From the IMG/VR virus record IMGVR_UViG_3300028840_002847, positions 2,188-66,187 of that record: DNA of 64,000 nt; one strand, 5' to 3'. The notes beneath the pieces are model-generated. The model did not search any database. It was not told the DNA's origin and was given only the letters and a program-made list of their open reading frames with translations. Made by a program: the position numbers and the translations under genes. The DNA is from a virus. Its lineage: Duplodnaviria; Caudoviricetes. Position 1 is the first letter of the stretch. Each line of letters begins with the position of its first letter. Shown here one piece after another: positions 1 to 64,000 of the stretch.

Positions 1-107
1 CCCCCTAAGGAAGCCTAAGGAGAACAATGGGTTGAGCGGGGTAGGTAAATAAAAGGAAAAAGGGGTGGCTCAGCCCACTGGAGAGCTTAGGGTTTCGCAC
101 TTTTTTG

Positions 108-136
108 TTGACAGGTTTGGCAATAAGGTTTAGGTT
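108..136 (+). promoter_or_regulatory. sigma70-like promoter for the queD/queE/folE block
   Basis: TTGACA (108-113), 17-nt spacer, TAGGTT (131-136); SD AAGGAG just before ATG 162. Confidence 0.6.
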
Positions 137-161
137 GCACCTCTAACCTTTAAGGAGAAAT

Positions 162-857
162 ATGACTAAGAGCCGCATAGGTATTTTGGCTGAGGAAATC
201 TCGGCACTTTTCGCCAAAGCGCAAGCTAGCCATAAATCCTCTATTATTTTGGACCTCCTCATGCAGGGGGGCCGCATATACCAACCCACCATACCCGCTG
301 AGGATTGGCGCTCCCAACCTGAGATTATGAGCTTGCTGCTTTATTGCGCAGGCTATAAAGAAGAAACGATAGGCTCATTTTCTTCACCCTCAACCTCAAG
401 AGGGATTTCGCAGCAAGCTGTGAGCAAGCGCTTAATAAAGGCGGCCTTGCTTATGGACGAGCGCTTTGGCGGGGACCTCGCAGACTTGCGAGAAAGGAGA
501 AATAAGGTGAAGCTATTATTCAAAACCCATTTTGACGCTGCTCATAATTTACCTAATTATGAGGGCGCTTGCGCTAATGTGCATGGGCATAGGTGGCTCG
601 TAGATATTGAGCTAGAGGGCGAGGTAAATCCTGAGACAGGGATGGTAATGGACTTCAAAATCCTCAAGCGCTTAATAAACCCGCTATTGCCTGATCATTC
701 TCAGGTAAATGAAATAGTGGCTAATCCAACCGCTGAGAATATTGCGGGCTTCCTTTTCAATAAGATAACCAAAGCGCTTGCAAGCGCTGAGGTGAGGGCT
801 AGGCTGCTGAGCCTCACGGTTTGGGAGACTCCAGAAACGGGGGCCAAATACCCTTAG
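162..857 (+). CDS. queD: 6-carboxytetrahydropterin synthase QueD with an N-terminal HTH-like extension
   Basis: FDAAH, CANVHGH (CxxxHGH), PTAENIA, VWET motifs; N-terminal GISQQAVSKRL resembles an HTH recognition helix; internal SD plus in-frame GTG at 507. Confidence 0.9.
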   Translation: MTKSRIGILAEEISALFAKAQASHKSSIILDLLMQGGRIYQPTIPAEDWRSQPEIMSLLLYCAGYKEETIGSFSSPSTSRGISQQAVSKRLIKAALLMDERFGGDLADLRERRNKVKLLFKTHFDAAHNLPNYEGACANVHGHRWLVDIELEGEVNPETGMVMDFKILKRLINPLLPDHSQVNEIVANPTAENIAGFLFNKITKALASAEVRARLLSLTVWETPETGAKYP

Positions 858-1072
858 CGCTCTAGCTAGCTTGGAGCATACTTAACCCTCACCCCTACCC
901 GCTTAATAACCTAGCTCAGATGAGCGTCTAGCACGCTTATGAAAAGCCTGAGAAGAGCCATGAGCCTTAATTCAACTATCAGCAGGAACACTAAGGAGAC
1001 AGCAGGGCAGAGCCGGCCGCCCCTCTCAACCCTAAGGAGAAGGGGTAGGAGAGCCTTATAAGGAGATAAAGC

Positions 1073-1681
1073 ATGAAGCTAAAGGTGGTAGAGCAATTTA
1101 TGAGCGTGCAGGGGGAGGGCTTGCTAGCAGGACAGGGCGCTTGGTTTATTAGGCTCTTTGGTTGTAATTTGAACTGTCCTTTTTGCGATACCCGCTATGC
1201 GAAAGAGGGCAAGGGGTGGGAGCGAATAGAGGTGCATGAGCTAGCAAGAGCAGCCATTGCAAGCAAGCAAGCCCTAGTGGTAATAACAGGTGGCGAGCCA
1301 ACTCAGCAAGCCCGAGGGCTATGCAGGCTCATTGAGCGCTTGCAGGGCGCAGGGCTTAAGGTGCAGGTTGAGACTAATGGAACGGGCAAGCTATCCAAGC
1401 CCGCTAGCCTAGCCCATATAACCCTAAGCCCAAAGCGCAAGGGGAGGGTGTGCAAGCAGATGTGGCGCATAGCGGATGAGGTAAAGATTGTGGTGGGCAA
1501 TAAAGTGGACGTGGACTGGGCGCTAGCATTGGTGAGCAGGGCTGGCTATAAGGGTGCTGTGAGCTTGCAGGCTGAGAGTAATAGCAAGCAAGCGCTTAAG
1601 GCAGCTATTAAGGCAGTGCTGGAGAGTAGAGGTAAGCTGAGGTTAAGCGTGCAACTTCATAAATTGATTGAGGTGAAATAA
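1073..1681 (+). CDS. queE: 7-carboxy-7-deazaguanine synthase QueE (radical SAM)
   Basis: SVQGEG, FIRLFGCNLNCPFCDT (CxxxCxxC), ITGGEP, VETNG, TLSPK, SVQLHK. Confidence 0.95.
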   Translation: MKLKVVEQFMSVQGEGLLAGQGAWFIRLFGCNLNCPFCDTRYAKEGKGWERIEVHELARAAIASKQALVVITGGEPTQQARGLCRLIERLQGAGLKVQVETNGTGKLSKPASLAHITLSPKRKGRVCKQMWRIADEVKIVVGNKVDVDWALALVSRAGYKGAVSLQAESNSKQALKAAIKAVLESRGKLRLSVQLHKLIEVK

Positions 1682-1809
1682 CGCAAGCGGCGCAAGCGCT
1701 ATAAAAGGCATTTGAAAAAGTAAATCGGGCAGGAGTGAGCGCCTAAGGTCTAGGCGTGCCTGCACGGGGTTAAGTGCGAAACCATAAGGAGATCAATAGG
1801 GAGAGAGGT

Positions 1810-2373
1810 ATGTACGAAATAAAAGATGACATCGAGGCTATGCAATTTATTAAGAGCCTGCTGAGGTATATGGGAGAGGATCCCGAGCGGGAAGGATTAA
1901 AGCGGACGCCTGAGCGCATGGTGGCAGCAAGCAGGCAATTGTTTGCAGGCTATTCTCGATCCCCCGCTGAGGTGCTTAATAGAGTATTCACTTGCGCTTA
2001 TGACGAGATGGTAGTGCTGAGAGATATTGAATTTTTCTCCACCTGTGAGCATCACCTCATGCCCTTTTTTGGGCGGGCTGCCATAGCATATATTCCTAAT
2101 GGGAAAGTGGTAGGGATATCCAAGCTCGCCCGCTTGCTTGAGGTATATGCTAGGCGCTTACAAATCCAAGAGAAGCTCACAGCTCAAATAGCGGACGCCA
2201 TTGAGAAGCACCTTGAGCCTAGGGGTACCGCAGTCTTTATCCAAGCTCAGCACCTTTGCATGACAGCGAGGGGAGTGGGCAAGCAGAATTCAATAATGGT
2301 AACGAGTACCCTGCGAGGCTGCTTCAAAGAGGGCGCCCCGAGAGCAGAGTTCCTAGCGCTTGCGAGGGCATAG
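1810..2373 (+). CDS. folE: GTP cyclohydrolase I FolE
   Basis: [42 protein letters not shown]; ATG 1810 preferred to GTG 1774. Confidence 0.95.
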
Positions 2374-2572
2374 CATAGCATTAGGCATTGGGCGCTGAGG
2401 ACAGGGAAGAGGACGGGACTCAATATTGAATACCCTAAGCCCTTGATCGCCTTATGTCTAGGGTGGGGAGAGCGGGGTAAGGGTGCGCAGGCATAAGGTC
2501 TGCTTAGGGCTCGCAGGGGTAAAGGGAACCACTTATGGGTTATAAGGGGAAGAGGCGCAGGTTGAATCTTGA

Positions 2573-2678
2573 GCTGCCTTATTTCTAGATTTGGTTTTGG
2601 CTAATCCTGATTCTCGATCCTGCTTGCGCTTGCTAGCTTGAGGGCTGCCTTATTTCTCGATCCTGCTGAGGGCAGCTC
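2573..2678. repeat. intergenic direct repeats
   Basis: GCTGCCTTATTTCT at 2573 and 2644; TTCTCGATCCTGCT at 2611 and 2654. Confidence 0.7.
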
Positions 2679-2929
2679 GTCCCATAATAATAATGAACGG
2701 GGTGTGCGAAGCATAAGGAGACCAGTGGGCTGGACGGGGTGGCACCCCTCAGGGCTTAGGTCTCCAATGGTTTTCGCGGGGTAGGGTGTCGCGACTCAGG
2801 TGCCCCTTCCCTGATTTTCGCTTCTCCGGGAACGAAGCGGCAGGTACCCTGACAATTTGACTGATCATGCGAAAAACTTAAAGTGGCATAATCGCCACCA
2901 ACGGAAAGCAGTAAAGGGAGGACGGGATA

Positions 2930-3598
2930 ATGAGTGAGGAAAAAGAGGCATATATAGTGCGGGAAGCCTGCCACAGATGCGGGATAGTAGCGGAGCTGGG
3001 AGCGGACAAGCTCTGCAATGATTGCCGGGACGGGAAGCCACTCGTGGAGCAGTGCGCAAAGTGCGGGGCAAAGGGCAAAGTGGTACCGGAATCGGGATTG
3101 TGCGCTAAATGCGAAGCGGCACGCCTGAAAGAGGAAATGTTCCCGGAAAAACCGCCGCTCAGCGCGGGGCGGGTGCGGAAGACAGCGGGCGGGAAACGGA
3201 AAGCGCCTCAGGTGCGCTCTAAGGCTGTAAAAAAGGCAAAGTGTGCTAGGTGCGGGCGCAAAATGACGCTGATAAGCCGGAACCTCTGCGGGACCTGCTA
3301 TACTATCGTCCGTAAAGCGGGTGACTTAGGAAACTTCCCTAAGGTATCACGGAGCAAAAAGGCCGCCCCGGCTAAAAAGGTCCAAGGGCTAGCGGTAATA
3401 GATATTCCGGTTTCCGAAAAGATCGATCTTCGTAGTCTAATTGCGGATATGCAGGAAAACATTGCCAAGGAATGCGAGGCAATGGTACTGTCTATTCGTC
3501 AACTCGCAGACCAGAAACGGGACGAAGCGGAAGCGCTCCGGGAAAAAGCTAACCAAGGCGAGGCAATCATAATCCGAATGAGGGAGCTAGCGTTATGA
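2930..3598 (+). CDS. Cys-rich multi-zinc-finger protein with basic middle and C-terminal coiled coil, possible regulator
   Basis: six CxxC pairs; Lys/Arg-rich stretch; ATGA overlap with next gene. Confidence 0.55.
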   Translation: MSEEKEAYIVREACHRCGIVAELGADKLCNDCRDGKPLVEQCAKCGAKGKVVPESGLCAKCEAARLKEEMFPEKPPLSAGRVRKTAGGKRKAPQVRSKAVKKAKCARCGRKMTLISRNLCGTCYTIVRKAGDLGNFPKVSRSKKAAPAKKVQGLAVIDIPVSEKIDLRSLIADMQENIAKECEAMVLSIRQLADQKRDEAEALREKANQGEAIIIRMRELAL

Positions 3599-3981
3599 TA
3601 AATAATATTACCTTAAAGATTAATGAGGACGCGGTAATGTGCGCCATCCGTCCATATATCGTTGTCAACCTTCGCTGGGAAGGAGTCCATAATTGGCCCG
3701 GTTGCGACCTTCCGTCTGTCCTTTTCCTCCGGGATCCGCACCGCCACGTATTCCATATAGAAATCGGCAAACCAGTGAGCCACGGGGACCGGGATATAGA
3801 AATAATCATCTTTAAGCGTGCTGTCTTATCCTGTCTAGATGCTCACTTTCCAGACAGGGACATGGGAAGCCTATCCTGTGAACAGCTTGCAGAATTCCTG
3901 CTAAAAGAGTTCGGGGCAAAGTGGGTCAAAGTGCTTGAGGACGGGGAGAACGGGGCAGAAGTCCGAGCTGAGGTGCTATAA
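3595..3981 (+). CDS. QueD-like T-fold protein, DpdL-like (putative CDG decarboxylase)
   Basis: EGVHNWP, LRDPHRHVF (LxxxHRHxF in place of CxxxHGH), SCEQLA, VLEDGENG; context of deazaguanine genes. Confidence 0.7.
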   Translation: MINNITLKINEDAVMCAIRPYIVVNLRWEGVHNWPGCDLPSVLFLRDPHRHVFHIEIGKPVSHGDRDIEIIIFKRAVLSCLDAHFPDRDMGSLSCEQLAEFLLKEFGAKWVKVLEDGENGAEVRAEVL

Positions 3982-4961
3982 TGAGCCGGTGGCGCAAAAT
4001 ATGGTATCTCCCCCTCGAATATAACGATATGCGGCCGACTTCCTGCTTTGACAGGGAGATTAGAGCTTACCTCGAAGGGTGCGGGTCAGACTTCTGCGTA
4101 ATCAACTTCCCGGAGCTTGATAATGCCGGGATTAAAAAAGGCTCGTTCCTCGATGCCCCGACGACTATTCAGGTCAAGATGCAACAGCTTTCCGTTCTCG
4201 CCTACCGCTACGGGAGCGGGCAAATCACTGACGACGATCTGATATTCACTCAGGATATTTGGTTCCCGGGACTTACCGCTATTCCGTACCTTAATTATTT
4301 CTGCAAAGTGCGCCCTCAACTCCGCGGCTTACTCCATGCCGGGACCTTTACCGATACCGATTTCGTTCGGCAGCTTGAGCGCTGGGGCGCTATGTTTGAG
4401 AATTGTCTTTTCGATATCGTCGATAAGGTTTTCGTGGCTAGCGATTTTATCAGGGACGACGTTCTCCAAAAGCGGTTGTGCAGCCCGGACAAGATTGAGG
4501 CAACCGGCTGGCCGAATGACTACTATGGAGTCGACCAGTATAAATCTCTCCGGGAAGAAAAAGAAGAACTCGTAGTTTTTTGCGCCCGCAACGTGGACGA
4601 AAAGCAGCCGTGGAAATTCGAGAAGCTAGCCGATAGGCTCCGCTTTTTTGGAGCTGAATTTATCAATACTCAAGCCCAGAACTTATCCCGGGAGCAGTAT
4701 TACATGGTTCTCAACCGCGCAAAGGTTATAGTCAGCTTCGCCCTGCAGGAAAACTTTGGTCATGCAATTATGGAAGCGGTCCATGCTGGCTGTATCCCGA
4801 TAGTTCCCGACAGGTGCGCCTATCCCGAATTTTATCCCGACGAATACAGGTTCAGGGACTTCGACGAGTGTGTTGAAAAGGTGATGATGGCACTTTCCGG
4901 CACTCTACCCCGTATTCCAGCCCCGGTTTTCCCGGATGCCGTCAAAAGGTGGTTCGAATGA
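3981..4961 (+). CDS. GT-B (GT4-like) glycosyltransferase
   Basis: RNVDEKQP, QENFGHAIMEA (Ex7E), GCIPIVP; TAATG overlap upstream and ATGA overlap downstream. Confidence 0.85.
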   Translation: MSRWRKIWYLPLEYNDMRPTSCFDREIRAYLEGCGSDFCVINFPELDNAGIKKGSFLDAPTTIQVKMQQLSVLAYRYGSGQITDDDLIFTQDIWFPGLTAIPYLNYFCKVRPQLRGLLHAGTFTDTDFVRQLERWGAMFENCLFDIVDKVFVASDFIRDDVLQKRLCSPDKIEATGWPNDYYGVDQYKSLREEKEELVVFCARNVDEKQPWKFEKLADRLRFFGAEFINTQAQNLSREQYYMVLNRAKVIVSFALQENFGHAIMEAVHAGCIPIVPDRCAYPEFYPDEYRFRDFDECVEKVMMALSGTLPRIPAPVFPDAVKRWFE

Positions 4962-5773
4962 TATTATACGGAGCAGGGTGCGCTTTCGGGCAAGATCAGC
5001 TTCCCGCTTTTTGTGCCCGCCATAGGATAGCTAAGCTCTATTCCTATAATGGTCCTGGAGAAAGAAAGATTATTAATCGCTGGGCCGGCAAGATTAAGCT
5101 CATGGTTGATTCTGGTGCTCACTCATGGAATAAAATTCATACTGTCAAGGTCGGCGCTACTAAATCCCGACCTTGGCTCACCCCGGTGCGGAAGTATATT
5201 CCGCAGTATATAGAGTTCATCAAAGAGCACAAGGACAGAAAGCACTTGACATTCGTTGAGCTTGATGTCTATCGTTTCCTCCCGAAAGAGGAAATAGATG
5301 ATATGTACAAGGAAGTGATAGCAATACCCGATAGGCAGTTCGAATACATTCGCGTGTACCACCCTGTTATGGACAACGGAACCCTGGAAGTGCTTGACGA
5401 ATGGATTGCCGAGGGTCAAACTTACATAGGGATAGGGCGGGATAGCCAACCAATATTCCACAAGATTTTCAACAAGACCCGGGACAAGGTTCGCGTCCAC
5501 GGCTTCGCTGTCCTCGGCAGGAAGATATTGGAAACCTATCCTTTTTACTCCGCTGACTCAACTACCCCGGTAACCCCTGCAATGTATGCCCTCCATATTG
5601 ACCGCGACTTCAAACTAAGGTCCAAGGTCAACCTGCGGGAGAATAAGCGCATGGAGGCGCTTCTGGACACGAAATACACGACTTTCAAGGCGTTCCTCGC
5701 CATGAAGTATATGCAGGACGAATTAACCCTGCTCTGGGAGAACCGGGGCGTAAAATGGCCTGTTGTTTATTAG
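4958..5773 (+). CDS. dpdA: DpdA/TGT-like DNA guanine transglycosylase
   Basis: LMVDSGAHS, FVELDV, IRVYH, YIGIG, RVHGFA, FYSADSTT fit the TGT-like barrel motif series; ATG 4958 overlaps the GT stop. Confidence 0.75.
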   Translation: MILYGAGCAFGQDQLPAFCARHRIAKLYSYNGPGERKIINRWAGKIKLMVDSGAHSWNKIHTVKVGATKSRPWLTPVRKYIPQYIEFIKEHKDRKHLTFVELDVYRFLPKEEIDDMYKEVIAIPDRQFEYIRVYHPVMDNGTLEVLDEWIAEGQTYIGIGRDSQPIFHKIFNKTRDKVRVHGFAVLGRKILETYPFYSADSTTPVTPAMYALHIDRDFKLRSKVNLRENKRMEALLDTKYTTFKAFLAMKYMQDELTLLWENRGVKWPVVY

Positions 5774-5788
5774 GCTAAGGAGAAAGCT

Positions 5789-6628
5789 ATGGCTGCCATA
5801 GACAGATTTAAGACTATCCCGATCGACAAGTTGGTCGCCGCCGATTGGAATTATAAAGAAGATAATGACCATACCCGGGAAACGCAGGAAGCTCTGGTCG
5901 AGAACCTCAAGCGCAACGGACAGATAGAAAATATCCTCGTCCGGGACCTGCCTAACGATATGCACGAAGTCATCAACGGGAACCATAGGCTCAAGGCTTT
6001 TAAGAAGGCGGGCATCACCGAAGCCGTGGTCTTTGATTTCGGAGAAATACCGCTCAAGGCAGCCCAGAGGATAGCCATAGAGACCAATGAAACCAAGTTC
6101 CCGGCTAATGACATTAAACTTGGTATGCTCATTGAATCTATCGCAGAGGAATACTCCCTCGACGACCTCAGGGAAACTATGCCTTACGATTTAGAAGAGC
6201 TTGAGGCGTATAAGAACATGAGCAATTTTGATTGGGACGCGATGCCGGCCGCAGGCGGAAAAGGTGACGGTGGCGGGGGGAAGATGGCTCGGTTCCGTGA
6301 AGGGTGGGTTGAGATAGTTGAACTCCTCGCTCTGTTCGGTGTATTCCAGATTCCTGATGCCGTTGCGCAGGTGCTAGTCGAAGAGCTAGAGCGCATCGCT
6401 GAATCGCAAGGACTTTCCGACGCTCAAAGGTGGAAAGCCTTAAAGGCAATCGCGATCAATTCCCGGAAAGCCGCGGGCTTACCTGAAATCGACATACCCG
6501 ACCCTAAGAACCCGGACGCAGATTTACACCCGGCGCAGCCTGACGACCAGCGTCCTGCCAACGACAAAGCAGACAATGAAATATCTGAAACGGACAAGTC
6601 TGGAGAAGGTCTTCCTAAAGACGACTAG
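5789..6628 (+). CDS. ParB/Srx N-terminal domain protein
   Basis: IPIDKL..ADWN, LVENLKRNGQIENILVR, VINGNHRLKA. Confidence 0.85.
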   Translation: MAAIDRFKTIPIDKLVAADWNYKEDNDHTRETQEALVENLKRNGQIENILVRDLPNDMHEVINGNHRLKAFKKAGITEAVVFDFGEIPLKAAQRIAIETNETKFPANDIKLGMLIESIAEEYSLDDLRETMPYDLEELEAYKNMSNFDWDAMPAAGGKGDGGGGKMARFREGWVEIVELLALFGVFQIPDAVAQVLVEELERIAESQGLSDAQRWKALKAIAINSRKAAGLPEIDIPDPKNPDADLHPAQPDDQRPANDKADNEISETDKSGEGLPKDD

Positions 6629-7298
6629 GATAAGGCGGGATATCGTCTCGTCTGGCAATTATAAGACGGGCCTCTCTATCAATTTTCCGGTTATCACCTG
6701 CGCCCCGACTGAAGTGTGCAGGCGGTTATGCTACGGACTGAAGGGGCGGTTAGCTATGACTCCGGCGCTTAAATACGCCTGTCATACTTTCCGCACCTTC
6801 AAGACTTTACACCCTGAGGTATTAAAATACCTCGTCCTCAGAGATTTTGCTGATAACGGGTTTATCAGGTGGAACGGGATAGGCGATTTATTCCCTGAAA
6901 GTATTGCCGTCATTAACCTGATTACCGAGATGCCGCAGATGGTCTTTTCCCGGAAACCTATTCTGCTGAATAAGGTCAATCATCACGTCCTGAGAATATT
7001 CTCAGCTGACCGCTCTAACTGGGACAAGGTCAATCTTTTAGACCCGGGTATAGTTGTATCATATCTGGTAAGTGAAGGCGATACTGTCAAAGACGTGATG
7101 GACAAAGGCGACCAGATAGATATTCTGTTCCTCGACAACCCGAAATACTATTTAGCCTTTAAGAGTTTGAAAAGTAAATGGTGCCGAGGGGATAGTTTCG
7201 CTAACAGCAAAGAAGGAGCCTGTAACAGGAGCTTTGCGGCAGCTACAGGGTGCTTTAAGGGGGCTAGAGCGCATGACACGCCCAAGATACGAGAATAG
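6576..7298 (+). CDS. GP88-like, radical-SAM-related Fe-S protein
   Basis: SINFPVITCAPTEVCRRLCYG (Cx5Cx3C) and FIRWNGIGD. Confidence 0.6.
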   Translation: MKYLKRTSLEKVFLKTTRIRRDIVSSGNYKTGLSINFPVITCAPTEVCRRLCYGLKGRLAMTPALKYACHTFRTFKTLHPEVLKYLVLRDFADNGFIRWNGIGDLFPESIAVINLITEMPQMVFSRKPILLNKVNHHVLRIFSADRSNWDKVNLLDPGIVVSYLVSEGDTVKDVMDKGDQIDILFLDNPKYYLAFKSLKSKWCRGDSFANSKEGACNRSFAAATGCFKGARAHDTPKIRE

Positions 7299-7746
7299 TA
7301 GTCATAGGATAGCGGAAAAAGAGTTTCAAAGCGATATCGAGGGCCTGACAGGTTGCGAGCTTCGTAAATTGGATTGGCGCAAGTACGGCTGGGACTTCGC
7401 AATGTTTGATGGCGACCACCTCGTCCGCTGGGTGGAGATGAAATGCCGGGCTTTCAAAATGGGGACGTTCCCCGACTACATGATTAGTTCTTATAAGTGG
7501 GCCAAAGGTGTAAATCTCCTTCTCGCTACCTCAAGACCTATCTCCTTAGCCGTACGGTTGCTCGATAATGACTACTGGTTTCATTACGGCATTCCGGAGC
7601 ATGGGCTGATGACTCTTCGGCTTGGTTGGGGTGGGCGAACTGACCGCGGGGATCCGTTTGACATGGAGCCGATGATTTATATTCCCTTCGAGCATTTTGA
7701 ACCTATGTATCCCGTAGAGAGCCGTTCAAGTTGTGATATCGGCTAA
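7273..7746 (+). CDS. PD-(D/E)XK-type nuclease-like phage protein
   Basis: WDFAM...VEMKCR; RTDRGDPFDMEP. Confidence 0.55.
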   Translation: MTRPRYENSSHRIAEKEFQSDIEGLTGCELRKLDWRKYGWDFAMFDGDHLVRWVEMKCRAFKMGTFPDYMISSYKWAKGVNLLLATSRPISLAVRLLDNDYWFHYGIPEHGLMTLRLGWGGRTDRGDPFDMEPMIYIPFEHFEPMYPVESRSSCDIG

Positions 7747-7763
7747 CTATTGAGAGGTGCTCC

Positions 7764-8303
7764 ATGACATCAGAAAATATTATAAAGAAACAGAATGACG
7801 CTATATTAGCCTCGATGGAAAAAGGTTCCTCGATGAATAAGGCGTGTCAGGCTGCTGGTATAAACCCTTCTACTTTCTGGCGGCGCAGGCAGGAAGATGA
7901 GCAGCTTGATGCAGCCTATGAGAGTGTCAGGGAATCGAGAATCCAAGTAGTTGAAGATGCTATGTTTGAATCCGCTATCGGTTCGGTAACGGTGACGGAG
8001 AAAAAGAAGCGGGTAAAGGTCGGGAAAGATAACAACGGTGAGGACACCTACGACCTCGTTCTTGTCGAGCGGGAGCGCAAGACAGCAAACGCCAGTGTTA
8101 CGGCGCAGATATTCTTGCTCTGTAACTGGGCCAAGGAGCGCTACCGGAACGTTTACGACATTGAGCATAGCATGGGTGAAGGTCGCTCTTTTGCCGACTT
8201 CACTAAAAAGATTTCGACATTCCTGAAGGAGACTAAAAAAGATGGGAAGAAAGCAGAGAGCACTGGCTCGCACGGTAAAGAAGAAGCGAAAGTATCCGAG
8301 TGA
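7764..8303 (+). CDS. terS: terminase small subunit
   Basis: HTH KACQAAGINPSTFWR, AQIFLLCN; directly upstream of terL. Confidence 0.8.
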   Translation: MTSENIIKKQNDAILASMEKGSSMNKACQAAGINPSTFWRRRQEDEQLDAAYESVRESRIQVVEDAMFESAIGSVTVTEKKKRVKVGKDNNGEDTYDLVLVERERKTANASVTAQIFLLCNWAKERYRNVYDIEHSMGEGRSFADFTKKISTFLKETKKDGKKAESTGSHGKEEAKVSE

Positions 8304-9729
8304 GTCGGAACTCTCTACCTTCCGGCGCTTCCGGGCAGAGCCTGAGTATTGGGCTCAAGAAGTCCTCGGCGTTACCCTCGACCCCTTCCAAACTCAAGTA
8401 GCCCGCTCCGTGATAAATAACACGCAGACTGATGTTAAGTCAGGAAACGAAGTAGGCAAAACTTTTGTCTTTTCAACCATAGGACTATGGTTCCTCTATA
8501 ACTTCGGGCCAATGTGCTCCGTTATCGTTACCTCGTCAACTGACAGGCAGCTATGGCGCCAGTATTGGACGGAAGTTAAAAACCTCTGGTATAATGCGAA
8601 ATATCCTCTCGGCGGCCGTATGCTCGAGAAGTACCTCGAAGTAGACCCTCAGGGTAAATGGTTCATGGTAGGGTTTGCTACTAAGGACGAGGAAAACTTC
8701 GAAGGTTGGCATAATGAAAATATCCTGTTGATTTTTGATGAAGCTAAAGGTATTCCGGAGAATATCTGGAAAGGCGGGGAGCGCTTACTCCGTGGAAAAG
8801 GTGGAGTCAAACGATGGCTCGTTGGAGGAACTCCGCCCCTCGCTCCCTTAGGTGAGTTTTGCCAAATTAGTCTAGATCCTGGCAAGGCTCAATTCTGGAA
8901 CCACCTTCACCTCTCGGCTTGGAACTCTTCCCGGGTCGCAAAAGAAGCCTGTGAGCGCTCCCTTAAACAGCACGGTGAAAGGAGTCCTTTTTACGTCAGT
9001 ATGGTATTGGGGCAGATACCCGAAGAGTCGGCGGGGTCATTGATCAGTATTGCTATGGTCGAGGCCGCGGCTGCCCGGAAAACAGAACCCGGGGCGAACA
9101 TTGAGATGGGGATAGACTCTGGACGGGGAGGGGAAGACGAATCAGTTATCATGGTCAGGCGGGGCTGGAAAGTGTATATGTATACCTTCGCCGGAAAGGA
9201 TAGGACTACATGGTGTTGTGGACGGGCGAAAAGAATCCTCAAGGACGAGTTTGGGCTATCTTCCAAGGAAGCGAAAAATATCTCAATCAAAGTTGATGAT
9301 ACGGGAGTAGGCGGGGGAGTTACCGACAATTTATTGCTTGAGGATTATACAGCTATCCCGATCAACTTCGGCGGGAAAGCATCAGAGATAGGGGGAGAAT
9401 ATTATTATGATTGGGGCACTGAGATGTATGCGCGGTTAGGCGACTACATGAAATCAATGCCGATCGATATCCCTAATGATACGAAGTTAAAAGCTCAGTT
9501 ATACCAGAGGACAAAGACATACTTCACCCGAAAAGGCGGGAAGATAGTCATGAAACTTTTGAGCAAGGACGAGCTCAAGAAGAAGAAGGAATTTCGTGGC
9601 TTCAAATCCCCGGACCGGGCAGATGCCCTTGCTCTCTGTTTCAGCGGAATACCTAAGATAGATGTAAAGAACCCTAGACCGGTGCCGGCAGGTTCAATGA
9701 TACTGGCGGCGAAAAACAAAGGCTGGTAG
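8242..9729 (+). CDS. terL: terminase large subunit
   Basis: Walker A VKSGNEVGKT, Walker B LLIFDEA, nuclease motifs GIDSGRGGED, VDDTGVGGG, SPDRADA. Confidence 0.95.
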   Translation: MGRKQRALARTVKKKRKYPSESELSTFRRFRAEPEYWAQEVLGVTLDPFQTQVARSVINNTQTDVKSGNEVGKTFVFSTIGLWFLYNFGPMCSVIVTSSTDRQLWRQYWTEVKNLWYNAKYPLGGRMLEKYLEVDPQGKWFMVGFATKDEENFEGWHNENILLIFDEAKGIPENIWKGGERLLRGKGGVKRWLVGGTPPLAPLGEFCQISLDPGKAQFWNHLHLSAWNSSRVAKEACERSLKQHGERSPFYVSMVLGQIPEESAGSLISIAMVEAAAARKTEPGANIEMGIDSGRGGEDESVIMVRRGWKVYMYTFAGKDRTTWCCGRAKRILKDEFGLSSKEAKNISIKVDDTGVGGGVTDNLLLEDYTAIPINFGGKASEIGGEYYYDWGTEMYARLGDYMKSMPIDIPNDTKLKAQLYQRTKTYFTRKGGKIVMKLLSKDELKKKKEFRGFKSPDRADALALCFSGIPKIDVKNPRPVPAGSMILAAKNKGW

Positions 9730-9759
9730 CCGAAAGCTCGACCAGCAAGAGAGGTAATC

Positions 9760-11370
9760 ATGTGGCCTTTTAAGAAAAAAGTTGCCGACGGGAGAGAGTA
9801 TTCTCCACCGGGGGCTTATAAGATTGAATCGGGTCAGTTGACAAAGCCCAGCATTACTATGTATGGGTCAATGGCTCCCGGCGATTCAAATATGAATATC
9901 GTTTCTCGTCGGAACGTCATATTTGATGTCAATGTCGACAGACTGAAACGCTATAATGCAGATCAACTTCTGCGAAACCTTCCTGCGATCAATCCCGATG
10001 CCTCGATGGCTCTCTGGAATATGCTTCGGCTGTGCAGTGCCCCTGTGAAGTTTAAGGTAACAGACCTCAAGGGGCGGGCAACCGATCATGGCTATCAGCT
10101 TATATGGGAATACGTCAACAGGATATACCGGGACCGGGGAGGCTTTGCGGCTTTCGAAGGTCAGCTCTTTAAGACGGTTTACACTTTGGGAGCGGCAAGC
10201 GGTGAGACTGTCTTAGGAAAAGACCTCAGAGAGTTACTAGATTTTGTAGCTGTCGATCCTACGACCATAGACTTCTTTGCCCAGAAGCTCAATGACGGGC
10301 AGATAAACTATGTTCCTAAACAGCTTCAAGGCGGGCAATACGTCTCAGTAGAAAAAGAGGGGTTCTATTACGTTCCGCTGGACGCAGATATAGGCGACCC
10401 CTACGGGTCTTCCCCCCTTCTCTCCCTCCTGCAGGTTATGTTTTTCCAGATGCAGGTAATGGCAGACCTTCAGCGCATTACCCATAACCAAGGCTGGCCG
10501 AGGCTCCACGTCAAGGTGCTGACTGAAATCCTCATGAAGAACGCACCTCCGGCTTTGCAGAGGAACGAAACTAAACTGCAGAACTTTATTAAAGACCAGT
10601 TAGCCGATATTCAGACTATCTATCAGAGCTTAGAGCCAGACGATACCTTCGTTACCACCGACGCTACCGATATAGAGGAAGTCGGCGGGAAGACGCGGGC
10701 ATCAGCCTCAGCTAAGACCCTGATGGACGTTCTGGATATTCGCATGGCTAATGGCTTAAAGCAGTTGAGCATCTTCCTTAATAAGCACTCCGGGAAGACC
10801 GAGACCTACGGCACGGTAGAGTGGAAAATCATGGTGGACGCGATTGAGAGCGTCCGGCAAGTAGTCAAGCAGGTTATAGACAATGGCTTGACTTTCGTCC
10901 TTAACCAGAACGGCATTCAGGGATATGTTGAGAGAGTGTATGAGCCTATCTCTACTGAGAACCTGCTGACGAAAGAAACAGCCGAGTGGCTCAAAACTAA
11001 GCGCTTAACCTTCGCCCGGGACGCCGGTCTTATCGGGCATGACCATACCGCCCAGATCCTCTTCGGGCTAGACGAAGCCGAAGGAGAAGAAGTTCCCCTC
11101 AACGTGCCAAAAGCGTTTAGCCCTATGGGGTCGGACGTAGGACAGGTTAAATCTCTGGTTGAGATGGGGTCTGAACTCTTATCCCGGAAATTGGGAGAGG
11201 GAGAGGACAGGGGAGTAGACGTAGACACTCATAAAGACGGCAAGCAGGGCATAAAGTTTGCGAAGATAGCCCAGATGGAAACCGCCTATAAGAGGGAACT
11301 AAATACGGCGTTCAAAGGCACCCGGCAGGAAGTCATTGACGCTATAATGCAGGACTTGGAGCTCGAATAA
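9760..11370 (+). CDS. portal protein
   Basis: 536 aa after terL; DPYGSSPL motif; helical character. Confidence 0.8.
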   Translation: MWPFKKKVADGREYSPPGAYKIESGQLTKPSITMYGSMAPGDSNMNIVSRRNVIFDVNVDRLKRYNADQLLRNLPAINPDASMALWNMLRLCSAPVKFKVTDLKGRATDHGYQLIWEYVNRIYRDRGGFAAFEGQLFKTVYTLGAASGETVLGKDLRELLDFVAVDPTTIDFFAQKLNDGQINYVPKQLQGGQYVSVEKEGFYYVPLDADIGDPYGSSPLLSLLQVMFFQMQVMADLQRITHNQGWPRLHVKVLTEILMKNAPPALQRNETKLQNFIKDQLADIQTIYQSLEPDDTFVTTDATDIEEVGGKTRASASAKTLMDVLDIRMANGLKQLSIFLNKHSGKTETYGTVEWKIMVDAIESVRQVVKQVIDNGLTFVLNQNGIQGYVERVYEPISTENLLTKETAEWLKTKRLTFARDAGLIGHDHTAQILFGLDEAEGEEVPLNVPKAFSPMGSDVGQVKSLVEMGSELLSRKLGEGEDRGVDVDTHKDGKQGIKFAKIAQMETAYKRELNTAFKGTRQEVIDAIMQDLELE

Positions 11371-11372
11371 TT

Positions 11373-11615
11373 ATGACGATGCATAAAGCAGACTGGGCGC
11401 AACTTCTAGCCCCATTAATTACGGCGGTTGTAAAAGAAGTCTTTAAACTTATTTTCACCAAAGACACCGAGACAAACAACGGGGGCGAAGCGAGACAACG
11501 AATAATGTTTGCTACCGCTTGTTTGAACCCTAGGATAGAAGGACCTTACAATGAGAATAAAGAATCCGAAAAACCGAGAGGCGATTCTTGCGGCAATTCT
11601 TCTGCAACTGCGTAA
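11373..11615 (+). CDS. hypothetical protein
   Basis: ORF starts 2 nt after the portal stop and overlaps the next gene. Confidence 0.35.
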   Translation: MTMHKADWAQLLAPLITAVVKEVFKLIFTKDTETNNGGEARQRIMFATACLNPRIEGPYNENKESEKPRGDSCGNSSATA

Positions 11616-12192
11616 CCGCATGAACGAACTCGCGGAGCAGTACTTTGCGGAGGTTTACGAGTTAGGCCTCCGGGCCGCGGATGCTATTGCAGCCAAAGCC
11701 CGGAATATGTCTTCGTCTGTGGCAGCCTATAAAGTAGGGGAACTGGTAAGTCAGGAAACCGACTATATCGCTGGATATCTCAACGACGTGGCTGCTGATA
11801 TCCATGACGTGTTGTATAGAGATGATTATAAGGACGAGGACGAGGTTAGAGCAGCCGTAGGCGATGCTATGGATAAAAGGTATTGGAGGATAGGCTTATA
11901 TGCTCTTGCCCTTCACTCCATAGCCCATAGGGCGTTCAAAGACGAGCTGATTGCTCAGAGTCCGGCAGTCAAAGCGGCGGGCTTTAGGCTTGTGGCTTTG
12001 TTTAGTGCGTTCCCTGAGTCTGATATTATCCTCACTTCCTGTGATGGTTGTATGGCTGCCGTAGGAGGCAATCCTTATACTCCTGATAATGTTCCTTCAC
12101 CCGGCATGATGGAATGTGGCACCCGGTGCAGGCATGATATTTTAATTCTCAAAGAAGCTATAAAGAGCGGAGAGGAGCCTGACGAGTATTAA
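11551..12192 (+). CDS. minor head/morphogenesis protein (MuF-like)
   Basis: position after portal; C-terminal CDGC...PG..ECGTRCRH motif. Confidence 0.55.
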   Translation: MRIKNPKNREAILAAILLQLRNRMNELAEQYFAEVYELGLRAADAIAAKARNMSSSVAAYKVGELVSQETDYIAGYLNDVAADIHDVLYRDDYKDEDEVRAAVGDAMDKRYWRIGLYALALHSIAHRAFKDELIAQSPAVKAAGFRLVALFSAFPESDIILTSCDGCMAAVGGNPYTPDNVPSPGMMECGTRCRHDILILKEAIKSGEEPDEY

Positions 12193-12297
12193 ACTGCATA
12201 AAGATATATACTTAGCAGATATGAAGTCCTCAGTTTCAGATTATATGTAATAAGGCACGTTACAAGGGTTTATAAAGAAAAGAGAAAAAAAAAGAAA

Positions 12298-12360
12298 AGG
12301 GGCTTCCTAGGGGCTATACAGCCCCTAATGGAAAAGGAAAAGGAAAAGGAAAAGGAAAAG
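12298..12360. repeat. phased AGGGGCT repeats plus (GAAAAG)5, origin-like
   Basis: AGGGGCT at 12298 and 12309, inverted AGCCCCT at 12320; GAAAAG x5 at 12331-12360; AT-rich tract upstream. Confidence 0.6.
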
Positions 12361-12363
12361 GAC

Positions 12364-12546
12364 ATGGTAGGCAAAGAAAAGCGCCCCTTGTGGAAGGATA
12401 TCGGGATGGCTATGAAATTGATCTTTATCAGTTTCGTGGTCGTTCTGTTCATAATAGGGGGCATCTTCGCCATAGTATATTTTATCGCATGGGTGGTTTA
12501 TCCCCCTTTACGTCCTGCGCAGGTTGTGGTATCCCTAATAGGGTGA
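12364..12546 (+). CDS. small membrane protein
   Basis: long hydrophobic segment LIFISFVVVLFIIGGIFAIVYFIAWVVY; start could be 12328. Confidence 0.5.
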   Translation: MVGKEKRPLWKDIGMAMKLIFISFVVVLFIIGGIFAIVYFIAWVVYPPLRPAQVVVSLIG

Positions 12547-12554
12547 GGAATGAT

Positions 12555-12716
12555 ATGACTTATTACCAACAGCAACCAGACTCAGAATCGGAAGTTTTAT
12601 TTGGAGCCGATGGCGTGGGGCATGACGCAAAGAAAACAGCAAGGCTTGTGGTAGAAAAAGACGGCGAGCCAGTAATGCTTAAAACGGTCAACTTCCGTGA
12701 TCGAGGAGAACGATAA
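12555..12716 (+). CDS. small hypothetical protein
   Basis: SD GAGG then ATG 12555; TAATG coupling to 12716. Confidence 0.45.
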   Translation: MTYYQQQPDSESEVLFGADGVGHDAKKTARLVVEKDGEPVMLKTVNFRDRGER

Positions 12717-14638
12717 TGGTTAAGAAGATAAAAGCCAAACTGCAGGATTGTCGCAGGATTATTGAGCCAGAGCCTCAGTGGTCGAGTATAGCCCACGAAA
12801 AATTGCCGTTGGTAGCCTTTGCCGATCCTTCTCTTAACTATCCCCATCACTGGGTAACAAAAGGGAAAGTGAGCGGAGAAACTGGGCGCTATGATGAGGG
12901 CAAGCTGTATATTCACAAAGGCGGCTTGATAGAGTCATATCTGCGGGCGCAGGAAAACGGAGCCTCAGCCCCGGTAATAAACCACCTTAAAGAACATATC
13001 GATTCACTCGGTATTAAAGTAAGAGAACGGACCGCTCAGCAAGAAGCAGTAGCGCCACTAAAATTGGGAGAAATCAAGATGAATGAAGGTCGCCTTCCCG
13101 AAATCGGAGTATTTGATTTAGATAGAGTAACGACAGAGATAGACCATACCCTAGCCCGTTCCGGTATGGACATAGAAAACCGAGAGTTAGAAGTTATCAA
13201 CTCTATCGCAAGACGCGACCTGAAAAAGAGCGAGATATACACCTTCCCGATGTATATTTCCAATGACCTCCCCGACTCTTATTTTACCCGGATGGACCCT
13301 CAGTCAACCCTGCTTAATTTCGTTGCCGACCTGATCGAGACCAGAGGACTGATGCTGGCTCATGGCGGCGGGTTCCTTGGCGGCGCTGATGCTTCTAACC
13401 TTATGCCGATCGGCTCAAGCTACCATGGAGAATTGACGACGCGGGAAGGTTACTCAGGCAACTGGACCTTGGGGCATTATTTTATCCTCCATGGAATCAA
13501 TATTGGCGGGGGAAGGTCAACTGATGATGTTATCAAGCAGATAGATGCAGGTGTTTACCGGCGTGGGTCTGTCGGCTTTACAATAGGCGCTATCGAGGGC
13601 GCTACCCGCGGCTGGTATAAGTGCGAGATATGCGGGAACAACCTAATGTCGGCTGATTGCGAGCACTTACCGGGCATTCTATATCCCGCCGAGAGCGGCG
13701 AAGCTAAAATCTGCGTTGCCCGAGTGATGGATGGACACATGAGGGAAAGCTCACTGGTGTATATGAATGCGGCTCAAGGAACGGTAGTTCAAAAAGCTCA
13801 GAGGATGGCAGAAGAAGGTCAACTCGACAAAAAGAAAATCCTCTCACTTGAGATGTTTTACGGAGTGAGATTTTTCGATAACAACTTTGCGGGCAATAGA
13901 GCTCCGGAATACGACTGCGAGTGTGTAGATTGCGGTTATGAGACTAAGTCTGCGGAACATTGTAATACTTTGAAGTGTTCGGAATGCGGAGGCGAGATGA
14001 GAAGGAAATCTCGCCCCGGACCGGGACGTTCAATTACGGTGGGCGACGAAGAGCCCGGAATCAATAACAATGAGGAGAATGAGGACATGGATACCGCAAG
14101 AGCAATTCTGATTTCCTTCGTTGGCGGAATAAGAGAGGCTATCGCCCCTGAGGGCAAGCTCAAGAAGCGCTTTGGAGACCTTAATAAGTCTATCGAGGGA
14201 GCCGAAGAGCAGGCCGACCTAGACCCGTGTGTCGAAGAACTACGTGAAATCGTAGTTGAGGCTCATGAGTCAGGCATCGCCAACCGGGAAATCGTCGGAG
14301 CTCTGCCGGAAGAGCAGAGAACCGTCGAAGGCGTCGAAGCACTCATGGCGAAGGCCGCCGACGGCGACCAGTATCGGTCTGATCTATTGACCGAAGCTCT
14401 CGCCGAAGGTGTACGAGCGGAAGGCAACGATTTTGATGCCGACCATTGGCGCACAGCTCTCGAAAACGAACCGCTGGACTTTATCAAGAAACAGCGGGAC
14501 GTATGGACCAAGTCAGCCAAAGCCACCCCGGGACGAAAGACCGAGGATGGGGATGGCGACAAGACTTATGTAGTCGAGTCCAAGCCGGGAGTAAAATTAC
14601 CCGAAAAAGCCTTTAAGACGGGTAAGGCCCACGTCTAA
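12716..14638 (+). CDS. prohead protease-scaffold polyprotein
   Basis: HK97-like protease elements (MLAH, PIG, GSVGF, CEICG..CEH, ESSLV), zinc ribbon, acidic helical C-terminus; precedes head genes. Confidence 0.75.
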   Translation: MVKKIKAKLQDCRRIIEPEPQWSSIAHEKLPLVAFADPSLNYPHHWVTKGKVSGETGRYDEGKLYIHKGGLIESYLRAQENGASAPVINHLKEHIDSLGIKVRERTAQQEAVAPLKLGEIKMNEGRLPEIGVFDLDRVTTEIDHTLARSGMDIENRELEVINSIARRDLKKSEIYTFPMYISNDLPDSYFTRMDPQSTLLNFVADLIETRGLMLAHGGGFLGGADASNLMPIGSSYHGELTTREGYSGNWTLGHYFILHGINIGGGRSTDDVIKQIDAGVYRRGSVGFTIGAIEGATRGWYKCEICGNNLMSADCEHLPGILYPAESGEAKICVARVMDGHMRESSLVYMNAAQGTVVQKAQRMAEEGQLDKKKILSLEMFYGVRFFDNNFAGNRAPEYDCECVDCGYETKSAEHCNTLKCSECGGEMRRKSRPGPGRSITVGDEEPGINNNEENEDMDTARAILISFVGGIREAIAPEGKLKKRFGDLNKSIEGAEEQADLDPCVEELREIVVEAHESGIANREIVGALPEEQRTVEGVEALMAKAADGDQYRSDLLTEALAEGVRAEGNDFDADHWRTALENEPLDFIKKQRDVWTKSAKATPGRKTEDGDGDKTYVVESKPGVKLPEKAFKTGKAHV

Positions 14639-14686
14639 GACTGGGTTTATTTTTAAGGCACAATCATTGAAAAGGAGTAATGCAGT

Positions 14687-15073
14687 ATGACGATTATCAA
14701 CGCTGCTCCCTATCCTAAAAACATGGATAGTCATGGAACCACCTTCAAGACCGCTCTGGCGGTTTCGGATATCGGAAAGGCTGTAAAGCCTGCGGCTGTT
14801 TGGAATGCCGCTAACGGTATTACCGTTTCCGCTGTGGGTAACAACGATGCCGTCCTTGGGCGGCTCGCTGTTGTAGAGGGTGATGGCTTCTGTAATGTTC
14901 AGGACAGGGGTTACATCGAATTCATCTCTGACGGTTCCACCCCGACGCTCGGACAGGGCGTTGTCGGCGGTGCCTCAGCAGGTGCGGTAAAAGGCGCGAC
15001 TCAGGCTAATGGCGGTCGCGGAATCATTGTCAGTTACGATATGACAGCCCTTACGGTGCTGGCTCGCTTCTAG
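14687..15073 (+). CDS. head decoration/cement protein
   Basis: 128 aa, Gly/Ala/Val-rich beta protein between scaffold and capsid genes. Confidence 0.65.
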   Translation: MTIINAAPYPKNMDSHGTTFKTALAVSDIGKAVKPAAVWNAANGITVSAVGNNDAVLGRLAVVEGDGFCNVQDRGYIEFISDGSTPTLGQGVVGGASAGAVKGATQANGGRGIIVSYDMTALTVLARF

Positions 15074-15107
15074 AGCAATTCGATATCTGACTCAACAGGA
15101 GATTAAA

Positions 15108-16292
15108 ATGGATCCTAAAGTAAAAGTTCAGTATGACGATGGCAGGGACTTCCAACTCCCCGATAACGTGAGGATAGTTCATATCGGCACGGGTGCGAAT
15201 GACGTTAAATTGTCAAAGGACCTCTATGCCAGAGCGACTGCGGAAAATAAGACCTTTTCGCATATCCTTGAAGAAATCGATCCTTCGGTGCGTACCCCGG
15301 ATGGAAAGGTTGTCGGGTTGGATGCTTACGAGCGTCAGTTACAGCGGTTCGGGATTATTACCCGGGCGTGTCCTGAGGAAGGAATCTACGCAAGTAGGGG
15401 TGAGCGCTTTTTTCAGCCGAACAACCCGACCAGCGCTGTCCTCTTTCCCGAGTTCATTAACCGGATCGCCCGTATGGCGAAGCTTGAGCCTGCAATCGTA
15501 GATCAGATTGTCGGCGTAACCCGTCCTATTACCGGCGACACCTTCAAATCCTTAAGGATTACGTGGGAAGCTGAGAACGTGAAGAAAAAGCGCACCGTGC
15601 AGGGAACTGAGTTTCCTCAGGTGGAGCTAACTTGGGCTGATGAAGCTCTGTCCGTCAAAAAGTATGGACGCTCGATCAAAGCATCTTACGAATTTGTCCG
15701 TCGGGTTTCCCTCGACCTGCTTGCGACTACAATTATGCTAGTCATGCAGCAGAGCCGGGTGAGTGAAGCCGATGATGCCGTAGCTATTGCCCGTTCGGGT
15801 ATGGCTTCCGGTTACCAGTATAATGCTAATGGGACTGCATCGGGTCTGGATAAGGGTTCGGCTACTGGCGCGACTCCGCGGAATTGCACCTACAAGGCAT
15901 GGCTCAGGTTCGCCCTGAAGTTCTATCCTTACAAGGTCAATACGCTGATTGCTGGCGAAGATGCCCTGATTCAGTTCCTTACCATGACCAAGCCCGGAGC
16001 CGACCCGTTTGAGCTTCTGGCGGCCGTTAAGGAAGGACCGACTACCATCAACCTGCGGTTAGGTCAGGATATATGGGGACCTGTAAACGTTCTCTATAAT
16101 ACTACCGTGCCTCAATGGAAACTCTTGGGCTTGCAGAAAGAATATGCCCTTGAGCGGGTAGTTGAGATCGGTGCCGATATGGCCGAAACCCAGCGTTTAA
16201 TCAACGCTCAGTTTGAGGAAATCGTTGTCTCGGAGTGTCAGAACTTCGGGAAGATTTATCCTCAGGTTATCCGCGAGCTTACTCTTAATTAA
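15108..16292 (+). CDS. major capsid protein (HK97 fold)
   Basis: 394 aa; LFPEFI, VKKYGRSIKASYE motifs; synteny. Confidence 0.85.
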   Translation: MDPKVKVQYDDGRDFQLPDNVRIVHIGTGANDVKLSKDLYARATAENKTFSHILEEIDPSVRTPDGKVVGLDAYERQLQRFGIITRACPEEGIYASRGERFFQPNNPTSAVLFPEFINRIARMAKLEPAIVDQIVGVTRPITGDTFKSLRITWEAENVKKKRTVQGTEFPQVELTWADEALSVKKYGRSIKASYEFVRRVSLDLLATTIMLVMQQSRVSEADDAVAIARSGMASGYQYNANGTASGLDKGSATGATPRNCTYKAWLRFALKFYPYKVNTLIAGEDALIQFLTMTKPGADPFELLAAVKEGPTTINLRLGQDIWGPVNVLYNTTVPQWKLLGLQKEYALERVVEIGADMAETQRLINAQFEEIVVSECQNFGKIYPQVIRELTLN

Positions 16293-16312
16293 GCTCTAAG
16301 ACCGAAGAAGAA

Positions 16313-16383
16313 GGGAAGGTGTCCTCCAGCCGGATCCCACGGTTGGGAGAGGTCGTTGTCTCGGCGGCCTCTCCCACCTTCCC
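16313..16383 (+). promoter_or_regulatory. structured intergenic RNA element after the capsid gene
   Basis: GGGAAGGTG (16313-21) pairs with CACCTTCCC (16375-83) and encloses two overlapping inner hairpins. Confidence 0.5.
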
Positions 16384-16401
16384 GACTTTCCGGAGGTATC
16401 A

Positions 16402-16743
16402 ATGAAAAGATTACTCATAGTGGCTATGGTAGCCCTCAGTTTAGCCGCTCTCCCCCTTGCAATGGCTCAAGTAGCTACCTCAGGGAAGATGCTAAACGTT
16501 ACCATGACCTCAGCCGACACGGAGTATAATACTTCATTAGGCTGGGGAATTAAGTCTTTCACCGTCAGATGCCGGGGCGCTTATGATATGCGCCTCGCCT
16601 TTGCTTCGGGGGAGACTGCAACTAGATATATAACTATACCGTCGAATCAAACGTATTATTCTCCGCCTTGTAACTCGGCGATTACCCTATATTTTCGATG
16701 TGCAGAAGCTGGGCAGATCGTTGAAATCGACTATTGGAAATAA
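16402..16743 (+). CDS. exported beta-rich protein
   Basis: signal peptide MKRLLIVAMVALSLAALPLAMA. Confidence 0.65.
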   Translation: MKRLLIVAMVALSLAALPLAMAQVATSGKMLNVTMTSADTEYNTSLGWGIKSFTVRCRGAYDMRLAFASGETATRYITIPSNQTYYSPPCNSAITLYFRCAEAGQIVEIDYWK

Positions 16744-16747
16744 TATT

Positions 16748-17080
16748 ATGGTCGCTCAAGAATCCACTGCTTGGTATAGCTGGGCGCTTACGGGTATATT
16801 GGCGTTACTGAATCTCTTTGTCGCCTATCTGATAGTACCGCTCCGCTCAGATGTCAAGGAGGTTAAAAAAGATATGGCTGACTGCCAGTTAAAACATGGC
16901 CCCAAAATGTTTCACCTCGAAGCTGAAACTGCTAGGCAGGCCGCTGATTTGTTGGCTTTTACCGCCGACCTTACTGAAATTAAGGAGCGGACGGCACGGA
17001 CTGAAACTGAGATTAAGGGCATTGTTGCAACCAACCTTAGAATAGAAAGTAAGATAGATAAATTAAACGGCTCTAATTAA
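16748..17080 (+). CDS. single-TM coiled-coil protein, holin-like
   Basis: N-terminal TM WALTGILALLNLFVAYLIV then heptad-like region. Confidence 0.5.
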   Translation: MVAQESTAWYSWALTGILALLNLFVAYLIVPLRSDVKEVKKDMADCQLKHGPKMFHLEAETARQAADLLAFTADLTEIKERTARTETEIKGIVATNLRIESKIDKLNGSN

Positions 17081-17103
17081 AGACGCAGAAGGAGGACACT
17101 GCC

Positions 17104-17511
17104 ATGAAAGGTTTTCATTGGGTATTGACATTATTGCTTATTTTCCTGATCGGAGCTTGCGCTACCGGGAATATCCTTGAACCAGTAAATGATGTAGCTT
17201 ACCGGATGTTGGGCCGTCGGGTAGGGTACCATTTTGCCGGAACCTGCCCGGCAGCGGCCGAAGCAACTCGCCCGGCGGCTAATGAAATTCTTTTAGCAGA
17301 AAATATCCAGACCGCGGCTATTGCCTTTGGCGAAGTTTTAAACAACTCCCTCAGCTATATTGACGATCCCCTCCTTCTTGCTGATGTCGCAGACCTTGCT
17401 GATTTGTTTCTTTCAGCCGATGCCGGAGAAGAGTATTTAGACTGTCTTAAACAGGCGGTAACAGGTTATCTCTTTGGTTTAGACCTCGGATTAAAACCGC
17501 CTGCGCCGTAG
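17104..17511 (+). CDS. putative lipoprotein
   Basis: signal peptide ending in lipobox-like LIGAC. Confidence 0.6.
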
Positions 17512-17524
17512 GGGAGATAATAGT

Positions 17525-20221
17525 ATGAAATCGAAGCACCCTAGATTTACTATCGGCATGGGTTTAATTCTTTTAGCGGCTGTCGTCTTAATAGTCGGTT
17601 CCTGTAACGAAGCTTTCGGAGAGATAAACGAGGGCTTTAATGCCTTTACTGACGGAACACGTCCTGCAGGCTGGGTATTTACTGGTTGCGACCAGAATGA
17701 CGATACTTATATTACCGAATCTAACTCCGGCCTGCTTCCTCCCTCAATTAAGCTAGACGAAACCGACGATCAAATTGTGTCCGAAGAATTTATCGGATAT
17801 GATTCTCTTGCTTTTTGGTTAAAAGGACAGGCAACAGATATAAGTAGCGGATTGCTAGTTGAATTATTCGATTCACCTGATTGGACTGAACTAACGGACC
17901 TCTACTCGTTGCCTACTTCTGGGACAACCTTAGGTCCTTTTCCTTTAGCCTCTAATCCATCGAGTTCACAGGTACGATTTACTTATACTAAGAGCGCGGG
18001 GAACCTCGCCTTTGACGATGTCCATATCTATAATCTAACCCCGACCCCTTCGGTAACACCTACACCTTCTATTACACCTACGCCAACTCTTACCCCGGAA
18101 CCTACGGCTACACCTACTCCTTCAATCACTCCGACGCCGACACCAAGCCCTAGCCCCTCTCCTACACCGACCCCTTCTATTACACCAAGCCCAACACCGC
18201 TTAGTGTTATGATATACGGTAGCGGTACTCTAGAGGTTAATGGAATATATTGCCCCGAAGGATATTATGAGAGTTGTATCTATTATGTTCATAGGGTGAA
18301 TGATAATTATAAGTTAATCCGAAGCACTCCCCCTTCTTCGGAAACATGGAATCTTCTTAGCGGGACAGAAGTTCAATATATGAACCTCGACGATTGCGAC
18401 GTTGATTTTGATACCGCTTCATGGATGAAAGTATTAGGAGATGATCCGGCTCCTTCTTCAATGTATAGTAATTGTGATGTTACAACGCCGACGGTGACGC
18501 CGACGCCGATCCCGACAGCCACACCTTCTATGACCCCGCCTACCCCTTCCCCGACAGCATCGGCTACACCATGGTCATGGGGAGGCCAGATAAAGATAGC
18601 TACTTCTAATTTATCTCAAGGCTTCGCCCCGGTATATTATGGGGAGCCTGCCCTCCATTTATTTCAAGGCCTAAAACCCGATATCGTTTTTATGCAAGAA
18701 TGGATGGCGCAATCTACTTCAAACCGCAGGGAGTTCGTAGATACAGCTTTTGGAGAGGATTTTTATTATTATGTAATCCCGGGCGGCTCAATGCCAACGG
18801 GCTTTATTTCGAGATGGGAATTTCAAACTATGGGAACATGGGCTCAGGAAACAGTAGCGCTAAGGGACTTTGCTTGGGCTACTATGACCCTGCCTCATGG
18901 TGAACTTCTCCAGTTGACTTCGGCTCACCTGAAATCGGGAAGCACCGCAGAAGACCTTGCAAAAAGGACCTATGATGCTGAGATATTAAAAGGCTATATC
19001 CAAGCTAACTTTGATGATGAGTATTATATTATTGTAGGCGCAGATACAAATGCTCAAAACGACGAAGAAGCTCAGTTCGCAATATGGACGTCTTTCTTAT
19101 CTGCAGACGAAAACCGCCCTGCAGATCAGAATGGTGATAAGGACACAAATGCGAACCGGGATAAACCTTTTGATTGGATAATGCCTAATGCGAACGCCGC
19201 GGCTAAAGAAGTAAGTTTCAATGTAGGGACTTGGGAGTTTGAACAGGGGATTGTTTTTGACAGCGAAGTGTACACTCCTTTGACCGATGTAGCCCCTATT
19301 GAATATGAAGATTCTCACGCCGAAGGACTAGCTCATATGTTAGTTCTTAAGACGTTCCAGTTTGGGGCTTCTCCTTCTCCTTCGGTACCACCGACCCCGA
19401 CGCCCAGTATTACACCGACTCCAAGCATTACCCCGACGCCGACTGTTACACCCACTCCGAGCGTTACCCCGACTCCCACTCCGACTCCGAGTGTTCCCCC
19501 GACACGGACACCGACACCTTCGATAACCCCGACTCCATCAGTTACTCCGACTCCATCAGTTACCCCGACTCCTTCGGTTACGCCTACGCCAACACCGACG
19601 CTGACTCCTTCTCCTTCGCCATCGCCGACTTTAACCCCGGAGCCGACAGCCAGTGTAACTCCAACCCCGATACCTACTCCCTCTCCGATCGCCACCCCGA
19701 CTCCTGCTATATGCACTCGGCTCGATGAAAGGTTTAATGGATTTGATACAGGTACCAGACCGACAGGCTGGACTTTTACTGGCTGCGACGCAAACTCTGA
19801 TACATATACTGCTGTTGGGAGTTATGGTTATCAGTCGCCATCTATAAAATTAGACGCTACTGCGGACAGGATAGAAACACCTGTCTTTTTATCTGGCGAA
19901 TGGTTACAGTTTTGGGTTAAAGGGCAGGGAACAAATACCGAAAGTAGTCTGTTGGTTGAAGAATATTATTCTTCTTCTTGGGTCGAGTTGACAAATCTCC
20001 TACCCGTAGGTGGTTCTGCTAGGTATATCCAAGGCTTAGATTTAAACTCTCATTCAACTAAAATGCGCATGACTTATACTAAGTCTGTCGGGAATGTAGC
20101 CCTAGATGATTTGATGATTAAATGCGATATTACTCCGACGCCATCTCCGACGCCCCAGCCCAGAGAAAAAGGGGCGGTCATGATGCGGCGCAGAAGTATC
20201 CCCGTCCAATGGAGAGAATAA
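17525..20221 (+). CDS. exported modular protein: duplicated beta-sandwich domains, Pro/Thr linkers, central EEP (endo/exonuclease/phosphatase) domain
   Basis: signal peptide; [32 protein letters not shown] motifs; PTPSVT repeats; N- and C-terminal domains alignable (GTRP.GW.FTGCD...YTKS.GN.A.DD). Confidence 0.8.
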
Positions 20222-20222
20222 T

Positions 20223-20672
20223 ATGAGTTATACCCCGAGAATATTGACAGCTTCTGACGACCTGCAAGGTGTCCGCCATGCTGCCCAGATGAACAATAAG
20301 ACATTGCCCGACAGCAGGATACTTTCGACTGCTTATCTCCCCTCTACCGAGGCAAAGGTTATTAAGTTAATCCCGGGTTATGCGACCCTAGGGACAGATG
20401 ATACTCTGCTCTTAAAATCAGGGGTAACAAATCTAGTTGCCGCCCGTGCTATCAGGGTAGCTATGGAGATAGAGAAGTCCTTAGAGTATGAGTATAAGCG
20501 TACCCGGGAAAAGATGGCGCAGGCTCTAGAAGACCAAGCCGCCGAAGACCTCGGAGGCATCTCGGTACTCTCAGACGAGATTACCCCTGCCGATATTCTC
20601 AGAGTGTCTGGCCCGACGAGAGCCGCTAAGGAAAACTCTACCTTTTTATATGAAACTTCGGTGATCCGGTGA
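20223..20672 (+). CDS. head-tail adaptor (putative)
   Basis: 149 aa helical protein, synteny. Confidence 0.5.
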   Translation: MSYTPRILTASDDLQGVRHAAQMNNKTLPDSRILSTAYLPSTEAKVIKLIPGYATLGTDDTLLLKSGVTNLVAARAIRVAMEIEKSLEYEYKRTREKMAQALEDQAAEDLGGISVLSDEITPADILRVSGPTRAAKENSTFLYETSVIR

Positions 20673-21256
20673 TAGAAGATACCTATACCAAAACCATTAC
20701 CCTGACTCGCCTAACCGCCGAGGTGCTCGCGGCGGCTACCCCTACAGCTAGCATGACTCCCAATTATCAGCCAGCGGGAGCGGCTAATATGATGGTACGC
20801 TTGCGGGGCGGTTCCTCAGGCGGGAATATAACCGTCATAGGACAAGTCGGCGGGGCGCCCGATACCGAAGTTATCTCATTGGCTTCCGGCGACACGGGAC
20901 AGCAGGGAACAAAACTCTTTACCACAGTCGGCAGCTTTACCCTGTCTGGAATATCAGACGGGACAGTTGAGGTGACGGCTGTAAGAAGCTCAGGGGAACC
21001 CTATACCCGGGAACTTATAGTTAGCACTATCATGGGGCGTATAAAAGCCCGGAAAGGGTATCTCAGAATGATAGCTACGGGGCGCGACCCCGTTTCAGAT
21101 TATGTCATGGCCTGCATGGGCGCTGACGAAATCAAAGAGGAAAGATTTGTCTATACAGACGGGAAAAAGTATGAGATAACTTTTGTTTCACCAGTAGCCC
21201 AGCTCGGAAATGTAAATTGCGATCTGCACTACGTCGAAACTTCAGAAGGCCCTTGA
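20669..21256 (+). CDS. head closure-like protein with a beta insertion
   Basis: TITLTR start and DGKKYEITFV end typical of stoppers; synteny. Confidence 0.5.
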   Translation: MIEDTYTKTITLTRLTAEVLAAATPTASMTPNYQPAGAANMMVRLRGGSSGGNITVIGQVGGAPDTEVISLASGDTGQQGTKLFTTVGSFTLSGISDGTVEVTAVRSSGEPYTRELIVSTIMGRIKARKGYLRMIATGRDPVSDYVMACMGADEIKEERFVYTDGKKYEITFVSPVAQLGNVNCDLHYVETSEGP

Positions 21257-21275
21257 GGCCTATAAGGAGGACGTC

Positions 21276-23861
21276 ATGGATTTAGCTCTTAAAAGAGAAG
21301 GCGACAAGACTGACGTGTCGGTTTCTATTGTAATTCTCACCCTCAACAACCTCCCTTGCACTATCAATTGCTTGGACTCTATAGTAGAGACCCAGCCCGA
21401 AGGGATGGACCTCGAACTTATCATTATCGATAACGGCTCTACCGATGGAACAGTCCAATATCTCGAATATTTTGAAAATAAGATGATCGAGATAGACGGT
21501 CCTAAGGTTGAGCTTTCCTTTAATACCAAGAATCACGGCTTTGCAGGCGGCTGTAACCTAGGGTATAAACTCTCGACTAAGGACATTGTCGTATTCCTCA
21601 ACAACGACACTATCGTAACTCCTAACTGGCTTGAGGAATTGATTATCCCCTTAATGTACTGTCCGGAAGCTGCCTTTGTCGCCTCCGTCAGTAACTTCGC
21701 CGGCGGAGCTCAACAGATCAATACTAATTATAATGGTCGAGCTGAGATGCTCGCCTTTGCCGCGAAGCACCTCCAAGAGTACAACCGCCAGACTATCTCC
21801 GTGGGAATGGTTACCGGCTTGAGCATGGCGGCCCGGCGTGATGTCCTCGACAGGCTCGTAGGCTTCCACGTTCCAGAAGGGCAACTGTTTGACGAGCGCT
21901 TCTTCCCGGGTATGTGGGAGGATAACGATATATGCTTGAGAGCTACACTATTAAACTACAGGTGTCTGGTATCTCTCGGCTCTTTCGTTCATCACGAAGG
22001 GTCACAGAGCTTTAAGTCTTTAGGGGCGAACGTACCCTCAGAAACCTTTAAGGTTAACCGACAGCGCTTCTATGACAAATGGCAAGAGCAGTTCCCTAGA
22101 GAGAATAAAGTTGTCGCAATGCTCCGGGTCAAGGACGGGATAATCCATATCGAGCGTTGCCTGTCCGGGCTTGAGAAGTGGGTTGACGAAATCGTTGTCC
22201 TCGATACCGGCAGCACGGACGGGACAAAAGGAATAATCGGCAACCACTTCCCAGAGCATGGCGGGAAAGTTGTAGACTTCGATTTTACCACGTTCAAAGA
22301 CACTCCCCTGCAAGAGTTTGAAGAGCGTCAATTCCTCCTTGAGATGGCGCAAGAAAGAAACCCTACTTGGATTCTCCGCATTGATGTTGACGAGGTATTT
22401 GAAGACCGTATTATTGAGAAACTCCCTCTCCTTCTCAATCCGATTAACCCTGAAATCCTCTGCTGGCAGTTCCCTATGAAAACTCTCTGGCGGGGAGAGG
22501 AAAAGTATCGCGCTGACGGGAACTGGGGGCAAATGTGCCCCTATGCTCTGTTCCGTCATATCCCGGGAAACGAGCTTCTAAATAATGAGCACCCTCAAGG
22601 CTTCCATATCCCCTCTATCCCTATCTTTGTAGCCCGGCATATAGGCTTCTGTAATGTTAATATGGTTCATTGGGGCTACTATCAATGGGAGGAAGTCAAC
22701 CGGAAGTTTGCATGGTACGGTGAAGTCGATACCGAGAAGCGTCAGGAAGATATAGGAGGGCGGGGAGACTATTCTCATCTCGTCGATGAACGGGCCTTGC
22801 GCTTGTATCCATACCGGGAAAAGAACGGCATTAGCCTGCTCATGATGATGAAAGACGAGGAAGCGGCTGTCCTTGAGATTATAGAGTCGCTCCATATGAT
22901 TGTGGACGAGATTGTGATTGTCCATACCGGGGAGGATATAAGCCGGGAGACTAAGGCTAAGTTTGAGCTTTATAACGTCTGGGTCTGTCCGTATAAATGG
23001 CAGGACAACTATGCCGTTGCCCGGAATTATGGAATAGTAAATTGCACCAAGCGCTGGATACTTCACCTCGACCCAGACGAAAGGATAGGGGAAAAACACA
23101 AGGGGATGATAACAGGTCTAGTCGAGCAGGAAGCTAGCGGATTTATTTTTACGATCCTCAATTACATGGAAGACCCTAACGTAGTTCCTAAGCCGAAATG
23201 CCACGCTCAGGACGCGGTAAGGTTGTTCTTGAATGACAGTAAACTGTATTATGCGAACATGGTCCATGAGACCCTCGATGATTCTATCCGGGCGCTTCCG
23301 GAATCCGACCCGGGAATAAAAAGAGCGCCTGTTATAATCCACCATTATGGCTATCTGCAGGACAAAGCCGCACTGGGTACCAAGTTAGAATATTACGCTA
23401 ATCTTAATCGGAAGTGGATAAAAGAAACCCCAGAAGACCCGCGGCCCTACTACAACCTAGCTATCCATTACCTTGAGATAGGGAAGGAAGACGAAGCCCT
23501 CAATTATCTAGAGATAGCCCGGGACCTCAACAATGAAAAAGAGTACGGACTCTGGCAAGTTAGCGCGGCCCTTAGCGCCGAGTACGGGAAAGCCTTTATA
23601 GGACATACCCTCGCAACGATAAAGGCGATCCCGCCTGACCACCCGTACCGAAAAGAGCTGATCGCGATTGTGAATTTCCTTAAAGGTAAGGTCAATGCGC
23701 CTATAAAGGTATTGGAGGAAAAAAATGGCTCAGGTAAGAGTAGAAGTTCACAATGCGAGGTGGTTCAAAGCCCTCCACACAGCGAGCAAGAAGGCGGTGG
23801 AGAAGGCGACGAAGCAAGCAAACAGGGAGTTCAAGAGGAACATAAATCTGAGGGACCATAG
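21276..23861 (+). CDS. triple GT2 glycosyltransferase with C-terminal TPR
   Basis: SIVILT..IIDNGSTDG..FLNND; MLRVKD..LDTGSTDG..IDVDE; MMKDE..LDPDE..HHYGY; TPR-like PRPYYNLAIHYLEIG. Confidence 0.9.
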   Translation: MDLALKREGDKTDVSVSIVILTLNNLPCTINCLDSIVETQPEGMDLELIIIDNGSTDGTVQYLEYFENKMIEIDGPKVELSFNTKNHGFAGGCNLGYKLSTKDIVVFLNNDTIVTPNWLEELIIPLMYCPEAAFVASVSNFAGGAQQINTNYNGRAEMLAFAAKHLQEYNRQTISVGMVTGLSMAARRDVLDRLVGFHVPEGQLFDERFFPGMWEDNDICLRATLLNYRCLVSLGSFVHHEGSQSFKSLGANVPSETFKVNRQRFYDKWQEQFPRENKVVAMLRVKDGIIHIERCLSGLEKWVDEIVVLDTGSTDGTKGIIGNHFPEHGGKVVDFDFTTFKDTPLQEFEERQFLLEMAQERNPTWILRIDVDEVFEDRIIEKLPLLLNPINPEILCWQFPMKTLWRGEEKYRADGNWGQMCPYALFRHIPGNELLNNEHPQGFHIPSIPIFVARHIGFCNVNMVHWGYYQWEEVNRKFAWYGEVDTEKRQEDIGGRGDYSHLVDERALRLYPYREKNGISLLMMMKDEEAAVLEIIESLHMIVDEIVIVHTGEDISRETKAKFELYNVWVCPYKWQDNYAVARNYGIVNCTKRWILHLDPDERIGEKHKGMITGLVEQEASGFIFTILNYMEDPNVVPKPKCHAQDAVRLFLNDSKLYYANMVHETLDDSIRALPESDPGIKRAPVIIHHYGYLQDKAALGTKLEYYANLNRKWIKETPEDPRPYYNLAIHYLEIGKEDEALNYLEIARDLNNEKEYGLWQVSAALSAEYGKAFIGHTLATIKAIPPDHPYRKELIAIVNFLKGKVNAPIKVLEEKNGSGKSRSSQCEVVQSPPHSEQEGGGEGDEASKQGVQEEHKSEGP

Positions 23862-24189
23862 TCCTGATGATTTGAGGGCAATGGGTCACCCTTATGCCGC
23901 CCGGAACCCGCAAAATATCCATGAGCCTCCTTGGCTCGTTCATCGGCAATCCGGGGACCTCCAAAAAGACATGATAAAAGTGGAAGTCTATGAGAACCCC
24001 GACGGCTATATTGGCAACTACGGATTTAGGGCTACCGAGAGGGCTATTTATATTGTAGGAGGAACAACTAAGATGGTGCCGAGAGATGTAGTTAGAGGGA
24101 CTCTCGGCCAGCACCGGGAAGCTCTATTAGATACAATGAGGGAAGTGCTTAAAGACCGGTTTGGCGGTTTAATATCATTGGGGGTATAA
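23725..24189 (+). CDS. neck/tail completion protein (HK97 gp10-like)
   Basis: RQSGDL and GTTKMVPR motifs; synteny. Confidence 0.65.
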   Translation: MAQVRVEVHNARWFKALHTASKKAVEKATKQANREFKRNINLRDHSPDDLRAMGHPYAARNPQNIHEPPWLVHRQSGDLQKDMIKVEVYENPDGYIGNYGFRATERAIYIVGGTTKMVPRDVVRGTLGQHREALLDTMREVLKDRFGGLISLGV

Positions 24190-24190
24190 G

Positions 24191-24586
24191 ATGGCAGACT
24201 ATAAAAATCTATGGAGGCGCACCTGCATCAACGATGCTCAGTTAAACGCTATCATCAAAGGGAGGGCTTACCCTCAGCACGTCTCGGCAGTTGATGGCCC
24301 GAAGTATCCCTGCGTATCCCTTCATGCGATTAATCGGGAGCCGGATAATAGTGCAAAGGGTATCAAGGATGGGGATTACCAGATGGATGCTTGGGCACCG
24401 ATTGAAGACGATGCCGACGAAATCCAAGATTGCCTAGAGCGCTTATTCCACGAAGAAGTTATAACCGGCGAAGGTGTCCGGGTAAACTTTTGCCGTTCCC
24501 GGTCTCGCCATGACGGGCTTTATCAGAGAGAGGATAATGTATTCCACAAGGTGAGTATGTGGATTGTAAAATGGAGCGAAACATGA
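24191..24586 (+). CDS. tail terminator protein
   Basis: GRAYP, YPCVS, YQMDAW; size and synteny. Confidence 0.65.
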   Translation: MADYKNLWRRTCINDAQLNAIIKGRAYPQHVSAVDGPKYPCVSLHAINREPDNSAKGIKDGDYQMDAWAPIEDDADEIQDCLERLFHEEVITGEGVRVNFCRSRSRHDGLYQREDNVFHKVSMWIVKWSET

Positions 24587-24855
24587 AAAACAAACCCTTA
24601 AAGTTACCGGGAAGTCAAACAGAGTGGCTTTGCCCTTTTTGTCAGGCAGCGGGAAAGAATACTGTCCTCGGAATCCATTGCGGAGATACCCTCAGAATTA
24701 AATATAAAGAGTTGTATGTAGAGTTCGAGGGCGAGGGCCGTGTAGCTACTAATTGTAGGGCCTGCGCGGCACGGGTAGAAGCCTATAGTCAGAATTTTCA
24801 GTTGTATCAATCCTTTAAAGATGAGAGGCTGAAACAAAAGCAGAAAGACTCTTAA
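24583..24855 (+). CDS. zinc-ribbon protein, Com-like
   Basis: CPFC...CRAC; ATGA overlap with the upstream stop. Confidence 0.5.
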   Translation: MKNKPLKLPGSQTEWLCPFCQAAGKNTVLGIHCGDTLRIKYKELYVEFEGEGRVATNCRACAARVEAYSQNFQLYQSFKDERLKQKQKDS

Positions 24856-24969
24856 CCGGACGGAATCGCGTCCCTCCGGGCAGTATCAATTTTTTTAACC
24901 AGCTTGCAGACGGTATGATGTCCGAGAGACACACGACACCGCGACAAGCACTGAAGGAGGTGAAGTGCC

Positions 24970-25542
24970 ATGGCTTGGAATATGCCGACTTATGACACTG
25001 ATAACTATACCTTTGGTCCGTGTGTCGTGTATATCGGGAGTTGCGGAGTTACTCCGTCAACCGATTTGGGCGCGGTCAGAGGTAACACAGAAGTGGTGGT
25101 TTCTAAGGAAGTCCTTGAAATTAAGCAGGGCTCTCCGCAGGTAGTCACCAAACAGTATATTACGGCGCAGGGCGCACGTATCAGTTTTACCAGCCTTGAG
25201 GCTCTCGGTAAGTTGCAGAACTTGCTTTGGGGTCTTGGGCAGGGTGTTCAGACTGGTACCCCCGGCACCGGAACCGAAACCCTTGGCTATGGTGGAAGCG
25301 TCAACCTCGACGAGGTTGCGGTTATGCTCGTTCATGAGCTGCCGACTGGCACTACCCTTAAGCTCTGCTTCTGGCGCTGTCAGGGCAAGGCTGACCTTAC
25401 TATGGCCTTTAACGAAACCGGTGAAACCGGAATACCGATGGAGTTTGAAGCTCTCGACGGGACCACAGACTTTTATGGTCAGGCGATTGCTACCAGTTCC
25501 ACGGAGCGGATTTTCCGCATTATCAAGATCAATGCTCCTTAA
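24970..25542 (+). CDS. major tail (tube) protein
   Basis: FGPCVVYIG..DLGAVRG, IPMEFEAL; strong SD AAGGAGG; precedes chaperones. Confidence 0.8.
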   Translation: MAWNMPTYDTDNYTFGPCVVYIGSCGVTPSTDLGAVRGNTEVVVSKEVLEIKQGSPQVVTKQYITAQGARISFTSLEALGKLQNLLWGLGQGVQTGTPGTGTETLGYGGSVNLDEVAVMLVHELPTGTTLKLCFWRCQGKADLTMAFNETGETGIPMEFEALDGTTDFYGQAIATSSTERIFRIIKINAP

Positions 25543-25569
25543 TCGGGGCTAACTGTCAGGAGGGACGCG

Positions 25570-26094
25570 ATGACGGACAAAAAGAAAGAACCTGAGGCTA
25601 CTACCGGTGGCCCGGGAGTAGAGATGCAGGTAGAAAAGAAGCCGGTTGCCTTTGATGCTAAGGCAGTACAAGCGGCTCAGAAAGCCAAAGCCGAAGAGAG
25701 AGAAAAGACTCTAGAAGAACTGAGAGCCTTGCTCAATGTCGGCTACACGTTTACCACCGCCCGGGGACTAGAGGTAAAAGTTCCGCCGTTTACCGGGAAA
25801 CACGAAAAGCTAGCTATCAAGGCTATGCTTGAATTCTTCGTAACCAACCCGGATATCCTCGACAAGATCGTTGCAGAGGCAACCGCAGGGAAGGTTACAG
25901 GTTCGTCTTTGGCCCGTCTGCTGTTTACTAATATAGATAAGGCTCATACCACGGCTCAGGAAGTTACAGCGGCCCTGCTTGATAAAGACCTCAAATGGGT
26001 TAATGACAACCTGATGATTTCCGACCTCATAAAGGTAGCTAAGCCTTTTTTCGCCGTAGAGGTAGACGTGATCAAGGGACTGAAAAATCTGTAG
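25570..26094 (+). CDS. tail assembly chaperone (G-like)
   Basis: synteny; slippery T TTT TTC near the 3' end. Confidence 0.7.
   Translation: MTDKKKEPEATTGGPGVEMQVEKKPVAFDAKAVQAAQKAKAEEREKTLEELRALLNVGYTFTTARGLEVKVPPFTGKHEKLAIKAMLEFFVTNPDILDKIVAEATAGKVTGSSLARLLFTNIDKAHTTAQEVTAALLDKDLKWVNDNLMISDLIKVAKPFFAVEVDVIKGLKNL
26046..26052 (+). other. -1 ribosomal frameshift slippery site
   Basis: T TTT TTC in codon phase; the -1 frame is open into 26115-26411. Confidence 0.6.
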
Positions 26095-26114
26095 AGTCAG
26101 GCCCTCGAAAGGAC

Positions 26115-26411
26115 GTGTCCTTGTTTGACATTCAGGACAAGCTCATGTCTACCTATGGTTTATCGCTGGAAGAATCAATTAAGATTACTAATGAGCAAGC
26201 GGCAAGATTGCTAAAATCTGCCGAGTTTAGAGGATTTGATGAAATAGAGTTTCAGGCATCATTTATTGCTATAAAAGTAGGAGAGATGTTCACAGGTAAG
26301 AAAGCGAAATACGAGAAGCCGAAGTCAGTTAAAAAGATAGAAAAGCCGAAGGCTTTAACTGAAGGTGCTGTTTCGCGATTAGAGCAACTCTCAAAAGGGA
26401 TGGTAATATGA
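26115..26411 (+). CDS. tail assembly chaperone extension (T-like)
   Basis: in the -1 frame of the upstream chaperone, with no well-spaced SD of its own. Confidence 0.6.
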   Translation: MSLFDIQDKLMSTYGLSLEESIKITNEQAARLLKSAEFRGFDEIEFQASFIAIKVGEMFTGKKAKYEKPKSVKKIEKPKALTEGAVSRLEQLSKGMVI

Positions 26412-26821
26412 GAAATGAGATCGATTTAACGGCTCATGATTTTCTTATTACAGCTAAAGTGGAGGACTCCGAAGCACTAATAAAAGAAGCTAAGGAGTTG
26501 ACCGAAAAGTATTTGAAGGCAGGCCCTAAAAGGCGCTGGCTTCTATCTACTCCAACCTACCGGGGACTGTATAGGCTCCCAGACTTTGTTAAAGCCTGTA
26601 AGGATTTCGGAAAGGTCCGTGATATAAATATTGAAGATATCCATATCACGTCCGGGGTATTGGTAGATGCTACTGTCATCATTACTGTCGACGGCACGTT
26701 AGCGAGGTTCAAGATGAGCCTTGTGAAAGAAAAGGGAATGAGAGAGCCGGACTTAAAGGCACCCTTAAGGGTAAACGCTAAAACCGCTCCTCCTTTTATG
26801 TTTGTAAATGCCAGAGAATAG
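26408..26821 (+). CDS. hypothetical protein between chaperones and tape measure
   Basis: ORF with ATGA overlap. Confidence 0.55.
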   Translation: MRNEIDLTAHDFLITAKVEDSEALIKEAKELTEKYLKAGPKRRWLLSTPTYRGLYRLPDFVKACKDFGKVRDINIEDIHITSGVLVDATVIITVDGTLARFKMSLVKEKGMREPDLKAPLRVNAKTAPPFMFVNARE

Positions 26822-26843
26822 GTGACTCCGCAAGGAGTTCCTT

Positions 26844-29800
26844 ATGGCAGGCGACGATGTATTCGCAAAACTAATTGCTGTAATCGGTATCGAGGGTCTC
26901 GATGCCGTAGGCAAAGCCCTTAATAAATACGTTAAGGACCTCAAGGCTACCGGGAAAACTGCTGGGGACGAATTGGGAAAGCAGGAATCCCGCTACCAGA
27001 AATGGTCTAAAAACGTTGCTAAGAGCGTCAATAGTAACGTAATGGCTTTCCGGACCGCGGGGAGATACCTCACGGTTATGGGGGGAGCCCTTACGGCTTT
27101 CTTCGCTAAGGGCGCAAAGGAATTTATAGCGTACGAAAAGGGTCTTGCCGAAGTCAGTACCATGCTTGCGGGTACTGGCGAACAGGTAGCCGGACAGATG
27201 GCTATCTATGATGAAGGGATAAGAAAGCTCTCCGTTTCCTTCAACCAATCTACCCAAACCCTCACCCGGGGATTGTATGATATCCTCTCTGCGTCCGTAG
27301 CCCCTGCGGAGGCCCTCGATGTATTAGCGACTTCCTCAATGGCAGCCACAGCGGGTTTAACTGATGTAAGGACCGCCGCCGATGCCGCAACCACAGTAAT
27401 GAACTCCTACGCCATGGCCGCGGATAATTCCGGCAAGGTGCAGGACACGCTCTGGGGAATTGTGCGGAGAGGGAAAGTAACCTACGAGCAGATAGCGACT
27501 ACCATAGGAAAAGTAGCGTCTATTGGTGCCGTAGCAGGACTGTCTTTTGAAGAGATGGCGGCTTCTATCGCAACGGCAACCCGTGCCGGGGTGAGATATC
27601 GGATAGCTACAACCGCCCTTAATGCTACTATCCTCTCTTTCCTCAAGGGATCCGACGAGTCAAAAGCTAAGGCCCGGGAGTTCGGGTTTGAGCTTGATGC
27701 GAATACCCTTAAGACGATCGGTCTGTCCGGGGTTATCGAAAGACTTGCCGGAGCCAATGATGCTCACCGGAAAGCTACCGCCGCAGATATAGCGGTCCTT
27801 TTCCAGAACCGCCGGGCACTTAGGTTAGTCAATCCCCTGTTACAGCAGATGGAAGGTTTCCTCTACGACGTGACCTATATGAGTCACGCCGCCGGCAACT
27901 CTCTGGTCGCCTTCAATAAAATCGCCAAGACTATGGACTTTCAGTTAGGGCAGTTAAACAAAGCTCTAAACCTGTTGATGATAGAAGCTTTTGAGCCCCT
28001 CGCTCCGATCGTCGGCGGGATTGCTGATATATTGTTCAAGTTCATTGAGATGATGCGGCAGATACCTGAACCTATCAGGGCGGCTATCGTTATCTTTACA
28101 GCGCTGACAGGTGTTCTTTTAACCCTCTCTGGTCTAATCCTTTTAATGATTCCCGGCATAGCGATTCTGTTGCCTAAGCTCGCAGCCATAGGGATAGTAG
28201 TAGGTTCTATTGTGGGCGCCGCTACCATTATCACCGGGATAGCTGTTGCTATAAAAGGCTCGGGAGACGAAGCTCGAGATGCCGTTCCCGCGATAGAGAA
28301 GTATTCAGACACCCTCGACGACATTCAGGAAAAGTTTACCAACTATTTAGACTTTAAGACTTCGGTAACAGAGCTTATTGAGCGAATTAAGAGCCTCATG
28401 GCTACGGAATCAGAGCTAACCGCTCAAGGGAAAGATGCTACTTCTATATCCAGAAAATTAGAACAAGCTCTTGCCGAACTCGCCGATATTGCTCCAAATG
28501 TTGCCGAGGCTTTTGACGGGACTGCCGGCAGTATAGATGATATGGAAGCCGCGGCTGCCGATGCGATTGCTACTATCGAAAGACTGACTGAGGTGCAGGT
28601 AGAAGCCCAGCTAAACGCCGCCGAAGCGGAGAGAATTGCCGCAGGGAAAGAAGCTGAGGAAGCGGCTGCTAGGCTCTTAAAAGTAGAGCAAGACAAACTC
28701 CAAGCTTCTAAGAATTGGCTTCGGTTTCAAAAAGAATCCGCGGGCATGATAGAAGAGTCTGAGTTTATCGTAAAGGGGATGGCTACCTCCTTGTCTAACG
28801 GGCTGACGATAGTTGAAGACCTTACCTATAATGCCGCCGAAGCCGCTGCTCATGCCAAGAAAGATTACGGGGAACTGTCTGCTTTAGAAGACGAGTTAAC
28901 CGCAAAAAAAGATATTTATAATAAAGCCATAGCGAGGGAAGAGGCTTTACGGAAGAAGCTCGGGGAGTTGCGGGACGGGGAGTTGACAGACGCTCGCACC
29001 GCGGTTGATATTGCCGCCCAAGAGGTATTCTATAAGAAGGCTCTTATCGATTTTGAAAACGGAGTCGCTCAAGCTCGCGGTGAGACTATCCATACCCTCG
29101 ACGAGTTACAGAAGAAGTATGAGGAAGCCCATGCTAAGGCAAAAGAAGTTTTCCTCGACGAGATGAAGGATAACGACGCCCGGCAGTCGGCTATGACGGC
29201 TCTAGGTGCCGCATGGGAAGAATACAAGGAATCTTATGATGCTGCCTATGAAGCAGAAGAAGACCTCTTAGACGAAACAGTAGACCGGGAGATTGAACAC
29301 TTTGGATTGCGGTTAGAAAATGCTGTAACCTACCTAAAGAAGAAGCTCGCCGCCGAAGAACTTAATGCCGCTCAGACTATGGCTATCCTTGACCGTATCT
29401 CTGTTTATGAGCAGGAAATTGCCGTCCAGCACGCCCAGATATGGATGGACGTAAATAATACGATTAAAGATTCCTATACCGACCTGCTTGTAGACTTGAT
29501 GGATTTTAGCGGGGACGCTAGCGATATTTTTGACAACTTTGCGGATAAGATCGGGAATGCCTTTAAGGAAGGGTTTGCTAAGGCGTTGGTTGAGAAGTCG
29601 GGCTTTGACGATATTTTTAAGGGCAACCTTCTGGATCTCGGTAGCTTTGTAGGCAATCTTGGAACGACTATCACAACTGTATTCAGCAATGTTTTTAATA
29701 CGGCGGGCACCGCAGTCGAGAGTTTCGCTTCCTTGTTCACAGGTTCCAGTGTGGGCGGGGGAGGACTCTTTTCAGGCTTTGCGGGCGCGGGGGCAGATGC

Positions 29801-32060
29801 GGCTGTTAGCTTAGACGGAGTAACAGGAGCTTCTACAGGGTTAGCTACTGCCATTACGAATACCTCCGGCGCAATATCGATGACTACCGGGGACCTTGCT
29901 CTAATGGGCGGGGAACTAGAGATAGTCACCAATACCGCAGGCGAAGTAATAAATGAAGTCTGGGTCCTCAAGGAGGGAATGTTTGGATTAGGGGAAGAGG
30001 TAGCCTTGACAACGGGGCAGATGGCAGACCTCGGAATAGTTGTAACCGAAGGGGGCGTCCAAGCCAGCGCCTCTGCCGCAGCCTTTGCGGAGATAGGAGC
30101 GGTAATCAATGCCGTTGCCGGTCCTATTGCTATGGGAACACTCGTAATCAACGGGTTGACCCAAGGTTTGTCTAAGATGGATGCCGCCTTAGAAGGTGGG
30201 GAAGACTCAGTAATGCTCTTTGGTGCGGGGCTAGGAAATCTAGTTGCCCCGATAACTTCCGTATTGCCGGACATGGGCGACTTCGACGATATGCTCAGTT
30301 CTATTGCCGCAGGAGTAGCTATCTTAGGACCGGGCCTCGGCACGCTAGCGGGTAGTTTTCTCGCTTTTGGAGAGAGTTTAGGAATTATCAGCCACGGGAA
30401 ATCATGGGAAGAAAACCTAGCTGACCATATTGAGAGCGCTCTGGAAAGCGGCCGTACTCAGGAAGTAATAGAGTTCTATTTTCAGACCTTATTTGAAGAT
30501 GCCCTTATGGGAGACGGAGGTTTTACTGAACTGATAGACATAACCGACGGTATTTTATCAGAAAACCTTGAGGCACGTTGGGCGTGGTATAGGAAGTATG
30601 TTGAGGGGCTGGGGATATTTACAGAGGAACAGCTTCAACAAATGCGGGACGCCTTGCAGTTATACGAAGATGCGGAGGACAGGCAGGAGGCTGCTCAACG
30701 GACTGCTCTTGATATAGCTAAACAGCAGATGGAGCGGTTTACTTGGCAGATGATGAACGAGGTTCCTTATCTCGCAGATGCCCTAGCAGGGGCTAGTGGA
30801 CTTTTAGAAGACGCATGGAACCAAGCTATTGAAAACGGGGTTACTTCTGTTGAGGGTCTGCGGGATATATTTGAACAGTTAATGATCGATTCCGGCGAAT
30901 ACTCCCAAGAGGTCATAGACAGGATGCTTACGGTATTCGACCAGAGTTCCTCCGCTTTTGACCTCACCCAAGATTTGGCTACTGCCGCCGGACACTTCTG
31001 GGAAGAATTCGCGGGGGATATAAAGAACGCCTTGGATGAAGCCGGGGTATCTATAACCGACTTCGAGACTAACCTTGAGCGTACTATGCAGTTTGCTATT
31101 GAGAAATTCGCCGATTTGAATTCTATCGAAATGTTCTTTGAAGGGGGCTGGGCGCAGATCGAGGAATGGCTTAAAACTATCCCGGGCATGACGGACGACC
31201 TCGTCGACAAGTTCATGGAAAGCATAATGGAGAACTGGGATTCAATCAGAGAGTTTGGATTTGAATTAGGAGATAACTTCGCGGAATTAGTAGAAGAAGG
31301 AATCAATAATGTTGAACCTGAAACAAGCATATTCGATAATATATTCCAAAACGCTGATGATGCTACTGACGAAGTAGACGATTTAGCTGATGCTCTCCAG
31401 CGCACTTTCCAGCAAGCCGAAGATGGAGCCGATAATGCGACAGTATCCCTAGACCAGTTTAACCAAGCCCTAGAGGACGCTCAGAAAGAGTCTAAAAAGA
31501 CGGGGCAGAGCCTGAGAGAAAGCCTTGAGGGCACCCTGCGGCAGTTACCGGAAGTCACCGAGGAAATGATTCAGCAGATGCTCGACATGTTCGATGCTGG
31601 AGATTGGAGTATAGAATATCTAATCTCCGAAGAAGGTTACTCCGAACTAATAGATTTATTAAATGCTATCCCCACGGAGATAACCACGACTGTAAATGTT
31701 TCAGAGAATAATGAAAACGATACAGAGAGCGTCTTAGACAATATCTTAAATGGAGCGAAGGGAACTGCTGGCGGCCGTCGCGGTTCTTCTCCTGTCCTTG
31801 ATGCGGTTGACAGTATTGTAAACGGGTTGACTGATCTAGGTGTAAGCCCTCAGATTATCTCACCCACTCCCGTAGGGTTTAAGGGCGGAGTAGCTGACAT
31901 CTTGCCATCTTCGACAGAACCGCTTATTATAAATAATAAGTTCGTAATCGAAGGGGGAATGATAGACGACCCTATTTATTGGCAAAAAGTAGTTAGGGAC
32001 AAAGTAATCCCTAATATAGACGATGAACTCTCTCGATACGGCAAAAGATTAAGAGGTTAG
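26844..32060 (+). CDS. tail tape measure protein
   Basis: 1738 aa, Ala-rich helical; TP901-like core (GLYDILSAS..AATAGLTD..RGKVTYEQ); hydrophobic segments. Confidence 0.95.
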   Translation: MAGDDVFAKLIAVIGIEGLDAVGKALNKYVKDLKATGKTAGDELGKQESRYQKWSKNVAKSVNSNVMAFRTAGRYLTVMGGALTAFFAKGAKEFIAYEKGLAEVSTMLAGTGEQVAGQMAIYDEGIRKLSVSFNQSTQTLTRGLYDILSASVAPAEALDVLATSSMAATAGLTDVRTAADAATTVMNSYAMAADNSGKVQDTLWGIVRRGKVTYEQIATTIGKVASIGAVAGLSFEEMAASIATATRAGVRYRIATTALNATILSFLKGSDESKAKAREFGFELDANTLKTIGLSGVIERLAGANDAHRKATAADIAVLFQNRRALRLVNPLLQQMEGFLYDVTYMSHAAGNSLVAFNKIAKTMDFQLGQLNKALNLLMIEAFEPLAPIVGGIADILFKFIEMMRQIPEPIRAAIVIFTALTGVLLTLSGLILLMIPGIAILLPKLAAIGIVVGSIVGAATIITGIAVAIKGSGDEARDAVPAIEKYSDTLDDIQEKFTNYLDFKTSVTELIERIKSLMATESELTAQGKDATSISRKLEQALAELADIAPNVAEAFDGTAGSIDDMEAAAADAIATIERLTEVQVEAQLNAAEAERIAAGKEAEEAAARLLKVEQDKLQASKNWLRFQKESAGMIEESEFIVKGMATSLSNGLTIVEDLTYNAAEAAAHAKKDYGELSALEDELTAKKDIYNKAIAREEALRKKLGELRDGELTDARTAVDIAAQEVFYKKALIDFENGVAQARGETIHTLDELQKKYEEAHAKAKEVFLDEMKDNDARQSAMTALGAAWEEYKESYDAAYEAEEDLLDETVDREIEHFGLRLENAVTYLKKKLAAEELNAAQTMAILDRISVYEQEIAVQHAQIWMDVNNTIKDSYTDLLVDLMDFSGDASDIFDNFADKIGNAFKEGFAKALVEKSGFDDIFKGNLLDLGSFVGNLGTTITTVFSNVFNTAGTAVESFASLFTGSSVGGGGLFSGFAGAGADAAVSLDGVTGASTGLATAITNTSGAISMTTGDLALMGGELEIVTNTAGEVINEVWVLKEGMFGLGEEVALTTGQMADLGIVVTEGGVQASASAAAFAEIGAVINAVAGPIAMGTLVINGLTQGLSKMDAALEGGEDSVMLFGAGLGNLVAPITSVLPDMGDFDDMLSSIAAGVAILGPGLGTLAGSFLAFGESLGIISHGKSWEENLADHIESALESGRTQEVIEFYFQTLFEDALMGDGGFTELIDITDGILSENLEARWAWYRKYVEGLGIFTEEQLQQMRDALQLYEDAEDRQEAAQRTALDIAKQQMERFTWQMMNEVPYLADALAGASGLLEDAWNQAIENGVTSVEGLRDIFEQLMIDSGEYSQEVIDRMLTVFDQSSSAFDLTQDLATAAGHFWEEFAGDIKNALDEAGVSITDFETNLERTMQFAIEKFADLNSIEMFFEGGWAQIEEWLKTIPGMTDDLVDKFMESIMENWDSIREFGFELGDNFAELVEEGINNVEPETSIFDNIFQNADDATDEVDDLADALQRTFQQAEDGADNATVSLDQFNQALEDAQKESKKTGQSLRESLEGTLRQLPEVTEEMIQQMLDMFDAGDWSIEYLISEEGYSELIDLLNAIPTEITTTVNVSENNENDTESVLDNILNGAKGTAGGRRGSSPVLDAVDSIVNGLTDLGVSPQIISPTPVGFKGGVADILPSSTEPLIINNKFVIEGGMIDDPIYWQKVVRDKVIPNIDDELSRYGKRLRG

Positions 32061-32062
32061 AA

Positions 32063-32560
32063 ATGAGTGGATCACGAAGAAAAATGTTAGACGGACCAGT
32101 GTTTAGGTTCACTTATTATTGGAGCGGGCTTTACCCTGTGATATACGACCTTGATTTATCGGGGACAGGTTGTGATCAGAAAATAAACTGGGACAGGATA
32201 GCGACGGAACACACTCTTGACAGGGGTAATTATAAGCGATACCTTAAAGGTTTTCAACTCAACGCCACCTTAACTTGGGGAGACAATGCTCTCCTTGAGG
32301 CAACGATGTTGGACACTGACAGTTACACCGGGAGGACGGAACAGTTAGTGAACCTCATGTTTAATACTACTTGTAACGATGATATATTCTATTGGCCTTT
32401 CCCGGGAGCACACCCTACGGTATACTTTAAGGTAATCTGGAAAGGTAACTATAATTTTAATTATGTAACCGGATTAGTAGGAACAGGTTTTCAAGGTGTG
32501 ATAAATCTAATTGGCGCCGATGTCCTAGAAAAGAGTCCTACATTTCAGTCGGGGGTATAA
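32063..32560 (+). CDS. distal tail protein (putative)
   Basis: 165 aa directly after the tape measure gene. Confidence 0.55.
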   Translation: MSGSRRKMLDGPVFRFTYYWSGLYPVIYDLDLSGTGCDQKINWDRIATEHTLDRGNYKRYLKGFQLNATLTWGDNALLEATMLDTDSYTGRTEQLVNLMFNTTCNDDIFYWPFPGAHPTVYFKVIWKGNYNFNYVTGLVGTGFQGVINLIGADVLEKSPTFQSGV

Positions 32561-32561
32561 A

Positions 32562-32756
32562 ATGAGAAGTTCAATGAGGCTGGCCTTTGAGTGTCCGTGG
32601 TGTAAACGCCCGTGTGGGTATGCTATGGACCGCAACGGCATGGTGCATAATAATGAAACTATAGGTCGGGCAAACGGCGATTTTATTCCATGCCCTGTCT
32701 GCAAAGGACCGATAGAAGTAATGGTCAACGTTCAATTTCACAAGAAGGAGAAATAG
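32562..32756 (+). CDS. small zinc-ribbon protein
   Basis: CPWC...CPVC; tight packing with neighbours. Confidence 0.55.
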   Translation: MRSSMRLAFECPWCKRPCGYAMDRNGMVHNNETIGRANGDFIPCPVCKGPIEVMVNVQFHKKEK

Positions 32757-32757
32757 C

Positions 32758-33834
32758 ATGAGTATTCCTATCATGGAAGGATTTTCAGGTTCAATTCCTA
32801 CCTCAGCTAATAAATTCGCCGATTCAGATGTTGCGGCCTTCCGTCTGCCCGTAGTAGAGCCGGGAGGGGAATCGATAAACGAAAATAGTTGGTGGTATAA
32901 TCTAGGTTATGCCAACCTGTATAATGCTCAACTCTCCCTCGTTGAGGGAGGGACTATGGATACGGGGGCCGATGCCGACACTATTGATGTAATGGCAATA
33001 AAGCAGAGCGGCGGTTATATTCTTGCTCAAGCTACCCCGGCGACAGTAGCGAATACTTCTGGCTGGGCAATACCGATAGACGCTACATTTCAGCCCTTCG
33101 TTTCATATTTTAGGGCAGGTATAAAATGGAATCCTCCCCTCGGCGCAACCGTAGGAGTAATAAGAAAATGCTTTCAATGGGACGGGTCTTATTATCCTAA
33201 TACGTGGGATTTCGTTTATTACCCTATGGCAAATGAATACTATCCCGATTCCACTTTTTATTCTGACCCAATGAGTGTGTTTACTAGCGGAGGTTCTGTA
33301 AATATAAGAGCTAAAGCGGGCTGTTCAACTGGGTATTGTTTAACGTTAGTTGCTGATAAACCCTTTCTCTCAGACACATATCAACTGTATGAACATAGCA
33401 CTGCCGGTGACCCATGGGTAGATGGTGTAAACAACGCTACTGGTTATGTAATAGAGTTTCGGATAGAGGACTGGGGGTTTGGACTTCTCTCTCCCGAGCT
33501 TAATAACTTTTCGATAGAGATAAGGGACGGAACTTATTCCTATGAAATTTATATCACAGGCGAAGGAGTGATTGACGCTTCGGGTTTCGCAACTCCGATT
33601 TCTGATGACTTTAGTACCGATGAACTCAACACTTATCAAATTAAGGTTCAAGGTTCTTCTTTTGAGATATATCGTAATGGTGTTTTACGAGCAAGCTCAA
33701 CATTAAATGTAGCATCTCCGTTAAAGAAATTTGGGTTTAAGGTTACATCTTTAACAGGGGCCTCCAATGGAGCAAAATGGTATTTAGACTATATTAAGTA
33801 TTTTCTTGGTGGAACCACCCCTCCGATTTTCTAA
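32758..33834 (+). CDS. tail protein with lectin/LamG-like C-terminal beta-sandwich
   Basis: aromatic- and Ser/Thr-rich; TYQIKVQG..FEIYRNG..WYLDYIKY. Confidence 0.55.
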   Translation: MSIPIMEGFSGSIPTSANKFADSDVAAFRLPVVEPGGESINENSWWYNLGYANLYNAQLSLVEGGTMDTGADADTIDVMAIKQSGGYILAQATPATVANTSGWAIPIDATFQPFVSYFRAGIKWNPPLGATVGVIRKCFQWDGSYYPNTWDFVYYPMANEYYPDSTFYSDPMSVFTSGGSVNIRAKAGCSTGYCLTLVADKPFLSDTYQLYEHSTAGDPWVDGVNNATGYVIEFRIEDWGFGLLSPELNNFSIEIRDGTYSYEIYITGEGVIDASGFATPISDDFSTDELNTYQIKVQGSSFEIYRNGVLRASSTLNVASPLKKFGFKVTSLTGASNGAKWYLDYIKYFLGGTTPPIF

Positions 33835-33845
33835 AAGGAGCCGAG

Positions 33846-36800
33846 ATGGCTAATATCCTCCTTAACCGCAGTTTCGAGACGGGGAATATTGATAACTGGA
33901 ACCTCTACCCTATCGGGACTTCTCAATCCTCAGACCAAGCCTTTGATGGAACATACTCCTGCAAGATAGAAAACCCGACAACCGACTATTCTCACAGGGG
34001 AGTTGAGTCCGATCAGGTTCCCGCAGGAGCCGGGTTATCTTATACCGTAGGGGCGTGGTTTTATATTGAAGATACTGGCTCGGGGATACCTGCTTCTTCT
34101 ACTGCTACTCATGTCAGAATGCGGCTAGCTTTCTATGATTCAGCTCATACACTTATCAGCTATGGAGTTTATAATCCCTCTTACCCTGATTGGGGTTATA
34201 CAAATATCAATATCTGGGACTCATGGTTTTATAAGTTTTTTTCGTTTACTGCCCCGGCTTATACTCAATATGTTTCAGTAATTCTTGAAGCTAGAGAAGA
34301 AAATAACCCTTCGCCTCCTCCTACCGGGCAACCCGATAATAACGTATATTTCGACTATGCAATCATAGAAGAAACCTACCCGGATTATTCAGCGGATAAC
34401 CAACGTATCTTGAGTTGTATTGGTGCCCATTACGATGAAGACGACCAAAGAATTCTTAGTGCGATAGGGGCGGCTCATAGCGCAGATAACCAGAGAATCT
34501 GGGGGTATATTATGGACGACCTTCCCTCAGACGACAGTTATAGGATATGGGGTTTAATTGCAGAACATTGTATTCACACTAATTTTCTAATAGTAGGTGA
34601 AATAACAAGGCGAACGGAGTGGCTTGATGAACCCGATACGGGCTTCCTTGCCGAAGAAGCGAAAGCCTGTAATTTTCCTCAGCGCCGTGTCCTTTATTTC
34701 CATGACCTACTTCCTGTTAATCCAGTACCCGGCCCCGGTGGAGCTACTAGATATATTGACCTTACCGAGAAGGTAATGCAGATCGGTTCCATTAATCGAG
34801 ATATCCCTGTCTCCCCTACCGATAGTCCAGAGTTAATCGTATCAGACTTAAAGCTCTCAGTAAGTAATAGAGATTACTATTTCTCAGACCGTTCGGCTGA
34901 CAGCCCTTTTTACGGCATTCTATCTGCAGGAGGGAATTATATTGGTTGGAAAGACGGGGGAAGGATAGAGATATGGTGCGGGTTTAATTATCCTCCTAAT
35001 GTTACCAAGCTCATCAAGAAAGCTAAGATGGTAATTGTAAGTATCGAAACCCAAAGCGATACAGGGACAGCATCAATCTCGCTCAGGGATTATGTAAGCA
35101 ATATCCTTGATATTCAAGTTGGTTTGCCGGATGCCTTAACCGGGGCTGAGCGTCCATTAGAATACCCTGTTCAGAATATAATAGCAGGGACTAACGGGGC
35201 TCTAAACTTTTACACTAATCTAGCTGGTTGGGTCACGGTCACTTTGCCGACGGGGTCTTACGGCAAGCATACCCGAGCGATAATAATGACCGAGCTTATG
35301 AATGCCAGTGCATTGGTTACGCTGACGGGTGATGATATGGAAGAGTTCAAGGTTGAGTTTGACGAAGAAACTCAGCGATATACTTTTTCATTTTCGGGTG
35401 GTGGTACTTCTCCCGGTATCACAACCTTTAAGGTGTCTACCCAAGTTGCCGGGGCGGCGTATGTTCCTTTTGCCCTTGGCGGCTGGACGATCTATGATGC
35501 GGACATTGCAAACAACAACCCTGATATTTTATCCCCCAATGACCTTACTGCTACCGTAATCAATTTCACTACTTTGTTAGAAAATCTGCTTGAGGACGAC
35601 GGAGGAATGCTCGCGGTAGATGTTGATATTGAAACTATCGCCGGAATCAATTTCATGAATGTTAGGTGGGATAGTTCTTCTCTCCTAAGTTGCATATCGG
35701 AAGTTGCTCAATGCGGCATGGGCGCGATGTGGATGACAGACGACGGCGTTGTATATTTTAAGACCTTTAATAATCTTGTCGGGACAGTGTCTAAGGCGTT
35801 GGAAGTAGAAACAGATTATAGAAGGATAAAATATATCGGGCAAGACGCAGATAATAAGATAAGGAAAGTAACCGTTACCGGGAAATTCGAGGCAGCCTAT
35901 GCGGAGGTAGATTCCGGCAGCGAGATTGGAACAGAATATAATATCACGAATAATCTTGTAGAGACCGAGGCGCTGGCTACTTCTATGGCGGAAGCCTATT
36001 TTTCGCGATACAATGTTGTCCCTGTCTCGTTAAAAATCGAGGGAGAGTATCTACCCTCTTTAGAGTTAACGGACAGAGTATCAGTAGTTGACCCTTCGTC
36101 TCCGAACGCCATGTTAGGGCAAGTCACGAAGCTAAATCTTAATCCGAGTAGCTTTACTTCCCAGATAGAATTACACCCCTTTGTGCTTTCTCATACGTGG
36201 AAGGGTAGAGCAGATTGGGAGAGTTATGTTTCGCCTGACGGCGGTCTTTATGTTCCCCACGATAGGGATTATCTGCAAACAAAATTGCTTGCCTTAACAG
36301 GAGACCGGTCTTATGTCTTTGATTCGGGATCGGTTGGAACTCGCTGGGTAAACCTCGTCTATGAAGCAGACCTTAGTCATAAAGTATTCTTTTTAGACCA
36401 TGCCGACGAAAGTTGGATAGGGCGATATACTTTTGGTACCCTCGGTTCCCAGAATATAAATCTAGGGGCTTACAGTTACGATGCTACAAATTACCGAATG
36501 ATAATTCAGGCGTCAGCAGATAACACTTCGGTCTTTGCGGTTGTAGATGGGCTGTTAGACGAAGTAGGGGGCGGACATTATAGCGACTATACTATTTCTA
36601 ATGCTTGGCTCATGACGGGAATATTAGGCAATCCGGTTGACCCCGCTGATTGGACATTACAGAATCAAGGGCATTACTTTGGTCAAGTTATTAGACACCT
36701 TAACTCTCAAAACTATCTCTTAGCCTTTGTAAAATGCTTAGGGGGTTCATCTTCCCCCCGGCTAGCCGCATTTATGGGCGGCAGCCTAGTCGAATACCTT

Positions 36801-37220
36801 AATCAGTCCTATTACGATGCCGGGGGAGGCTATGCTTATCTATCCCTTGATTCAGTTTATAGCCAGCAGGTAGGATTTTATGGAACAACGGGCCATCAAG
36901 CTATACCTAATCATATCGATCAAGGTGAATTTCCTTTAACCAGTTCGCTCCCAGTAGGTCCGACATTAGCCGGGGTAGGGTTCGCACGGTGCTCAGGATA
37001 TATTTATAATACTGAGATGTGGACCTATTTAGCTCCTGACGCTTTAGATCCTACGTTTGAATATTATACCTCTCCTGATGGTATCGTGTGGGCGGGACCA
37101 TATTCATCTATATCAGGATTGTCGGGGCGTTATATAAAGATCAAAGTAACTCTTTCCAGAGCCACTAAGTATGATACAATTCCTTTTCTTAAATCTATGA
37201 CTGTCAGTTATTCATCTTAA
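33846..37220 (+). CDS. tail tip/hub protein with N-terminal carbohydrate-binding-like domain
   Basis: NILLNRSFETG..W start, VYFD end of domain; hub-like DGVVYFK and LELTDRV motifs. Confidence 0.7.
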   Translation: MANILLNRSFETGNIDNWNLYPIGTSQSSDQAFDGTYSCKIENPTTDYSHRGVESDQVPAGAGLSYTVGAWFYIEDTGSGIPASSTATHVRMRLAFYDSAHTLISYGVYNPSYPDWGYTNINIWDSWFYKFFSFTAPAYTQYVSVILEAREENNPSPPPTGQPDNNVYFDYAIIEETYPDYSADNQRILSCIGAHYDEDDQRILSAIGAAHSADNQRIWGYIMDDLPSDDSYRIWGLIAEHCIHTNFLIVGEITRRTEWLDEPDTGFLAEEAKACNFPQRRVLYFHDLLPVNPVPGPGGATRYIDLTEKVMQIGSINRDIPVSPTDSPELIVSDLKLSVSNRDYYFSDRSADSPFYGILSAGGNYIGWKDGGRIEIWCGFNYPPNVTKLIKKAKMVIVSIETQSDTGTASISLRDYVSNILDIQVGLPDALTGAERPLEYPVQNIIAGTNGALNFYTNLAGWVTVTLPTGSYGKHTRAIIMTELMNASALVTLTGDDMEEFKVEFDEETQRYTFSFSGGGTSPGITTFKVSTQVAGAAYVPFALGGWTIYDADIANNNPDILSPNDLTATVINFTTLLENLLEDDGGMLAVDVDIETIAGINFMNVRWDSSSLLSCISEVAQCGMGAMWMTDDGVVYFKTFNNLVGTVSKALEVETDYRRIKYIGQDADNKIRKVTVTGKFEAAYAEVDSGSEIGTEYNITNNLVETEALATSMAEAYFSRYNVVPVSLKIEGEYLPSLELTDRVSVVDPSSPNAMLGQVTKLNLNPSSFTSQIELHPFVLSHTWKGRADWESYVSPDGGLYVPHDRDYLQTKLLALTGDRSYVFDSGSVGTRWVNLVYEADLSHKVFFLDHADESWIGRYTFGTLGSQNINLGAYSYDATNYRMIIQASADNTSVFAVVDGLLDEVGGGHYSDYTISNAWLMTGILGNPVDPADWTLQNQGHYFGQVIRHLNSQNYLLAFVKCLGGSSSPRLAAFMGGSLVEYLNQSYYDAGGGYAYLSLDSVYSQQVGFYGTTGHQAIPNHIDQGEFPLTSSLPVGPTLAGVGFARCSGYIYNTEMWTYLAPDALDPTFEYYTSPDGIVWAGPYSSISGLSGRYIKIKVTLSRATKYDTIPFLKSMTVSYSS

Positions 37221-37239
37221 CCGTGGGAGGATAAATATA

Positions 37240-37773
37240 ATGCCAGCCGCAATATCACCACTTCTGTCTTTTGTCGAGTCCGGCATGGTCTGCGCTGAGA
37301 TCGGTGTGCAGGAAGCGAAAAGCAGCGTGCTACTTCTTGAGCAAGATATAAAACTGCTCTATGCTATCGACCCTTGGGCACCCTCGCCCTACTATTTAGA
37401 AGGAAAATTCTGTTTAGGCGACTTTCCGGTCTGGGAAGCCCGCGCAATGGCACGATTAAAGCCGTATATCAACGCAGGACGGGTTATTGTGCTTAAAATG
37501 GGTTCAACCCAAGGGGCGGGGGAGATAGCCGCTCAGAGCTTAGATTTCGCGTTTATTGACGGCAATCACACCTTCTCGTATGTAACTACTGATATTCAGA
37601 ATTATTGGATAAGAGTAAAGCCGGGTGGGATATTAAGCGGACACGATTACGTTCCCAGTGCTGGGCGGGAACATATACAGGTAAAAGAGGCGGTAGACAC
37701 ATGGATAAAGACACGGCCCAACTTAAAACTAGAAAAGCACGGGGACTGCTGGATGATCAGAAAGCCATTGTAA
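37240..37773 (+). CDS. class I SAM methyltransferase (Methyltransf_24-like)
   Basis: AEIGV, AIDPW, FIDGNH, KPGGILSGHDY. Confidence 0.9.
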   Translation: MPAAISPLLSFVESGMVCAEIGVQEAKSSVLLLEQDIKLLYAIDPWAPSPYYLEGKFCLGDFPVWEARAMARLKPYINAGRVIVLKMGSTQGAGEIAAQSLDFAFIDGNHTFSYVTTDIQNYWIRVKPGGILSGHDYVPSAGREHIQVKEAVDTWIKTRPNLKLEKHGDCWMIRKPL

Positions 37774-37778
37774 AGCGT

Positions 37779-38465
37779 ATGGTCATTATTCTAGATGCCG
37801 TCCGTTGGGATGTAGCAATCGAATACCTATGGCCCGCTGTATGTGGTAAACTGATCAGAGTTAGGACACCTATCGATTGGACGCTCGCTTTCTACGAGAT
37901 GGCAAAGCCTTGGATAGAGTCTTTCCCGGGAACGGTAAGCCTTATGACCTGTGGTTGGGGGCAAAAGGCAGAAGTAAAATGCGATCGTGGTCCATGGGGT
38001 CATATGTTCCCTCTCCGGGATAACCTATACGAAATTATCAGGGAGCTCATCAAATTATCGAGGACAGACGGGAATAGCCTCCTAGTCGTCCACGATTTTT
38101 TTATCCACAATTATTTTGATGATATCGGGGGCTTAAAGAGTCTCACTCCTGCTAATCAGAATCAGGCGTGGGGAGCCTATCTGTATCGAGTAGAATCTAT
38201 CCTCCCGAGTATTGTCGAAGCAATTAAGGCTGGACAGACTCATGGCTTTGAGGTTTTCCTTACAGCCGATCACGGCGAGGCTTTTTGGGAAAAAGGGAGC
38301 CAATGCCACCATGGGAATTGTTGCCGGGACGCAGACGGAATTTCAGCGAAAGAGGTGCAGGATATTTTCCTCCTCAAGGTAGGAGAAGAATTTACGGGGA
38401 TAAAAGCAGATCCCCAAGATGCCCGGATAATTCAAAAGAGTTTATTTGAAGGGGGACCGATATGA
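37779..38465 (+). CDS. alkaline phosphatase/sulfatase-superfamily protein
   Basis: IILDAVRWD, DWT, H..FIH, TADHGE..HHG; no CxPxR sulfatase motif. Confidence 0.7.
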   Translation: MVIILDAVRWDVAIEYLWPAVCGKLIRVRTPIDWTLAFYEMAKPWIESFPGTVSLMTCGWGQKAEVKCDRGPWGHMFPLRDNLYEIIRELIKLSRTDGNSLLVVHDFFIHNYFDDIGGLKSLTPANQNQAWGAYLYRVESILPSIVEAIKAGQTHGFEVFLTADHGEAFWEKGSQCHHGNCCRDADGISAKEVQDIFLLKVGEEFTGIKADPQDARIIQKSLFEGGPI

Positions 38466-39145
38466 AACTCGTCGGAATAGTCAGAGCTAGGAACGCGAAA
38501 CAGTATATAGGACCGCTCGTTGACCAGATGAAGTCCTTCTGCGATGAGGTGATTGTTCTCGACGATCAATCGACAGACGGGACCGATAATATAGCAAAAG
38601 GATATGGCGCAGTCTTATACCGGGTCAATACCGGGGCGCCGCATCACGAAGGACGGGACAGGCGGCGTCTCCACGAGCTAGCGGGGCGGCATAAAGCAGA
38701 CTGGGTATGGGGTCCGGATGCCGACGACCTGCTGGCAGAAGGTTGTTCTGCACGTATCAGAGGCTTGGCTGAGAGTGGTTGCGGCATGGAAGGTTTCCAG
38801 TTCCCCTATCTCTATTGTTGGGGAGACACGAAGCACTACAGAGTTGACGGCTCTTACCGGAATACAACCGCATTGAAGCTCTTTAAGTACTCCCCTGACG
38901 AAAAGCCTATGAATCGAGAAGTGCACTCCATGGCGGTACCGCGAGAAGTCCTCGAGAGAGGTATGTTCTGCTTGGTCCCTGACGTGCTGCTACTTCACCT
39001 AGGCTACATGACCCCGGCGCAGCGCCTAGAAAAATATCTGTATTATTCAGAAAAATACCCTCCGGGGTCTCAAGGTTTTAAGGACGGCGGTAGCAACGGG
39101 TGGGAACATATCTTAGGAAGGGAGGCTCAAATTGAGACAATCTAG
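38462..39145 (+). CDS. GT2 glycosyltransferase
   Basis: VRARN, VLDDQSTDGT, PDADD, LHLGY. Confidence 0.9.
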   Translation: MKLVGIVRARNAKQYIGPLVDQMKSFCDEVIVLDDQSTDGTDNIAKGYGAVLYRVNTGAPHHEGRDRRRLHELAGRHKADWVWGPDADDLLAEGCSARIRGLAESGCGMEGFQFPYLYCWGDTKHYRVDGSYRNTTALKLFKYSPDEKPMNREVHSMAVPREVLERGMFCLVPDVLLLHLGYMTPAQRLEKYLYYSEKYPPGSQGFKDGGSNGWEHILGREAQIETI

Positions 39146-40103
39146 TCTTACAGACTACAAGAAGAAAAAAAGAAAGCGCCACGCCTTTGACCCGCACGGG
39201 AACGTCAACGGGTACCGCCGCCGGATCGATCATACTGTCTGGGAGCCGATATATTATCCTTTAACCTTTGAGGACTTCCGGCCCTTCGATATTCTAGGGG
39301 TGGAAAGCAAATCTGAGATTGGTGTAGGAATTAGAACCGCGTCCTTGGTTGACGGCAAGCCCGCTTTTCTGAACCACGTAGGGCAAGTAATTCTCAAGGA
39401 CGGAAAGCTAGTTGTCAGCGAAGCTAACTTCCCGGTCCATGCCTACACCCCGGTAGAAGATTATCTCAGGGCGCAGGCGGAAGGGAAGTGCAGGCTTACC
39501 CTTATGAGGATAGACACTAGGGTGTATGGTGGCGATATGCCTGAGTCTAAGAAGATGGTAGCCGAAGCAGCCTGTCTTGAATATCACCTATCCTTAGAAG
39601 GTTACAAATATACTGCTGGGATATTCTTTCCCCTCGCCGCTTTCAGTATCCTGAGAAATTTCACCCCGCTTATCAGAGGGAGGTATTATAATCTGCCTGT
39701 CGAGGATATGTTTAAGATATTCATCTGCTCAAATATCGTTGACTTAGGCTGGAAAACAGGGCAGGAGATAACGGGGAAAGATTGGTTCTTGTCTAGCCTC
39801 CATAAGTATATAACCACCCCTCAAGATATATTTGAAGGGCCCTACACTCTGTTTATATGCGGCTGGACTAGGGAGCCGAAACAACTCAATAGGGAGAGGC
39901 GAATAAATGAAGATAGAAAGCGCACGAAAGTACGCTACAGTCCTCATGGTAACCGCATGGGCGCTCTGCTTTACGGCGATTACCGGGGCTGTAGTCTACC
40001 TGATGGTAGTAGGGAAAGACCCGGATACAAAACTTTATATGGCTATATTGACCGCCTTCATATCCTCAGTGCAGTCGATAATCGGCTTCTACTTCCTTGC
40101 TAA
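39132..40103 (+). CDS. permuted papain-like (YiiX/NlpC-P60-type) amidase, endolysin candidate
   Basis: PFDIL, NHVG, SEA, Y.Y, FICSNIV, TPQD in His-before-Cys order; TTG start with SD GGAGG. Confidence 0.6.
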   Translation: MRQSSLTDYKKKKRKRHAFDPHGNVNGYRRRIDHTVWEPIYYPLTFEDFRPFDILGVESKSEIGVGIRTASLVDGKPAFLNHVGQVILKDGKLVVSEANFPVHAYTPVEDYLRAQAEGKCRLTLMRIDTRVYGGDMPESKKMVAEAACLEYHLSLEGYKYTAGIFFPLAAFSILRNFTPLIRGRYYNLPVEDMFKIFICSNIVDLGWKTGQEITGKDWFLSSLHKYITTPQDIFEGPYTLFICGWTREPKQLNRERRINEDRKRTKVRYSPHGNRMGALLYGDYRGCSLPDGSRERPGYKTLYGYIDRLHILSAVDNRLLLPC

Positions 40104-40137
40104 GAAACGAAACGGGGAAGATGCCCCGCCGGAATAG
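39907..40137 (+). CDS. two-TM holin-like protein
   Basis: two hydrophobic helices, IIGFYF then a basic tail; last gene of the late operon. Confidence 0.6.
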   Translation: MKIESARKYATVLMVTAWALCFTAITGAVVYLMVVGKDPDTKLYMAILTAFISSVQSIIGFYFLAKKRNGEDAPPE

Positions 40138-40151
40138 TACTGCTAAACAGT

Positions 40152-40192
40152 AAGAAGCACCGACCCCTTATCAGGGCCGGTGCTTTTTGTTT
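40152..40192. terminator. bidirectional intrinsic terminator
   Basis: AAGCACCG.CCC / GGG.CGGTGCTT stem followed by a T tract, where the + and - gene blocks converge. Confidence 0.85.
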
Positions 40193-40559
40193 AAGCTGAG
40201 TGCTTCCTCACAAATAGCCTGAATAAGAATAGCCTTATCCTCCGAAACAGCCCGGGCGGGGGTAAGGTTACCGCCGGCTCGTTCTTAGGCGGTGTGTAAA
40301 CCCTCATCTTATAAAAGCACTTCGGGCATACGATCGGGATCCGCGCCGCAAAAGGAGTATTGTCCGACTCCCGGTTAAGCGTGCAGTCAGCCCAACCCCA
40401 CCACCCTGAGCCATGACACCGCTTACAGCTAGACTTGGCTTTAGTAAAGTCAAAGTCTTGCGCCCCGCGAACTACCCACGTTCCCTTCCTCTGGTCCCAG
40501 CCTACGCAGACAATCGCGGTAAAAGTTTCTCTAATCAATAAAGGTTGCTTCTTCGTCAT
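40191..40559 (-). CDS. hypothetical protein with CxxCxGxG zinc motif
   Basis: CKRCHGSG...CPKC. Confidence 0.55.
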   Translation of the reverse strand: MTKKQPLLIRETFTAIVCVGWDQRKGTWVVRGAQDFDFTKAKSSCKRCHGSGWWGWADCTLNRESDNTPFAARIPIVCPKCFYKMRVYTPPKNEPAVTLPPPGLFRRIRLFLFRLFVRKHSA

Positions 40560-40756
40560 TAAGGCCTCCTGTCCCACGCCTCGTCCGCAGCCTTAAGCCA
40601 CGGGGCGCCGGGTTCCATGTTTCCGTGTGTTAATACCTTAGGTCCTGTTGCCCCACAATTAGGGCATCTATCACAACCGTGAGTACTTGCTGTATTGACC
40701 GAAAAGTATAGCACGCCTGTGTACCCGCAGAACGGGCAGGCTTCTGTTGTTGCCAT
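40559..40756 (-). CDS. Lar-like restriction-alleviation zinc-finger protein
   Basis: CPFCG...CPNCGATGP...AWDRR pattern. Confidence 0.6.
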   Translation of the reverse strand: MATTEACPFCGYTGVLYFSVNTASTHGCDRCPNCGATGPKVLTHGNMEPGAPWLKAADEAWDRRP

Positions 40757-40758
40757 CT

Positions 40759-40938
40759 TCAACCTCCCCTCAGAGTTTGTAGCCGGGTTTCAAGCGCTTG
40801 CTTCTCCCCGGCGGTTAAATCGTTTTTATAATCTGCGAGCGCCATCTCTATTCCTTGCGCTTCCTGCTCTTTTGACATGGGGCAATGACAGGCTGCTGGG
40901 TAGCATTTATCGCAGAATTCAAAGCCTGTTTTCCTCAT
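40759..40938 (-). CDS. small Cys-containing protein (59 aa, not in ORF track)
   Basis: MRKTGFEFCDKCYPAACHC...; ATGA overlap. Confidence 0.5.
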   Translation of the reverse strand: MRKTGFEFCDKCYPAACHCPMSKEQEAQGIEMALADYKNDLTAGEKQALETRLQTLRGG

Positions 40939-41186
40939 ACGCCCTCCTTGAAGTAATAGGTGTTATATCCCTGCGCCCCGTGGGCGAAGATATAATTACC
41001 CTCTAATACTTTGGCGTAGCACTTAGGGCATAGATCTACCCTTTGCGAACATATATGATTCCGGGTTGAGCGCCCCTCGGTCTGCTCGGTAGTAAATATA
41101 ATGCCCAGTTCTTTTGTAATCCCGGTATCAATATCTAAAGGTGCTCCGCAACCCTCTATATCACAGGTAATAGTTGTCGTCCTCAT
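40935..41186 (-). CDS. small zinc-binding phage protein
   Basis: ITCDIEGC...DLCPKC. Confidence 0.6.
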   Translation of the reverse strand: MRTTTITCDIEGCGAPLDIDTGITKELGIIFTTEQTEGRSTRNHICSQRVDLCPKCYAKVLEGNYIFAHGAQGYNTYYFKEGV

Positions 41187-41189
41187 GTT

Positions 41190-41447
41190 CTATATCTCCT
41201 GTTCTAAATTCTCTACTCGTTCTTTCCAATAAGCAAGTTCATCTTCTGCCTTTACAGGACTTTCTAACATCTCGGTAGGCCATAAAGTAGTCTGGCCGTC
41301 ATTGAACTTCATAAGAGCGACTTTGTATCCGGCCCGATAATCTATAAGTTGGGCGACTACGAAATGCTCAAATACTGTATAAGGAACATCTGCCTCTAGT
41401 GCCGGGAGTAACAAACGGCATAAGGCCCCTTTTTCTATATTACTCAT
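41190..41447 (-). CDS. hypothetical protein
   Basis: SD GGAGG before ATG 41447. Confidence 0.5.
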   Translation of the reverse strand: MSNIEKGALCRLLLPALEADVPYTVFEHFVVAQLIDYRAGYKVALMKFNDGQTTLWPTEMLESPVKAEDELAYWKERVENLEQEI

Positions 41448-41707
41448 AATCTGCGCCTCCCCGTTGCCCGGGCTATATGAACCCCGAGATTTATCAGCGA
41501 GTATTCGGGCCAAGGCTTTTTATTGTAAGCCCGCGTCCACCCTAAAGGGTCTAATGCTTCGGTCATATAATCCCGGTATTTTATTACCTCAATCAAATGA
41601 GCCTTCCGGGCTTTAATATCACGCCGTATCTTGAGTATAAAATAAATAACAAATCCAAGAACTACGGGCATGATGTATATTAAGATAAAGTCTGCAAAGT
41701 TATTCAT
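41444..41707 (-). CDS. small membrane protein
   Basis: N-terminal TM; SD AAGGAGG. Confidence 0.55.
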   Translation of the reverse strand: MNNFADFILIYIMPVVLGFVIYFILKIRRDIKARKAHLIEVIKYRDYMTEALDPLGWTRAYNKKPWPEYSLINLGVHIARATGRRRL

Positions 41708-41918
41708 TATTTCGCCTCCTTCTGCTCTGGGCTTCTTCATAAGCCCGGGCAATTTTACTGTTCCACTCGTCGGTGTCTGCAAGTACTCTTACCTCGTCGA
41801 AATATCTCCCCATCTGTTTTTCCCTAAAGATAGCTTCGACATTGATTTGATTGCGGTGTGTCTTGCAGTACCTTAAATACCTTTGGTGGGTAGGGGATAT
41901 TACGGCAACGGTTTTCAT
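41700..41918 (-). CDS. hypothetical protein
   Basis: coupled ORF in the early operon. Confidence 0.5.
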   Translation of the reverse strand: MKTVAVISPTHQRYLRYCKTHRNQINVEAIFREKQMGRYFDEVRVLADTDEWNSKIARAYEEAQSRRRRNNE

Positions 41919-42136
41919 TGGTCGTACTCCTTTTGGTTAACAATTACGAAGCGGTCACTACATTTGTTTTTATCGGTAATGACCCCTATCCCATCATTAA
42001 AGGTAGAAAAAAAACAATACTGTTTCCCCTTTGATGTTTCTGATATCCTCCCTTGGTCTATAACGTATTTTACATGACCTAATATCTCTGAAATCTCAAA
42101 GCGGGAGCGGTTCTCGATTATTATTTTTTCAGCCAT
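41915..42136 (-). CDS. hypothetical protein
   Basis: SD AAGGAG; coupled ORF. Confidence 0.55.
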   Translation of the reverse strand: MAEKIIIENRSRFEISEILGHVKYVIDQGRISETSKGKQYCFFSTFNDGIGVITDKNKCSDRFVIVNQKEYDQ

Positions 42137-42149
42137 ATCTCCTCCTTAA

Positions 42150-42446
42150 TTATTCTTCCCGGCTTTCAAAAATCACGTAGCCTTCCCATAAGACCTCGCA
42201 CATAAAATCCCAGAAATCTTTTGTCAATCCCAGCCCGCTAGCGCCGCCTTCGATATATCCGGCTTCACGCCACGTCTGCAGGGTTTTCCGTTCTTCCCCG
42301 TTAATATGCCGGGGTTCAATCTTCTGGGAGTTAACCATCACGTATTGGATATACGGAATAAGCCGGAGCTCGGTCTTTGATATATCCCTGCCGAGTCGCT
42401 TATTGGCTATCTCCTGAATCTTCTTTGATAATTGTCCTCGGTTCAT
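42150..42446 (-). CDS. phage hypothetical protein
   Basis: ELRLIPYIQY...TKDFWD; SD GGAGG. Confidence 0.6.
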   Translation of the reverse strand: MNRGQLSKKIQEIANKRLGRDISKTELRLIPYIQYVMVNSQKIEPRHINGEERKTLQTWREAGYIEGGASGLGLTKDFWDFMCEVLWEGYVIFESREE

Positions 42447-42455
42447 AGTGGCCTC

Positions 42456-42794
42456 CTATACATAACCAGCGGTTTCGTTATCGGCAGCGGCATAACTCTG
42501 CTCATCTTCGTCCTCATATGGGTAGGGCAATATAAACCTCTCCGCTCCCTGCCAATCCCGGGGCCGCCCGTCCGGATAGGTTGCTACCGAGGGCCGCACC
42601 TTATTAAATAATATTCCCCCTTCAATTTCCTCGGCCTCAATACCGAAGTCCTCCAGCGGCGTAGAGCCGTGCCGCTTTGTCATCTTCCCGAAGTTCTCTA
42701 GGCTCCGGTGTAAGTAGAACAGGTAATCCCCGTCGGCATAGGTTACGTGCCGAGGGGAGGGTCTGTCGCAATCGTTAACGATAAAGAATTGCAT
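42456..42794 (-). CDS. hypothetical protein
   Basis: SD AGGAGG. Confidence 0.55.
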   Translation of the reverse strand: MQFFIVNDCDRPSPRHVTYADGDYLFYLHRSLENFGKMTKRHGSTPLEDFGIEAEEIEGGILFNKVRPSVATYPDGRPRDWQGAERFILPYPYEDEDEQSYAAADNETAGYV

Positions 42795-42803
42795 AGTGTC
42801 CTC

Positions 42804-43082
42804 CTATTGGTATGGCAGTAACAACTGCCCCGCTAGTGTAGCGGCTGGTTTTGCCGAGCCTATCTCGACGGCTTCGTCTAATTCTTTAATCCTCCCCCGG
42901 AGCTCAGCAACTTCAACTAAACTTATAATCTCCACCGGAAGCACCTCTATCAGCCCATGGTTCTTTATATGTTCTAGAACGTCGTTGAAGTATTCCTCCT
43001 TCTCCCTCCAGCCGCAATCGCCATCCTGATTGTTAAAGGCTTCCCGGGTCAAGTAGTAGAGGCATTCCTTAAAGCCCTTCAT
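42804..43082 (-). CDS. hypothetical protein
   Basis: ORF in operon. Confidence 0.5.
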   Translation of the reverse strand: MKGFKECLYYLTREAFNNQDGDCGWREKEEYFNDVLEHIKNHGLIEVLPVEIISLVEVAELRGRIKELDEAVEIGSAKPAATLAGQLLLPYQ

Positions 43083-43254
43083 GACTGCCCGTCCTTTCTC
43101 TAACGTAAACCCACTTCCTATATCCTAGAGGCATTATATCTCTAGAGTTTGGGGGTTCATTAAGCCACTCTTTAGTAGAGCATTCTTCCCACCAAACCTT
43201 GCCGCCGGTTACCTTTTCAGCGAACCACTTGCGGCGCTCTTTTTTCTTAACCAT
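43069..43254 (-). CDS. hypothetical protein
   Basis: SD GGAAGG; ORF in operon. Confidence 0.45.
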   Translation of the reverse strand: MVKKKERRKWFAEKVTGGKVWWEECSTKEWLNEPPNSRDIMPLGYRKWVYVRERTGSHEGL

Positions 43255-43279
43255 GCTACCTTCCTTTTTTTGGGTTCCC

Positions 43280-43444
43280 TTATCTGTTTAGTAATATTAT
43301 TATTCCTGCTACCGCCGCTATAATTCCTATTACAATCCCAATAAGCCCGGGCCACGGGGAGTTATTTATTTCTCCCTTGGTATATCCCACCACAGCTATA
43401 ATGTTGGCTACTAAAAGCAATATTATTCCTGCTAAAGTTTTCAT
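43280..43444 (-). CDS. small two-TM membrane protein
   Basis: MKTLAGIILLLVANII...WPGLIGIVIGIIAAVAGIIILL. Confidence 0.55.
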   Translation of the reverse strand: MKTLAGIILLLVANIIAVVGYTKGEINNSPWPGLIGIVIGIIAAVAGIIILLNR

Positions 43445-43449
43445 GATAT

Positions 43450-43677
43450 TTACGCCGTTAAGAGAGCTATTGCAGGGTTGCGCCCGGTGCCGCCGCAGGT
43501 CGTGCAGAGCCGGAACATTGAATAAAATTCGTTCCCTGTCCCGTCGCAACGTTTGCATAAGTCAACCCTCGCGAGCAGGTTTTGATTCCGGGTTTCATAA
43601 TCCATCCTCATGTGGCCCGGGAGTGTATTTAAGGCTACTATCTCAAAGTGTTTGAATTCGCTCATAATTAATCCCAC
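43450..43677 (-). CDS. DnaJ-like CxxCxGxG zinc-finger protein
   Basis: CKRCDGTG and CTTCGGTG. Confidence 0.6.
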   Translation of the reverse strand: MGLIMSEFKHFEIVALNTLPGHMRMDYETRNQNLLARVDLCKRCDGTGNEFYSMFRLCTTCGGTGRNPAIALLTA

Positions 43678-44282
43678 CTTATAAAGCCTCGTTTACCTCC
43701 CCCGGGAGAGAGGACAGCCTGCCGTTCTACGTCCTCCTTTGGAACCTCAGACAATGCCCGGGCAATGTCATGGATTGTTCCAATGCAGGGGCGAAACCCT
43801 TTAGCCGCATACTTAAAAGCCCGGCGCAGGGAGTCAACTTCAAAGCCCCGGAGGAACTTGTTTACCGATAAGTGCTTACGCTCTACTGCTAAGAGCGCTT
43901 CAATAGTTGTGAGTACCGCCTCACCGTCATAGGCAAACTGACAGAGGTAGTAGTCGAACTTATCGAAGCACTCCCTTATTGTGGACGAGTAGACTTTGAT
44001 AAGCTGAACAGGTGTCCCGGCTACATTGTACTCGTCCATTCTCTCGGTACTGCGGGAGAGGTTTTGGGAGAGGTTGTTTTCTTTGACGAAATTAGCAAGG
44101 TGTCCGTCGTTTATTGCGAATACGTCTATATCCCGGGAAGTCTCTTTCCCGGTAAACCACGCCCTCACCGCCCCGCCTGCTATCCAGCAGTTAGGCGGGA
44201 TAATGAAATCGTGAATAGGCGTACCCATGAGCAGGTGCTCAGGGATTACTATAAGCCAGTCAAGGTCTATGATAGTTGCCAT
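43668..44282 (-). CDS. nucleotidyltransferase (CCA/poly(A) polymerase head-like)
   Basis: WIAGGAVR, RDIDVF, FDYYLC motifs. Confidence 0.75.
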   Translation of the reverse strand: MATIIDLDWLIVIPEHLLMGTPIHDFIIPPNCWIAGGAVRAWFTGKETSRDIDVFAINDGHLANFVKENNLSQNLSRSTERMDEYNVAGTPVQLIKVYSSTIRECFDKFDYYLCQFAYDGEAVLTTIEALLAVERKHLSVNKFLRGFEVDSLRRAFKYAAKGFRPCIGTIHDIARALSEVPKEDVERQAVLSPGGGKRGFIRWD

Positions 44283-44292
44283 ATTGTCCTCC

Positions 44293-44718
44293 TTATTCAG
44301 TGCCACTTCCCCATTTATCAATGGTATAATCGTGGCACCGTTCTTTGAATATTCTTTCTGCAGTCCCGAAACTTACCCCGCAGAGTTGGGCGCAGGCGTT
44401 GAGGCTCTGTTTGTCCTCGAAGTAGTAGAACATTATCCGTTCCTCGAGGGCGCCCCGGGTTTTGAAACGACCTGTTGTTTTTTTCCTCCCTCTCTTTTTC
44501 CGGGTCCGGACTCCTTTAAGTTGGATATTTACTGTAATAGAATTATCCCACTTGTACCCGGCTATCCCAAAACGATCGGGGAGACGATCTAATCCCCTTG
44601 ATTGGGTTATAGTCGCTTCCTTTGACCTGTCTACTAAGAGGATAAGCCCGCGCAGGAACTCTTTTACCTTAGCCTTGTCGTGCTTATTCATCTCAGCCTT
44701 TTTCGCTTGAGGCTTCAT
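44293..44718 (-). CDS. HTH-containing protein
   Basis: C-terminal SLNACAQLCGVSFGTAERI. Confidence 0.55.
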   Translation of the reverse strand: MKPQAKKAEMNKHDKAKVKEFLRGLILLVDRSKEATITQSRGLDRLPDRFGIAGYKWDNSITVNIQLKGVRTRKKRGRKKTTGRFKTRGALEERIMFYYFEDKQSLNACAQLCGVSFGTAERIFKERCHDYTIDKWGSGTE

Positions 44719-45484
44719 TAGCGCTCCCTCCCTCTTTGATAGCCTTAGCCTTTTTTAAGGCTGCCTCAGTAGCGGGAGTAATAGGCTCTTGCTCCCTCAA
44801 GGCATAGTCTTGCACTATGTCAGCTAACTCTATAATCAGATTTTTAGCCGCAGCCTCAGCCATGCCTGCTTCGTGCCGGGCACGGTATTCGGCTGCTTCC
44901 TTAGCTTCGGCAATGGTTTGGACTTCTTTGTCCCGCATAGGCATTATTACCCCGATAAAGTCCTGTCCTGTTTCAGCCGAGGACGCTCTGATTACTATAG
45001 GGTCATTGTAAGACCAAGCCTCAATCCGTATCTGAGGCACACCTTTATCTCCACGGTGAAAGGCTGTAGCCATGGAGCATATCTCCCCCAATAGATAAGG
45101 GCTAAAGGATAATGTAAGCTCAGGCGGGTCTTTGGGAAACACGTGTTGCCAAGCAGGGTACCGCCCCTCAAGAGGCTTGCACTGCAAGTCTACTTTGTCC
45201 TTTTCCCGGGTGAGGGTGAGGGTGCAACTATCCTTCTCTCCGGCAAGGCTTAAGACGGATTTCTTATCGAAGAGCTTGTCTATCTCAATGACCTGTTTCT
45301 TAGAGATAATAACCGGGTAGAGCTTATCCATACCCGGTTCCTCCCCGTTGGGGTAGGTGACAGCGGCAAGCATTCGGCCGCTAGTCGCTACGGTGTGGTC
45401 TTTGTCGAAGCAAACGCCGTTGAGAATATAACGGGTCTCGTCTTTGCTTACGGCTTTGACCACACACAGATTTTTCTTATTCAT
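44693..45484 (-). CDS. DNA polymerase III beta-clamp-like protein (truncated paralogue)
   Basis: SKDETRYILNGV, VATSGRMLA, EGRYP, VIMPMR. Confidence 0.75.
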   Translation of the reverse strand: MNKKNLCVVKAVSKDETRYILNGVCFDKDHTVATSGRMLAAVTYPNGEEPGMDKLYPVIISKKQVIEIDKLFDKKSVLSLAGEKDSCTLTLTREKDKVDLQCKPLEGRYPAWQHVFPKDPPELTLSFSPYLLGEICSMATAFHRGDKGVPQIRIEAWSYNDPIVIRASSAETGQDFIGVIMPMRDKEVQTIAEAKEAAEYRARHEAGMAEAAAKNLIIELADIVQDYALREQEPITPATEAALKKAKAIKEGGSANEASSEKG

Positions 45485-45645
45485 TGTGTCCTCCTTTTTA
45501 ATTGATCGCACCAAAGGACGAGTCTTTCCTTAAACGTCCCGTGCGCCTTTGCCATATGGATAGTTAATCCACGATAGGAAAAGGTCCCATAATTGCAATA
45601 CCGACACCTGTATAGGTGCCGGGTCTCGTTATTGCTTGCTACCAT
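45481..45645 (-). CDS. C2H2 zinc-finger mini-protein (54 aa, not in ORF track)
   Basis: YRCRYCNYGTFSYRGLTIHMAKAH = Cx2Cx12Hx4H; SD AGGAGG; ATGA overlap with next gene. Confidence 0.7.
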   Translation of the reverse strand: MVASNNETRHLYRCRYCNYGTFSYRGLTIHMAKAHGTFKERLVLWCDQLKRRTQ

Positions 45646-45668
45646 AAATTCCTCCTAGGTTAAAACTT

Positions 45669-45875
45669 CTAGTAGATATAAGCGCACCAAGTAAACTTAA
45701 AGCAGGCACACTTGGTACACTTCCCCATGCCTTTGTTAGCCGGGGTATTCGCCCCAACGTGATATTCATGCTCACTCTTAAGATGGCCGCAATAGCACAT
45801 CTCGTCTTTAATCTTGGGCATCTTTTCTTTTTTCGGCTTCTTAGCCGCGGTCACTTTCTTTTTCTTTGCAGGCAT
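45669..45875 (-). CDS. basic Cys/His zinc-binding protein
   Basis: CYCGH...EH...C.KCAC. Confidence 0.55.
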   Translation of the reverse strand: MPAKKKKVTAAKKPKKEKMPKIKDEMCYCGHLKSEHEYHVGANTPANKGMGKCTKCACFKFTWCAYIY

Positions 45876-46050
45876 CACAACCCTCCTTTACATTTTCCTG
45901 AATCCATCGGACGAGAAACTTAGTCCACTTCCACCCGTCAAGCGGGCAGAGCTCGGCCAATGAATCGAGTTCATCTTCTGAGCATTCGGCTATATCGAAA
46001 CTGCCGAACTTACCATTGCGTCTTGCTCTGACATACGCTCCTGTTATCAT
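45841..46050 (-). CDS. hypothetical protein
   Basis: SD AAGGAGG. Confidence 0.5.
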   Translation of the reverse strand: MITGAYVRARRNGKFGSFDIAECSEDELDSLAELCPLDGWKWTKFLVRWIQENVKEGCDACKEKESDRG

Positions 46051-46059
46051 AGCGCCTCC

Positions 46060-46332
46060 TTAGAATGCAGGGGTATCTTCATCGCCGAAGGGCGGGGGCG
46101 CATCATCATCGCCGACTTCCTGCAGAGCTTCGCCGAAGCCCTTCTCGCCCGCAAGCCACTCCGGGATTACTACCTTCCCGGTGTCGCCCTCGTTGCTGAT
46201 ATCTGTTCCCGGGAGTAGCTGAGATTTAGGCAGCCACACGTCGTTACTCCAGCCCGGTACCGAGACGAGCAGAGCCTTTGGAGTTGTCTTTACTACTTTA
46301 AGCCTATAAACTGTTACGTCGTTATTCGCCAT
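46060..46332 (-). CDS. small phage beta protein with SSB-like acidic tail
   Basis: TPKALL..WLPKSQ..IPEWLA.EKG; ends in GDEDTPAF. Confidence 0.6.
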   Translation of the reverse strand: MANNDVTVYRLKVVKTTPKALLVSVPGWSNDVWLPKSQLLPGTDISNEGDTGKVVIPEWLAGEKGFGEALQEVGDDDAPPPFGDEDTPAF

Positions 46333-46492
46333 TTTGGTCCTCCTTTAGGACATAGCCTGATTGATTTAACGCCTTATAGATTTGCCGCTTTACCGAAAGG
46401 TAGGCGTCTTCCCTCTCAGGGCATTTTGACCATTGTGTCCATACCCTCTTTATAACCATATCGAGGGCATTAAGTTGTTGATCTATCGCCAT
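46322..46492 (-). CDS. small hypothetical protein (56 aa, not in ORF track)
   Basis: open frame MAIDQQLNALDMVIKRVW...; fills the gap in the operon. Confidence 0.5.
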   Translation of the reverse strand: MAIDQQLNALDMVIKRVWTQWSKCPEREDAYLSVKRQIYKALNQSGYVLKEDQNGE

Positions 46493-46637
46493 AAATTATT
46501 ATCCTTTTCCGGAGTTTCTCAGCCGGATAAAGTATTCGCCTGTTATCGGATCCTCCTTAATCCATTTCTCAGACAAGTTTTTAGATTTGCAGAAAATCTT
46601 GAGGCACCGCTTGCTATTAGAGCGCACTATGCCTCCC

Positions 46638-47063
46638 TTAACTGGTAACGGGTATTTTGCTCCCATTTTCGTCCTCCGTTATTACATGGCTAAGAGGTAT
46701 TAAAACCTCTGTGGTTCTTTCGGCGTTGGAAGTTCGCAGGATATTCTTCCCGTTCTTTATGCTGTATAATCCTGCCATTTTTATGCCGGGATAATACTGG
46801 TTAAAGTTTTTCCATTCAGATTTGAGCAGGTTCCATATTAAATAAAGCTCAAGGTCTTTGTGCAGGTTTATAGAGTATAGTCCCGTGGCAGAAACGGGGA
46901 TTTTTACTTCCTCCGTCCTGACTAAGTTGGCATCTTCAAGGACAGCATTCGCCTGTGTCCTATCGTAAGTCCCTGCGGCTCGTATATCCGTGGCATAACC
47001 AGCCCAGCCCGCCTTCCACCACGCCTGATTTTCTATGCTCCAAATATAATATTCATCTTCCAT
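46638..47063 (-). CDS. hypothetical protein with an internal tandem duplication
   Basis: two copies of Y.IW...W...AG.Y...N..RT.EV.IP.S. Confidence 0.6.
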   Translation of the reverse strand: MEDEYYIWSIENQAWWKAGWAGYATDIRAAGTYDRTQANAVLEDANLVRTEEVKIPVSATGLYSINLHKDLELYLIWNLLKSEWKNFNQYYPGIKMAGLYSIKNGKNILRTSNAERTTEVLIPLSHVITEDENGSKIPVTS

Positions 47064-47073
47064 TATCTGCTCC

Positions 47074-47547
47074 TTAGAAGGGCCACACTTTCGGGCAATC
47101 TTTTTTAACGTGGTCGAGGCTCCCGCAATGCTCGCAGGGGTCAATTTTATTCCTCATGAACCTCGTTATTTTATTCGCCGCCCTCTGGGTATAGGTTAAA
47201 GTTACTGGCTTACCGTCAGGCGGGTAGTCAACCGTAACGGGTTTATTGAGGTCTATGATATAGAACCGCTTGCCCCGCTTGGGCCTAACCTTTATTCGGC
47301 CTGCCGCTGTCGAGTGAACTTCCCACGACATCTGATCCCAAGGGTCGTAACCACCGGGATAAAATTCATGGATTTGGATAATTACTTCATCTCCTATGTC
47401 GTATAATTTTCCATAGTCAGGGCAGGTAATACGGGCCGTCAGCTTAACTCCCTTTACCGGGGCAAGGTCAGCCTTCAATCGTTGCCTGAAGGCGCAGTTC
47501 TGGCCCTGCAACGGGCAATCCTTACAGGTTGGTATGGTTATCCTCAT
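47074..47547 (-). CDS. hypothetical protein with C-terminal zinc knuckle
   Basis: CEHCGSLDHVKKDCP (CCHC). Confidence 0.6.
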   Translation of the reverse strand: MRITIPTCKDCPLQGQNCAFRQRLKADLAPVKGVKLTARITCPDYGKLYDIGDEVIIQIHEFYPGGYDPWDQMSWEVHSTAAGRIKVRPKRGKRFYIIDLNKPVTVDYPPDGKPVTLTYTQRAANKITRFMRNKIDPCEHCGSLDHVKKDCPKVWPF

Positions 47548-47903
47548 GCAGGTACGCTTTCCCTCTGCAGGTTCTCTTCCCGGATGGCGTCTAATAGCGC
47601 CCGCCTTTCTTCCTCGACTTTTTTAAGGTCGATCTCAAAGAACTCGGCCAGCAGTTCGTTTATGGTATAGAAGAAGGGCATAAGCGAACCGTTCTCGTAA
47701 CCGCATAGCGGCAACGGCTCCATCTGCTCATTGCCGTCGTCGTCGTGCCCTAAATAGCAACCGTCGTCATGGGTATGCCGCAGGCAGAGGGCCACCTTCT
47801 TTTTGCTTTCGAGCCAATCCAAAAACTCGCCTATCTTCTGGCTCTCATTCTTAACTGCACTCATTTTTTCAAGCTCCGGTGTCTCGACTTCCGATGCTTT
47901 CAT
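47544..47903 (-). CDS. phage hypothetical protein
   Basis: SQKIGEFLDWL...LLAEFFEID. Confidence 0.6.
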   Translation of the reverse strand: MKASEVETPELEKMSAVKNESQKIGEFLDWLESKKKVALCLRHTHDDGCYLGHDDDGNEQMEPLPLCGYENGSLMPFFYTINELLAEFFEIDLKKVEEERRALLDAIREENLQRESVPA

Positions 47904-47906
47904 TTT

Positions 47907-48116
47907 CTAATCCTCCTTCTTTTTGCGGAAAGAATCTGCCGCCGGGCAAGTTGCCCAATGTGGTGTATATGCCGTCACCATCATTCCATGAGGGCTATCT
48001 TCGCTTGATACTGCGACGATTGCCTTCGTCCCGGGCAAGTCAACAGGCATATTCTTTCCAGTTTTAACCATCTTAAACCATATTATTTCAGCCCCGCAAG
48101 ATTTACACTTCGCCAT
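47907..48116 (-). CDS. zinc-finger phage protein
   Basis: CKSCGAEIIW...MPVD...HWATCP. Confidence 0.65.
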   Translation of the reverse strand: MAKCKSCGAEIIWFKMVKTGKNMPVDLPGTKAIVAVSSEDSPHGMMVTAYTPHWATCPAADSFRKKKED

Positions 48117-48534
48117 AATTGATACCTCCTAAGATTTTCTTATCAGCGAGAGCGGCTATTACTTGCTCTGCCTTTTTGGCAACGATGCAGGTCCAGCCCC
48201 AATGGGTCGCAAGCTCAGCCCAATCCTTCTGGTCTTGAGAGGCGTACCCTTTAGGCTGTTTTAGCTCTATTGCCAGCTTATGGGAGTAGATAATGCAGTC
48301 GAATACCCCGGCTTTAACTCCTAGCTTCTTACCGAGGGCACCCGCCCGCATAGCCTTAACCCTATTAGCTTGCAAGGCACGCCGGTAGACGTTAGGTGAG
48401 GCGTGAAACCAAGCAAGCAGATTATATGCCGCTAGTGCATCAAGCACTTTAGCCGTAGCCATTTGAAAGTGGTCCTCCTTCGCCCACGTTGAGGCTTCAA
48501 TATAACCGTCTATAAGCGCTTCCAGTAACGTCAT
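48103..48534 (-). CDS. VRR-NUC nuclease
   Basis: H.SPN, GVKAGVFD, IELK..KG..S.DQ.DW. Confidence 0.8.
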   Translation of the reverse strand: MTLLEALIDGYIEASTWAKEDHFQMATAKVLDALAAYNLLAWFHASPNVYRRALQANRVKAMRAGALGKKLGVKAGVFDCIIYSHKLAIELKQPKGYASQDQKDWAELATHWGWTCIVAKKAEQVIAALADKKILGGINYGEV

Positions 48535-48713
48535 TTAAGACCCCCTTCAACTCTCAAGCAAACCTCCCCGCCCTCATCCTTGAAATAGGCAGCGCACTTT
48601 TCCTTTATACAGTCCTGAAACTCTGTAGTGTGGGAGCCAAACCTGATGGTATGAATTTCCCTCCCGGTTTCTTCAACGTTAATAATAACTTTAGGCATCC
48701 ACGGACATTTCAT
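48531..48713 (-). CDS. small Cys-containing protein
   Basis: MKCP...C.KEKCAAY...C. Confidence 0.55.
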   Translation of the reverse strand: MKCPWMPKVIINVEETGREIHTIRFGSHTTEFQDCIKEKCAAYFKDEGGEVCLRVEGGLK

Positions 48714-48901
48714 ATCTTGCCCTCCTTGGTTTTGGTCTGGTAAGTATCTTTAACCGCCTCAATAATAAACTTTATAGGCACTCCGACTCTGGTAGCTTGG
48801 GCGGCTTCAAGCAGTAAGTCGTGAGCATCTTCAATCGTCATGCAGCCTATGATTACCCCTCGCATAACCTCAAGCCGGAGAGCGTCCTCTTCAGTCCTCA
48901 T
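48710..48901 (-). CDS. hypothetical protein
   Basis: likely start MRTEED at 48901. Confidence 0.45.
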   Translation of the reverse strand: MRTEEDALRLEVMRGVIIGCMTIEDAHDLLLEAAQATRVGVPIKFIIEAVKDTYQTKTKEGKI

Positions 48902-49061
48902 TATCTTCATCTCCTTCGATTGGCTCAGGGGCGATAGACATATAAGACCCACAGCAGCCACAGCGCTTGAGAGTCTTATAGACAGGTTCGGCGGGATAAT
49001 CATACGCCTCGTTCCCGCACTGGTTGCAGACGAATAACTTCTTAAAGAGTCCGGTAAACAT
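48891..49061 (-). CDS. zinc-ribbon mini-protein (56 aa, not in ORF track)
   Basis: FVCNQCG...RCGCCGS; SD GGAGG. Confidence 0.55.
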   Translation of the reverse strand: MFTGLFKKLFVCNQCGNEAYDYPAEPVYKTLKRCGCCGSYMSIAPEPIEGDEDNED

Positions 49062-49063
49062 AT

Positions 49064-49258
49064 TTATCTCACCTCCCCGTATTTATTGAATAGTTTAGTA
49101 ACAATGAGTTTCTGCTTAGGAGAAAACCTTATATTTTCGCACGTGTCTCGGACGAACTTTTTCTCCCAAGCATTGAGTTTGACGTCCTTAGCTTTGGACG
49201 CCGCGAATAATGCTCTGAGGTAAGAGCTTCTATCTATGTCATATGAAAGCATAGACAC
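49064..49258 (-). CDS. hypothetical protein
   Basis: LNAWEKKFV...FSPKQ; SD GGAGG. Confidence 0.55.
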   Translation of the reverse strand: MSMLSYDIDRSSYLRALFAASKAKDVKLNAWEKKFVRDTCENIRFSPKQKLIVTKLFNKYGEVR

Positions 49259-49261
49259 CTC

Positions 49262-50359
49262 CTAGATATTAACTGCTCCGGCTAACGGTCTTTTACCGAG
49301 AGCCTTGCGCTCTTTATTCATAAAATATATTGCGACTCCTTTTTCGCATTCCATCTTCTTCATCCATTCCTCTATGTCCTTCTTGTCGCAATTCTTTCGC
49401 GCCCACTTACGGAACTCGATAGCTTCTTTCCTCACTCTCTCGTCCCGTTCGGCTTCCTCCTTAGCCGCTTGGCGCTTGCGGGCCTCGATGCTTTTCCGAG
49501 TCCGCTGTTCCTGTTGCTTTTCCTGATCGTTGACCCACTCCCAATGCTTCTTTTTCTCTCCCCGCTCCTTCCCTATCCTGTCCCTGACTACAAACCAATT
49601 GCGGAGTTGCAGCCGAGGATTGTTCTTCTTCTTAATCGGGTTATCGATCCACCAAGTTATCTTCTGCTTTATAGTCTCAACGAACTGGACAGGGCCGAAG
49701 TCTGCCATAATATCTAGCAGGAGCTTGGTATCGACTTCCTTCTCAAAAGGATAGTTCTTAACTGATTGGAGCAGGCGCAAGCAGTACCGAATGCCGGTAG
49801 GCAATTCTCTCTCGAATAACTCTGCCTGTTGGGGCATGGGTGCCTGTAGGTCTTTATTGGCTTGAAGTATTTCGTCGAGCTTCTTCATCAAGCCCCTCAA
49901 CGCCGCCGCTGTCGGCTTACCGCTCCCGCCTATCTCTGCCTCCCGTGTCTTAGCGTCATCTAGCATCTTAGAGAAGTTTGCCGGAAGGTGCTCCATGCAC
50001 TCAGGGAAGGACGGAAACATTGACAGGAGCCGCTTAATAGCCCCTATATGGGCGGCATTCCTAATAGTTAACCCGTTAGGGTCTTGCACTAATATATGGT
50101 CGTGCAGGTAAACTACTTCTCGCCGGAAAAAGACTTTATTATACTCCCCATCTTTTAAGGTGATAAGTTGGTCGAGCGCTTGCTCGGCTTCGGCCGGCGT
50201 TATTTTTATCTTGCTTGCTACAAACTCCGCGTCCCATTTATAAAAACCAGCCATATCACAAGAGCAATGAAGAAAGTCTTTGACGAGCTTCGCTAAAGGG
50301 GGGAGTTTCCAATGCCACGGGTCGTTCCACTTGTCGGCATCGACAAATCTTATTCGCAT
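49262..50359 (-). CDS. phage replication initiator (putative)
   Basis: N-terminal RFVDADKWNDPW..L...CDMAG typical of phage replisome organisers; C-terminal RLQLRNW; SD AAGGAGG. Confidence 0.65.
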   Translation of the reverse strand: MRIRFVDADKWNDPWHWKLPPLAKLVKDFLHCSCDMAGFYKWDAEFVASKIKITPAEAEQALDQLITLKDGEYNKVFFRREVVYLHDHILVQDPNGLTIRNAAHIGAIKRLLSMFPSFPECMEHLPANFSKMLDDAKTREAEIGGSGKPTAAALRGLMKKLDEILQANKDLQAPMPQQAELFERELPTGIRYCLRLLQSVKNYPFEKEVDTKLLLDIMADFGPVQFVETIKQKITWWIDNPIKKKNNPRLQLRNWFVVRDRIGKERGEKKKHWEWVNDQEKQQEQRTRKSIEARKRQAAKEEAERDERVRKEAIEFRKWARKNCDKKDIEEWMKKMECEKGVAIYFMNKERKALGKRPLAGAVNI

Positions 50360-50431
50360 AAGTTCCTCCTTTGAAGGGCTGAGGGGCTTTCGCAAGTTTG
50401 AGCGGCCACCCCTCGCCCTGATTTTCAATTG

Positions 50432-50689
50432 TTAAAAGGGTAATACACACTGCCCTCCAAAGGTCATACGGTACTGTGCGACGTGGCAATCGTTTCCGAA
50501 TCGGTCCCTCACCGTTACAGTGGGCGCTTGGATATCGAAGTCGGCAGGGTACTGTTTTCCCCTTTTATCCTTTATGCGGTAGATAACCGCGGACAGCCTA
50601 CTCGCTCCGAACATCTCCTTTGCCTTGTCTTGGGTGAGGGCTTTACCTTTTCGGAGGTACTCATAGATCATTCTTTCCTTCGTTGCCAT
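50432..50689 (-). CDS. winged-helix DNA-binding protein
   Basis: YLRKGKALTQ..A..MFG.SRLSAVIY. Confidence 0.7.
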   Translation of the reverse strand: MATKERMIYEYLRKGKALTQDKAKEMFGASRLSAVIYRIKDKRGKQYPADFDIQAPTVTVRDRFGNDCHVAQYRMTFGGQCVLPF

Positions 50690-51032
50690 TGGCGGCCTCC
50701 TGCTCTGCGATAAAGTCGGTTATCTCTTGAGGGATAAACAGCCCTCCCATGTCGGCAAGCTCAACTACTAGGCTTGCTAGCGGCAAGAGGACAGGGCTTA
50801 CCTTGGGTGTGCGCTTCCGGTAGAACCTCTTGCGGGCTGTAAACTTCACTCCCGCATACCGCAAGACCCCCTTCACGTTGCTCGGCGAAATCTTAAAGCC
50901 GAGTTCCTTGCTCATTGTCTTAGCAAGGTCTTCGCTATGAGGACGGGTAGCACATAGGTGCTCCTTGCGGTCTTTAACGTATTGGTCGCACGTTACCTTC
51001 TGCTCAAAATTGAGCGTGTTTCTTTTTGTCAT
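50661..51032 (-). CDS. putative DNA-binding protein
   Basis: LAKTMSKELGFKISPSNV HTH-like segment. Confidence 0.5.
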   Translation of the reverse strand: MTKRNTLNFEQKVTCDQYVKDRKEHLCATRPHSEDLAKTMSKELGFKISPSNVKGVLRYAGVKFTARKRFYRKRTPKVSPVLLPLASLVVELADMGGLFIPQEITDFIAEQEAANGNEGKNDL

Positions 51033-51061
51033 TATGTCCTCCAATTGTTATAGACTTGTTG

Positions 51062-51247
51062 TTACAAGCCTAAATTACGTCCCCAATGAAATATATATCC
51101 GCAGCCGCTCCGGCATATAGGAACTGTTTCAGCAACGGCTTGTTTTTCGGGAGTAGCATAAGAGCACCCGCAAACGGGGCACTCCCAAACCCGAGCCTCG
51201 TCTGAGTCGATATTATAATCGACGTTAATTTTTCGGTAATGCGGCAT
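51062..51247 (-). CDS. zinc-ribbon mini-protein
   Basis: WECPVCG...C.SGCG; SD AAGGAGG before ATG 51247. Confidence 0.55.
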   Translation of the reverse strand: MPHYRKINVDYNIDSDEARVWECPVCGCSYATPEKQAVAETVPICRSGCGYIFHWGRNLGL

Positions 51248-51270
51248 ATTGCCCTCCTTTAGGTTATTGA

Positions 51271-51406
51271 TATAGCTGTACCGGATTCCCCTACTCCGGC
51301 TCCCTTCTACTCGTCCCGTGATAGCTTGTGCTTTAGTAGAGCACACCGCAATGGAAACGATAACTGCGGCATCTAACCCCGGCGCTACTAACGCCGATCA
51401 GCTATA
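51271..51406 (-). ncRNA. candidate multi-branched structured RNA with complementary 7-nt loops
   Basis: 8-bp closing stem and four inner hairpins; loops TTAGTAG and CTACTAA are exact reverse complements. Confidence 0.6.
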
Positions 51407-51409
51407 ATT

Positions 51410-52555
51410 TTATTTAGGTAATTTTTCCTTAATGATGGTACTCGAAAGCCTAGTGGTTAACTTCTTTTCTCCTTCCCTGTTAAGGATATTAAGGACCTGT
51501 TCATTCTCAAGGGCAAGGCCCCTCAGAGCCGCCATGTCCGGTTTGAAGAACCGCATAGGCTCAATACCCAAAGTCTCAAGCGCCTCAAAGAGCGCCTTGG
51601 AATTGAGCTTCTTCCATGACACCGTTGAGGACCATCTATAAGACCTGCCAATGCTATTGAAGTCGCCTACGGCATCAGCATAGTCCCTGATAGCGCTGTT
51701 AGCGTCTTCCGCTATTGTCTTGGCTACCGAATAGTCCTCGACTACTTTATCTATCTCCTTTTGGTTTCTTGGAAAGGGATACCGCACCGGCTTCGCTCCT
51801 TTTTTCATAGCAGGGCAGTAATTCCTCACCCCACACCGCCGGCAATGGTCTCCAATCCTCGGTTTCCATTTTTTGTCCTCAGCTATCTGCGCCACCCGCG
51901 ACATGATTTTATCATGCAGCATGGGTAGTTGGTCCCGGGTGTAAACTACCGGGTCGGTAATATGCTCAAACCTTATAAAGTCAAAGTCGCAATATACCTC
52001 CTGCACCTGAGGATACTGGATAAGAACGGCCCACGAATAACACTCTATCTGGAACACGTCAGCTTTCATTTCATTGCTGGTCTTAACGTCCCGGATAAGG
52101 GCCATGTGTTTGTTAATCCACAGCCTGTCGAGTATCAGCCTAAACCATGCGTCGTCTGCAACCCAACCCGTCTCATCGAGGGAACTATTAAGGGCTATCC
52201 GCTCCTCAATACCGATAAGGCCTTTGAGGTCGAGTTCGTGGTAGGATACGTAAGACTCCATTAGCTGATAGACTTCTTCTTCAAGCTCTGAGGTTAAAGG
52301 AGGACTAGACAGGCCTATCGCTTTCTTTGCGCAAGCCTTCCAATCCCCTAGGGAGTGAGTTACTTTCTGCTTCCAGCAAACCGTGTCATAGAATGCTGTT
52401 GCTTCGTGAACGACACCGCCGAGCAGTAGCGGAGGTGCCATTACCTGCGGGCGCTTTTGGATATAGATGATATACCACGCCCGCGGGCACTCGTTATATT
52501 TCCTCAGCTTGCTATAAGAATAAGCTAAGGGTGGGTCTTTTTTCTTCTTTGCCAT
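51410..52555 (-). CDS. PD-(D/E)XK RecB/Cas4-like exonuclease
   Basis: SYSKL..Y.ECP, G.VVH, ILDRL...DVKTS, Q..CY, C..C....CP. Confidence 0.85.
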   Translation of the reverse strand: MAKKKKDPPLAYSYSKLRKYNECPRAWYIIYIQKRPQVMAPPLLLGGVVHEATAFYDTVCWKQKVTHSLGDWKACAKKAIGLSSPPLTSELEEEVYQLMESYVSYHELDLKGLIGIEERIALNSSLDETGWVADDAWFRLILDRLWINKHMALIRDVKTSNEMKADVFQIECYSWAVLIQYPQVQEVYCDFDFIRFEHITDPVVYTRDQLPMLHDKIMSRVAQIAEDKKWKPRIGDHCRRCGVRNYCPAMKKGAKPVRYPFPRNQKEIDKVVEDYSVAKTIAEDANSAIRDYADAVGDFNSIGRSYRWSSTVSWKKLNSKALFEALETLGIEPMRFFKPDMAALRGLALENEQVLNILNREGEKKLTTRLSSTIIKEKLPK

Positions 52556-52565
52556 TATAGCCTCC

Positions 52566-53672
52566 CTAGTTGTCCAATTGCCGGCGGTCGATCTCTTCGT
52601 TGATCGCCTTAACCATCTTCTCGACAGCTACTACCGGGTCTTTCTGTTTCTGGATCCATGCAGTCCAATGTTGGACCTGCTTCGCCTGAGAGTAGCCGAG
52701 GATAGCGTAACCCTCCCTTACTTCTTCCGGGATATCCTCATAGGCGACAGCCTTGGTCTCAATCTGCATCAACTCCGCTTTAAGCTGATCGAAGTCGCCG
52801 ACTTTGACCTCGTTAAGGCTCTTATACCCTAACTTATCAACCACTATCTGATGTAAGCCCTTGTGGTAGATACCCTTCTCGGCCGCTGTCGCTTCGAGGA
52901 AGCGCTTTTGACCGTCGGTGAGGAAGCGCACCTCTCTGTCATTGAGTTGCTTGACGTGGCTACCGCCGTCTAAGCGCTTAAACATCTCAATAATCTCAAG
53001 CTGTAAGGGGTAAGGGATAAGGGAGAGCCGAGCGTTGCGCTGGGCCTTGCTGACAGCCTTCTCAAACGCAAACGGATCATCAACTACTATCCGCTTCGCA
53101 TTGGCACCCTTGCCCTTCCATATGCTCTGCTTTTTCCATTGGCGCTTAGAACCGATAGCGCTGTCGAGCATCACCTCACCGCCACCGTTGCCGTTCCTGC
53201 AACCGCGCAGGTCGAACCTCCCAACCTGAACTACGGCCCGGATATATTCGGCGTCCTCTATAATGGTAGGAGTGCTGAGGACCCGGTAGGCAATGTCATA
53301 CTTGGTAAGCAGATGCTGGCAAGCCATCTCCACTCCCACCTTAGACAGCCCGAAGAGCTCTTTGCCCTTCGTCTTGAAGTGGTAGACATACTTATCAGCG
53401 AGTTGCCCTGCCATTGACAGAGCAATTTGGTGATCGTCTTCGGAGTCAAATACGAGGAAGGGTGTCGCATCTCCCCCGGAGGCTTTGACAATCTCCGTAG
53501 TCGAGGCCGCCTCAATAGCCTCCCATATTTTATCTTTGGCCCAAGACTTATTGACCGCAATGCCGGTTTCCGTGGCATATTCCAATAAGTCAGCCTTCTT
53601 TGAGTTCTTATTCACAGGCAGAACCGCACCTGTTTCTTCCTTTCCCTCGGCGGGGGCTTTCTTTTTAGTCAT
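52566..53672 (-). CDS. single-strand annealing protein (Rad52/Sak-like, putative)
   Basis: AFEKAVSKAQRNA helix; adjacent to the exonuclease gene. Confidence 0.55.
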   Translation of the reverse strand: MTKKKAPAEGKEETGAVLPVNKNSKKADLLEYATETGIAVNKSWAKDKIWEAIEAASTTEIVKASGGDATPFLVFDSEDDHQIALSMAGQLADKYVYHFKTKGKELFGLSKVGVEMACQHLLTKYDIAYRVLSTPTIIEDAEYIRAVVQVGRFDLRGCRNGNGGGEVMLDSAIGSKRQWKKQSIWKGKGANAKRIVVDDPFAFEKAVSKAQRNARLSLIPYPLQLEIIEMFKRLDGGSHVKQLNDREVRFLTDGQKRFLEATAAEKGIYHKGLHQIVVDKLGYKSLNEVKVGDFDQLKAELMQIETKAVAYEDIPEEVREGYAILGYSQAKQVQHWTAWIQKQKDPVVAVEKMVKAINEEIDRRQLDN

Positions 53673-53705
53673 GACCTGTCCTCCTTTTGGTCATTAGATT
53701 TAGGG

Positions 53706-54086
53706 TCAGTCATAAAAGTATGACGGTTTGACCCCCATTACTGCCGCTACCTTGCTTAAGGTTTGCGGAGAGACTCTACAGCCGTCGGAAAGTCTCGTTA
53801 TGATTCCGGCGGCATTATTTTCGGTCGTCCCTAGATGAATAGCAAGGTCCCTTACTTCCCACCCTAGCTGGACGAGTTTAGCTACGGGTTTTGGCACCCC
53901 TAGATACTTAGGAGTAACATTGAGAGCCTTACAAACTTGTCGCACCGTCGCATTAGATGGCCTTGAGCACATCTTAATCTGAACTGCTCGGTAAGGGCTC
54001 ACTTTCAAAGCCTTAGCAAAGCCCTTATCGTCCAATCCAAGTTCTTCTAGGCGGCGCTCAATAGCACCTACCCAATTGACATTCAT
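53706..54086 (-). CDS. tandem XRE-type HTH regulator
   Basis: two HTH units ending in VCKALNVTPKYL and VAAVMGVKPSYF. Confidence 0.75.
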   Translation of the reverse strand: MNVNWVGAIERRLEELGLDDKGFAKALKVSPYRAVQIKMCSRPSNATVRQVCKALNVTPKYLGVPKPVAKLVQLGWEVRDLAIHLGTTENNAAGIITRLSDGCRVSPQTLSKVAAVMGVKPSYFYD

Positions 54087-54118
54087 ATAATCACCTCCTT
54101 AGTGGTGTGTGGGCGAGC

Positions 54119-54148
54119 ATTATAAGAAGATATGTCCATAAAAGGCAA
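54119..54148 (-). promoter_or_regulatory. sigma70-like promoter for the regulator/recombination/replication operon
   Basis: TTGCCT-18-TATAAT on the minus strand with an A-rich upstream tract. Confidence 0.65.
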
Positions 54149-54241
54149 GAACTTTTTCTCCTTTTTTTGGTTTTAGTTGCAGGGCAACCTCGGTTCTCAA
54201 TTAAACTTGATTCGTTACCTTGGTCCTAGGCGTGCCTTGAT

Positions 54242-54934
54242 CTAGGCTTCTTCTATTTCTTGATTCTCTTCCGGGGACCAACCGTCGGGCAGATCGTCGC
54301 CGTAGGCTTTAAGCATGAACGTCATTGCCATTTCCCTGTCGCCCTTAGCTACTTTGACATACTCTTCAAAGGTAGCGTTATACTCAGCTACTCTTTGAGC
54401 TTCTGCCCGAGCAGCCTGAACCCTATTCCATACCACGTCGGATATCTTCTCCTTCTGGGAAGCAACCTTATCGTTGAAGGATTTAACGGCGTCATACTCT
54501 TCCCTTTTCTTCTTATGCAAGGTAAGAGTTTCGCTGAACCGGGTGAGGGGTTCGAGTTTATAGAGCACTTTATTTTCAATACTAAAGTCTCCGTCGATAG
54601 GCTGAGCATATTTATACTTATAGCCCAGTTTATAATCGTAGTCGGTCCCTATCGGGGTCATGCCCGTCAGGAACTTAACTACCTTTTCGGCGTCCGCCCG
54701 ATCAGCAAGCAGGATAATGTCGTGCCCTCCATGCTTGACCTGAAAGAGGGTCTCTCTCTCAAGCTCTTTATCAATCGAGTCCTCCGGGCGGGGCGGTAAT
54801 TCCTTAGGGAGTTTAATCCCTTCCTGAGCGCACCGAAAGTCTATGACTTCCTGTATCTCAGCGTCGGTTAATCTCAGGATGTCGCTGTCCTCAAGGTCGT
54901 CGAACCTCATTGCCAAAATTGCTTCCTCGTTCAT
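54242..54934 (-). CDS. phage hypothetical protein with coiled coil
   Basis: SD AAGGAGG before ATG 54934. Confidence 0.6.
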   Translation of the reverse strand: MNEEAILAMRFDDLEDSDILRLTDAEIQEVIDFRCAQEGIKLPKELPPRPEDSIDKELERETLFQVKHGGHDIILLADRADAEKVVKFLTGMTPIGTDYDYKLGYKYKYAQPIDGDFSIENKVLYKLEPLTRFSETLTLHKKKREEYDAVKSFNDKVASQKEKISDVVWNRVQAARAEAQRVAEYNATFEEYVKVAKGDREMAMTFMLKAYGDDLPDGWSPEENQEIEEA

Positions 54935-55057
54935 TATGTCCTCCTTTTTGCGGGGTATGGTCGCCCCGCGGTTGTTTAGGTTATTCTGACTCAACTTCTG
55001 TTTTGTAGAGCACCTCCTTTCTTCTTTTTGAAGAAGTGTGAAGAATTTATAAAAACC

Positions 55058-55106
55058 AGCCCCTTACCCTTCGGCAATATTTTATAAAAGTTTGGGGTAA
55101 GGGGCT
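55058..55106. repeat. 12-bp inverted repeat around an AT-rich core
   Basis: AGCCCCTTACCC (55058-69) / GGGTAAGGGGCT (55095-106). Confidence 0.7.
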
Positions 55107-55184
55107 CGGCACCTATCAGATCTGATGGGTTCGTCGCCAGTTCCGCCAGACCAGATCTGATCTGATTCTGACCCGATCAGTGTC

Positions 55185-55376
55185 CTACCGGGCCGTAGTC
55201 AACTGGTTGAACCGAAGCGTGCGCTTCTTTGTGGACTTCCTCCGGGAGTAGGTCCGCCGTCCCGCTTGCCGTGCTACTGGGAAACAGGGCTTGAAGGAAC
55301 CATAGCCGTTGCCATAGTCCTTCAAGAATAGATAGGCGTCCGTCCCAAAGTAAACCCGCTGTCCTTTTGTCAGCAT
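55185..55376 (-). CDS. small basic protein
   Basis: SD AAGGAGG. Confidence 0.55.
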   Translation of the reverse strand: MLTKGQRVYFGTDAYLFLKDYGNGYGSFKPCFPVARQAGRRTYSRRKSTKKRTLRFNQLTTAR

Positions 55377-55414
55377 CCTAGCCTCCTTGGTTAGGGTTGA
55401 GGGTTAGCTATTAT

Positions 55415-56152
55415 TCAAACCTCGTCGTCTTCGTTCTCCAAAGCATTGCCGAAGTTGGACTCTAATACCGGGGCGCTGAATACAAATCCTTGATTGCCCC
55501 GGTACACTTCTACGATGACCTTCACCAGTGGTCTCTGTCTAAGCTCTTTATCTGGTATCCGGTCTTTAGGATTGTGCGCATGGAGATATCTCAAGAGCGC
55601 CTTGCCAGCGATAAGCTGACAGTTTTGGCTCTTGACCTTGTCCACAGATTCGTTGTTCGCCGTCATAATTCTTCGGGCGTTCAACTTCTCCTTATAGTCT
55701 GTGAACATCTCCCTCAGCGCTGTTTTAGTTAAGCCCGGCAGGAACGGTTTGAAATACTGGAAAAGGTTTGCCACCCCTTCAATATCAAGCCGCATAGCCG
55801 TTGTAGAATCGCCTAATAGTTCTAGGCGATCTAGGGCGCTCTTAGGAGCTTCTTTTGTCACCTCAATAGCAAGGAGCACCGCACCTCGGACTCTCAAGAC
55901 GTCGGCTATCTTATACCCTCCCTTAGGAGCGGGTTTGTTTGCCGGCTGCCGGGTCTGGATGCCTACGGGCATCTTACCGCCGTAGGATTCCGGGTCCATC
56001 ATCACCTGCTCTATGTGCCTGCAGGTTCGATTTCTCCGCCACGCCCAACATGAGCAGCCATAGCGCCCTTGCCTATCTACTGAGACGACATACTCCTTAG
56101 TGTGGTCCGTCCCGCTAGGCACGAGCCACCTATAGACCCATCTGTCTCCCAT
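55415..56152 (-). CDS. SWIM zinc-finger protein
   Basis: Y.V....CSCWAW....CRH; SD AAGGAGG. Confidence 0.7.
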   Translation of the reverse strand: MGDRWVYRWLVPSGTDHTKEYVVSVDRQGRYGCSCWAWRRNRTCRHIEQVMMDPESYGGKMPVGIQTRQPANKPAPKGGYKIADVLRVRGAVLLAIEVTKEAPKSALDRLELLGDSTTAMRLDIEGVANLFQYFKPFLPGLTKTALREMFTDYKEKLNARRIMTANNESVDKVKSQNCQLIAGKALLRYLHAHNPKDRIPDKELRQRPLVKVIVEVYRGNQGFVFSAPVLESNFGNALENEDDEV

Positions 56153-56162
56153 TGTGTCCTCC

Positions 56163-56555
56163 TTATTCTTTGAACACCGCTCTGACATTAGTGTCCTTTT
56201 TGATTCTTCTAAGCCGGGAATCAATCGCCTTCTGTCTCCCCTTGAGGGTCTTGGTATAAATCTTCCCTAGGGTCGTACTAAAGCTCTTGTTCCTGACATA
56301 TACAGGCCAGCCTAAGAATACTAGGTGCCCATGCTCACATCGCGGGCAAGGGCCTTTGTAACTCTTCCGGAGCGTTTCCCTTCGGTAGGTAATGATTTCA
56401 ACCTTCCCGTTATCCATCTCCTTCTTCCAGAGCAGGTACTTAATCTTGTTCCCTGTCTGGAACTTGCGCTTACATAAGGCGCATTCAAACATCGCCTTAC
56501 TGTCATAATAGACAAACCAATCTGGGTGGTCTGTCTTATAGGCGTATAAAGCCAT
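56163..56555 (-). CDS. zinc-binding hypothetical protein
   Basis: CALC...CPRC. Confidence 0.55.
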   Translation of the reverse strand: MALYAYKTDHPDWFVYYDSKAMFECALCKRKFQTGNKIKYLLWKKEMDNGKVEIITYRRETLRKSYKGPCPRCEHGHLVFLGWPVYVRNKSFSTTLGKIYTKTLKGRQKAIDSRLRRIKKDTNVRAVFKE

Positions 56556-56576
56556 TCTCCCCTCCTTTGTTATTGG

Positions 56577-57215
56577 TTATTTCCAGTTTATATTTGGGTG
56601 CCAGTGTTGCCATTTTCTAGGGTTAGCCACTTCCCTTACCTCAGCGCCACAGCCTTTACAATAAGATGCCGTGTCATACCCTCTCCCTGTCTCAAGGTTG
56701 CGCAAGTCTTCCATCTTTACCTTCTGATACATCGCTATTTCGCGACCATCCTCAGCTAACCGATACCAAAGCCTTTGGTAGACTATATAAGGGTCACCTT
56801 TATGGGTGAGGATTTCGGGAGATTCTACGTCCATCGCATGGACAACCTCCTGCCAGCCATATTGAGGACAGCGGACGTGAGTCTTTTGAATTAGGCGGTA
56901 GGCTTCGGCATACTTATCCTCAGCCTTGGCGGCTTCACCTTGCAAGCGCTCAAGCTCGTCCTCGGCATTGGCTACTGTGATTTCAATATCTCGGATCGTT
57001 GCCGTAGCATCTTGGAAGGGCGCCATGCTCAGTCCTTCAATCTTGCTAGGGATCGATCGGGCATAGGCTCTAATATCCTTTAGGCGGCGGGTGATGAAAT
57101 CCATATGCTCTTCCATCATCTCTTCAGGGGGCCTTAGTCTCATAGCTTCCACAAGATCGAATGGGCGCTTTGTAGGGCCTAGCCACTTCTTTATCTGATC
57201 TTTAACTGTCGGCAT
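56577..57215 (-). CDS. coiled-coil hypothetical protein
   Basis: SD AGGAGG; heptad region. Confidence 0.55.
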   Translation of the reverse strand: MPTVKDQIKKWLGPTKRPFDLVEAMRLRPPEEMMEEHMDFITRRLKDIRAYARSIPSKIEGLSMAPFQDATATIRDIEITVANAEDELERLQGEAAKAEDKYAEAYRLIQKTHVRCPQYGWQEVVHAMDVESPEILTHKGDPYIVYQRLWYRLAEDGREIAMYQKVKMEDLRNLETGRGYDTASYCKGCGAEVREVANPRKWQHWHPNINWK

Positions 57216-57384
57216 TAGACACCTCCTGTCATCTATAGTGATTATTCTTAATACCTAGGGTAAGGGTTACCCTAGTAAACCCGTCAGGCGGGCACTGAGA
57301 GGGCGGTTTTCTAGCCCTCTTTATACCCTCCTGCAGTAAGAGGCGAAAGCGCTTTGATACGCTCCCGCCCCGCCTCCTGTCTCC

Positions 57385-57597
57385 TCAAGGCTCTATCCTC
57401 TTGCGCTCCCACTCCCGCTCTACTTCCCCGGGGAGGGGATCCATAATCCGCTTGCCACAAAAAGGACAACGGTCCGCAATAAAGGCACCTTCGCTGTCGC
57501 TCCACCTCACCACCTCAGCGGTGATAGTATTGCAGGACTCGCAAAGGACTTCCTCCTCCCTAACCACCACTCTTACTCTGTCCGCTATCCGGCTCAT
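57385..57597 (-). CDS. zinc-ribbon protein
   Basis: CESC...CPFCG; SD AAGGAGG. Confidence 0.55.
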   Translation of the reverse strand: MSRIADRVRVVVREEEVLCESCNTITAEVVRWSDSEGAFIADRCPFCGKRIMDPLPGEVEREWERKRIEP

Positions 57598-57853
57598 CGG
57601 GTCCTCCTTGTTCGGGTTCATTGCTTGCTTGCGCCTCAGCCTCGCTGATATACTTCTGGGTAAGGTATTGATCAAGCCTGCTAGCGGCTCGCCTTATCCT
57701 CGGGTTCCGGTTAAGGGTGTCATCAAGCTCATGGTTGGCGCTGTGGACTTCTTCTATCAGCCTATGGAAAAGATAGTTCTGTCTCTCATCTTTTTCATTG
57801 GCCGCATAGCATTGTAAGAACGCCCTCGCCATTACATCAAAACTAAAGCTCAT
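57560..57853 (-). CDS. hypothetical protein
   Basis: SD AAGGAGG before ATG 57853. Confidence 0.5.
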   Translation of the reverse strand: MSFSFDVMARAFLQCYAANEKDERQNYLFHRLIEEVHSANHELDDTLNRNPRIRRAASRLDQYLTQKYISEAEAQASNEPEQGGPDEPDSGQSKSGG

Positions 57854-57892
57854 AGGTCCTCCTTCTTTGCCCTTGCTTAATTGCAAGGTAAT

Positions 57893-57922
57893 GGTGGGCG
57901 GCGCTGTGACACGTCGCCCACC
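57893..57922. repeat. conserved-loop hairpin, copy 1
   Basis: GGTGGGCGGCG-CTGTGACA-CGTCGCCCACC. Confidence 0.7.
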
Positions 57923-57937
57923 TAGCCCCTCATTAGA

Positions 57938-59359
57938 CTATTTGATTATCTTTACAACCTCACCATAGGGTACCTCCTTCTGGAATTGATCCGTCTTTTT
58001 CCCGTCGCTTGTCAGGACCCAGAGGACGGGATAATCTGGTTCCTTAGCATACTTATTCGCATAGCCGTCAGTCATATAAAGCAGACCGCTCGGCTCTATG
58101 TCATGCTCCTCGACATACTCAAAGGCGATATCAAAAGTAGTACCGCCCCTGCCCTGTATCTCAAACTGCTCCGGCTTGAGGGGAAGGTCGTCGCTACTAA
58201 ATGACTGCGGTTTATGGACTTGGGTATCAGCCCACAGCAGGAGCACCTCAACCTCAAACTGCTCCATAAAACCGATCGTCTCAGACACGACCTCGCACAG
58301 CGCTTCCTTATCCATTGACCCGCTTGAGTCGCAGACTACTACTATCGGGCCAAGCTCTGGGCTCTGCAGGCTAGGAGCGTAAAGCCCTCGCCGTTTCGCG
58401 TCCTCGTCACCTTCGGTCCAATCGTACTCGTTGGCTCCTATCTCATCTAGCCAATCAATGATATAGGTTGTGAAATTGATCGTTGGTTGAAATATTTCGC
58501 TGAGGATTGCCTCTATGCCTGCCGTACCAAAACCGGCCTGCTTGGCAACCGCCGCCGCTGTCTGAACCTTCTGCCGCCAGCGCTGTAACTCCGTCCTTTT
58601 CTCCTGCTCGCTTGCGGCCCGTCCGGTAACCGGACTCTTATAATCTTCAACTCCACCGCAGCCGCCCGGGTCTGGCGCAGCCTGCGAACCTTTCCCGCCT
58701 GCTTGCCCGGGTTGAGGGGTGCCTTGCCCCTGCCCCTGCCCTTTGCCTTGCGGCTTCTGGTTAGGAGCCTGCCCGCTCTGCGGCTGGGTAGGTTTCCCTT
58801 GCGCTTGCGGTTGCCCCTGCCCTTGCCCTTGCTTAGGCGGGCTCTGAGGGCTTTGACTCTGCCCCTGTCCCTGCCCCTGTCCTCCTTGGGGAGAGGAACC
58901 GTCTTGCTTGGGGGGAGGATTCTCCTTGCTGTGCCCTGCCGCTACTAGCAAGCCATATACCTGCTCCGCTGACTTCCCTTTAAAGCGCTCTTCGCAATAG
59001 CACCAATCCGGAATGATAAACAACGGGTTACGCTGTCTGTCCGTCATATATTTCATGATGAGGTTAACGGCATGGTCGCAAGCTATATTCCAAAGGTACG
59101 GATCCCGGTTGCCTCGCCTGAGGTGATGCCCTAAAGCACAATGGGCAACCTCATGGCAGAGGACGAACTTAACCAAGTCCATCGTCAGCTTGAGGACGAA
59201 GTCCGGGTTATACCTTATCCGGCTACCGTCGGTTGACATCGTTTCAATGGAGCCGTCCTCAACCATCGGCATACCTAGCAACATACCTGCGAACCAAACT
59301 AAGCGCAGGACAATCACGGACCGGGCCTTACTTAAAACAACACTCGCCTTACTTTTCAT
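57938..59359 (-). CDS. DUF2201-type metallopeptidase-vWA protein
   Basis: STDG, HEVAH..L.H..R, WNIACD; Gln/Gly/Pro linker; DSSGSM MIDAS, GRGGT, TDG. Confidence 0.9.
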   Translation of the reverse strand: MKSKASVVLSKARSVIVLRLVWFAGMLLGMPMVEDGSIETMSTDGSRIRYNPDFVLKLTMDLVKFVLCHEVAHCALGHHLRRGNRDPYLWNIACDHAVNLIMKYMTDRQRNPLFIIPDWCYCEERFKGKSAEQVYGLLVAAGHSKENPPPKQDGSSPQGGQGQGQGQSQSPQSPPKQGQGQGQPQAQGKPTQPQSGQAPNQKPQGKGQGQGQGTPQPGQAGGKGSQAAPDPGGCGGVEDYKSPVTGRAASEQEKRTELQRWRQKVQTAAAVAKQAGFGTAGIEAILSEIFQPTINFTTYIIDWLDEIGANEYDWTEGDEDAKRRGLYAPSLQSPELGPIVVVCDSSGSMDKEALCEVVSETIGFMEQFEVEVLLLWADTQVHKPQSFSSDDLPLKPEQFEIQGRGGTTFDIAFEYVEEHDIEPSGLLYMTDGYANKYAKEPDYPVLWVLTSDGKKTDQFQKEVPYGEVVKIIK

Positions 59360-59399
59360 ACACACCTCCTTGTGGTGGGTTTTGGTTTATACTGCTAGG

Positions 59400-59429
59400 G
59401 CGGGGAAGGGCTTCGACACCCTCCCCCGC
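59400..59429. repeat. conserved-loop hairpin, copy 2
   Basis: GCGGGGAAGGG-CTTCGACA-CCCTCCCCCGC. Confidence 0.75.
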
Positions 59430-59451
59430 TATTACCTCCTTGGGCGGGGTC

Positions 59452-60330
59452 TTAAATCACGCCCTTGAGTTTCTTGAGGATCGCCTCAGCGTCTTTGGCG
59501 ACCTGATTCCGGGTTTTAGGATCGTCGGCAAGCGTGTCCCGATCGATCTTAGTGAGCTTCTCCTCTACCTGCTTCCGGACGGCCTCAAGGTCGGGGTCGT
59601 CAAATATATTGAGCTTCGGTATGAGGGTAACCAAGTCAACGAGATTGCCAACGAGGCTCTCCCGGATAACCGGCTTCTCTTTCTTCACCGTCGCTATCAG
59701 GTGAGTCAGCGCCTCAGCTATCCGGCGGTAGGGGTCCTTGAGAGCCTCAGCAAGACGTTCGCTGACTGCCTGCTCCGTGCTAGCCTGTATCCGGGCAAGC
59801 TCTTTCTTACTGAGGTCGACTCGAAAGTCACCCTTATCCGGGACGGGAGAGAACTCAATCCGCACGCCGAACTTTCCGCGGATATCGGAAGTGGACGGAT
59901 AATCGTTCTCGTCATACAGCCCGTTGAGTTGGCTTGCCCACTCCCGCTTCGCTCCCTCAAACTGCGCCGCAACCTTATCCGCAACCGCCTCAGCCCTACC
60001 CTGTATCTCGGTAAGGACTTCGAGGTATTGAAAATAGTTTGCGGACGGGAGCAGGCGATAACCACCGTCTTCCCACGGGAGCGTATTAAGGGTGTGGTAC
60101 TTCCGCACCTCTTCCTTAATCGCCCGGAACTCTTTCAGGAAATCGGGGTGGACGAGGAACTTATTGTAGCGCCCCGGCTCAACCTTGACGCTGTGAAGCT
60201 CTGCAACCTCAGCGCCGATTTTCTTGTCTATCTTCTGCCCGGACCACATCGAGACTCTCAGCTGAACAATCAGCGCTTTCTCGGTTATGGTCGCTCCAGC
60301 CTTACGGGTTACATCTTTTTTCTTTGTCAT
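59452..60330 (-). CDS. DUF3150-like protein of the MoxR/vWA triad
   Basis: WSGQK.D, TLPW.D.G.RLLP, DYP, LNI.DDP.L. Confidence 0.7.
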   Translation of the reverse strand: MTKKKDVTRKAGATITEKALIVQLRVSMWSGQKIDKKIGAEVAELHSVKVEPGRYNKFLVHPDFLKEFRAIKEEVRKYHTLNTLPWEDGGYRLLPSANYFQYLEVLTEIQGRAEAVADKVAAQFEGAKREWASQLNGLYDENDYPSTSDIRGKFGVRIEFSPVPDKGDFRVDLSKKELARIQASTEQAVSERLAEALKDPYRRIAEALTHLIATVKKEKPVIRESLVGNLVDLVTLIPKLNIFDDPDLEAVRKQVEEKLTKIDRDTLADDPKTRNQVAKDAEAILKKLKGVI

Positions 60331-60447
60331 GATTCTTATCTCCTATCTTGCTATTGTGAGCAGCCTTATGACCGCTCGTTTTAGGTTAGTCTTTCTACTG
60401 CACCGCTAGCGCTCCTCCTAGCACTAGCGGGTTAGGGTTACGGCTGC

Positions 60448-61458
60448 TCAACTGCTGTGGATACTGCTATGCTGAACGGCCCAACTTTGAAAAGCACTGC
60501 AAGCCGCCGTCTCCGGCAAGCGCTCTACGCAATCCATAACCAGCATGGTGGAAAATTCATGCGGTAACCGGTTAGCATAGGCAATGATTGAATCAATGGT
60601 ATCGTCTGCCGCCCGGGCCGCAAGCGCTACGCAGGTCGCATACAAAATATCGGTCTGCGAAGTCTCGTCCGGTATGGGAGCCGAGTCCGGCTTGAGGATA
60701 ATGAGGTCCGGATTAGGCATCTCTTTGTGCTTGCGGTGAAAGTCATAAAACTTAGCGCCCGCCTGCTCTCCTACTAGCCCTGAGAATAGCTCTGGCAGGA
60801 CCTCTTCCGGATATTCATCCCAAAGAACGTCGCTCACCTTTTCCCACGTCCTCGGGCAAGGATAGTTGCTCATATCCCGGGTGGCTTTGAAATTGACGAA
60901 ATTATCCTGATCAAATCTTACATAGGCTATTACCTCAGGGTTGATATTGTTTGCCAGCGCCCACTTACTCCACCCGTCTATGTCGGGGTCAAGCTCAAGC
61001 ATCCAAGCCGCCGCCGATTTCATTATCGGCATAAGACCCCGGACCCCGCTCTTGTCCTCCTTGCGGTTGGTGGCGATTATGATTACCACCTCGTCCGAGA
61101 TTTTCTTCCCGGCTAGCTCGCCGCCGTGAAAGAGTTGACGGAAAGGCGCTTGCACCGAGTCCAAAGCCTGCCCGAAGTCATCAGCGAAATAAACCGTCCG
61201 CTTGGTGACATTCATCAGCTTATACAAATCGCCGTAGGGCTTGTGCTCCGCATGGTCCCCGGCATCAAAGCCGTAACCCTGATAGGTTGTCGGGTTCGCA
61301 ACGGACGGGTGACCGAGGATCAAGTCGGCTTCCTCTAACTGCGCCGCCAAGTTGACCAGCGACGTCTTCCCCGTGCCGGGTAGGCTGTGGATAATCACGT
61401 TCCTTTTCTGACGGATCGCGATTCTCACGCACTCCAATACTGTCTGGGTTGTTGCCAT
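60448..61458 (-). CDS. MoxR-like AAA+ ATPase
   Basis: PGTGKTS Walker A, FADDFGQA, ATNR..D, PCPRTWE. Confidence 0.9.
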   Translation of the reverse strand: MATTQTVLECVRIAIRQKRNVIIHSLPGTGKTSLVNLAAQLEEADLILGHPSVANPTTYQGYGFDAGDHAEHKPYGDLYKLMNVTKRTVYFADDFGQALDSVQAPFRQLFHGGELAGKKISDEVVIIIATNRKEDKSGVRGLMPIMKSAAAWMLELDPDIDGWSKWALANNINPEVIAYVRFDQDNFVNFKATRDMSNYPCPRTWEKVSDVLWDEYPEEVLPELFSGLVGEQAGAKFYDFHRKHKEMPNPDLIILKPDSAPIPDETSQTDILYATCVALAARAADDTIDSIIAYANRLPHEFSTMLVMDCVERLPETAACSAFQSWAVQHSSIHSS

Positions 61459-61623
61459 TTTACTTACCTCCTATGGTTAGGTTTTACTGCACTATTAAGC
61501 TAGGTTAGTCTGCCCTCAGTCCTCAGCCGGGGCAGGGCTCTTTTGGTTTATGATAAATCTTGGTTCCTGTTTAGTCTCGGTTCTGTATGACCACCCACCT
61601 TGGTTCTAGGGTAGCCTTGTATC

Positions 61624-61653
61624 TCGGACCGGGGCTTCGACACCTCGATCCGA
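61624..61653. repeat. conserved-loop hairpin, copy 3
   Basis: TCGGACCGGGG-CTTCGACA-CCTCGATCCGA. Confidence 0.75.
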
Positions 61654-61658
61654 TAGCC

Positions 61659-61886
61659 TCAAACTACATCTCTCATCTTGCGGCACTCAGCCCTCGTCAA
61701 CCTATCTATATGATAGTGGGTTACGCAATTGGCTATATCTATATCCGGCCTGATTATTATTACCTCATTAGGCTCTAGCAATGGGTCACGATTCAAACTG
61801 CTGACGGCTGCGGCGCATGGCTGGCACCTTATCGGCGACGTCTCAACCTTAATCGTTATCCACTTCCTTCCGTATTTGACTTCCAT
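61659..61886 (-). CDS. hypothetical protein
   Basis: SD AAGGAGG. Confidence 0.55.
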   Translation of the reverse strand: MEVKYGRKWITIKVETSPIRCQPCAAAVSSLNRDPLLEPNEVIIIRPDIDIANCVTHYHIDRLTRAECRKMRDVV

Positions 61887-61923
61887 AATTCCTCCTTATT
61901 TAGGGTGGGTTAGAACTGCTTTA

Positions 61924-62202
61924 TTAAACTGCTTGCGCTTCGAGGTAGCGGCCAAGCTCGCTCAGCGCCACGTCTTTCCTCAGCGCTCCCAACTCGCTCA
62001 GCGCTTGCGCCACGTCCTCTATCATCTCAGCGTCAAATATCACGCCAAGCTCTTCCCCGTTGTCAGCCCACGCTAGGAATAACCGCCCCTGCTTAATACA
62101 ACGGCATAGGCTAAACTCCCGGGCTGGCACTTTAGGCGCACCTAAGCGCCTCGCGTAGCGGTACATAAAACCCGTTACTATTACCTTTGCTTTATTCGCC
62201 AT
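61924..62202 (-). CDS. hypothetical protein
   Basis: SD GGAGG. Confidence 0.55.
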   Translation of the reverse strand: MANKAKVIVTGFMYRYARRLGAPKVPAREFSLCRCIKQGRLFLAWADNGEELGVIFDAEMIEDVAQALSELGALRKDVALSELGRYLEAQAV

Positions 62203-62395
62203 CTATTACCTCCACTTTAAGTTGTAAATCTTCGCCAAACATAAGAAGCGTACCTACGCCGGCGATCCAAACAAGCACGCTACCAAAGCCGCTGTCTCCT
62301 GTGTCCCTGACTTCGGCTTCCCTCCCGTATAACGGACCGCCCCGGAAACGGAGCCGATCCCCTTTACGGGTCTCCCACAGTCTCTTCATCTTCAT
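62192..62395 (-). CDS. small KOW-like beta protein
   Basis: KGDRLRFRGGPLYGREAEV; SD AAGGAGG. Confidence 0.5.
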   Translation of the reverse strand: MKMKRLWETRKGDRLRFRGGPLYGREAEVRDTGDSGFGSVLVWIAGVGTLLMFGEDLQLKVEVIDGE

Positions 62396-62697
62396 CTTCA
62401 CCTCCTTGGTTCGATGTTTTGGTTTTATTAAAAAGGGCAAGGGCAAGCTCGGCATCAATTTATAGTAATTGGGTGGGCCAAGCTCGGCACCCGCTCAGAT
62501 CTGCGTGTTGGTCGCCAGACTTGCGATCAGGCTGTCTGAGATCGGGTCAGCTGATGCTAGCAGACCCTCAAGCTAGGGCTGTCATATGGACGTGCAGAAC
62601 GCACTTCTAAGCGTGGTTCTCACCCTACCCTATACCCTAATAAGCCTCATCTTCAGCTGGGCGTCTAGCTTGCTAGCAGTTTTCCAAGCTAGTCAAT

Positions 62698-62729
62698 AAG
62701 CGCTTGAGGCTGCGACACCCCTAGCGCTT
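62698..62729. repeat. conserved-loop hairpin, copy 4
   Basis: AAGCGCTTGAGG-CTGCGACA-CCCCTAGCGCTT. Confidence 0.7.
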
Positions 62730-62820
62730 CAAAGCGCAGGCCCTCACCTGCTCTAACCCTTAGTCAGCTTAGGGTTCAGGGCAACCACCCTTATGAACCC
62801 TAAGCTCTCCTTAGGCTTCC

Positions 62821-63081
62821 TCAATCCCAACGGCTTAAGAATGCTTCATGCTCCCTTTGGGCCTTCCAATATGAAGCCCTTGCAATATAGAGCGCCTTAA
62901 GCAAGCGCCCTGCAACCATGCCTACATCTTTAGCGCTTGCTATATTGGAATAGGTTATCGCTGAAACGGTAGCAGAAATGATCGTCTTGCTATCCTGATC
63001 TCCATTTTGGACGATATTAAACCAAATCTCCTGCGCCCACTCTTTAATCTCCTCATTGGTAAAACTTTTGTTTGTCCTCAT
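62821..63081 (-). CDS. hypothetical protein
   Basis: SD AAGGAGG. Confidence 0.55.
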   Translation of the reverse strand: MRTNKSFTNEEIKEWAQEIWFNIVQNGDQDSKTIISATVSAITYSNIASAKDVGMVAGRLLKALYIARASYWKAQREHEAFLSRWD

Positions 63082-63161
63082 GCTCTCCTCCTTGTTCTCC
63101 TTATGGTTCGTGGCACCCTGCCCCTCAGAGCCTAAGCTCTCCTTAGTGTTTCTATGGTATG

Positions 63162-63191
63162 GCTAGCGCAGGCTTCGACACCTGCGCTAGC
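63162..63191. repeat. conserved-loop hairpin, copy 5
   Basis: GCTAGCGCAGG-CTTCGACA-CCTGCGCTAGC (perfect 11 bp). Confidence 0.8.
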
Positions 63192-63197
63192 TTGCGC

Positions 63198-63782
63198 TCA
63201 ATAAGTGAGCTGGCTGCCGGGTTTGAGGTATATGGTATAGTAACGACCAGCCTCGGTCCTGCTCGTATCTAGGAAGTTGAGGATTATCTCGCTCTCAGGT
63301 TTGTCGTGCTCAACCGCAACCTCGTCCCAATTCTTACGAATAATAGTGGAAATCTTTTTGATCATCCGAGGGCTTATCTCGTCCTCGCTCACAGGGTAGC
63401 CTCGTCTTTTCCCAGCTTCCTCAGCGCTTGCAGGGGTATAATAATACTTCCCTAAGCAACCACAGCGACAGCCGGGTTTTCCGGAATAAGCGGTGAGGAT
63501 ATCCTCTTCCCTAAAGCGCTTTGGCAATGCCTCAAGCGCTGCCTTAGCCGCCTGCTTCTCAGCAAGCGCAAGCGCTTTGGCGTCCAGCTCTTTAGCTATC
63601 AGCTTCGCATTAGAAAGCAAGCGCACCATAACCTCTATCGCCTCTGGTTTATTGCAGGAAGGGGCGCTCCACCTCAAGCGGGAAGTCCAACGATTTCCAT
63701 AGCGCAGGCAGGGCTTGGTTATTTCAACTTTCATACCCTCTTCCCAAATCTCAACTGTGCTACTATTTTCTTTTTTCTGCAT
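63198..63782 (-). CDS. hypothetical protein with GCxCGC motif
   Basis: YSGKPGCRCGCLGKY; SD AAGGAGG. Confidence 0.6.
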   Translation of the reverse strand: MQKKENSSTVEIWEEGMKVEITKPCLRYGNRWTSRLRWSAPSCNKPEAIEVMVRLLSNAKLIAKELDAKALALAEKQAAKAALEALPKRFREEDILTAYSGKPGCRCGCLGKYYYTPASAEEAGKRRGYPVSEDEISPRMIKKISTIIRKNWDEVAVEHDKPESEIILNFLDTSRTEAGRYYTIYLKPGSQLTY

Positions 63783-63877
63783 CTTATCCTCCTTGCCCTC
63801 TCAGGGCATTGGTGAGCTTAGGTTTTCGCACCACTAGGCGCTAGAGCCTAAGCTCTACTTATGCTTTATTGCATATG

Positions 63878-63906
63878 GGTTGAGCGGCTTCGACACCTGC
63901 TCAACC
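63878..63906. repeat. conserved-loop hairpin, copy 6
   Basis: GGTTGAGCGG-CTTCGACA-CCTGCTCAACC (one bulge). Confidence 0.75.
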
Positions 63907-64000
63907 TGTCCCTTCAAAGCGCTTTGGCTGTCCAGCTTCCTGATCTTGCTGACCCTTCGATATCCCAAGCATGACCCTCAGCGCACTTCATAACCATTTG

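What the first reader, a model, noticed from the sequence alone, without database searches (positions are those of the whole stretch)
51271..51406. Candidate new structured RNA with a perfect 7-nt kissing-loop pair
Seen (+ coordinates): closing stem TATAGCTG 51271-78 / CAGCTATA 51399-406. Inner hairpins are CCGGA/TCCGG (51281-99), TGTGCT-[TTAGTAG]-AGCACA (51327-45), CCGCA/TGCGG (51346-69) and CGGCG-[CTACTAA]-CGCCG (51380-96). The two 7-nt loops are exact reverse complements. Two further CTACT copies (51291, 51307) offer alternative partners. The element fills the gap between the exonuclease stop and the next SD in an otherwise tightly packed operon. I do not recognise it as tRNA or as a riboswitch or ribozyme I know. 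Inference: a tertiary-folded cis-regulator, ribozyme or small RNA.
Basis: partly seen in the sequence, partly recalled or inferred. Interest (0 to 1): 0.75.

Follow-up and report, generated by a model that had tools for sequence, protein, structure and literature searches.

The report
Orphan hairpin cluster in phage operon
A 136-base gene-free stretch in an uncultured phage really does carry five perfect stems and two hairpin tips that match each other exactly, but it folds no better than its neighbours and has no visible relative, so whether it is a working RNA remains open.

Summary
The genes lie on the minus strand. The element fills the 162-nt gap between a PD-(D/E)XK exonuclease gene and a 61-aa Cys-rich gene in an IMG/VR phage record.

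The one unusual feature is the pair of 7-nt loops, which are exact complements. This occurs once in the window and in 0 of 200 shuffled 64-kb windows.

The rest is ordinary:
- Folding z-scores are -1.2 to -1.9 on the transcribed strand. Five of 12 other gaps in this phage score lower.
- All 29 pairs are Watson-Crick, and the plus strand folds as well as the minus strand.
- The ribosome-binding site stays free, and no promoter or terminator lies inside the gap.

It matches no Rfam family, tRNA or tmRNA, and not a model of T4 rnaC. Only one relative exists, known from proteins alone, and no scan returned its DNA. Covariation therefore could not be tested.

Best guess (0.35): an intercistronic mRNA fold with loop-loop docking. 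Chance is almost as likely (0.33).

The parts
51410..52555 (-). Upstream gene: PD-(D/E)XK (RecB/Cas4-like) exonuclease, 381 aa. Stop TAA at 51412-51410.
   Evidence: Pfam PF12705 E 4.9e-18; phrog_69 'exonuclease' E 1.7e-24
51248..51409 (-). Non-coding gap of 162 nt that holds the element.
   Evidence: The relative's downstream protein P0151 is also 61 aa, which favours the ATG at 51247 over the GTG at 51346.
51399..51406 (-). 5' arm of the closing stem on the transcript (UAUAGCUG). It starts 3 nt after the exonuclease stop.
   Evidence: I10; pair probability 0.87-1.00
51380..51396 (-). Hairpin D: CGGCG-UUAGUAG-CGCCG on the transcript. Its loop can close further through U-A and U-G pairs.
   Evidence: pair probability 0.88-1.00
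51346..51369 (-). Hairpin C (CCGCA/UGCGG, 14-nt loop). Weak on the transcribed strand.
   Evidence: Pair probability 0.17 on minus and 0.73-0.80 on plus
51327..51345 (-). Hairpin B: UGUGCU-CUACUAA-AGCACA on the transcript. Its loop is the exact complement of the loop of D.
   Evidence: pair probability 0.76-0.89
51281..51299 (-). Hairpin A: CCGGA-GUAGGGGAA-UCCGG on the transcript. It lies 2 nt before the 3' arm of the closing stem.
   Evidence: pair probability 0.93-0.96
51271..51278 (-). 3' arm of the closing stem (CAGCUAUA). It ends 11 nt before the Shine-Dalgarno sequence.
51253..51259 (-). Shine-Dalgarno sequence AAGGAGG of the downstream gene. The element does not pair with it.
51062..51247 (-). 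Downstream gene: 61-aa Cys-rich (CxxC...CxxxC) protein of unknown function.
   Evidence: No Pfam or PHROG hit. Small zinc-finger clusters are its nearest look-alikes in the Atlas, score 0.92, a lead only. P0151 is 85% identical.

Best explanation
The gap is transcribed as part of the minus-strand operon message. That message runs from a helix-turn-helix gene through a 368-aa gene, the exonuclease, the gap and the 61-aa gene, and then onward. In the RNA the gap folds into a closed multi-hairpin domain: an 8-bp closing stem holding hairpins D, B and A, with C optional. Within it the 7-nt loops of D (UUAGUAG) and B (CUACUAA) can dock as a 7-bp loop-loop helix.

The domain starts 3 nt after the exonuclease stop codon and ends 11 nt before a free Shine-Dalgarno sequence. 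Its most likely job is therefore that of an intercistronic structural module. It would shield or mark the message between the two cistrons, acting as a stability or processing element. It would also let the 61-aa gene start translation independently. It is not an on/off switch on the ribosome-binding site.

Shown: the stems, the loop complementarity, the strand of the genes, the free ribosome-binding site and the absence from catalogued families.
Inferred: transcription through the gap, folding in vivo, the loop-loop contact and any function.
For: All stems are perfect, and four of the five helices have pair probabilities of 0.76-1.00 on the transcribed strand.

The loop pair occurs once in the window and in 0 of 200 shuffled windows. 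The duplex energy of the two loops is -5.4 kcal/mol.

This is the only gap above 60 nt among the 12 junctions between 47.5 and 54.1 kb.

No open reading frame accounts for the gap. The relative's downstream gene is also called at 61 aa.

Other gaps of the same phage carry clearly selected hairpins directly after stop codons, so gene-end RNA hairpins are in use in this genome.

The element is identical in contigs of four runs from four coded studies. Run X1 may be the source of the window itself, and the runs may sample one population.
Against: The fold is not unusually stable. Whole-gap z is -1.36, and 11% of 300 shuffles fold as well. Five of 12 other gaps in this phage score lower.

None of the 29 pairs is G-U. 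The plus strand gives an equal or better z-score (-2.25 against -1.85). Nothing therefore singles out RNA on the minus strand over palindromes in the DNA.

On the transcribed strand hairpin C is improbable (0.17), and the loop of D tends to close to 3 nt.

There is no anti-Shine-Dalgarno pairing, and no promoter-like or terminator-like site inside the gap.

No homologue was found anywhere, so there is no conservation or covariation evidence.

The downstream protein differs from its only relative at 7 of its first 8 residues but at only 2 of the other 53. The DNA next to the element is therefore not conserved between the two known relatives.

One such loop pair per about 1,600 random windows is expected by my arithmetic, so a scan of many windows will meet chance cases.
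Confidence: 0.35

Rival explanations
1. Chance. The gap is a spacer with no sequence-specific role, for example what a past recombination between phage modules left behind. The short perfect palindromes and the 7-nt loop match are then coincidence.
For: Folding z-scores are in the ordinary range. Five of 12 other gaps fold better against their own shuffles. An 8-bp inverted repeat somewhere in 162 nt is expected about 0.2 times by my arithmetic. No regulatory logic is visible. The start of the neighbouring gene is highly diverged from the only relative. The feature was picked after the fact from a scan of very many windows.
Against: 0 of 200 shuffled windows show such a loop pair. It also falls in the roughly 10% of the window that is non-coding, inside a closing stem. 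Phage genomes rarely keep 160 nt of idle DNA inside a tightly packed operon (general knowledge).
Confidence: 0.33
2. A DNA-level site. The palindromes TGTGCT-N7-AGCACA and CGGCG-N7-CGCCG, and the 13-bp inverted repeat GCTTTAGTAGAGC / GCGCTACTAACGC, would be binding sites on double-stranded DNA for dimeric phage proteins. The site would act as an operator, or as a replication or recombination site inside the recombination module.
For: All 29 pairs are Watson-Crick and the structure is equally good on both strands. The inverted repeat extends to 11 of 13 positions beyond the loops (I2). The CTACT/AGTAG word occurs four times. Two helix-turn-helix genes lie in the same operon.
Against: No promoter-like site lies in the gap for an operator to control. 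Neither palindrome recurs elsewhere in the 66-kb record. Four copies of one 5-mer in 136 nt has roughly a 0.1 chance by my arithmetic. Base composition shows no origin-like signal.
Confidence: 0.15
3. Scar or remnant of a small insertion. A 136-nt piece with 8-bp terminal inverted repeats would have landed between the two genes and partly duplicated the 3' end of the exonuclease gene.
For: The terminal inverted repeats are TATAGCTG/CAGCTATA. Flanking direct repeats exist: AATTACCTAAA/AATAACCTAAA (10 of 11) and CATTAAGGAAAAATTA/CATTACCGAAAAATTA (14 of 16), D7 and D1. The best local alignment of the two flanks scores 22, reached by 1.45% of 2000 shuffles. The first 8 codons of the downstream gene differ from the relative.
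Against: The direct repeats do not abut the inverted repeats, and they lie in swapped order. The element is single-copy in the record. It was not found in any collection. A p of 0.015 is weak after looking at 15 repeat families.
Confidence: 0.1
4. A free small RNA that is cut out or separately transcribed.
For: The closing helix joins the 5' and 3' ends. The two loops are complementary within one molecule. The loop of D starts UUAG, which fits the YUNR U-turn word of fast-pairing antisense loops (motif recalled from memory, not from a call). Earlier notes of this scan report other phage RNAs with pairing tips. Those are leads only.
Against: No promoter or terminator on either strand. No RNA run is listed. 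No match to any Rfam model or to the rnaC model. No tRNA cluster or processing signals nearby.
Confidence: 0.07

Closest known systems
Phage T4 species 1 RNA (rnaC, NC_000866 70908-71046, 139 nt)
   Same: The size is similar (139 against 136 nt). The two ends pair. Two internal hairpins have complementary tips, UUGACG and CGUCAA. Both tips are invariant in the 5 T4-like sequences I aligned. The function is unknown.
   Different: rnaC folds far better than chance (z -4.57 against -1.83). It carries a tRNA-type T arm (GGTTCGAATCC) and lies in a tRNA cluster. The element here has no such arm. The window has no tRNA gene. A covariance model of rnaC scores only 1.9 bits, E 6.6, over the element. 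It shares the design but is not a member.
phi29 prohead RNA (pRNA)
   Same: Each is one RNA closed by a 5'/3' helix, with two hairpin loops that are complementary to each other. In pRNA these loops pair between molecules to build a ring (recalled from memory).
   Different: pRNA loops pair over 4 nt. pRNA belongs to small phi29-like phages and is needed for DNA packaging (recalled). Here the loops pair over 7 nt, the setting is a recombination operon of a phage of more than 66 kb, and no Rfam model matched at E<=10.
ColE1 RNA I / RNA II loop-loop ('kissing') complex
   Same: Both involve fully complementary 7-nt hairpin loops, a geometry known to form a stable loop-loop helix (recalled from memory).
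   Different: There the two loops sit on two antisense transcripts and control plasmid replication. Here both loops are on one strand, 45 nt apart. No antisense transcript is indicated, and no Rfam match was found.
Gene-end hairpin family of the same phage (apical motif GGTGTCGAAGCC)
   Same: These are intergenic hairpins on the same strand, placed shortly after stop codons without a U-run.
   Different: That family has five copies with a conserved tip and entirely different lower stems. This is internal evidence of selection for pairing. The element in the finding is single-copy and shares no motif with the family.

Membership tests
Any Rfam 15 family (4227 models) | Covariance-model score at or above the family's gathering threshold | tested here: not met
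   Whole window at gathering scores: 0 matches. Region 50800-51900 at E<=10: only DLEU2_6, 15.2 bits against 60, E 5.8.
tRNA / tmRNA | Cloverleaf or tmRNA detected by ARAGORN | tested here: not met
   0 genes in 64 kb
T4 rnaC (species 1 RNA) family | Match to a covariance model built from 5 T4-like rnaC sequences | tested here: not met
   Best match overlapping the element is 51380-51426(-), 1.9 bits, E 6.6. Filters were off. The model is narrow, with an effective sequence number of 1.07.
T4 rnaC (species 1 RNA) family | tRNA-like T arm (GGTTCGAATCC) next to the terminal helix, and a position in a tRNA cluster | tested here: not met
   The loop of hairpin A is GUAGGGGAA. The window has no tRNA gene. 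In T4-like phages the RNA sits beside tRNA genes.
T4 rnaC (species 1 RNA) family | Two hairpin tips complementary to each other | tested here: met
   7 of 7 here. UUGACG/CGUCAA in rnaC are invariant in 5 of 5 sequences.
phi29 pRNA | Sequence and structure match to the catalogued family | tested here: not met
   No Rfam match at E<=10. That pRNA is an Rfam family is recalled from memory.
Intrinsic terminator | G+C-rich hairpin followed directly by a U-run on the transcribed strand | tested here: not met
   No terminator-like site inside 51248-51409 on either strand. Hairpin D is followed by GGGUUAGAUG.
RBS-sequestering leader or riboswitch expression platform | Pairing of the Shine-Dalgarno sequence or start codon with part of the element | tested here: not met
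   The Shine-Dalgarno sequence stays outside the fold in the minimum-energy and centroid structures. The transcribed strand of the element holds no CCUCC-type word.
MITE-like mobile element | Terminal inverted repeats flanked directly by a target-site duplication, with several copies | tested here: not met
   An 8-bp terminal inverted repeat is present. The direct repeats are 2 and 6 nt away from it and imperfect. The element is single-copy in the record and absent from the collections searched.

The most novel reading that the evidence does not exclude
The element is a real, uncatalogued phage RNA domain whose two 7-nt loops dock on each other, or pair between molecules as in phi29 pRNA. Both loops have the shape of anticodon loops: U at position 2, a purine at position 6, and middle triplets AGU and ACU that are mutual complements. 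It could therefore be a pair of anticodon-arm mimics embedded in a recombination-operon message. Such mimics might act as a decoy for tRNA-directed host defences or as a self-assembling RNA. This would make it one more case of the T4 rnaC-type design, whose function has never been explained.
Probability: 0.1. Interest if true: 0.6.

Novelty: new variant of a known kind. Interest (0 to 1): 0.27.

Why it matters
If real, this would be one more independent case of a phage RNA built around two hairpin tips that pair with each other. That design occurs in T4 rnaC and phi29 pRNA. In this case it sits inside a protein-coding operon rather than in a tRNA cluster. A recurring design in unrelated phages would suggest a general function that has not yet been worked out. 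As it stands, the case rests on one coincidence-level statistic in a single sequence, so it matters little until a relative or a probing experiment is available.

Tried and rejected
**Search for homologues, all without result**
- blastn of 50600-52600 against GenBank phages: no match.
- tblastn of the exonuclease: 4 records, all Rhizobium phages, at 23.6% identity.
- The search for related loci in viral contigs with the exonuclease, the 61-aa protein and P0002: none confirmed.
- The search for related loci in metagenome contigs with alignment A1: 312 pattern matches, none confirmed.
- A 20-sequence alignment was too diverged to give search patterns.

**Pattern scans**
- Exact 17-mers of hairpins D and B in viral contigs gave 5 and 2 stretches. 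None shows further likeness.
- A gapped pattern of hairpin D plus the partner loop in genome contigs gave 0.
- A looser gapped pattern of both loops with their GC flanks gave 10 stretches in metagenome contigs and 6 identical stretches in viral contigs. Judged from the printed flanks, none has local hairpins around the loops or wider likeness.

**Sequencing runs**
- No RNA holder is listed.
- Contigs of X4, X5 and X6 carry the element with 0 differences, so they show no variation to analyse.
- A diverged strain appears only as short contigs inside the exonuclease gene (18 differences over 51428-51565). These stop before the element.

**Other readings rejected**
- Coding: the GTG-started 94-aa frame and the 21-aa and 29-aa frames have no support.
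- Recoding signal: I see no slippery heptamer before the stop, and stops follow in the other frames (read).
- The second TATAGCTG/CTACTAA pair near 43.4 kb lies inside a small membrane-protein gene, so it is a coincidence.
- The 7-mer AGUAGCG shared with T4 rnaC is at chance level by my arithmetic.

**Other calls**
- GC-skew profiles gave no origin signal.
- A literature search for kissing-loop phage intergenic RNAs returned 4 listed papers, none on this kind of element. I saw the listing only.

Full report
**What and where.** The window is part of an IMG/VR virus record of 66,187 bases, rated 74% complete. The same sequence occurs in sediment and seawater metagenome runs. Between about 41 and 64 kb the genes run on the minus strand.

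The flagged stretch lies in a 162-nt gap (51248-51409). Upstream is a 381-aa PD-(D/E)XK exonuclease gene at 51410-52555 (Pfam PF12705, E 4.9e-18; phrog_69, E 1.7e-24). Downstream is a 61-aa Cys-rich gene at 51062-51247, with the Shine-Dalgarno sequence AAGGAGG at 51259-51253.

A longer GTG-started frame of 94 aa runs into the element. The only relative of this protein, P0151, is 61 aa long, so the ATG start is the better call and the gap is non-coding.

A sigma-70-like promoter (TTGCCT-18-TATAAT, 10 of 12) lies at 54148-54119 on the minus strand. It sits in front of a helix-turn-helix gene. The likely message is therefore HTH gene, 368-aa gene, exonuclease, gap, 61-aa gene, and onward. The 368-aa protein has no Pfam or PHROG hit and only faint Rad52/ERF-like look-alikes in the Atlas (TM 0.24-0.26, a lead only).

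**Check of the observation.** The two 7-nt loops, TTAGTAG at 51333-39 and CTACTAA at 51385-91, are exact reverse complements.

The complementarity extends with two mismatches to 13 nt, GCTTTAGTAGAGC against GCGCTACTAACGC (I2). As an ordinary helix this pairing has probability 0.00 in the ensemble.

The 11 other junctions between 47.5 and 54.1 kb have gaps of -29 to 60 nt. "Tightly packed" holds for that segment. Further upstream, gaps of 86-190 nt are common.

**Is it more than chance?**

The loop pair is unusual. I searched for two hairpins with perfect stems of at least 5 bp, 7-nt loops that are fully complementary, and at most 150 nt between them. This gives 1 case in the window and 0 in 200 dinucleotide shuffles of the 64 kb. 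With a 6-nt match the shuffles give 0.05 per window, and with 5 nt they give 0.36. From the 67 such hairpins per shuffled window I estimate about 6e-4 per window for the strict case. That is rare for one window but is expected many times over in a scan of very many windows.

The fold as a whole is not unusual:
- 166 nt on the minus strand: z -1.16, and 26 of 200 shuffles fold as well.
- 166 nt on the plus strand: z -0.64.
- The exact gap: z -1.36 (minus) and -1.23 (plus), with 300 shuffles each.
- The element cut at its closing stem, a choice made after seeing the stem: z -1.85 and -2.25, or -1.83.
- Among 13 gaps of this phage folded on their transcribed strand, this gap scored -1.78. Five of the other 12 scored between -2.22 and -3.34.

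**The fold on the transcribed strand.** Pair probabilities are 0.87-1.00 for the closing stem, 0.88-1.00 for D, 0.76-0.89 for B and 0.93-0.96 for A. Hairpin C reaches only 0.17. A CGUUUCC/GGGACG helix around B replaces it. The loop UUAGUAG of D is predicted to close by two more pairs to a 3-nt loop, and docking would have to open these. The duplex energy of the two loops is -5.4 kcal/mol.

None of the 29 stem pairs is a G-U pair, and the plus strand folds at least as well relative to its shuffles. The sequence therefore gives no sign of which strand matters, or of whether RNA rather than DNA is the active form.

**Regulatory logic.** The domain begins 3 nt after the exonuclease stop and ends 11 nt before the Shine-Dalgarno sequence. 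That sequence stays unpaired in the minimum-energy and centroid folds. No promoter-like or terminator-like site lies inside the gap on either strand. None of the hairpins is followed by a U-run. I see no slippery heptamer before the stop. Nothing in the sequence suggests a switch, an attenuator or a recoding signal.

**Known families.**
- Rfam 15 gave nothing. One spurious lncRNA hit appeared at E 5.8, and there were no hits at gathering scores over the whole window.
- ARAGORN found no tRNA or tmRNA.
- Earlier notes of this scan pointed to T4 rnaC as the nearest known design, so I tested that. T4 rnaC folds with z -4.57. In an alignment of 5 T4-like sequences its two tips, UUGACG and CGUCAA, are invariant. 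A covariance model built from that alignment gives only 1.9 bits (E 6.6) over the element, with filters off.
- The element also lacks the tRNA-type T arm of rnaC and its tRNA-cluster setting.

It resembles rnaC in design (size, paired ends, complementary tips) but is not a member of that family.

**Relatives.** The exonuclease has one relative at 90% identity (P0001, on a 15,007-nt contig). A full HMMER scan of 1.84 billion representatives found 1312 proteins at E<=0.001, but the next best are only 33-36% identical. The downstream protein has one relative, P0151, on the same contig.

No collection returned DNA of that contig or of any other relative. Pattern scans for the hairpins and for the loop pair found only unrelated sequences. 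The element is single-copy in its own record. Contigs of three further runs carry it without a single difference.

Covariation, the decisive test, therefore could not be run.

One indirect hint goes against conservation. P0151 differs from the window's protein at 7 of the first 8 residues but at only 2 of the remaining 53. The DNA directly next to the element is thus not conserved between the two known relatives.

**Alternative readings.**
- DNA-level palindromes for dimeric proteins would explain the all-Watson-Crick, strand-neutral character. They lack a promoter to act on and do not recur elsewhere.
- An insertion scar is suggested by the 8-bp terminal inverted repeats and by imperfect direct repeats at both edges (D1 and D7). 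The repeats do not abut the ends, and the best flank alignment is reached by 1.45% of 2000 shuffles.
- A free small RNA lacks a promoter, a terminator and any RNA evidence.

**Verdict.** The loop complementarity is the single feature beyond chance at the level of one window. Everything else is ordinary, and the interpretation cannot be tested with the sequence available.

My best estimate is an intercistronic mRNA fold with loop-loop docking (0.35). Coincidence is nearly as likely (0.33). A DNA site (0.15), an insertion scar (0.10) and a free or multimerising RNA (0.07) follow.

If real, it is an uncatalogued variant of the phage RNA design with pairing hairpin tips.

Noticed in passing
window 59409-59420, 61633-61644, 62708-62719, 63171-63182, 63886-63897 (minus strand): A family of five intergenic hairpins shares the apical motif GGTGTCGAAGCC, which forms 3 bp plus the loop GUCGAA. 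Four copies are exact and one has 1 mismatch. Each sits on 8-9 further base pairs whose sequence differs completely from copy to copy, so pairing is kept by compensatory change. At least two copies (those at 59409 and 63171) lie shortly after a stop codon, and none is followed by a U-run. No Rfam match. This is better evidence for a selected hairpin than anything in the flagged element.
   Followed up: partly
window 63127-63139 and 63843-63855 (minus strand); weaker copy at 62795-62807: The small palindrome GAGCTTAGGCTCT occurs twice exactly, each time about 30-40 nt downstream of a GGTGTCGAAGCC hairpin. The two gaps at about 63.1 and 63.85 kb therefore look like copies of one intergenic module.
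   Followed up: partly
window 16293-16401 (plus strand): This 109-nt gap after a 394-aa gene folds into a long branched hairpin at -53.2 kcal/mol, z -3.91, with 0 of 200 shuffles as stable. It is the most strongly structured gap measured in this window.
   Followed up: no
window 51062-51247 (minus strand) versus P0151: The 61-aa Cys-rich protein differs from its only relative at 7 of its first 8 residues but at only 2 of the other 53. Codons 3-8 (CATTACCGAAAAATTA) resemble the last codons of the exonuclease gene read in another frame (CATTAAGGAAAAATTA, 14 of 16; D1; p about 0.015). This may be a recombination boundary.
   Followed up: partly
window 57938-59365 and 60448-61458 (minus strand): A 475-aa protein carries DUF2201_N and VWA-like DUF2201 domains (E 1.8e-35 and 2e-17). 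PHROGs labels it 'HNH endonuclease' (phrog_1314). Two genes upstream of it on the minus strand lies a 336-aa ATPase (phrog_1297, E 3.1e-53). The two libraries name the first protein differently.
   Followed up: no
L026 409-547 (T4 rnaC) and alignment A3: In 5 T4-like phages the two rnaC hairpin tips, TTGACG and CGTCAA, are invariant. The stem of the first hairpin differs widely in two of the five sequences, KaAlpha and NM4.3.
   Followed up: partly
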